A stretch of DNA of 64,000 nucleotides. It comes from the human T2T-CHM13v2.0 reference genome, Homo sapiens. The notes under the pieces were generated by a model, which was not told where the DNA came from, did no database searches, and was given only the letters and a program-made list of their open reading frames with translations. Shown here one piece after another: positions 1 to 64,000 of this stretch; positions within the stretch are counted from its first letter, which is position 1; the number at the start of each line of letters is the position of its first letter. The stretch lies in assembly GCF_009914755.1 (NCBI RefSeq), contig NC_060947.1. One strand, given 5' to 3'. Both the position numbers and the translations under genes were made by a program.

Positions 1-157
1 TTTTTCCTCATATTTATGCCCATTTTTCCAACTGCTTTCTTCACATCTTTACTAACCTCTCGTATACATTAAAATCTTAATAGGTCAAAAATGAAATTTA
101 TCACCTCCTTCATCTCTCTTATTCCAAAAAATAAACAAAAACTTAAATGATGATTGA

Positions 158-508
<351 letters not shown>

Positions 509-511
509 AGG

Positions 512-1845
512 TTTTTTTTTTTTTTTATTGTGAAACATTGTACATGTTTATAGGGTAAAATTTGATGTTTAAATGCATATATATATTGTATAAGGATCAA
601 ATCAAGACAGTTAGCATATCCATCATTTCATGCATTTATCATTTGTGTTGAGAACATTTAAAAAAAACTTTTCTTCTAGCCATTTATTTATTTATGTTTA
701 TTTTAAGTTCTGGGGTACATGTGCAGAATGTGCAGTTTTTTCACATAGGTAAACATGTGCCATGGTGGTTCACTACACGTATAAACCCATCACTGAGGTA
801 TTAAGTCCAGCATGCATTAGCTGCTTTTGCTGATGCTCTCCCTTCCCTTACCCCTCTGAAAGGACCCAGTACGTGTTGTTCCCCTCCCTGTGTCCATGTA
901 TTCTCTTTCTTCAGCTTCCCCTTATAAGTGAGAACATGCAGTGGCTTGGTTTTCTGTTCCTGCGTTAGCCATTTTTAATATACAATGCCTTACTATTAAC
1001 CACAGTCACTTTGCTGTGAAACATAACTTATTCCTCTTATATAATTGTAATTATAATTAAAATTCCTCTTATAATCCCTCTTGTATCATTCCTCTTATAT
1101 AATTTCCTGTGCATATAACTTATTCTTCTCCTATAATTGTAACTTTGTACCCTTCGTTCAACCTTTCCCAATGCTTCCCTTCTTTATCTTTTTCTCAGTC
1201 TCTGGTAACCACTATTCTACTATTTCCATGATGTCAACTTTTTCTCTAGATTTAACATATTGGTGAGATTATGTGGTATTTTTCTTTCTGTGTATGTTTT
1301 ATTTCAGGTAATATTATGTTCTCCAGTTGCATCCAGGTTGCCACAAATAACAGAATTTTATTCCTGTTTATGGTGGAGTAATATTTCATTGTATATACAT
1401 ACCACATTATCTTTACCCATTCATCCATTTTTTGACACTTAGCTGGATTCCATATTTTGGCAGTTGTTAATAGTGCTGCAATAAACATTGGGTTGCAGAT
1501 ATCTCTTCTACATACTAATTTAATATTTTTTGGATATAAACTCAATAATAACATTGTATCTTATGTATAATTAGATGTTATGGTAATTCTACTTTCAATT
1601 ATTAGGAAACCTCCATACAATTCTTCATAATAGCTGTACTAATTTACAGTCCCACGAACAGTGTGTAGGTGTTCTCTTCTGTCCACATTCTTCCCAGCAC
1701 ATGTTTTTTTTTTTTTTGTCTTTTAGATAATAGCCATTATAAATGGAGTGGGGTAGTAGCTTGATTTGCATTTCCCTGATAATTAGTGGTATTGAACATT
1801 TACTTATATAACTGTTAGCCATTTGTATGTCTTTTTTTCAGAAAC
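512..1845 (-). mobile_element. L1MA-type LINE-1 3' end (3' UTR and ORF2 C-terminus), interrupted by an L1PA fragment at 686-965
   Basis: Minus-strand ORFs 1252-1554 and 1625-1822 translate to degenerate ORF2 C-terminal motifs ([22 protein letters not shown]); poly-T at 512-526. Confidence 0.85.
686..965 (-). mobile_element. Short 5'-truncated older L1PA 3' end
   Basis: L1PA 3' UTR (ttttaagttctggggtacatgtgcag...); direct repeat tagccattt at 677-685 and 966-974 (TSD). Confidence 0.85.
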
Positions 1846-1972
1846 TGTAATTTATTTTATTGGTATTACAAAAGTTACCAATGTCTTGGAATTTTATTCT
1901 GTTTCTTTTTTAAAAAATTAAAAATGTTCTATTGATACATAATAATTGTAGATATTTATGGGATACATGTGA

Positions 1973-3725
1973 TTTTTTTTCCTTGGATAGGCAATAGATT
2001 ATCATTTTATTATCTGATACAAATAAATAATAGGAAGTAGGGTGTGGGGAATGGAGTGAATTGACTTCATTGCTTTCTTGAAATCTGATTTTAGGACTTT
2101 TATAATAACCAAAAATAATGCTGTTAATACGTGGTACACTCAGACTGGTAAGCTCTTCTGTCAGATGTATGAGCAAGTCTGTGTGTTCAGATCTAATTAG
2201 ATACTATTTGATACTTTTAACACTATGCAGAGGTTCTAAAAATAAAAATAACATAGAAATCCTACGTTAATCATCAGATCATTTTTTAAATATTTAATTT
2301 AATTTAATTTTAAGTTCCAGGATACATGTGCAAGACCTGCAGGTTGTTACATAGTAAACATGTGCCATGGTGGTTTGCTGCACTTTTCAACCCATCACCT
2401 AGGTATTAAGGCCAGCATGCATTAGCTATTATTTTTTCTGATGCTCTACTTCTCCCGACCCCCAGAGAAGCCCCAGTGTGTGTTGTTCCCCTCACTGTGT
2501 GCATGTGTTCTCGTTGTTCAGCTCCCACATATAAGTGAGAACATGCAGTGTTTGGTTTTCCCGTGTTAGTTTGCTGAAGATAATGGCTTCCAGCTCCATC
2601 CATGTCCCTGCAAATGACGTGATCTTATTTCTTTTTATGGCTGCATAGTATTTGATGGCGTATATGTACCACATTTTCTTTATCCAGTCTATAATTGATG
2701 GACATTTGGGTTGATTCCACATCTCTACTACTGTGAATAGTGCTGCACTGAACATATGTGTGCATGTATCCCTATAATAGAATGGTTTATATTTTTTGGG
2801 TACATACCCACATATAAGATTGCTGGGTCAAATGGTATTTCTGGTTCTAGGTCTTTGAGGAATCATCACACTGTCTTCTACAATGGTTGAACTAATTTAA
2901 TTACCCGACTTCAAACTATACTACAAGGCTAAAGTAACCAAAACATCAGAGTACTGGTACGAAAACAGACACATAGACCAATGGAAAAGAACAGAGATCT
3001 CAGAAATAAGACCATACATCTACAACCATCTGATCTTTGACAAACCTGACAAAAACAAGTAATGGGGAAATTATTCCCTATTTAATAAATGGTGCTGGGA
3101 GAACCGGCTAGCCATAGTTAGAAAATGGAAACTTGACCCCTTCCTTACGCCTTATACAAAAATTAACTAAAGATGGATTAAAGACTTAAATGTAAAACCC
3201 AAAACTATAAAAACCATAGAAGAAAATCTAGGCAATACCATTCACAACATAGGCATGGGCAAAGATTTTATCATGAAAACATCAAAAGCAATTGCAACAA
3301 AAGCAAAAATTGAAAAGTGGGACCTAATTAAACTAACCAGCTTCTGCACAGTGAAAGATACTATAATCAGAGTGAACAGAAAACCTACAAAATGAGGTAA
3401 ACATTTTTGCAATCTATTTATCTGACAAAGGTCTAATATCCAGAATCTACAAGGAACTTAAACAACTTTACAAGAAAAAGAAAACCCATTAAAAAACAGG
3501 CAAAAGACATGAACAGACATTTCTCAAAAGATGACATTTATGTGGCCAGCAAACATATGAAAAAATGCTCAATATCACTGATTATTAGAGAAATGCAAAT
3601 CAAAACCATAATTAAATACCATCTTACACCAGTTAGATGGCACTTAGTAAAAAGTCAAGAAACAGCAGTTGCTGGCAAGGCTGTGGCTAAATAGGAACAC
3701 TTTTACACCGTTGATAGGAATGTAC
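1973..3725 (-). mobile_element. L1PA (PA7/8-like) with 5' inversion and ~310-bp 3' transduction
   Basis: Minus 3' part 2282-2900 and plus-oriented part 2901-3724 are contiguous in L1 coordinates (...ggaatgta | aattagttcaaccattg). Unique DNA 1981-2281 ends in AATAAA (minus, 2006-2011) and poly-T 1973-1980. Confidence 0.8.
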
Positions 3726-4652
3726 ATATTTTGATACATTCAGAAATGTGTAATGATCACATCAGGGTATTTAAGATATTAGTCATCTCAATCATTTATT
3801 ATTTCTTTGTGGAGTGAATATTTTAATTCTCTTGCAGTAATTTTGAAATATACAATAAATAATTATCATAATCAAACTACTGTCATATCAAACACAAAAT
3901 GTATTTCTTCTATCTAACTGCATGTTTATACTTGTTAACCAATCTCTTTATTCTCACTCCCCTCCAAACCTTCTCATTCCGTTAATAATCATTATTATCT
4001 CTACTACCATAAAACCAAATTTCTAAGTTCCCACATATCAATGCAAACATGCAATATTTTTCTGTGTCTGATTTGCTTCACTTAACATAATGACCTCCAA
4101 TTTACATCCATGTTGCTGTAGGGTTTCATACTTTTTAATGTCATAAATAGCATTCCATTGCATATACATATCATATTTTCATTATAGTTCATCCATCAAC
4201 AGACAGCGTGATTCCAGATCTTGACTATTGAAAATAGTGTTGCACTAAAATAGGGATAAAGGTGTCATTTTGATATGCTGATTTCCTTTTCTTTGGATAA
4301 AAACCAGTAATGGGATTGCCAGTTCACATGGTAGTGGTAGTTCTATTTTTAGTTATTTTGTGAAACCTGCATACTGTTTTTCATAATGGCTTTACTAATT
4401 TAAATTCCTATCAACAGTGTATAAGAGTTCCCCTTTCTCCACATCTTGCCAACATTTGTTATTTTTAGTCTTTTTGATAACAGCCATTTTAATGAGAGAT
4501 GATTCATCTTGGTTTTGATTTGCATTTCCCTGATAATAAATTATGTTGAGTATTTTTCAATATACCTGTTGGCCATTTGTATGTTTTCTTTTGAGAAATG
4601 TCTATTCAAATATTTTGCACACTTTTAATGGGAATTATTTTATTTATTACAT

Positions 4653-4684
<32 letters not shown>

Positions 4685-5774
4685 GCTGTTGAGTTGTGTG
4701 AGTTCCTTGTATATTCTAGATATTGGTCCATTGTTAGAAGAGTAAGTTGTAAATATTTTCCCCCATTATGTAGTTTGTCTTTTACTCTGTTAATTGTTTT
4801 ACTCTGTTCTAATTTCTTCTAAAACTAGAAGATTTTTAGTTTAATGTAATCACATTTGTCTATTTTTTGTTTGCCTGTGCTTTGGAAGACTCAGTCACAA
4901 AATCTTTGTCTAGACCAATGTCCTGAGGGTTTCCCCTATTTTCTTTCAGTAGTTTTAGAGGTTCAAGCCTTAGATTTAAGTTTTAATTCATTTTGTGTTG
5001 ATTTCTGTATAGGATGAAAAAAAGGGTCTAGTTTACCTTTTCTGCATGTAAATGGGTAGTTTTCTCAGAACCACTAATTGAAAAGGATGTCCTATTTCCG
5101 ATGTATATTTTTGGCAGTTTTGTCAAAAATCAGTTGGGCTGTAAATATGTGGATTTATTTCTGCGTATTTTATTCTGTTATATTGGTCTATGTGTCTGTA
5201 TTTATATCAATGCCATGCTGTTTTGATTACTATACTTTGTATATAGCTATAGCATACATACTACAATAGCTTTGTAATATATTTTGAAGTCAGGTAATCT
5301 GATGTTCAGGTTTATTTTTGTTTTTTCCCTAGATTTCATTTGCTATTTGGGGTTTTTGGTGGTTTCACATAAATCTTAGGATTCTTTTCCTATTACTGTA
5401 AGTAATTTCTTTCATATTTTTGAAAGTGATGGCATTCAGTCTGTAGATTGCTTGTGTAGTATGATTATTTTTATAATATTGATTCTGACCCATGAACATG
5501 GAATATCTTTCAATTTGTTTGTATCTTCTTCACTGTCTTTTATCAGTGTTTTGTAGTTTTCATTGTACAGGTCTTTCATCTCCTTTATTAAATGTATTAA
5601 TAGGTATTATTATTTTTGTAGATATTGTAAATGGAATTTTCTTGATTTTTCAGCTAGTTCTTTTTCAGTTAGTTAATAATGTATAAAAACGACAGATTTT
5701 TGTTACTGGTGTGTAGAAATGGTACCAATTTTATACATTGATTTAGTATGCTTGTTGTATAAGAATGCTACTGA

Positions 5775-6158
<384 letters not shown>

Positions 6159-7054
6159 TCATACAAGGTATTTTTGGTGGTCTTTAGGTTTTTCTTAATA
6201 TGTAATATCATTTTGTTTGCAAAAAGAGACAGTTTGTTTTTACTTCCATTATAAATGCCTTTGATTTCTTTCTCTTCCCTCATTACTTTGCTTGAGACTT
6301 CCAGTACTATGTTGAATAAAAGTGGTGAAAGTAGGCATTCCTTTCTTGCTTCAGCTCTTAGAGTAAAGGCTTTCAGTTTGTCTCTATTCAGTATGTTACC
6401 TGTGAGTTTATTATTTGAGAACTTTATTATGTTGAGTTTTGTTTTTTTCTATGCCTAATTTGTTAGAAGTTTCTTTTTAATCATGAAGTGATGTTGAATT
6501 GTATCAAATGCTTTCTCTGCATCTACTGAGATAATCATATGTTTGTCTCCTTTATTCTGTTCATATAAAGTATCACATTTACCTGTCTATGTTGAACTCT
6601 TCTTGAATCACTAAGATAAATCCCAGTTGATAATGGTGTATTATCTTTTTGATGTGTTGTTTTATTTGACTGATAGTTTTGAGATTTTTTTCATCTACAT
6701 TCATTGGGTGTATGAAACTGTAGTTTTTGTTGTTGTTGTTGTGTGTATGATTTTGGTTTCAGAATAGTGCTGGTCACATAGAAATGAGTTAAGAAGAATT
6801 CTCTTCTTTTTAATGTTTTGAAACGATTTGAGAAGAACTGGTATTATATCTTGTTTATAAATGTTATGGATTTCATCAGTAAAGCCATCTAATTCTGGGA
6901 TTTTCTTTGTTGGGAAAATTTTTATAGCTAATTCAATTTTTTATTCACTATTGATCTGTTTAGGTTTTCTATTTCTCCTTAGTAGAATCTTGCTAGGTTT
7001 TATGTGGTCAGGAATTCGTCCATTTTTCTAGGTGTTCTACTTTGTTAACATATA

Positions 7055-7677
7055 TTTCTTTTTTGTATAATTTCAATTTTTATTACAGGTTAAAGGGTAC
7101 CTGTGGCAGGTTTGGTAAATGGGTATATTACATGATGCTGAGGTCTTGGGTCTCAATTATTCCATAACTCAGGCAGTAAGCTTAGTATCCAGTAGATCAT
7201 TCTTCAACCCATGACCCCCTTTCTCCCTTCTTCATATAGTTTTTTTCAGTGTCTCTTGTTCTTAACTTTACATTCATGTGCATTCAGTGTTTAGCTCCCA
7301 CTTATAAGTTAGAACATGCAGTATTTGCTTTTCTGGTCTTGTTTAGTTTGCTTAGATTATTGATCTCCAGCTCTATCCATGTTACAGCAAAGGATATGTT
7401 TTTGTTCTATTTTATGGTTTCATAGTATTCTGTGATGTATATGCAGGTTATTGTATTTATCTAATCCACTATTCATGGGCACTTAAGTTGGTTCAATGTA
7501 TTTGCTATTGTGAATAGCATTGCGGTGAACACATGGTGCATGTGTCTTCTTGATAGAATGAATTATTTTACTTTGGGTATATACCCAGTTGTGGGATTGC
7601 TGGGTCAAATGGTAGTTCTAATTTAAGTTCTTTGAGAAATCTCCAAATAACTTTCCTCAGTGCCTGAACTAGTTTGA
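7055..7677 (-). mobile_element. Old L1PA/L1PB 3' end fragment nested in L1MA
   Basis: T-rich tail, then L1P 3' UTR and ORF2 end (gggtatatacccagttgtgggattgctgggtcaaatgg). Confidence 0.8.
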
Positions 7678-8846
7678 AATAACAGTTTCTGATCATTCCT
7701 TAGGTTTCTGTGGTATTAGTTGCATGTTTTCTTCTCCATTTCTGATTTTATTTATTTGGTTCTTTCCTATTTTTTTCTTGGTTAGTCCATATTGAAGTTT
7801 ATTAAATTTATTTATCTTCTCTAATAACCAATTTTAATTTTATTATTCTGCTGTATTGTGTTTTTAGTTTTTGTTTAGTTTTGGTCTGATCTTTATTATT
7901 TTTTTCCACTAATTTGGGGTTTCATTTGTTGTTACATTTCTATTTCCTTGAGATACATTATTAGGTTATTTAAAATCTTTTTACTATTCCATGTAGAAAC
8001 AATTTTTGACATAAACTTTACTCTTAGCATTGATTATTCTCTAACTCATAGTTTTGGTATTTTGTGTCTTCATTTTTATTTGTTTCAAAATTTTTAAATT
8101 TCCTTCTTAACTTTTTAATTGACTCAATAATTGTTTAGGAGGATGTTTAATTTCCATGCATTTGTATGCTTTCCTAATTTCATCCTGTTATTTATTTTTA
8201 GTTTTATTCTACTGTGGTCTAAAAATATAGTTGATATAATTTTCATTTAAAAAATTGTTGAAAATTGTTTTGTGGCATAAGATATGGTTTATTCTGGAGA
8301 ATGATTCACATGCTGATAAGACAAATGTGTATTCTGTGGCTGTTGGGTGAAATATTCTGTTAATGTCTGTTAAGACAACTTGGTCCATAGTACAGATTAA
8401 GTCTAGTGTTCCTTCGTTGAATATTTGTCTACATATTCTGTTCAATACTGAGAGTGGGGTGTTGAAGTTCCCAACTATTGTTGTGTTGGAATCTTTCTCT
8501 CATTTTATTCTATTTTAAAACTTTGTTTAAGTAAAAAGAAACTTCATTCAAAAGGTTTATTTTAAAAAGGGGAGATGAGCTATTGTATTACAGTGATGCA
8601 TAACTAAAGGTAGGTGTACATTCTGAGAAATGCATCATTAGGTGATCTTTTCAGGCAAATATCATAGAGTGTACTTACATAACCCTAGATGTTATAGACT
8701 ACTACATACCTAGTCTATATGATATAGCCTATGGCTCCTAGGCTGCTAACCTGTACAGAGTGTTATGGTACTGAATACTGTGGGAAATTTTAACACAATG
8801 TTATGTTTGTGTCTAAACATATAAAAACACAAAAATTGATAAAGTA

Positions 8847-12197
<3,351 letters not shown>

Positions 12198-12539
12198 TGT
12201 ATTTTTGGTAAAAATAACAGCTAAAGCAATAACTTTGTATGAAAAAAATTTTGTATGGTAAATTTGTGTCCTAAACTAAAAGAACTGTTTTTGCTTTTTT
12301 TTAAAGAACATATAAGACAAAGCAAAATGTCTAAACATGTAACCAATGGTGATACAAGTTGTAATAAAGTTCATTAAAAATGTATTTAAAAAAATAAAAG
12401 AAAAAAATGATACAGTAAACTTTATTGTTATATTATAGAACCATGTTGTATACATGGTCTGTTTTTCACTAAAAGGTCATGTTGATACTTAACTGATAAT
12501 CCATTAACATGTGTTTTGTTTTGTTTTTTACTTTCCTTG

Positions 12540-13720
12540 TTTTAAACTTTTTTTTTTAGGTTCAGGGATACATGTGCAGATTTGTTTTGTTGGTAAATTG
12601 CTTGTCATAGGAGTATGGTTTACAGATTATTTCATCACCCAGATAATAAGCATAATATGTGACAGGTAGTTTTTCACCCTCTTCTTATCCTCCACCCTCA
12701 AGTAGGGTCCAGTGTCTATTGTTCTCTGCTTGGTTGCCCCATGTACACAAAGGTTAACTCCCACTTAAGTGAGAACATGTGATATTTCTTTTTCTGTTCC
12801 TGCATTAGTTCACTTAGAATGTTGCTGCAAATGACATGATCTTGTTTTTTTATGGCTGCATATTATTTCAATGTGTATGTGTACCACATTTCCTTTATCC
12901 AGTCTACATTTGATGGGCATTTAGGGAGATTCCATGTCTTTGGTATTGCAAATAGTGCTGCAGTGAACATAGGTTTGCATGTGTCTATATAGTAGAATAA
13001 TTTACATTCCTTTGGGTATATACACAATAATGGTATTGCTGGATTGAATGGTAGTTCTGTTTTATGTTCTTTGAAAAATCACCAAACTGCTTTCTACCGT
13101 GGCTGAACCAACTTACATTTCCAGAAACAGTGTATTAGCAATCTCTTTTCTCTGCAGCTCACCAGAGTCTGTTATTTTTTTACTTTTAAATAATAGTCAT
13201 TCAGACTTTTGTAAGATGGTATTTATTGTGGTTTAGATGTGCATTTCTCTGAAGATTAGTGATGTTGAGCATTTTTTCACACGCTCATTGGCCATGCATA
13301 TGAATTTTTCTGAGAAGTGTCTCTTCATCTTTTTCCCACATTTTAATGTGGTTGTTGTTTTTTTTCCTGTTAATTTGTTTAAATGTCCTATACATAGTGA
13401 ATATTAGATCTATGTCAGAGTCATAGTTTGAAAACATTTTCTTTCTTTCTGTAGGTTGTCTGTTTACTATGTTGATAGCTTCTTTAGTTTAATCAGGTCC
13501 CATTTGTCCATTTTTGGTTTTGGTTTACTTGCTTTTGTCATCTTCAACATGAAATATTTGCCAGGGGGTCTGTTCAGAGTGATATCTACTAGGTTTTCGC
13601 CTATACGTTTTATAGTTTCAGATTTTATATTCAAGTCTTTAATACATCTTGAGTTGACTTTTGTATATGGTGAAAAGAAGAGTTATAGTTTTGATCTCTG
13701 CATATGGTTTCTGTATGGTT
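12540..13720 (-). mobile_element. L1PA15/16-like 3' fragment
   Basis: 3' UTR (ttcagggatacatgtgcag...cagattatttcatcacccag); probable TSD tctctcatttta (8496-8507) vs tctcccatttta (13725-13736). Confidence 0.8.
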
Positions 13721-15056
13721 TTTGTCTCCCATTTTAAATATAATAGTTTTTGCTTTGCATATCTGAGTGCTGTGATATTGGGATCATAAAAATTTACTAT
13801 TGCTATATCTGCTTACTGAATCGATTGTTTGTCATTATATAATATTATTGTCTCCTTTTACATCATTATGTAATATTCTAGTCTCTTTTTACAGTATTTG
13901 ACTTGTAGTCAATTTTTTTTCTGGTATAAGTATAGCTACTCTTGCATGCTTTTTGTTTTCATTTGCAAGGAATACTTTTTCTATTGCTTCACTTTCATTC
14001 TATGTGTGTCTTTACAGGCAAATAAAGTAAATTTCCTGTAGGCAGCATAAAGGTGGATCATGTTTGTTTAATCCAGTCAGTCAATATATTTTAATTGGGA
14101 AATTCAAACTGTTTACATTCAAGATTATTATTGATAGGTGAGAACTTCTGTCATTTTCTTAATTATTTTCTGATTGATTATTTTGCTTGTCCTTTGTTCC
14201 TTAATTCCCTTTTATTGTTTACATTTACAACTTTGTGCTATTTATTGATAATGTTTGACTTCTTTCTCTTTTTAAATTGTGAATGTGCTCTACTAATGAA
14301 TTTTATAGTTTTGCATAATTTCATTATGCTATATATTATACTTTGATTTTCAGTTATATGACTCCCTTAAGTATTTCTTACAGGGTCAGTCAAGTGGTAA
14401 TGAATTCCCTGTTTTCCTTATCTGGGAAAGACTTTAATTCTTCTTCATTTTTTAAATAATAAGATTTGCAGGGTATAGTATTTTAGGTTGACAGTTTTTT
14501 GTGTTTTCTTTCAGCACTTCTAATCTATCATCTCATTCTCTTTTGGCCTATACAATTTCTGCTGAGAAAAATTTGTTAGTCTGATTGGCGTTTCCTTCTA
14601 TATAACTTGATATTTTACTTTTGTTGTTTTTAAGTTTTTTCTTTGTCTTTGATTTTTCACAATTAGGTTATAATGTGCCTTGAAGGTGACTTTTTGGGTT
14701 GAATCCAATTAATAATCTTTAATTTTTTTGTATCTGGATGTCTCTAACTCTTGCAAGATGATTTTTCTTATCTCTTCTGGAACCATAAAAAATTTAAATT
14801 TTTGTTGCTTTTTGATATCCCATATGCCATGTATGCTTTGTTATTTAATTATTTATTTATTTATTTTCTGTCTGGGTTATTTCAAAGAACTTGTCTTCAC
14901 ATTCAGAAATTCTTTCTTTTGCTTTATTTAGTCCATTATTTAAGCTCTTACCTGCATTTTTTACTTCATTAGTGGAATTGCTGAGTTTTAAGATTTCTGT
15001 CTGTGTCTTATAATAATATCTGTGTATATATTTTTAAAAATTCATTCAGATCATAA

Positions 15057-15436
<380 letters not shown>

Positions 15437-16698
15437 TATTTTGAATGCTTTTAAGGGAATTTATGATTTTTTTCTTTGACATCTGTTACTAGATAATTAT
15501 TGTGTTTCCTTTAATGTGACATGTTTCTTTGATTTTTCGTGTTTCTTGTGTCTTTACCTTGATATCTGTACATATGGTGCAATAGTTGCTTCTTCAATTT
15601 TTGTGAATTTGCTTTTGTAGAGGATAACACTTTTCTATAGATGTATCTGAAGTGTTGTTTGGGTAAGGTGCTTTGGCTTTGATTCTAGGTGGGTATAGTA
15701 ATGTAGTCTCTGTATGATGTCTTCCTGTGTGATCAACATCTCTGGTGTCTAAGAGTTCTGAGTAGCTTAGGTTACGCTTGCTTATTAGTGGAGGCTGTGT
15801 GAAGGTTTAGGTGAGTATGAGGCCACCAGTTTGGCCAGTTCTCAGACAACAGTAGTGATGGCGGTGTTCCAAGTATGTCAACCCTTTGGGCTTGGCTTTT
15901 GTGCATGGCATAAGTGTTCATAGTAGTAGTGCCAGGCCAACCTTCAAGCCTCTTAGTGGCACATACAGACACTAGCAGACATGGTGGGCTGACCTCTAGG
16001 CCTTACTGAGATACACAGTGAAGGTGGTTTCAGTCAAGGTGAGCTTGTCATTTTGCCCTTGAAAGATGAGCACATGAACTGGTGGTGGTTGAGTGAGTGA
16101 GGTCAGTTAATGGAGAAAGCACTTTCCCAGATAGCATGCACAGGAAGCAGCAGTGGGTAGAGTGGGCACATCCTCAATCTCTCAGAGGCTTTAAGGAGTG
16201 CCAGTAGTTGTAGGTGGGACGAGTCAATCACTAAGCCCCAGGAAACATGCACAGGTTTGTCAGTGGTGGCAGTGGGTGGGATAAGCCTGTGTTAAGGCCC
16301 CTGGATGTTGTGCATGGCTTTAAAGTAGGTTAGGTAGGGTAAGTCAATCCCCAGTATCCTGGACAAGGTGTTCACATTGTTTTTTTTCTAGGAGAAGTAG
16401 AAGTATGTGGCCTAAAATATAGATTTTTGGGTGACCATATTTATGTATTAAACACACAAATGTCTCATTCACTTTATTTTACTTTCTTAAATAAGTACCA
16501 TTATAACATTGTTTATCATTACCTGATTTTAGGCTATTTAAAGCTCTCCACACCTGTATCAATATATCTACCTTTCATCATATATGTGTATATTTTCTGA
16601 CCCCTAGACAATACATATTTTATTTCTGAAAGAGTAACTCTGTTTTACACATGATAAAGATAGCACAACTTTTCAACTTATTTCACTATTGCAGAATT

Positions 16699-16702
<4 letters not shown>

Positions 16703-16730
<28 letters not shown>
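16703..16730. repeat. (CA)n microsatellite
   Basis: About 14 AC units read directly. Confidence 0.95.
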
Positions 16731-16735
<5 letters not shown>

Positions 16736-17194
16736 AGTTATTAAATTTCTGTATGCCCAAAACATCATTTTGCAAGATCTTGGACTTCCATTTCAATCTC
16801 TAGTGAAACAAGAAATGATAAAAGGATACACTTGATGAACATTGGCCACCAGAAGACACAATCTCAACTGGAAATCTGTTTGGCTGTCCTCCTCAGATAG
16901 TCATATAACTTATTCCTATAGAATCTTAAGTAGCATCACCTAATGCTGTTTAGTGTCAAGAAAAGGTAAGAATTTTAATGTAGTTAGCGTATAGGTAGTG
17001 AGAAATAAGGTAGCACAAATAGAGGGTTGAAAAGTATACAGAAGTTATATTATGAAAAGCTTTATTGAAAAGTTAGGAAGTTGGTATTACAGCCTGTCGG
17101 CAGAAGAAGAGTCTGAAGATATTCAAACATATTTTTATATAAAAAAGAGGGCAATGACTGTATCCTTATGCTCAATGTTTTATATTCAATATCT

Positions 17195-17265
17195 ATTATA
17201 GTGCCTGGTACATGGTAGAGTCTCATAAATGCTTGCTGAATGAATGAAAATATGAATGAATGAGT
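17195..17265 (+). mobile_element. L2 3' end relic
   Basis: gtgcctggtacatggtagagtctcataaatgcttgctgaatgaatgaa, the typical L2 terminus. Confidence 0.7.
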
Positions 17266-17549
17266 TTAAAAGTGAGTGAGGTTAGAGATTTATGGCTGTT
17301 AGCCATGGTAAGAGAAGATAATTTTTTTCTTCAGAGAAAGAAAGAAACAGAGGGAGACATTAAGTCGAGATACAAAGATAATTTAGGGCAAGAGGAATTT
17401 GAGCGGTGATATTTTTAGTAAGGTAAGACACAAAAGGCACCAATAACTAAAGAATATTCAAATATTTTCTTTGTCATGAAAATTGCATAGAGTCTGTATT
17501 AAGAGCAGCACTAAGTCTTATCAAGCTTTATAATTATTTAAGAGTAAAT

Positions 17550-18760
17550 GTTTTCCCAGCACCATTCATTGATGAGACTGTATTACCACAGTTTATGTTG
17601 TTGGCAACTTTGTCACAAATGAGTTCACTGTAGGTGTGTGGATTTGTTTCCGGGTTGTCTATGCTGTTTCATTGGTCTATGTGTCTGTTTTTATGCCAGT
17701 ACCATGCTGTTTTGGTTACTATAGCCCTGTAGTGTAATTTGAAGTTAGGTAATGTTATTCTTACATTTTTTGTTTGTTTGTTTGTTTTTTCCTTAGGATA
17801 GCTTTGGGTATTCAGGTTCTTTTGTGGTTCCATATAAATTTTAAGATAGTTATTTTTTTCTTACTTCTGTGAAGAATGTCATTGGTATTTTGAAAAAGAT
17901 TGGGTTGAATCTGTGGATTGCACTAGTTTGTATGGACATTTAAACAATATTGATTCTTCCAATCCATGAACACAAAATATCTTTCCATTTTTTGGTATCC
18001 TCTTTAATTTCTTTCATCAGTGTTTTATAGTTTTCATTATATAGTTCTTTTACTTCTTTGGTTAATTCCTAGGTATTTAATTTTATTTGTGCCTATTTTA
18101 AATAAGATTACTTTAAAAAATTTATTTATCAAATTGTTCACTATTTGCATATAGAAATGCTAGTGATCTTTAGAATTTGATTTTGGATTCTGCAACTTTA
18201 CTGAATTTATCAATTCTAATAGTTTTTTTGTGTGTGGAATCTTTAGGTTTTTCTAAATATAAGATCGTATTATCTGCAAACAAGGATAATTTGGCTTCCT
18301 TCTCTTCCATTTGGATGCCTGTTATCTCTTTCTCTTGTCTGATTGTTCTAGCTGGGACTTCCAGTATTATGTTGAATAACAGTGGTGAAAGTGGCCATCC
18401 TTGTGTTTTCGATCTTAGGGAAAAGGCTTTCAAATTTTCCCCATTCAGTATATGATAATAGCTGTGAGCCTGTCATATATGGCTTTTATTATGTTGATGT
18501 ATGTTCCTTCTATCCCCAGTATTTTGAGGGCTTTTATCCTAAAGAGGTGCTGAATTTTATTGAATGCTTTTTCAATATCAATTGAAATAATCATATTTTT
18601 TTATCCTTCATTCTGTTGATACGATACATCACATTGATTGATATGCACATGGTGAGCCATCGTTACATCCCAGGGATAAATCCCACTTGATACAATACGT
18701 CACATTGATTGATGTGCACATGGTGGGCCATCCTTACATCCCAGGGATAAATCTCACTTG
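17550..18760 (-). mobile_element. L1MA ORF2 internal fragment ending in a 71-bp tandem duplication
   Basis: ORF 18170-18433 gives RT motifs ([17 protein letters not shown]); duplication at 18616-18757. Confidence 0.85.
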
Positions 18761-18764
18761 ATCA

Positions 18765-19630
18765 ATTTTCTTTTCTTATAGTGTCTGTTTGGTTTTGAAA
18801 CTGGGGTAATTCTGATCTCATGTAATGAATTGGAAAATTTCCATCATCTTCAACTTCTTAAGAGTTTAAAAATATTTTATGTTAATTATTTTTTAAAGTT
18901 TAGTGAAATTTACCAGTGAAGCTGTCTGATTCTAGATGGTTTTATCAGTCTCTGCCTGTTTATATTTCTTATTTCTTTGAAACTAAGTGCTGGTAGGTTG
19001 TTGGATTCTAAGAACTTGTCAATATCTTATGAGTTATCCTATTTGTTAATGTATAATTATTCATAATACTATCTTATAATCTTGTTTTTATGTCTCTAAG
19101 CTTGGTAGTAACAGTCCCTGATTATGTATAATTTTAGTTATTTGAATATTCTCTTTTTCTCTTAGTCAGTCTAGCTAAAATTTTGTCAATTGTGTTGATT
19201 ATTTAAAAGAATCAACTTTCGATTTTGCTGACTTTCTCTATTCTTTTTAAAATGTCTCTCTATTCCTGCTCCAATTGTTATTATTGCTATTTATTCTACT
19301 AATTTTGAGTTTAGTTTATAATTTTTACTTTTTCGTCTAAGTTGAATTATTATTTGAGAGCATTCTTCTTTTTTAATGTGTTTACAGTTGTGAATTTTCT
19401 TTTTGGCACTGCTTTTGTCATATCCCATGTTTCATTGTGTTACATCTTTATTTTCAATAGTCTCAAAGTGTTACCTAATCTTTTAATTTTTTTCTTGATA
19501 CGTTTGCTGCATAAATATGTTGTTTAACTTTTATATATTTATGAGTTTTCCAATTATTCTTCTGTAGTTGGCTTCTGTTTTCATTCCATATTGATCAAAT
19601 AAGACACTTTGTATAATTTTAATCTTTAAA
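18765..19630 (-). mobile_element. Older L1M ORF2 fragment, apparently resuming at 27565-28190
   Basis: Degenerate antisense ORF2 N-terminal sequence; the 27565 piece translates to endonuclease-like residues (ORF 27961-28293). Confidence 0.7.
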
Positions 19631-20438
19631 TACTCGGTATTTTAATGAATAGTTTAAAGTATAGTGTGTTACTACTATGCCTAGTAGAGCTATTAAATAG
19701 AGCCAAGTTGGTATGCAGAGTAGGAATCAGTGAATAAATTCTGAAAATGAATTAGGAGGCAGAGCAGAGGGCAGAATAGAAAGCTCTGACATTCATACCC
19801 TCTGCAAGGACACCAAGTTAAAAAACTATTTACACAGGTTCAAACAAAAGAAAACAAAACCTTTATAAGAGCAAAAAGTCAGGTGATCACTTATAGTACC
19901 TAGTGTTAACTTCATATCACTGAAAGAGGCACTGAAGACATAAAAAATACCGTCTAGAATTGCCAGTGCCACCCCTGCCTCACCCCATAGCCATGTTGTG
20001 ATGCAGAGAGATTCTCTGGACGCTGGGGGAAGAAGAACACAAAAATTATGAGACATTGAATTCAGTGATGTAGTGTTATAGCAGAAAGAAAAACCGGATC
20101 AAACTCATATGACACCCTCTCACAAAGGGAGAATTTAAACCAGCCCTAACCAGAGGGGAATCCCCGATCTCAGCGTCAGAAATTGAGTGCCTACAAACCT
20201 TGCCATGAAGAGATACAGCATTCTGTGTCTCTAAGTAAACTTGAAAGGCAGTCTAGGCCATAAGAACTGTAACTGTAACTCTTAGGCGAGTCCTAGAGTT
20301 GAACTAGGCCCAGAGATAGTGGACTGGGTGGGCATGTGACATACCAGAGACATCAGCTGGGTCAGCCAGGGGAATGCTGGCATCAGCCCTCCCCTAATCC
20401 CAGATGGCACAGCTCACTGCTCCCAAAGAGACTCCTTT

Positions 20439-21563
20439 TGATATGGTTTGGATCTGTGTCCCCATCGAAATTTCACATTGATTTGTAATTTTTGTGGTTG
20501 GAGGTGGGGCCTGGTGGGAGGGGATGGGGGCATTTTCTCACGGTTTAGCACCATCCCCATAATGCTGTTCTCATGATGGAGTTTTCACAATATCTAGTTG
20601 TTTAAAAGTGTGTGACACCTTCCTCCTCTCTCTTACTTGGTCCTGCTCCTGCCATGTAAGACACCTGCTTTCACTTTGCTTTACACCATGAGTAATAGCT
20701 CCCTAATGACTCCCCGGAAGCAGATCCTGCCATGCCATCTGTATAGCCTATGGAAACATAAGCCAATTAAAACTTTTTTTCCTCTTATTTATTTATTTAT
20801 TTTATTATACTTTAAGTTTTAGGGTACATGTGCACAACATGTAGGTTAGTTACATACGTATACATGTGCCATGTTGGTGTGCTGCACCCATTAACTCATT
20901 ATTTAACATTAGGTATATCTCCTAATGCTATCCCTCCCTCTTCCCCCGACCCCACAACAGGCCCCGGTGTGTGATGTTCCCCTTCCTATGTCCATGTGTT
21001 CTCATTGTTCAATTCCCCTCTATGAGTGAGAACACGTGGTGTTTGGTTTTTTGTCCTTGTGATAGTTTGCTGAGAATGATGGTTTCCAGCTTCACCCATG
21101 TCCCTACAAAGGACATGAACTCATCCTTTTTTATGGCTGCATAGTATTCCATGGTGTATATGTGCCACATTTTCTTAATCCAGTCTATCATTGTTGGACA
21201 TTTGGGTTGGTTCCAAGTCTTTGCTATTGTGAATAGTGCTGCAATAAACATACGTGTGCATGTGTCTTTATAGCAGCATGATTTATAATCCTTTGGGTAT
21301 ATACCCAGTAATGGGATGGCTGGGTCAAATGGTATTTCTAGTTCTAGATCCCTGAGGAATCATCACACTGACTTCCACAATGGTTGAACTGGTTTACAGT
21401 CCCACCAACAATGTAAAAGTGTTCCTATTTCTCCACATCCTCTCCAGCACCTGTTGTTTCCTGACTTTTTAATGATTGCAATTCTAACTGGTGTGAGATG
21501 GTAAAAAATAAATAACCAAGTGTCTGGTATTTCTTTATAGTAATACAAGAACCAACTAATGTA
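20439..21563 (+). mobile_element. MSTA/B MaLR solo LTR interrupted by L1PA
   Basis: tgatatggtttggatctgtgtcccc...ggtatttctttatagtaatacaagaaccaactaatgta; 5-bp TSD ccttt/ccttc. Confidence 0.85.
20785..21502 (-). mobile_element. 5'-truncated L1PA (PA4/5-like)
   Basis: ORF 21009-21251 is the ORF2p C-terminus ([18 protein letters not shown]); 3' UTR and T-rich tail. Confidence 0.93.
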
Positions 21564-22470
21564 CCTTCCTTCTGTTTGAGGAGAAGAGAAGTAATAATGG
21601 GGAGGGCTTTGTCTTACATGCTGAATACCAGCTTGGCTACAGCAGAATAAGGCACCAGTCAGAGTTCTGAGGCCCTTGTTTCAGGGCTACCTCCAAGACC
21701 ATATTTCTAGACACACCCTAGGTTAGAAAGGCATCTACTGCCTTGAAAGAAATGACCCAGATTTTCTGGCATCCATCACCTGCTGATTGAAGAGTCCTTG
21801 GGCCCTGAATAATCATCAGTGATACTCGGGTACTACATGAAAGGCCTCTCTGAGCCTCTGAGACTTGCTGATTTTAGGTATCAACACTGCCACAGTAGGG
21901 TAGAGCACCAAGTGGCTTCTTGGGGTTCCTGATTCCAAAACTTCACCCTTAGCATTTCTGGACCTGTGTGCTGGGCCAGACCTATTCTAAAGGATGAGTC
22001 CCCGTCCATGCAGCATTTAACACAAGCTGACTTAAGAGACCTTGGACTTTAAGGGAACACTGGTGGTAGTCTGAAAGTACTCCTCATGGCCAGGCATGGC
22101 AGTAGCTATTGGGGGAGGTTCCTCTGCCTTTAGAAAGAAGGAGAAAGTGTGGAAATAATTACATCTTGTGGTTTCAGTGCCACTTAGCCACAATACAATA
22201 GAATATCAAACAGACTTTTAAGGGTTTTGACTCTAGTACCTGGCTCCTGGATGGTATTTCTGGAGCCAACCAGGGCCTGGGGGTCCTTGTCACCCTGAAA
22301 AAAAAAGGCTAGGCCTTTGAGCAGACATAGTCAGTAGCTAGGTAGTGGCTATAGCAGGCTTTGGAAGAGACCCATTGCTGTGATTGCCTCAGGTCTAACC
22401 CAGTGCAATCATAACAGTCATATCCTCATGGTTGCTTGTGTAACTCTATCCCCAGATTTAGGTGGAGAAA

Positions 22471-22479
22471 GAGAGAGAG

Positions 22480-22525
<46 letters not shown>
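22471..22525. repeat. (GA)n microsatellite inside the L1 5' UTR
   Basis: About 27 GA units with a GC interruption. Confidence 0.95.
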
Positions 22526-22528
<3 letters not shown>

Positions 22529-25500
22529 CTCTGTATGTTTGGGATAAAGTAAAAGAAGAGAACAAGAGTCTGCCTGGTAATCCAGAGAATATTCACAGAT
22601 CTTGATCAAGGCCATGAAAATAGTACCTCTATGAGACTGCAAGAACCATAGTGTTACTGAGCTTGGGGTGGCCCCTAAAGCAGATACAGCTTAGATAACA
22701 ACATCCAAGTTCATTCAAAATCTGGAAAACCTTACAAAGAAGGATGACTATAAAGAAGCCCAGCCAGTGAAGACAACAATAAATATCTAATTAATTATTC
22801 AATGTGCAGACACCGAAGAACATCTACTAGCATGATCACCATCATGGAAAACATTACTTCAACAAATGAAATAAATAAGGCATGAGAGACCAATCGTGGA
22901 GAAACAGAGTTATGTGACCTTTTGGACACAGAAGTCAACATAGCTGTGTTTAGGAAACTCAAAGAATTCAAGATAACAGATAGAAGAATTTCAGAATCCT
23001 ATCAGATAAATTTAACAAAGAGATCGAAATAATTAAAAAGAATCAGGCAGAAATTTTGGACCAGAAAAATGCAATTAGCATACGGAAGAATGCATCAGAG
23101 CCATTTCACAGCAGAATAAATCAAGCAGAAGAAAGAATTAGTGAGCTTGAAGACAGGCTATTTAAAAATACACAGTCAGAGGAGACAAAATAAAAAGATA
23201 TAAAAGTAATAAAGCATGCCTATAGAATCTAAAAAATAGTTTCAAAAGGGCAAATCTAAGAGTTATTGGCCTCTAAAAAGGAGATAGAGGAAAATATAGG
23301 GGTAGGAAGTGTATTCAAAGGGATAATAACAGAAAACTTTCCAAATCTAGAGAAAGATATCAATATCTAAGTACATGAAGATTATATAACACCAAGCAGA
23401 TTTAACCCAAATGAAATTAATTCAAGGCATTTAATAATCAAACTCCCAAAGGTATAAAATAAAGAATTATAAAAGCAGCAAAAGAAAATGAACAAATAAC
23501 ATACAATGGAGCTCCAATATTTCTGGCAGAAGACTTTTCAGTGGAAACTTTACAGGCCAGGAGAGAGTGACCTGAAATATTTAAAGTGCTGAAGGAAAAA
23601 CTTTTACCCTAGAATAGTATATCTGGTGAAAATATCTTTCAAACGTGAAGGATAAAGACTTCACAGACAAATAAAGGTTAAGAGATTTCATTAGTACCAG
23701 ACCCATCCTACAGGAAATGCTAAAGGAAATACTTCAATCATAGAAGAGAATATTAATGAGCAAGAAATGATCACGTGAATATACAAAACTTACTGGTAAT
23801 AGTACAAACACAGAAAAACACAGAATATTATAACGCCATAACTGTAGTGTGTAAACTATCCTTATTTTAAATAAAAAACTAAATGATGAACCAATCAAAT
23901 ATAATAACTACAACAAATTTTGGAAACATAGTAAGTACAATAAAATATAAACAGAAACAGCCAAATGTTAAAAAGCAGGAGGACGAAGTTAAGGAGAGTT
24001 TTTTAAATTAGTTTTTTGTTTGTTTATGCAAATATTGTTTATTTGTTATCAGGTTATATCAGGTTAAAACAAAAGGCTATAAGATATTTGCCAGCCTCAT
24101 GGTAACCACAAATGAAAAAGCATACAATGGATACACAAAAAACAAGAAGAAAGAAACTAAATCATACCAAAAGAGAGAATTACCTTTAGTAGAGAAAGAC
24201 AGGAATAAAGAGAGAAGGAAGAGAAGACCACAAAACATCCCCAAAACAAATAACAAAATAGCAGGAGTAAGTCCTTACCGATCAATAATAACGTAGAACG
24301 TAAATGTACTATAAACTCCAATCAAGAGACGTAGACTGGCTGGATGAAGAAAGGAGACCCATTTATCTGTTACTTATGAGAAACACACTTCACATATAAA
24401 GAAACACATAGACTGAAAATAAAGAGATGGAAAAAGTTATCTCATGCAAATAGAAACCAAAAAAGGGCAGAAGTTGCTATACTTATATCAGATAAAATAG
24501 ATTTCAAGACAAAAACTATAAGAGACAAAGAAGATCACTATATAATGATAAAGAGGTCAATTCAGCAAGAGGATATAACAATTTGAAACATCTATGTACC
24601 CAACACTGGAGCACCCAGATATATAAAGCAAATATTATTAAAGCTAAAGAGAGAGGTAAGCCCCAGTACAAAAATAGCTGAAGATTTCAACACACCACTT
24701 TCAGCATTGGACATATCTTTCAGACAGAAAATCAACAAAGAAACTGTAGACTTAATCTGCACCATAGACCAAATAAATCTAATAAATATTAACAGATCAT
24801 TTCATCCAAGAGCTGCAGAATACACATTCTTTTCCTCAGTACATGGATCATTCTCAAACATAGACACTACGTTAAGTCACAAAAGAAGTCTTAAAATATT
24901 ACAAACATGGAAATAATATCAAGCATATTCTTGGAATAAAATAAAAAATATGGAATAAAACTAGAAATTAATGCCAAGAGGCATTTTTGGAAACTATAAA
25001 AATACATGAAAATTAAATAATATACTCCAGAATGACCAGTGGGTCAATGAAGAAATTAAGGAAAAAATTGAAAAAATTATTGAAACAAATGATAATAAAA
25101 CAGAGCATACCACAACCAATGGAATACAGCAAAAGCAGCACTAACAAGGAAGTTTACAGATGTAAGTGCATACATCACATAAGATGAAAATCTTCAAATA
25201 AAGAATCACGCATCTTAAAGAATTAAAAAAGCAAGAGCAAACCAAACCCAAAATTAGTAGAAGAAAATAAATATTAAAGAATAGAGCATAAATAAATAAA
25301 GTTGAAACAGAACAATACAAAGTGTCAACAAAATGAAAAGTTGGTTTGTAAAATAGTTAAACAAAATTGACAAACCTTTCACCAGACTAAGAAAAACAGA
25401 GAAGATCCAAATAGATAAAGTCAGAAATGAAAATGGTGACATTGCAACTGATACCACAGAAATTCAAAGAATCATTAGTTTCTACAATGAGCAACTACAC

Positions 25501-28204
25501 ACCAACATATTGGAAAATCTAGAAGAAATGGAAAAATTCCTAGATGCATACAACTTACCAAGATTGAACCATGAAGAAATATAAAACCTGAACAGATCAA
25601 TAACAAGTAACAAGATCAAAGCTGCAGTAAACATTCTCTCACTAAAGGGAAGCCCGGGACCTGATGGCTTCACTGTTGAATTCTACCAAACATTTAAAGA
25701 ACAACTAATACCAATCCTACTCAAACTACTCCAAAAACATAGAAGAGGAAGTAATACTTCCAAACTCATTCTATGAGGCCTGTATTATCCTGATACTCAA
25801 GGCAGACAAGGACACATTAAAAAAAAACTGCAGGCCAATATCTCTGATGAATATTGATACAAAAATTTCAACAAAATACTAGCAAACTGAATTTGACAAT
25901 GCATTGGAAAGATTACTCATTATGATCAAGTGGGATTTATCCCTGTGATGTAAAAATGATTTAACATATGCAAATCAATCAATGTGATGTATCATATCGA
26001 GAGAACAAATGATAAAAACCAAATAATCATTTCAATTGATGCTGAAAAAGCACTTGATAAAATTCAACATCCTTTCACGATAAAAACCTCCAAAAAACTG
26101 GGTATAGAAGAAACATACATTAGCCTAATAAAAGTCACATGTGACAGACCCACAGCTAGTATTTACCGAATGGAACAAACCTGAAACCCTTTTCTCTAAG
26201 ATCTGGAACACAACAAGGATGCCCAGTTTCACCGCTGTTATTCAACATAGTACTGGAAGTCCTAGCTAGAGCAATTAGACAAGATAAAGATATAAATGAC
26301 ATCCAAATTGGAAAGGAAGAAGTCAAATTATCCTTGTTTACGGATAATATAATCTTATATTTGGAAAAACCTAAAGATTCTACAAGAAAACTATTAGAAC
26401 TGATAAAAGAAGTTTCAGGATACAAAATCAATATGCCAGTATCAACATACAAAAATCAGTAGCATGTCTATATGCCAACAGTGTACAATGTGGAATGTAA
26501 ATTTTTTTAAAAATTTATTTATAATAGCCACACATAAAATTAAATACCTAGGAGTTAACCTAACCAAAGAAGTAAAGATCTCCCTAATGAAAACCATAAA
26601 ACACAGAAGAGAACTGAAAGATGAAAAGATATTTCATGTTCATGAAGTGGAAATAAATCAGTATTGTTAAAATGTCCGTGATACCCAAAGAAATGTATAA
26701 ATTCAATGCAATCCCTATCAATATACCAATGACATTCTTCACAGAAATAGAGAAAATTCTAAATTTACATGGAACCACAAAAGAGAAACTAGACAAAGCT
26801 ATCCTAAGCAAAAAGAACAAAATTGGAGGAATTACATTGCCTGACTTCAAATTATACTATGAAGGTATAGTAACCAAAACAGCAAGGTACTGGCATGGAA
26901 ACAGACACACATACAAATGGATCAGAATAGAAAACACAGAAATAAATCCACACACCTGCAGAAAACCTATTTGTGACAAAAGTTCTAAGAAAGTACCCTG
27001 GGGAAAAGACAGTCTCTTCAAGAAATGGTGCTGAAAAAGCTGGATATCCATATGCTTAAGAATAAAACTAGACCCCTATCTCTCACCATATACAAAAATC
27101 AAATCAAAATTAATTAAAAACTGAAATCCAAGATTTCAAACCCTAAAACTGCTACAAGGAAACTTTGGGGAAAACCTCAAGGACATTGATCTGGGCAAAA
27201 ATTTATTGAGCAATATCTCACAAGCACAGGCAACCAAAGCAAAAATGGAAAAATGGGATCACATCAAGTTAAAAACCTTCTGCATACCAAAGAATACAAT
27301 CAACAATTTGAAGCTGCAACCTACAAAACGGGAGAGAATATTTTCAAACTACCCATCTGACAAGGGATTAATAACAAAGATATATAAAGTGCTTACACAA
27401 ATCTACAGAAAAAAATCTAATAATCCTATCAAAAGAGGGTTAAAAAATTTGAATAGACATTTCTCAAAAGGAGGTATACAAATGGCAGACAATATGAAAA
27501 GGTGCTCAACACCACTGATCATCAGAGAAATGCAAATCAAAACTACAATGAGATATCATCTCATCTAATTTAATTGGTTTGTAGTGCTGTTCAAGTTCTC
27601 TGTTTTCTTATTGAACTTCTGGTTAATTATCTCATCCATTATTGAACGCAGAGTAATGACATGTCTACCATGACTGTAGAGCCACTTATTTTTTCCTTCA
27701 GTTATGTCAGTGTATTCTTGATATATTTGGGAGTTCTTATGTTTGATGCACATCTGCTTAGACTGTTATATATTCTTGGAAAGTTGACATTTTTATTAAT
27801 ATATAATGCCATTTTCTCTTGTAGTATATTGTTACTTAAAGTCCATTATTTTCTCTTATGAGTATCTACATTTCACCTCTTTTTTCTTTAATATTTGCAT
27901 GGAATATCTACTTCCTTCCTTTTACTTTCGACTTATTTGTGTCCTTAAATCTAAAGTAAGTCACTTGTGGATAGCACGCATTTGAATGCCCTTTTCCATC
28001 CATTCAGTCAATTTATGTATTTTGTTTGGGAACTTTAACCTATTTACATAGAGAGTAATTAATGATAGAAAATGACTTATTTTTGCCATTTTAAAATTTG
28101 TTTGCTGTGTGTTCATAGCTTTTTCATTTATCATTTCCCGAATTACTACCCTCCTTTTTGTTTTGTTAATTAAAAAAATATTTCTTATAGTGTTTGTTTT
28201 CATG

Positions 28205-29305
28205 TGTTTTTCCACCTTTATTGAGGTATATTTAGAAACAAAAAAATTTATATATCTAAGGTGTGCACCTGATGTTTTGATATACATATCCATTGTAAAG
28301 TAATAATTACAATCAAGTTGATTAACACATCAATCAACTCATATAGTTACGTTTTTAAAATATTATGTTATCTTCAAATGGAGATACTTTTACTTCTTCA
28401 TTTCCAATATATATGCCTTTCATTTATTTTTTTTCTTGCCTTACTGCTCTAGATAGGACCTCAAGAACTCTGTTGAAAATAGAAGTGGAGACAGTGAGAA
28501 TTCTTGTTTTGTTCCTAGTCTTAGAGAAAAATGTTTAAAGCTTTTCAACACTGAGCATAATGTTAGTTGTGAGCTTGTCATATTTGGTCTTTATTATGGT
28601 GAAGTGCATTAATTCTATACCTAATTTGTTGAGAGGTTTCTTTTTAATCATAAAAAAGGTGAATTTCATGAAATCCTTTTTCTACATCTATTGAGATGGA
28701 CATATAATTTTTTCCTTCATTCTGTTAGTGTAGTACATCACATTTATTGATTTATTTAGATTGAACCATCCTCATATCATAGGGATAAATCCTATTTGGT
28801 CATGGTTGTGATCTTTTTAATGTGTTGCAACATTTAGTTTGCTAGTATTTTGTCTAAAATTTTTGCAACTATGTTAATTAGGGATATTGAACAATAATTT
28901 TTTTCTTGCAGTCAGTTACAACACACTTTTCTCTCATGACCTCTGAGTTATGCAAAACAGATGTCGGTTCTTCAGTCAGCCCCAGACAGGGTTAGAACTT
29001 TGAAAATAAGTTCTGCTGTGATCTTTCAGGATCATGGGTGTAAATGTGGAAATGGGCTCCTGCCTCCTCCAAACCAAGACCGTGCTATAGTGGTGGCAGA
29101 TAGGGCAAGTGCAAATAAAACTACAATGAAAATGTTACAGTTTTAAATGTCACTGTTTCATGACTGAGCATTCATTTGTTAGGTCTAGATGTGTGACTTT
29201 CTTCCTGACTTTCTGTAATACTATTTTAACAAGTCTCTAGTTGCTTTTTGGTGTTTCTGTGTAGCATTAAGGACCTGGAACTTTTTAGATATTTTTCTGA
29301 TGTCC
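28205..29305 (-). mobile_element. Fragments of old L1M elements (3' UTR 28205-28355, ORF2 28360-28910, 5' end-like 28910-29305)
   Basis: L1MA8-like terminus (tttattgaggtata...aatcaagttgattaacacatc) followed by degenerate antisense ORF2. Confidence 0.65.
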
Positions 29306-29318
29306 TACCTAATTTTTA

Positions 29319-29649
29319 TTTTTTATTTTTTTATTATACTTTAAATTCTAGGGTAAATGTGCACAACGTGCAGGTTTGTTACATATGTATACATGTGCCA
29401 TGTAGGTGTGCTGCACCAATTAACTCGTCGTTTACATTAGGTATATCTCCTAATGCTTTCCCTCCCCCCTCCTCCTACCCCACGACAAGCCCCCGTGTGT
29501 GATATTCCCGTTCCTGTGTCCAAGTGCTCTCATTGTTCAATTCTCACCTATGAGTGAGAACATGCGGTGTTTGGTTTTTTGTTCTCGCGATAGTTTGCTG
29601 AGGATGAGTTCATGTCCTTTGTAGGGACATGGATGAAGCTGGAACCATC
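29319..29649 (-). mobile_element. Tiny (~330 bp) L1PA insertion with a ~47-bp 5' inversion
   Basis: 19-bp TSD atgtcctacctaattttta at 29300-29318 and 29650-29668; minus part to 29602, plus part 29603-29649. Confidence 0.93.
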
Positions 29650-29799
29650 ATGTCCTACCTAATTTTTAAAGAGGCTTTTTCTTTCACTCAAACACTGAGG
29701 ACCACTAAGTCTTAAGTCTTACAGGATTTTCTTTAAAAGTCTCACACCAGTTTTCATAAAAATATAAGACTAAATTTTAAAAACTACTATCTCACACAA

Positions 29800-30320
29800 G
29801 AAACTTGTGCCTCCTCTCAGATGAGACTTTGGACTGTAGACTTTTGAGTTAATGCTGAAATGAGTTAAGTCTTTGAGGGACTGTTGGGAAGGCATGACTG
29901 ATTGTGAAATATGAGGACATGAAATTTGGGAAGTGCCAGACGTGGAATGATATGGTTGGTTTGGCTGTGTTCCCACCCAAATCTCATCTTGAATTGTAGC
30001 TCCCACAATTCCCATGTGTCCATCAAAGGACCTGGTGGGAGGTAACTGAATCATGGGGGTGAGTCTTCCCCAGGCTGTTCTCATGATAGTGAATAAGTCT
30101 CAAGATATCAGATGGTTTTATAAAAAAGAGTTCCCCTGCACACAGTCTCTTTTACCTGCCACCATGTAAGATGTAGTTTTGCTTCTCCTTTGACTTCCAC
30201 CATGATTTTGAGGCCTCCCCAGCCATGTGGGACTGTGAAGTCATTAAACCTCTTTGCTTTATAAATTACCCAGTCTCAGGTATGTCTTTATTAGCAGCAT
30301 GAAAACAACCAAATAACACA
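29800..30320 (+). mobile_element. THE1 MaLR: internal 3' end (29800-29947) plus LTR (29948-30320), THE1C/D-like
   Basis: cagatgagactttggactg...ggaatgatatggtt; LTR ends tatgtctttattagcagcatgaaaac. Confidence 0.88.
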
Positions 30321-30329
30321 GACTAACCT

Positions 30330-30540
30330 TGCTTATGTCCTGGCACTGTCTTACTAGAAAGTGATTTGACTGTTACTTAACATCATCTTTGGTACCTAAA
30401 CTTCCTCATATGCAAAATGATATAATAATAATTTTATTCTCTCCTCATAGAATTTATAGAGGGATTAAATTAGATAATATGTTTTAAAATGCTGAGCACA
30501 CAGCCTGGTACATAATGAGTGCATAAATCATCACTAATAT
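30330..30540 (+). mobile_element. MIR SINE
   Basis: Core (gttacttaac...ttcctcatatgcaaaatga...ggattaaattagataat...cacagcctggtacataatgagtgc). Confidence 0.8.
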
Positions 30541-31324
30541 TTCTAAAAATCAGATTGTGCTTGTCACTGGTCAATCTATTATTACCTTATTTTCAGAACA
30601 AATGTATGGGTCAAATTGTACAACCTCAAAATAGTTTGTAGGCTATTCCTCTTCAGAATTGTTTTACAATACTGTGAGTATAGTAAGCTTAGATAGAAGG
30701 AGAATTCCAGTGTGAACCAAGGTTGCATCTTAGCATACTTTATTTTCATTCTTTACCTCAACAACTTTGTACAGAAAACAAGTTATATTTCCTCTATTAG
30801 AAACAGTCTTAAGTATCCTTGAAACTGTTGACCAGTTAATACTAGAAAGAGAAACCTACTTAAAATATTTTTTTAAAACTTGGTAGGTGTTCAATACCAT
30901 TTATGTAATCATTCTTAAATAACTCAATCCATTATTTCAAATCATTTAACTACTTGAGCTACATTTTGAAATTTCCTTATGGTACTCTTCTCATAGAAAT
31001 CTTTGTATTTCTTTTTTTTTGTTTTGTTTAGTAAGGTATGTATGACCTTGTTTATTATCTATCATAGACATCAAGATGATCATAGTTAATACCAATTTAA
31101 GCTTTACAGAATACTGTTTTAGGCCCAATATTGATATATTAAATGAAGGTATCAGAGAATCTTGTATTTATGGCATCAGGTTATAAAGATCTATTCAAAA
31201 CCATTTTTGTCAAAGTTTAAACACTGGAACAAAAGTCAAATTGTTTCTAAATGAGACACAAAATGATTCTTGCTAATAGTACAAATTTTGTCCCATGGGT
31301 AATACTATTGTCTTTTTCTTTTTT

Positions 31325-31530
31325 AAAAAAATTATTTTGATTTTAATTTTTGATTCAGGGAACACATGGGCAGGTTTGTTAGCTGGGTATACTGTTTGAT
31401 GTTGAGGTTTGGGGTACGGATGATCCTGTCACCAAGGTAGTGAGCAGAGTCCCCAGTAGGTAGTTTTTCAGGTCTTTCTCCCGCTCCCCACCCTACCTCC
31501 CCAGTGTCTATTATTCCCATGGGTCCTCAG
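31325..31530 (-). mobile_element. Old L1P 3' UTR fragment within the TERF1-derived 3' UTR
   Basis: ttgattcagggaacacatgggcaggtttgtt...gaggtttggggtacggatgatcctgtcacc; lies inside the pseudogene TSDs. Confidence 0.75.
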
Positions 31531-31729
31531 GTATTATTATTTTCAAGTTTTTTTCTTTACATGAAACTACTGAAAGCAAAAGTACGTCATGCTTATAGGT
31601 TACTCTGTACATTTATCATTCTATTAATAAACATCTTAAGTAATTAAGTAGTATATTAAGGCCACAAACCAAGTCCTTATCTCCTATCAAAGGACTTCTG
31701 TTATTCAATCATCTGGAAAATTCATTTTA

Positions 31730-32029
<300 letters not shown>

Positions 32030-34074
32030 TTAATGGGTTACGTTACAGGGTTGAGGTCAACCTACAGACACAAAATAGGTTAACTGAATTTGGTTTTTTT
32101 TTTTTCGTATCAGGTTTTAATTTTTTCATTGGAACAGGATTTGGGGGTGGGGATACTAAATGTGGCAGGGTTCAACAAATTTACATTTTATCAAAATAAG
32201 GTTCTTAAAGAGTACAATGATAGCATATGCTTTAATACTTATAGCACAAACCCTCATATTAATTGATGGTCACAGAAAAATACTGTAATGCTTTAAACAA
32301 AAGTCTTAAATTACATCAATGACACAAGTTTCAAACAAAATGCAGTGATCAAAATACTTAACTGTCCTTTCATCAAGCTTTTACAAACACAATCAGCCTT
32401 TGCTGTCTGAGCAAATCAGTTTTACTTTCTTCATGGTCCTCCATCTGTCTTTTAACATGACACTTGTCCGGTTGTTGAATTTATAATGCAACAGTATTTT
32501 AGACCAGTTTCCCTCTCCATATTTCCTCATGCCAGATCTCAAATTCTTGTCTTCTTCCCAAAGCCATGCCTGTCTTTTTCTAGCTCGATGTTTTTCAGGA
32601 GTTACCGGTTGACTCTTTGAAACAGGTATTCTGCTTTCAGTGGCTTTTCTGCTTTCTTTATTCTTTTTTGTACTTTGAAGAATTCCTATTCTTCTTTCTT
32701 TCTTATTAAGGTCTTGTTGCTCGGCTCCATGTTGCATCTTAGATAAGAAAAGATTCTTGTGAGACCTCAATAAGGATACTGTACCCTCTGAGGATTCAGT
32801 TACCGCAGACTGTTTGTCACTAACAATTTTTCTTGTATCCAAATTAGCTTCAGTTTCCATTTCAACATCATTACCATTAGGTTTATCTTGAGAAGTTAGT
32901 GTTCTTGTCCTTTTGCTTTCTACTACTTTTGCCACTGCCTTCATTAGAAAGGTTGATGATTTTTCACTTAGCACATAATTCACATAACTCTTAATTTTCT
33001 CCATCATGTGGTTGCAGCTGAAGTGTTGAAAAAAGGAATGAAATGTATCTTTCTGAGAGATTATCATAAGCAATTTGCTTTTCAAAGGCATATAAGAATT
33101 TGGATCACCAAATATTCTTTCAAAGACTTCTTCTGCTTCTTTAAAGTTGCCATTTTCCATACAGCTATAGCCTGAATTTTAATTAAATTCTGTATTTCTT
33201 CATGAAGTTTGTCATGTTCCTTTTCAATTGAACCCCAAATCATCAGGGCTGATTCCAAGGGTGTAATTCGTTCATCATTTTCAAATTGTGCATCAAGGGT
33301 TTTTCCTGCTGCAATTCTTGTCAAAAACTGACATATGTATATCGTTCTCAACTGGTAAGCTGTTAGACTGGATAGTCCATGAATAATAGCCTCTGCGCTG
33401 TTGCGGGTCCTGCGGAAGTCCTCCGAGCGGCCATCGCAGAAAGCTCAGCAAAGAGAGAGGCAGAGGAAATCGAGCATCCAGCCGGCAGCCACGGCCTCGG
33501 CCTCGGCCACTAGGCCCTCGTCCTCCTCCTCCTCCTGGGGGGCCCCCACCTGCACCTGGCACTCGAGCAGTTCCTGGCATTCGAACAGCTCCTCCTCGTT
33601 TCTCTCCGTTTCTGCCATCTCCTCCTCGGTAGGGTCGGCATCCCTACCATCCGCACAGACCCGTGGGCTCGGGGCCTGAAATCTTTGTATTTCTTATAAA
33701 ATACTCTAACAAGAATTATCTCTTCAGAGACCTTTTTTTTTTTTCTGTGATGGTTTAAATGTATCCCCCACCCAAATCATGTGTTGACAACTTAACTCCC
33801 AAAGCCACAGTATTGAGAGGTGAAAGCTTTAAGAGGTGATTAGGTCATGAGGGCTCTGCCCTCATATATACATTAATGCTATTATTGATGGAGTGGTCTC
33901 CTGATTAAAAAGATGTGTTTGTACAACTTTTCTCCTCTTTTGTGTGTGTGTGCTCCCCTGCCCTTCCTCCTTCTATCACAGAATGAATTATCAAGAACAC
34001 CCACACCCAATATGGGCCACCCAGCATTCAGAACTGTAAGAAATAGATTTCTGTTCTTTATAAATTGCTCAGTC

Positions 34075-40238
<6,164 letters not shown>

Positions 40239-40927
40239 AATTCAATCTCTAGCCAAAATGACCAATATTAGAAATTAGGGAAGATGTTGATAGTATTATG
40301 AAAGGGGCATTCAGAATACTGAGATCTTCTGCAAGCCACAGCCACCCTTCCTCATGAATCCCTGAGGATATAAACAGGGAATGCCGCAAGTTGCTGGCTG
40401 GGCTTTGTAGCCGGACACCACTGCCAATCGGAGGGTGATTCTGAACTGGATCACAAAGCCTGGGCTAGGCACTCATAATGAGCCTCTTCACAGTTCCTGG
40501 TCATCACCCCAAATTGTACTGCACTTTCGATGGCAACATAAAAGGAAGAAACCGGAAAAAAGGGAAATTGTCAGTGAATAAGAGCACCAGAGAGCCATAA
40601 GCCTTCTAAGCGAGCAGCCCCTGACTCAGCCAGCTGCCTTTGGTTCTGCATGGACCCTTGAGGAGAAAAGGAGCAAGCAAGCTCAACCAGCTTCCAACCA
40701 ATGAGCTAGAGGTTATGCTGGAATCCAATAAGCCCACAGTCACTTGTGAGGGGTGGTAGTCAAGGTGTGGGGTGGAAAATGGAACATTCCTACTCTAAAG
40801 CCTGCAGATGACAATCAGAATGGACAAAGAGTAAGGAATTCCTTTTTGGGATTTGCAAAGCACTGTGTATATTTATACATTGAAGTTATTTACAACAACA
40901 ACAAAAAATAAATAAATAAATAATTAA
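40239..40927 (+). other. L1 3'-transduced unique sequence (~650 bp) with second A-rich tail
   Basis: Non-repeat DNA between the L1 poly-A and a second (CAA)n/(TAAA)n tail, inside the L1 TSDs and inside a split LTR. Confidence 0.9.
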
Positions 40928-42869
40928 ATAAATTGCTCAGTCTCAGGTATTCTGCTATAGCAATTCAAAATGGACTAAGACACTTGCTTACTGAAGATCT
41001 AATTGAAGGTAGCGTCCACTATGCTATCGAATGTCTCATATATGTGTCCTTTAATTAGTCATATAATTTAACACAATGTAATTGAACTTGCTTTCTTTTT
41101 GCTTTGGAGTTTTGGAGACTGACCTACTGCCAGAGTTAGTTTTCAAATGAAGAAATTAGTCCATCTTATGCAAGAAAAGAGAGTGAAGGCTTGCTAAAGA
41201 TACAGACTACCAGTATAGTTATAAGTAATAACAGATCAGCCACACTATTATGTCAAGCATTTTCTTAAGATTTATCTTAAAGTTAATCATTATTCACTCA
41301 CTTATCTTTTTTTTTGTATCACATGCTCAGTCTTTTATTTTTAAGAATTGTTTTTCTTTCTCTCAAATGTTCACTTATAATATGAGGTTATGTCCACAGA
41401 AATTTTCAGAAGCAGAAAATTATTGTGGAACTCTGGGATCGTGAGAATTTCACTAAAATCAACTTTTCTAAATTCAGTTCTAGCTCCCTAAGGGGAAAAA
41501 GTCAGTAATCCAGTCAAATCTGAGAGAAACGAGGGATTTTGCTTGACTAGCTATATTCCTTCTATGCCAATGAGATATTATTACTGATGAATTGTGAAGA
41601 GTTCTGACCAGTGTACTTTCTTTAGTAGGTAAGACAATCCTATGAACACCATGAGGAAAGAAAAATAAGTAAATAACTTAGGCAGTAGAAGAAGATCCAT
41701 GTTTCTCTTTACTTTTTGCTCTGAATAGAAATTTTTAAAACCCACTTTTCCACTACAAGCTATAGATTCATGTTTAAATTAAGCTTCTTTAGAAAAGTGA
41801 AGCTTATCCCCTATCCACCCAACATCTATTAACTGGAGACTTTTCAAATTATAAATGGAAGATAATCATTTCAATTACTTCACTTAAAATAGGATGGAAG
41901 AGAAAAATGTTTTTGTTTTTCCCTTTTCCCAAGACATTAAAATGTTTGCCTAATAAAAACAACAAGTTAAACTTACAAATGAGAATCTTAATGAAAAGGA
42001 CATTGTGAATGCTTGTTATGTGGAGGTTAGGGGTAAGCGTGCCCTCTTCTTTGTGAACACTAGCCAATATTTTTAAAATTGCATGTTGGGAATAATCTCT
42101 AAGACACAGTTTCACAATGTTTTGCATTCATTTAAAAGTGAAGTGTATTTTATTTGTCTCCTTGCCAACTTTTTGAAGACTTCCTCTCAGGCTCCTGTCC
42201 TTTTTTAAAGAAACCCTTAGGACTGCTTTGATGCTCCTCAAATGAAAAAATCTACACCCAAGAACACATGAGATTGTCATAATTGGACTCCTTCCCAGAA
42301 TAAAGAAGACTGTTGGAGGGAGAGCAATTTAAATAGAAATGTGTCTATCTTATCCTGAGCTGGCATTTCCTATTGTCAATATTTTTTTTAAAAAAGTGCT
42401 GGCAAGGACAGTATTTCAAGTACCAAGCTTGAATTACTAAAGTAAGCATCATAACTTCCAACAATAAAAATATTATTCTTTCTTAACAACTTTTATTTCC
42501 TAGTGACACACTTTGTTACATTAATTTGTGTGTAAATGTGCAGTTTTCTATATGACCCAGGGCTACAACTAAAATGTCATCTTTATTTATCCAGCCCATT
42601 AGTTCTATTAATACCAATAACAAAAATACTTATGACCCTTTATTCACGTACAATTTTCTCCCTAATTTCAGAGAGCACTCGGATCAGTGACCAAAACCAT
42701 CAAAACATAATTTATGTTTTTGTTTTTCTTTGAATGTGACTTGCTGTCTCTCTCTCAATGAGGGTTTGTACAGTGACAAATACTTGTAAGCTGTTTTTTA
42801 GGACTATCTCAAACTGCTGAAATGTGTTAAATTTCATAAAACTAAGGTAGGTAGTAGGTATAGTACATA

Positions 42870-43090
42870 TAGTAATGGACTAGGCAGTGACAACATTAGG
42901 TTCTAATTTAGTCCTGGTTTTGTTACTTACTGGTTTCATAACTTTAGACAACCAACTAATCCATTTGAGTTTCAGTTAGCAGTCTTTAAAATAAGAGTAC
43001 TAATATGCTCAGTGTCTATTATGTGAGTTTTTATGAAGATTAAACAAGGTAATATACGTGAAAACACTTATGTGTATGCAAGTAGTTATT
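42870..43090 (+). mobile_element. MIR SINE
   Basis: ggttctaat...ttacttactgg...gagtttcagtt...atgaagattaaacaaggtaatatacgtgaaaacactt. Confidence 0.7.
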
Positions 43091-43829
43091 CTTATTTATA
43101 GCAAAACAAATTGCATTATTTACAAGGGGTTTTTGTTGTGTTTAAATGCAATGGCGAAAGCACCTGAAATGGGAGAAATGTATTCAATCTCTTTGAAACT
43201 AATGATAGCTTTCTCCAAAATTAGTTGTTTCAGCGTCCTCCTTTGACTTACTATATAAATATTATTGATCTATTGTCTCACTCTGTATTTATTTATTCAC
43301 CTATAAAATAGGACTGATATTTATCACCCTAGTCACTATAAAACAATTTTTGCAATGAGATCTCAGTAAAGAGAATATTATATCTCTTTAGATACTATCT
43401 TTAGATAATATCTCTTTTAGATACTAAAGGATTTGCCTGAAAAGTGAAAATTTTAAGTCAACCAACTATAGTTTTTGTCAATATGACACCAGTAACAACA
43501 AGTTTTGTTAATGATTTGACAAAATTGATTAGTTGTTTTGGTTATCTGTAGAAAAACCCCATTAATGTCTACAAAGTGTTAATAATGTTTAGAATGAAAA
43601 AATTTGTGTTTTAGGTTCTAATCCCTAGTAGGAAGTGCCAGACTGCCCTCTAGAGTTCTGAGAGCAGAATCACATTTACTTAGGTTGAAGCAAGTGGAAA
43701 CACTACTGTTTTTTTAAAAACCAATTACGAATTGGGATACTGGGAACTTGCCTTTTAATTCACACTTTTAGCTTTATTTCTCACTAATATTCCCCTAAAA
43801 CTCTTGATGCTCCCTATTATTTCCCAGCC

Positions 43830-44225
43830 CTTTCTGTTGTATGTTCATTGTATTCCTTCTGCCTTGCCTGCTGTTCATTTCTCACTGACTGATACTATCC
43901 CTACCCCAAGACAGAGCTGATCAAATTTCTATCCATTCTTCAAGAGCCAGTTCAAATTTCACAGTCTCAGCTGTGCCTCCTCCCAGATCTTCCGAGTCAT
44001 TAGTCTTTTTTTTTTTTTTCTTATAACCCCATAGAACTCCTTTTCATTCTGGCTTACCCTTATTCTAGTACGACTTGCATTATTAATATGCATAAATGTC
44101 TGCCTGCTCCCACTAAGCCATAAGTACCTAGATTGAAAGGATAATGAAATATTCCTTTCTGAAACTTGCACAGTACCTCACATAAAAGTGGTTTAATAAA
44201 TATGTGTCAAATTAAATTAAGTTGA
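43830..44225 (+). mobile_element. L2 3' region
   Basis: ctatccattcttcaagagccagttcaaatttcac...gcacagtacctcacataaaagtggtttaataaatatgtgt. Confidence 0.65.
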
Positions 44226-44559
44226 TTCGATAGGCTAAGAGGGTGGGTTTCCTTATTATAATATTTTTATTTAAATGAGTCTAGGTTTATTTTATGTAAT
44301 CTAGTGTGAAATACTTATTATGGCCTCGATATTATTTTCCTTCTTTCCACTTCTTAGCCAACATAATGACCAGAAGCTTTGATGAGGTTCCTCCTGCTAG
44401 TGCTTAAATTCATCAGGTTGCTTTCTTTGCTTAATTGATATTATTTTAAACTGATATTTTGACCGTATTCTTTACAGTCTGATATCAATGTCCCATTAGC
44501 AACAATTACTTTGAATAATTACTCTTCCAAATGGAATAAAATTTGAAAGTCTAATTCAT

Positions 44560-44700
44560 TCTAGTCTCTGCCCTCAAGGATACAAGATTTTATTATCTTA
44601 GTTTAACAGAAAAGGCAATTGAGGCCCAGAGATGTTAAGTTACTACCAATTACACTGCTAGTCAATAGCAGATCTAATCTCAAAATTCACAATCAAAAGT
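44560..44700 (-). mobile_element. MIR fragment
   Basis: tttaacagaaaaggcaattgaggcccagagatgttaagt, the reverse MIR core. Confidence 0.6.
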
Positions 44701-45499
44701 TCTTTTCCTTATAACCCCCTTTGCCTCCCTGTTGGATTACCTTTTTTTGGGACAACAGAAAAACCTTATTAACATTTACATTTCAGTGTACCAAATGGTA
44801 GATTGGCGGTCTGATAGAGTGACTGAGGTGCATTAAATTGTACAATGACTAATTGGAACAAAGAGTTACTCAGGTTTAGGGTATACTTTCTAAAAAAATA
44901 TAATATTTACAACATAGTTGAATTCTAAAAAGGAAACTTAGTTGTTAGGTTTCTTTGGTTTTATTATAAAGGCAAAGTAAAATACAACAAATCCTTAAAG
45001 TGTCATGTTATGGATGTTAAGCAATAAGTAAAAGGAATAAATTTCATTCATTTATCCAATATTCAACATATATGCATATATCCTCTACAAGCCACAAAAT
45101 TGAATAAGGCAGTATGAGGAAGTGTGACCAAAGGGATTCATACATCACATGGAATTGGACTAGATTACATGTTAAGGTTTTTTTTAAACCCTGAAATTTA
45201 TGCATTTATGTATATGTGAATTCACATAAGCCTTTCTTCTGTCTCTCTGTTTTTGATCTTTCTTTCTTAATTTTACCTGTTCAAATCTAGATTCTTGCAT
45301 TTATTAGCTTACCAATTTCTATAATATTCATACACTCCTGATTATTCAGTTTTTGACATTTATCTAATAAGCCCAGTTAAGTCCAGCTTCATGGAGTCTC
45401 AGATAATAACTCATACATGTTGAGCTATTATCCTGACTCAAATGTCCCAAGTTATGTCAGAAGGACATTATCTCTTCTCTCAAAAAGTATATAATTTAA

Positions 45500-46060
45500 A
45501 TGGATGGGATTCAATATATAGATAAATCATTATGAGTGACTATTATATATCACTTAAAGTGTATGAGCTAAATGTTAAAGGAATTTAGAGGATATGATGG
45601 ATGCCTTAGAGTTGAAGATCTCAAAGTTGATATTAGACTGGTCATTAAGATCAGGGGAGGTAGTATTCTGGCCACAGGTGTAGTGATGAAAATGTGTGAT
45701 ATGTCTTTTAGGAAAGGACTAGAGGAAACACGTAGAAGAGAAGAAAGAGAGAAAGCTATGTAAAGGCAGGCTGAGGTCTGAATGTGAATACTTTTAAATG
45801 ACTGGCAAGAATTTTGACTGAATTTTGTAGGGGGCAGGAGACCACTAAAGATTATTGAAAAGAGAAATTATTTAGTCAAAGTTGTATTTTACCAAAGATA
45901 TTATGTTGCTGTTGAGGATAGATTGTAGAAAAGGAGAATACTGCATGAATTTTGGAAGCTAATGAAGTGGTCTAGGGGAGAGGGATTGAATCTCTAGTCT
46001 AAGATGATGGCAGTGGAAATGAAAAGGAAGAAATTGACTTGATGGATATAGACCATCTCC
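45500..46060 (-). mobile_element. L2 fragment
   Basis: Purine-rich antisense L2 pattern (ggagaccactaaagattattgaaaagagaaat...gtggtctaggggagag...gatggcagtggaaatgaa). Confidence 0.55.
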
Positions 46061-46479
46061 ACAAATAATTTACTAATTCTAAGAATGTTGCCTTGGTGAG
46101 GAGCAGCTAAAGAAAATATGTCCTTCTTGCAAATTAAGAAATAATTTTGAGCATTTGTATGCCTGAATGGCAAACTTGAACAGTAGGTGGAACAGAAACT
46201 TATTAGAGGTGACCATTAACTGTGGTGTCTTAGAAAGACTCCTCACTGAAAGTTTCTCCCCCATTTAAGTCTCACAATATAATCAGTTCTACCATTAGAG
46301 ATTGAACTCTTTTAGTTAAACCTTGTTATTTCCATGCCTCCTTTTGAAAATAAAATTCAATTGTATCACATCTATTTTCTAGCACTTTAATTGAAATGAA
46401 TGTATTGGATGCTTTCTCCCTGCTTGGAGAGACATGTCTGTCTGATAAAAAGTTGAAAGCTGTCTATGGGCCACGAGCT

Positions 46480-46690
46480 CTGCTCTATACAATACACACA
46501 TTACACACATATTTTATGTAATTCTCATAACAACATTATGAGGTAGATACTATTATATACAAATTTACAGATGAGAAAACTGAAGTACAGAGAAATTAAG
46601 TAACTGCTCAAGGTACTTCATCCAGTAAATGGTAAAGCCAGAGTTTTGAACTGTGTTTAAAATTCTGCTAACCAACTAATTATACTGTGC
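46480..46690 (-). mobile_element. MIR SINE
   Basis: aattctcataacaacattatgaggtagatactatt...tttacagatgagaaaactgaagtacagaga. Confidence 0.8.
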
Positions 46691-46966
46691 AATAGTTTAA
46701 TTTTGAAATTATACTGGATTTGATCCTTGTTGGTAGGTAATAGTGGGTAGCCAGCAAATGGGGAAAATGTGGGGCAAATTTTAAAACCAAATTATTCACT
46801 TGAGAAGTTGACCATACAGACCTAATTAAAAATAGTAGGCACCCAAATGTCATTGGAAATCTGCAGTATCTCTTGTCCTATTTACTCTAGGTTAAGATAT
46901 TTCCTTCTTCTTACTCTAGCATGGATAGCGTTTAAGGTTAGCCCACAGTGAAACAAAATCCCAGCA

Positions 46967-47486
46967 TGTGAAAGACAGAATAATGGACCCCCAAAAATGT
47001 CTACATTCCAATCCTTGAAACCTGTGAATATGCTGCTTTATATGGCAAAATGAAAAAAAAAAATGGACTTTTGCGGGTGTGATTAAAGCCCTTGAGATCG
47101 GATAATTATCCTGAATTATCCACGTGGACTTCATCTAATTTCATAAACCCACAAAGTTTGAGAGCTTTTCCCTGCTGTAGTCAGTCAGAGTGAGATGTGA
47201 CTGTGGAACAATGGTTGGAGAGGTGCAAAATTACTTGGTTTGAAGGTGAAGGAAGGGGCCACAAGCCACATAATATGAGCAGACTGTAGAAGCTGAAAAT
47301 GGCAAAGACATAGATTATCTCCTAGAGCATCCAGAAAAGAATGCATCCGGCTGACACGTTAATTATAGCTCAGTAAGACAGATTCTAGACTTCTGATCTG
47401 CGGAACTGTAAGATAATAAATATGTGTTGCTTTCAACTACTGAGTTTGTGGTAATTGGTTACAGCAGCAATGGAAAACTAATATAT
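46967..47486 (+). mobile_element. MLT1D-like MaLR LTR
   Basis: cagaataatggacccccaaaaatgtc...tttgtggtaattggttacagcagcaatggaaaactaata. Confidence 0.85.
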
Positions 47487-47544
47487 TACTCAAAGAGTTG
47501 ACGGCTACTATCAGCTGAGGGGGTGGGAATGAACTATACATTCT

Positions 47545-48555
47545 TTATAAAATAATAATTTATAGAGGTGAAATTAATATGAGATAAAATTAACCATTTT
47601 AAAGTGAAAAATTCAGTGGCATTTAGTACATTCACAATGTTGCTCAACCACTACCTCTATCTAGTTCAAAATATTTCCATCACTCCAAAGTAAAACCCCT
47701 TACCCATTAAGCAGTTTCTCCCAACTTTTTTCTCCTCCTATCTACTCTCTGGCAATAATCACTTTGCATTCCATCTCCATGTATTTATCTATTATGAATA
47801 TTTTATATAAATGGAATCATGTAATATATGACTATTTGTGTCTGTCTTTTTCTTCTTAATATTATGTTTTGGAGGTTCCTCAATGTTGTAACATGTGTCA
47901 GTATTCAATTATATTTTATAGCTGAATGTACAATTTGTTATACATTCATCTATTGATGAACATTTCATCTGTTTCCACCTTTTGCCTATTCTGAATAGTG
48001 AACACATAAACACATGTATTTTTGAGTACCTATTTTCAAACCGTTTGGGCATGTACTGAGAATCAGAATTATGAAGTCATATAGAAAATCTATTAAACCT
48101 AAAATTTAAGTAATTTTTGAGTAACTGCCAACTTGTTTCCAATAATTTGAAATATTTATCATTCCTACCAGCAATGCACAAGGGTTTCAATTTCTCCACA
48201 TCGTTGCAAACATTTTTAATTTTCCATTTTTTTCTTTTATTATAGCCATCCTAGTAGGTACAAAGTAATACCACATTGTAGTTTATATTGGCATTTCCTT
48301 AATGCCTAATGATGTTGAGCATCCTTTCCTGTATTTGGTGGCCATTTGACTGTTTTCTTTGGAGAAATGTCCATTCAGATTTTTTTATTGTTTTGTACAA
48401 AATAATAAAGAAGACAAACAACCCAATTAAAAAGTTGTTGTGTTGTAAAAGTTCTCTGCATATTTTATATACTACACCTTTATTAAATATGCGATTTGAA
48501 AATATTCTCTAGCATGCTTTAAATTGCCTTTTTACTCTCTTAATAATGTGCTTTT
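47545..48555 (-). mobile_element. L1MB 3' end
   Basis: aaattaaccattttaaagtg...attcagtggcatttagtacattcacaatgttg, the L1MB 3' UTR pattern. Confidence 0.8.
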
Positions 48556-48599
48556 AAAACAAATAGCTTGAGGTATAATTAATATACAAAAATGCATTT

Positions 48600-49460
48600 A
48601 TTTTTTCTTTCCAACTTTTACTTTAGGTTTAGTGGGTACATGTGTGGGCTTGTTATATAGGTAAATTGCATGTCATAGGGGTTTGGTATACAGATTATTT
48701 TATCACACAGGTAATGAGCATAGTGGCTAATAGGTAGTTTTTTGATCCTCACCTTCCTTGTACCCTCCACCCTCAAGTAAGCCCCAGTGTCTAGTTTTCT
48801 CTTCTTTGTGTCTATGTGTACTCAGTGTTTAGATACCACTTATAAGTGTGAACATGTGACATTTGGTTTTCTGTGCCTGTGAACTCACTTAGGATAATGG
48901 CCTCCAGCTCCATCCATGTTGCTGCAAAGAACATGACTTCATTCTTTTTATGGGTGCATAGTATTCCATGGTGTATATGTAACATATTTTCTTTATCCAG
49001 TCCACCACTGATGGGCATCTAGGTTGACTCCATGCCTTTGCTATTGAGAATAGTACTGCCATAAACATACACATTATACACATGCATGTGTCTTTATGAT
49101 AGAACAATTTATGTTCTTTTGGATATATACCTGGTAATGGAATTGCTGGGTTGAAAGGTAGTTCTAAGTTGTTTGGGAAATCTACAAATTGGTTTCCACA
49201 TTGGTTGAACTAATTTACATTCTCACCATCAGTGTATAAGCATTCCTTTTTCTTTGTAACCTCACCAGCATCTGTTATTTTTTTGACTCTTTAATAATAG
49301 TCATTCTGACTGATGTGAAATGGTATCTCATTGTGCTTTTGATTTGGATTTCTCTAATCATTAGTGATGTTGAACATTTTTTTCATATGCTTCTTGGCCA
49401 CATGTGTGTCTTCTTTTGACAAGTGTCTGTTCATGTCCTTTGTCCATTTTTTAATGGGGT
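48600..49460 (-). mobile_element. L1PA15/16-like 3' fragment
   Basis: ttccaacttttactttaggtttagtgggtacatgtg; ORFs 48812-49107 give the ORF2 C-terminus. Confidence 0.82.
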
Positions 49461-51389
49461 TGACTATATATGCATGGGTTTATTTTTGGCCTCTATTATG
49501 TTCCATTAGCCTGTATGTCAGTTTTCCTGCCAGTACCATACTCTTTTGATTACAGTAGCATTGTAATATGTTTTGAAACCAAAAAGAATGTGATACCACC
49601 AACTTTGCTCTTGGTAGAAATTGCTTTGGCTATTTGGAAACATTTTCTGTATTGAAATACATTTTATAACTTTTTTCTAATTCTGTAAAAAATGCCTTTG
49701 GGAATTTGGTAGAGATTGTATTGAATCTGTAGATTACTTAAGAAGTGTAGACATTTTAACAATGTTAATTCTTCCAATCTATGAAAAAAGGATGTCCTTC
49801 TATTTTTGTCTTTAAAATTTGTTTCTGTCAATGTTTGGTTTTTAATGTACAATACTTTCACCTTCTTCGTTCTTTATTCCTAAGTATTTTATTAATTTTT
49901 ACGTTGTTGTAAATAAAATTGTTTCCTTAATTTACTTTTTGGATACTTTGTTGTTAGTATTTAGAAACACAATTGATTTTGTATGTTGATTTTGTATTCT
50001 TCAAAGTTACCGAATTCACTCATGTATCTGTTATTTTATGGAGTCTTTAGGTTTATTTTACATATAAAATAGTGTCTTCTTTAACAGAGATAGTTTTACT
50101 TCTTTCGATTTATATACTTTCTAATAATTGTTCTTGCCTAATTGCTCTGGATAGGACATTCAATATTATGTTTAATAGGAGAGGTGAGAGTGGACATTCT
50201 TACCTTATTCTGGATTTAGAGGGAAACCTTTCAGCTTTGAAATTATCGAGTATGATGTTAGCTGTGGGCTAGTCATATGTGGTTTTTATTGTGTTGAGAT
50301 ACATTCTTTGTAGCTCTAATTGGTTGAGAGTTTTTGTGAAACAGTATTAATATTTTCCAAAAGCTTTTTCTGTATCTAAGGAGATAATAATATGATTTTA
50401 TTCTTCTTTCTGTTGATGTCGTATATAACATTTATAGATCTGTGTATATTGAACCATCCTTGAATCCTTGAAATGAATCTGACTTGGTCATGTTGTTTGG
50501 TTCTTTTAAAATGCTGCTGCATTTGGTTTGCTAGTATTTTATTGAGGATTTTGAGGTCTAACTTCATAAAAAATTCTGATCTATTCTTTTATTATGGTGT
50601 CTTTATCTGGCTTTGAAATCATGGTAATGCAGGGCTCATAAAAAAGTTTGGAAGTGTTGTCTCATTTTTTGGAAGAGTTTAAAAGAATTGGTATTCATTT
50701 TTTTTTTAATATTTGGTAAAATTCATCCATGATACTATCTGGTCCTGTATTTTCCTTTGCTAAGAGTTATTTTTACTACTCCTTTAGTGTCCTTATTTGT
50801 TACTGGTCTGCTCAGGCTTTGTATCTCTTCTTCATCCAGTCTTGATAAGTTGTATTTTTCTAAGAGTTTCTTGACTTCTAAGTTGTCCAGTTTGTTGTTA
50901 TGCAGTTGTTCACAATAGTCCTTTATGATCCTTTTTATCACCGTGAGATCAGTTTTCCTGTCTTCTCTTTCATTTCTGATTTTATTTGTTTGAATCCCTC
51001 CTTTTTATCTTAGTTTAGATAAGAGATTGTTGAGTAAGTTTACCTTCTCTAAAAACAAACTTTGAGTTTTCTTTCTTTTCTCTCATTTATTTTTGCTTTA
51101 ATTTCATTTTTTTCTTTATTCTGTCAATTTTGTACTTAGTTCTTTTTTTAGTTTCTTCAGATGCAATGTTAAGTTATTTACTGGATACATTTATTGTTTA
51201 AATGTAGTTGTTTATTGCTATGAACTTTTCTCTTAGTTCTGTTTTAGTCACATTCCATACGTTTTATATTTTCATTTTTGTTTGTCTCAAAGTATTTTCT
51301 AATTTTCTTTTTCATGTCTTCTTTAACCCAATAGTTGTTTAACAGTGTATGATTTAATTTCCACGTATTTGTGAATGTTCTCATTTTTT

Positions 51390-51390
<1 letters not shown>
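49460..51390 (-). mobile_element. L1M ORF2 fragment
   Basis: ORF 50376-50567 ([26 protein letters not shown]). Confidence 0.8.
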
Positions 51391-56339
<4,949 letters not shown>

Positions 56340-56340
<1 letters not shown>

Positions 56341-56620
56341 TCTGTTAATTCTTCTTTAAATGTTTAGTAAAATTCAGCAATGAAGCCATCTGGTAGTGGA
56401 ATTTTTGTTGTTAGGTTGTTTTATATACTGATTTAATTTCTTTACTTTTTAAAGGTCTTTTTAGAATTTGTATTTATCCTTGAGCGAGATGTGGTTATTT
56501 GTGTGTTTTCAGAACTTTGTCAATTTTATCTAGGTTATCTAATTTGTTGGCATACAATTGTTTTTAGTTTACTCTTACAATTATTTATTTCTGTACATTT
56601 TGTAATAGTGTACTATATTT
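56340..56620 (-). mobile_element. Old L1M ORF2 fragment
   Basis: ttctttaaatgtttagtaaaattcagcaatgaagccatctgg. Confidence 0.7.
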
Positions 56621-57879
56621 TATTTATAAATACTCTTTAAATATAAGGTAGGAAAAGAGAAGAGACTAGCACTTATGCCTACATGGAGTGTTTTGCATGA
56701 AATAGGTGTCTAATCATAGAAGCCATTTGACATTATTTGGATTTTAAATGGAGAAAAAATACTTGTTTACCCAACTCCCATCTTCTAAAGGATACTTCAT
56801 TGCGAATGCATACATTATGTAGATATGGTCTCATTTGGTGAAAAAATGTGAATTAGAAAGGGAAAAATAAACTTGTGGGACTTTTTTCTTTACCTCTTAT
56901 TCCTTGGATTGTTTTCAAATATCAGTATTGAATCTGAGTAATAAATAAACTTTTATAAATCTAAGAAATCATTATTACAATATATGGAAATTAGTGGCTT
57001 TTTGCCTTTTTAAAATGTATATTAACATTTAATATCTAAATATCAGAATACTCTGAGCAGTCGTGTGTGTATTTCATAGGCAAGTGACACTTAAATCTAC
57101 ATTTTATATATTTTTGTTTTAACTTTGAATCCTGTAGATGAAGAGGATAAGGATCAATTAAGTATACTTTTAAAAGACACAAATGAAAAATATCTAGGAT
57201 ACCACATAGACATGTATTGTGAAACCAAGAATACAATACTACTTCACCTCAGAAAGGATGGTTAGTTGTACAATCCAATAAAACTAAATGAAATATTATT
57301 TCAAATTTTGAAGAGGTATAACAACAATATTTTTGCTGCTCACCATATTGTTACACTCTTTTTCATAAATGGACATTCTTTTTCTTGTTCATAAGCATAC
57401 ATGGGTCAAGGTTACTTAGTGGGAGGTGGGGAGAATTCTGTAAGTTGTCTTTTCCGTTCCAAGTTTGTAGTGTTCTATTAAATTTAGCTGGCAAATATTC
57501 CATGATTATATTTGATGAAAGGTATATTAGTTTTGTTGACTTCTCCTCCAGTGGATCAATTTTCATTCTAGGATGACTAATCAATTTAATTTTGGGGGGA
57601 AAATTTGAACAGTTAAGTTTCTCTGAGCTCTTTACTATGTAGTAACAAATTATACCAGAAATATCTCCTCTAGTGAACCTACAGGATCACAGGAGAAAAC
57701 ATCCCTATATGCCGCACCTAACACTATGAATATATTTAAATCATCATATAATGAGGTTGACATGAACTTCGAGTAAATTTTTATCTATTGTTTAATAATT
57801 GCTCTTTGAAAATAGTATAGAACTCTATCATGTCATTTCTAGTTGCATCAAATGAATTATACCATTAAAATCTTAAGGT

Positions 57880-59900
57880 TACTTCTGGCTTCAGGTACAG
57901 CATGTAAAAAGTTTAAAGTCACTAATGCATTCTAATAAAAAGTTAAAAAAAACTGAAAAAATTGAACAATAAACAACTCATAAGATTTGTACAAAAATGA
58001 GTCAAACTGCTCTCCCCAAAATAGAGATACAGACAGACAAATACAGGGAATCACAGCTTGCCAGAATAGGAACCCATAAGCAGGAACTTCCGTGGAAACC
58101 AGTGCCAGATAAAGAAATATGAACTGTAATTGACAAATTGATGGAGACATTGTGTATAAACCTGAAAGATAAAAGCTTTAATGGCACCCAGTTATACGTT
58201 CACCACCAAATGTTTTTGAGTGCTGCGTTCTCAGAGTAGATATCAAAGAAAATTCCCCTTGTGCTTCCAGCATGAGGAAGGGAAAATAAACCATTTTAAA
58301 AATAAATCATATAATTCAGTTATTCTTAATAAGGCCTGCCTTTAAGAGAAACTATTTAACCAATGCCTAAACTACTGGAAATTTATCAGAGCCTAACTGA
58401 CTTATGGGAAGAGAAATACCCAACTTGAGCTTCTTCTAGCCTTTCACATGAGAGAAGACAAGTATCCAACTCCAGCTCACCTAGCCATCCAGTCCCACTT
58501 GAGGGGGAAAGACCAAGAAGCACTTTCAAAATTTACAGTCCAGAGGCACAGGCTTACTAAAAGACTGAGACCTAATTATAGAACTATAGAAGATTCTCCT
58601 TCCCATTACAACTTACAACCACATCCTTCATATAGAAATTTCTTTTATCCAGAACATCATATCCACCTATCAAGAAAAGTGTTACCAGGCACATTAAAGG
58701 CAAAAACCACAGTTTGAAAAGAAAGAGCAAACATCACAACCAGATGCACATGTGGCAAGGATGTTAGAATTATCACTGGGAATTCAAAGCAACTATGATT
58801 AATATGCCAAAAACTCTAATGGATAAAGTAAAAAGCACACAAGAACAGATAGGCAATATGAGCAGAGAGATGGAAATTATAATAAAATAACAAAAAGTAA
58901 AGATAGAGATAAAAATATATACCAGAAATAAAGAATGCCTTTCATGGGCTTACTAGTAAACTGGACATGGCTGAGAAGAGAATCAATGAGCTTGAGGATA
59001 TCTCCATAGAAACATCCCAAACTGAAAAGCAAAGAGAATAAAGACTATAAAAAAGGAGAACAGAGTATTCAAGAGCTATGAGACAACTACAAAAGGTTTA
59101 TCATTTGTGTAATGACAATACAAAAAGAATCAGGAAGAAAGAAAGGAACAGAAGAAATATTTGAAGCAGTCATGACTGAAAACTTCCATGTTAATGTGAA
59201 ACACCAAAGATACAGAAAGCTTAAAGAACAGTAAGCAGAATGAATGCCCCAAAACTACACTTAGAAATATTATATTCAAAGTACAGAAAATAAAAAATCA
59301 AAAGAAATTTAAAAACAAAACATAAAAACACACTTTGCCTGTATGGGGACAAAAATCAGAATTATATATGATTTATATTCAGAAATCATGCAATAAAGAA
59401 GAAAGTGAAGTGAAAAATTTAACGTGTTGAGAGATAAAACCATAAACCTGGAGTTGTATACTCTGCAAAATTATTCTTCCAAAGTGAAGGAGAAATAACG
59501 ACTTTTTTTCAGACAAATAGTAATTAATGGAATCTGTTGCCAGTATCATTGACTTGCCAGTAAAACTTTAAAAGAAGTTATTTGGAGAGAAGGGAAATTT
59601 TGTGGGACAGAAACTGAAATCTACATAAGAAAAGTAAAAGCATCAGAGAAAAAATAAGTGATGGAAAAATTAACATTTTTATTTTTTAATTCTTAATTGA
59701 TTTAACAGGTAATAGTTCATTCAGAATAATAATAGCAACAATACGTTCAATTATGAATTCTTATATATGCTTATGTATAAGGAAAATAAAAGACTGCAAT
59801 AACAAAAAGAACAGGAGGGAGAAATTAGTACTACTTTGTTATTAAAAGGTACTTGCACTTCCCATGAAGTGGTATAGTGTTATTTAAAAGTGGGTTTGGA
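57880..59900 (+). mobile_element. L1MD/MC-type 5' UTR plus decayed ORF1
   Basis: acttctggcttc start; ORF1-like segments (gaattcaaagcaactatgattaatatg, ctgcaaaattattcttccaaagtgaaggagaaataa). Confidence 0.7.
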
Positions 59901-60154
59901 TCATGAATAAGCCCACGAAATGCATTCTTTATTTCTTTTTTATTTTTCTAGTCACTTATATTTCTTTTTTTAATAAATTTTATATGAACTTTATTACAAC
60001 TTGTACTGACCATTGATTACGTTTAGACATTTTGCTTTGTCTTAAACTTTCTTTAAACAAAAACAGCTATTTTAGTTTAGAACAAAAACTAACCAGACAT
60101 TTTTTAACACAAAATTATTGTTTTACATTCATTGAATTTATTGGTTTGTGTTTT

Positions 60155-64000
<3,846 letters not shown>

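What the first reader, a model, noticed from the sequence alone, without database searches (positions are those of the whole stretch)
12198..12401. Same polyadenylated non-L1 tail behind two different L1s, 48 kb apart
Seen: 12227-12390 (+) is homologous to ~59965-60120 (-). Exact blocks are taagacaaagcaaaatgtctaaac (12313-12336 / 60021-60044) and tacaagttgtaataaagttcat (12353-12374 / 59984-60005). Each copy lies just after an L1 A-tail, in the L1's sense, and ends in an A-run about 20 nt after the same AATAAA. The carriers differ (L1PA3-like or the mini-L1PB here; PA7-like there) and the copies are clearly diverged. It loosely resembles ERV1 (MER4-group) internal sequence, low confidence. Inference: a recurrently captured poly(A)-signal module carried by several L1 source elements, or an unrecognised short retroposed RNA family that lands in L1 tails.
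Basis: partly seen in the sequence, partly recalled or inferred. Interest (0 to 1): 0.8.

Follow-up and report, generated by a model that had tools for sequence, protein, structure and literature searches.

The report
Two L1 tails copied from chr9
Two short non-L1 tails behind two different L1 elements on the X chromosome are RNA-made copies of the last 200-250 bases before one polyadenylation site on chromosome 9: an ordinary by-product of L1 activity, odd only because it happened twice and landed 48 kb apart.

Summary
Window 12195-12387 (+) and 59972-60157 (-) are homologous (E 5.9e-36 genome-wide). Each follows a complete L1 3' end in L1 sense and ends in an A-run 19-20 nt after AATAAA.

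It is not a repeat family. The whole assembly holds one other copy, on chr9 at 113671360-113671610 (-). It is 95% identical to copy 1 and 81% to copy 2.

The chr9 copy is the parent. It has no L1 within 10 kb and no A-tail. It runs on into a GU-rich element after the cleavage point. On both sides it stays colinear with an old dispersed repeat, possibly ERV-internal.

The two X copies are independent RNA-mediated copies of different age (ratio about 3), and each age matches its L1 carrier. Copy 2 lies inside the 11-nt target-site duplication of a twin-primed L1.

Best reading: two separate L1 events each carried the chr9 3' end along, as a 3' transduction from L1 alleles that never fixed on chr9. 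The rivals are an RT template switch and a later insertion into the L1 A-tail.

No model explains the 47.6-kb proximity (chance about 3e-5). This is a known kind of event, and interest is low to moderate.

The parts
10301..12176 (+). Carrier L1 no. 1: a 5'-truncated young L1PA element, inserted into the 3' tail of an older L1PB-like fragment that ends at about 10300
   Evidence: 95.7% identical over 1902 nt to positions 4336-6237 of the stretch 34001-40400 that holds the window's full-length L1. Its last 471 nt differ at 11 of 471 sites (2.3%) from the majority of its 29 nearest genomic relatives. The 5' junction was read.
12177..12197 (+). The A/T-rich (TAAAA)n-type end of L1 no. 1; there is almost no pure A-run before the chr9-derived sequence
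   Evidence: Compared with the 3' ends of 29 related L1s, which end in the same TAAAA-type repeats followed by short A-runs.
12195..12387 (+). Tail copy 1: a retrocopy of the last ~200 nt before the chr9 poly(A) site (the start is ambiguous within 12195-12198)
   Evidence: 95.0% identical over 199 nt to chr9 113671360-113671558 (minus strand); three-way alignment.
12363..12368 (+). AATAAA poly(A) signal of copy 1
   Evidence: 19 nt before the A-run.
12388..12407 (+). A-rich run (A7 T A4 G A7): the tail's poly(A), plus a possible short target-site duplication and a remnant of the older L1's tail
   Evidence: The chr9 parent has only 5 A here and then a T/GU-rich stretch.
60176..62466 (-). Carrier L1 no. 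2, 3' segment (an older L1PA)
   Evidence: 86.6% identical to positions 3909-6237 of the stretch 34001-40400 that holds the full-length L1. Its last 471 nt differ at 20 of 469 sites (4.3%) from the majority of its 20 nearest relatives.
62458..64000 (+). Carrier L1 no. 2, 5' segment in inverted orientation (twin-priming structure); it continues to 64165, outside the window
   Evidence: 86.5% identical to positions 2216-3903 of the same stretch, on the opposite strand (using the extra 8 kb fetched).
60151..60175 (-). A/T-rich tail of L1 no. 2
59972..60157 (-). Tail copy 2: a retrocopy of the last ~232-251 nt before the same chr9 poly(A) site, with an internal deletion of ~35-41 nt and three small deletions
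   Evidence: 81.3% identical over 171 nt plus 82.1% over 56 nt to chr9; alignments. Its best genome hits are chr9 and copy 1, and nothing is closer.
59990..59995 (-). AATAAA poly(A) signal of copy 2
59933..59971 (-). A7 run followed by an odd 32-nt A-rich stretch that lies between the tail and the target-site duplication
   Evidence: not explained.
59922..59932 (-). 3' copy of the 11-nt target-site duplication ATAAAGAATGC; the 5' copy lies at 64179-64169, just outside the window and directly next to the inverted L1 segment
   Evidence: It is the only shared word of 9 nt or more between the two flanks, and the coordinates were confirmed. It encloses L1 no. 2 together with the tail.

Best explanation
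Each tail is a reverse-transcribed copy of the 3' end of an RNA that was cleaved and polyadenylated at one site on chr9. That site has AATAAA at 113671389-113671384 (minus strand), cleavage at about 113671360-364 and a T/GU-rich element just after it. Copy 1 covers the last ~200 nt and copy 2 the last ~232-251 nt.

In each case the piece entered the X chromosome in the same L1 retrotransposition event as the L1 in front of it. The most likely route is a 3' transduction. An L1 allele sat for a time at an A-run in the AT-rich chr9 sequence. It was transcribed through its own weak terminator to this strong poly(A) site. It produced the X-linked offspring and was then lost from the population without fixing. 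This happened twice, with L1s of two eras.

Shown: RNA-mediated origin from the chr9 site, two independent events of different age, and enclosure of copy 2 within the L1's target-site duplication. Inferred: that an L1 once sat on chr9.
For: 1. Single parent. Genome-wide there are only three copies.
2. chr9 is the parent.
   - It has no A-tail after the cleavage point.
   - It is colinear with an old repeat family on both sides of the copied piece. Of 27 family loci, 17 align >=30 nt past the cleavage point and 21 start upstream of -262.
3. Both X copies stop at the same base, 19-20 nt after AATAAA, and go on as A-runs.
4. The events are independent and differ in age. In 153 ungapped core columns, 131 are identical, 16 are unique to copy 2, 3 unique to copy 1, 2 unique to chr9 and 1 differs in all three. 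This gives an age ratio of about 3.2, with rT1 about 2% and rT2 about 6.4% (my arithmetic).
5. Ages match the carriers: carrier 1 is 2.3% diverged and carrier 2 is at least 4.3%.
6. The 11-nt duplication ATAAAGAATGC flanks the twin-primed L1 no. 2 plus its tail.
7. The chr9 region has no CpG island within 10 kb either side, is 24% GC locally and has no L1PA or Alu within 10 kb upstream. An L1's own promoter would therefore be a natural source of the transcript.
8. The 5' limits of the copies fall at TT/AAAAAA and AT/AAAAA in chr9. These are L1-endonuclease-type sites, and the copied part starts with the A-run, as the 3' target-site duplication of a source L1 would.
9. Established knowledge (recalled): 3' transductions occur in roughly 10-20% of L1 insertions, and most active L1s are unfixed.
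Against: - The chr9 allele in this assembly has no L1 at or near either junction, and it is colinear with the old repeat across both. Two different unfixed source L1s, about 50 nt apart and of two eras, must therefore be assumed.
- Copy 1 has almost no pure A-run between the L1 end and the chr9 sequence.
- The target-site duplication of copy 1 is ambiguous, at best 6 nt (AAATAA).
- The A-run junctions would also be expected from template switching or microhomology. A-runs occur every 30-40 nt in this sequence, so point 8 above is weak.
- The age estimates rest on few substitutions (3, 2 and 16) and the intervals are wide.
- Nothing explains why both copies lie 47.6 kb apart. The uniform-genome chance is 3.1e-5.
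Confidence: 0.45

Rival explanations
1. Later, separate insertion. Each L1 inserted first. Afterwards a 5'-truncated retrocopy of a chr9 RNA (or an orphan transduction) was inserted by the L1 machinery into the L1's A/T-rich tail in the same orientation. Such tails contain TTAAAA-type endonuclease sites.
For: - Both L1 tails contain TTAAAA next to the junction.
- A nested insertion into the tail would also lie inside the L1's target-site duplication, so one search does not exclude it.
- Low-complexity words that could serve as a second duplication exist on both sides of each tail: AAAATAAA around copy 1 and AAAAATAAA around copy 2 (read).
- The odd 32 nt after copy 2 could be the rest of the L1's own tail.
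Against: - Tail ages are as old as the carriers rather than younger. For copy 2, rT2 is about 6.4% against 4.3% for its carrier. Under 'younger than the carrier' about 10 copy-2-unique sites or fewer are expected where 16 are seen, roughly P 0.05 (my arithmetic).
- It needs a polyadenylated RNA from a region with no promoter-like feature within 10 kb.
- That RNA would have made only two retrocopies, and both would have landed in L1 tails.
- The candidate second duplications are low-complexity and expected by chance.
Confidence: 0.25
2. Template-switch chimera. During target-primed reverse transcription, ORF2p first copied the poly(A) end of a chr9 RNA. At an A-run the T-rich cDNA end re-annealed to the A-rich 3' end of the L1 RNA and synthesis continued on L1. 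This gives L1 - A/T-rich joint - chr9 3' end - poly(A) in one event.
For: - It has the same structural support as the best explanation: one duplication around L1 plus tail, ages equal to the carriers and junctions at A-runs.
- It needs no L1 on chr9, which matches the L1-free parent.
- It explains the near absence of a pure A-run at the copy 1 joint.
- Chimeric L1 insertions made by template switching or RNA ligation are documented (PMC13174262; outline, passages and sections 23 and 39 read).
Against: - The documented chimeras have the partner RNA 5' of the L1. The catalogue in PMC13174262 only defined insertions 5' of LINE-1, so the polarity seen here is not covered there.
- It needs an L1-independent chr9 RNA in two eras from a region without promoter features.
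- No plain, non-chimeric retrocopy of that RNA exists.
Confidence: 0.2
3. One reading: a short retroposed RNA family, or a poly(A) module inherited along L1 source lineages.
For: Two copies sit behind L1s with the same 3' end.
Against: - There are only two copies plus an L1-free parent in 3.1 Gb.
- If the tail were inherited along one L1 lineage, both copies would be equally distant from chr9. Instead copy 1 is 95% and copy 2 is 81% identical to chr9.
- Carrier 2 is twin-primed and 5'-inverted, so it could not have been a source.
Confidence: 0.03
4. DNA-level origin: local duplication or gene conversion between the two X copies or with chr9.
For: Proximity of the two copies (47.6 kb).
Against: - Homology ends exactly at the cleavage point and is replaced by A-runs.
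- The flanks and carriers are unrelated.
- A BLAST of 20 kb of chr9 against the window finds nothing else shared except Alus and one weak old repeat.
Confidence: 0.02

Closest known systems
L1 3' transduction (read-through of the L1 terminator into flanking DNA; described by Moran, Goodier, Pickeral and others, recalled, not read here)
   Same: - Non-L1 sequence sits directly behind a complete L1 3' end and A-rich tail, in the same orientation.
- It ends at a downstream AATAAA with a second poly(A).
- It is 200-250 nt long.
- A unique parent locus elsewhere continues past the poly(A) site.
- One target-site duplication surrounds L1 plus tail (copy 2).
   Different: - The parent locus carries no L1 in this assembly.
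- Two L1s of different age carry overlapping pieces that start about 50 nt apart.
- The two offspring lie 47.6 kb apart.
Chimeric L1 insertions by template switching or RNA ligation (U6/L1, Alu/L1, mRNA/L1; Law and Burns 2026, PMC13174262, passages read; Buzdin and others, recalled)
   Same: Copies of two different RNAs are fused in the same orientation inside one target-site duplication, with an endonuclease-type target and a poly(A) end.
   Different: In the described classes the partner RNA lies 5' of the L1. Here the partner is 3' of the L1, so it would have been copied first.
5'-truncated processed retrocopy or orphan transduction inserted into an existing A-tail
   Same: A short poly(A)-ended copy of the 3' end of a single-locus RNA, lying in the sense orientation within an A/T-rich tail that holds TTAAAA sites.
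   Different: The ages equal those of the carriers. Both known copies lie in L1 tails. No gene or promoter is evident at the parent.

Membership tests
L1 3' transduction | Non-L1 sequence directly 3' of a complete L1 3' end and its A-rich tail, in L1 sense | tested here: met
L1 3' transduction | The extra sequence ends at its own poly(A) signal and is followed by a second A-run | tested here: met
   AATAAA lies 19-20 nt before the A-run in both copies. The parent continues with a T/GU-rich stretch instead of A.
L1 3' transduction | One target-site duplication flanks L1 plus the extra sequence | tested here: inconclusive
   Met for copy 2 (11-nt ATAAAGAATGC). Ambiguous for copy 1 (at best 6 nt). 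This feature does not exclude a nested insertion into the tail.
L1 3' transduction | A single parent locus holds the same sequence as ordinary genomic DNA | tested here: met
   chr9 113671360-113671610
L1 3' transduction | A source L1 lies immediately upstream of the sequence at the parent locus | tested here: not met
   No L1 within 10 kb either side in this assembly, and the old repeat is colinear across both junctions. An unfixed, lost source allele cannot be tested with these tools. The finding therefore works like a 3' transduction, but membership is unproven.
Template-switch chimeric retrocopy | Copies of two different RNAs fused in the same orientation within one target-site duplication | tested here: met
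   Copy 2. Copy 1: orientation met, duplication ambiguous.
Template-switch chimeric retrocopy | Both parts arrive at the same time in the species tree | not testable with these tools
   No primate genomes are held. There is only indirect age agreement.
Interspersed repeat or retroposed RNA family | Many dispersed copies sharing the same 3' end and poly(A) | tested here: not met
   Two copies only. The 27 weaker relatives belong to an older repeat that runs on past this point in 17 of 27 loci.
ERV1 internal sequence (identity of the parent repeat) | Retroviral gag/pol/env coding remnants adjoining the repeat in the same orientation | tested here: inconclusive
   0 of 6 ORFs matched Pfam at E <= 0.01. 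At E <= 10 there were sub-threshold matches to zf-CCHC (E 0.025, 15.1 bits against a cut-off of 20.8) and MLVIN_C (E 0.082). A C-X2-C-X4-H-X4-C motif is seen by eye in one locus.

The most novel reading that the evidence does not exclude
The recurrence is not chance. One L1-free, AT-rich 250-nt stretch on chr9 with a strong poly(A) site has twice, tens of millions of years apart (inferred from the divergences), been joined to the 3' end of L1 RNA, and both products landed 47.6 kb apart on the X. This would point to one of two things. Either a cellular poly(A) RNA has a specific tendency to recombine with L1 RNA on its 3' side, by A-run-guided template switching, as a 3'-side counterpart of U6/L1 chimeras. 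Or there is some non-random link between a launch site and a landing region.
Probability: 0.1. Interest if true: 0.6.

Novelty: new member of a known kind. Interest (0 to 1): 0.28.

Why it matters
- It resolves an apparent new repeat family into two L1-mediated copies of one chr9 poly(A) site. The finding should therefore not be carried forward as a new element.
- It is a clean worked example of an L1 tail whose parent locus lacks an L1. A census of such tails genome-wide would show how often unfixed source L1s, or 3'-side template switches, contributed to L1 cargo. The published chimera catalogue read here looked only at the 5' side of L1 (PMC13174262, section 39).
- The double hit from one 250-nt parent and the 47.6-kb proximity remain a curiosity. 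They could be settled quickly with primate alignments.

Tried and rejected
- **Is the old repeat the 3' UTR of an ancient L1?** A tblastn of the three reading frames of carrier L1 no. 1 (window 10303-11950, stops read as X) against 27 family loci hit only 2, and both looked incidental. Rejected.
- **Naming the old repeat:** Pfam gave 0 of 6 ORFs at E <= 0.01 and only sub-threshold hits at E <= 10. Left unnamed.
- **Finding a gene at the chr9 parent:**
  - There is no ORF suggestive of an exon within 10 kb and no CpG island.
  - A BRE1-family search, meant to place a neighbouring gene, found nothing on chr9.
  - Anchors come from a Lig_chan exon at C9:113844853-113845179 and aldolase exons at C9:113596812-113601942.
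  - By recalled hg38 positions only, these place the parent at about hg38 chr9:101.50 Mb, between PGAP4 and RNF20. This is unverified.
- **Single capture inherited along an L1 lineage:** rejected by the site patterns.
- **Local duplication:** rejected.
- **Target-site duplication of copy 1:** no exact shared word of 9 nt or more. Left open.
- **Literature:** the searches for parent loci without L1 gave nothing usable. Searches were format errors that I corrected and re-sent.
- **Loci for the relatives of carrier 2:** Twenty short stretches were fetched instead.

Full report
**1.

- Window 12195-12387 (+) and 59972-60157 (-) are homologous. The pairwise alignment gives 83% mean column identity.
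- In a search of the whole 3.1-Gb assembly the two copies find each other at E about 6e-36.
- With up to 3 mismatches allowed, only three places in the genome match either block with <=1 mismatch. Block 1 gave 14 matches in all against 9 for the reversed control. Block 2 gave 63 against 164.
- Each copy follows a complete L1 3' end and an A/T-rich tail in L1 sense. Each ends in an A-run 19-20 nt after AATAAA.

**2. There is a single parent, on chr9**

- The third place is chr9 113671360-113671610 on the minus strand. It is 95.0% identical to copy 1 over 199 nt. It is 81.3% and 82.1% identical to copy 2 over 171 and 56 nt.
- Searching with copy 2 finds nothing closer than chr9 and copy 1, both 81%. 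The next hit is 78% and partial.
- At chr9 the sequence does not end in an A-tail. After 5 A it continues with a T/GU-rich stretch, which together with the AATAAA makes a good cleavage and polyadenylation site.
- A BLAST of 20 kb of chr9 against the whole window shares only Alus, the tail itself and one weak old repeat. The window is 45.6% L1-like. So there is no L1 within 10 kb on either side of the chr9 site.

**3. The chr9 copy is an in-situ member of an old dispersed repeat**

- The 27 weaker hits (70-89% identity) are all colinear with chr9 (27 of 27).
- In 17 of 27 the homology runs >=30 nt past the cleavage point. In 21 of 27 it starts upstream of -262.
- So the copied piece is internal to the repeat, only the two X copies stop at the poly(A) site, and the direction of copying is chr9 to X.
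- The family could not be named. It is not the 3' UTR of an L1, since tblastn hit only 2 of 27 loci and both hits looked incidental.
- The hints of a gammaretroviral context are sub-threshold.

**4. Two independent events of different age**

- Copy 1 starts at chr9 about -200 from the cleavage point. Copy 2 starts at about -232 to -251 and lacks about 35-41 nt that copy 1 has.
- In 153 ungapped core columns, 131 are identical, 16 are unique to copy 2, 3 unique to copy 1, 2 unique to chr9 and 1 differs in all three.
- If copy 1 left chr9 at time T1 and copy 2 at time T2, this gives rT1 about 2%, rT2 about 6.4% and T2/T1 about 3.2. This is my arithmetic and the intervals are wide.
- A tail inherited along one L1 lineage would make both copies equally distant from chr9. 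That is not seen.

**5. The carriers**

- Carrier 1 (10301-12176) is a 5'-truncated young L1. It is 95.7% identical to the window's full-length L1 and 2.3% diverged (11 of 471 sites) from the majority of its 29 nearest relatives. It sits in the tail of an older L1PB-like fragment.
- Carrier 2 is an older L1 with a twin-priming inversion. Window 60152-62466 (-) matches positions 3909-6237 of the stretch 34001-40400, which holds the full-length L1. Window 62458-64165 (+) matches positions 2216-3903 of the same stretch.
- Carrier 2 is 4.3% diverged (20 of 469 sites) from the majority of its 20 nearest relatives. This is a lower bound, because the relatives were chosen for similarity.
- The 11-nt duplication ATAAAGAATGC lies directly beside the inverted segment (64179-64169) and again after the tail (59932-59922). 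It therefore encloses the L1 together with the tail.
- For copy 1 no duplication longer than 6 nt could be found.
I could only rank the ages.

**6. Mechanism**

The RNA-mediated origin from the chr9 poly(A) site is shown directly. Three routes fit the structure.

- *(a) 3' transduction from L1 alleles that once sat at the A-runs on chr9 and were lost.*
  - This is the common, established way for such tails to arise (recalled).
  - It supplies a promoter in a region that has none. There is no CpG island within 10 kb and GC is 24% locally.
  - It fits the junctions at TT/AAAAAA and AT/AAAAA.
  - It requires two unfixed sources about 50 nt apart in two eras.
- *(b) Template switch from a chr9 RNA to the L1 RNA at an A-run.*
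  - It needs no L1 on chr9 and explains the missing A-run at the copy 1 joint.
  - The partner lies on the 3' side of the L1. The catalogue I read does not cover that polarity, because it surveyed only the 5' side of L1 (PMC13174262).
- *(c) Later insertion of a truncated retrocopy into the L1 tail.*
  - The target-site duplication does not exclude this.
  - The tails are not younger than their carriers, which counts mildly against it.
- I put these at 0.45, 0.20 and 0.25.

**7. What stays unexplained**

- The only two retrocopies in the assembly lie 47,574 nt apart. The uniform-genome chance is 3.1e-5, perhaps 2-3 times higher because the window is 45.6% L1-like.
- Across all sibling retrocopies in a genome, about one such pair may be expected by chance. 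This is my rough estimate and was not computed.
- A window-by-window reader can only notice pairs this close. I therefore treat the proximity as a probable coincidence and flag it.
- The 32-nt odd A-rich stretch after copy 2 is also unexplained.

**8. Verdict**

The finding is real. It is an instance of a known kind of L1 cargo, not a new element family. Primate alignments and 3'-end RNA data would settle the route.

Noticed in passing
window 60152-64000, continuing to 64165 in L033: Carrier L1 no. 2 has a textbook twin-priming structure. The 3' segment and an inverted 5' segment meet at positions 3903/3909 of the stretch 34001-40400 (which holds the full-length L1), with a 9-nt overlap in the window, and the whole is flanked by an 11-nt target-site duplication.
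   Followed up: yes
window 34108-40248 (+): A full-length young L1 of about 6.1 kb. I used it as the coordinate reference, but its reading frames were not examined.
   Followed up: no
window 9605-10300 (+): An old L1PB-like fragment with an internal deletion (end of ORF2 joined to the end of the 3' UTR). The young L1 no. 1 is inserted into its tail.
   Followed up: partly
L031 7514-8900 (chr9 113668913-113670299): A long AT-rich minisatellite array about 1-2.4 kb downstream of the chr9 parent site. It showed up as 209-460-aa repetitive open frames.
   Followed up: no
chr9 113661400-113681400 (L031, L032): This 20-kb stretch is 30% GC, yet a BLAST against the L1-rich window finds no L1 of any age in it. 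That is unusual for such AT-rich DNA.
   Followed up: partly
window 59933-59964 (-): A 32-nt A-rich stretch with a non-A core lies between the tail's A-run and the target-site duplication. It could be a decayed poly(A), the remainder of the L1's own tail, or a further short captured piece.
   Followed up: partly
L009, L010, L013, L014, L016, L029 (old repeat family): In six family members the shared sequence switches, about 33-50 nt before the position of the chr9 cleavage site, to a different common 3' continuation. This may be a subfamily or an LTR junction.
   Followed up: no
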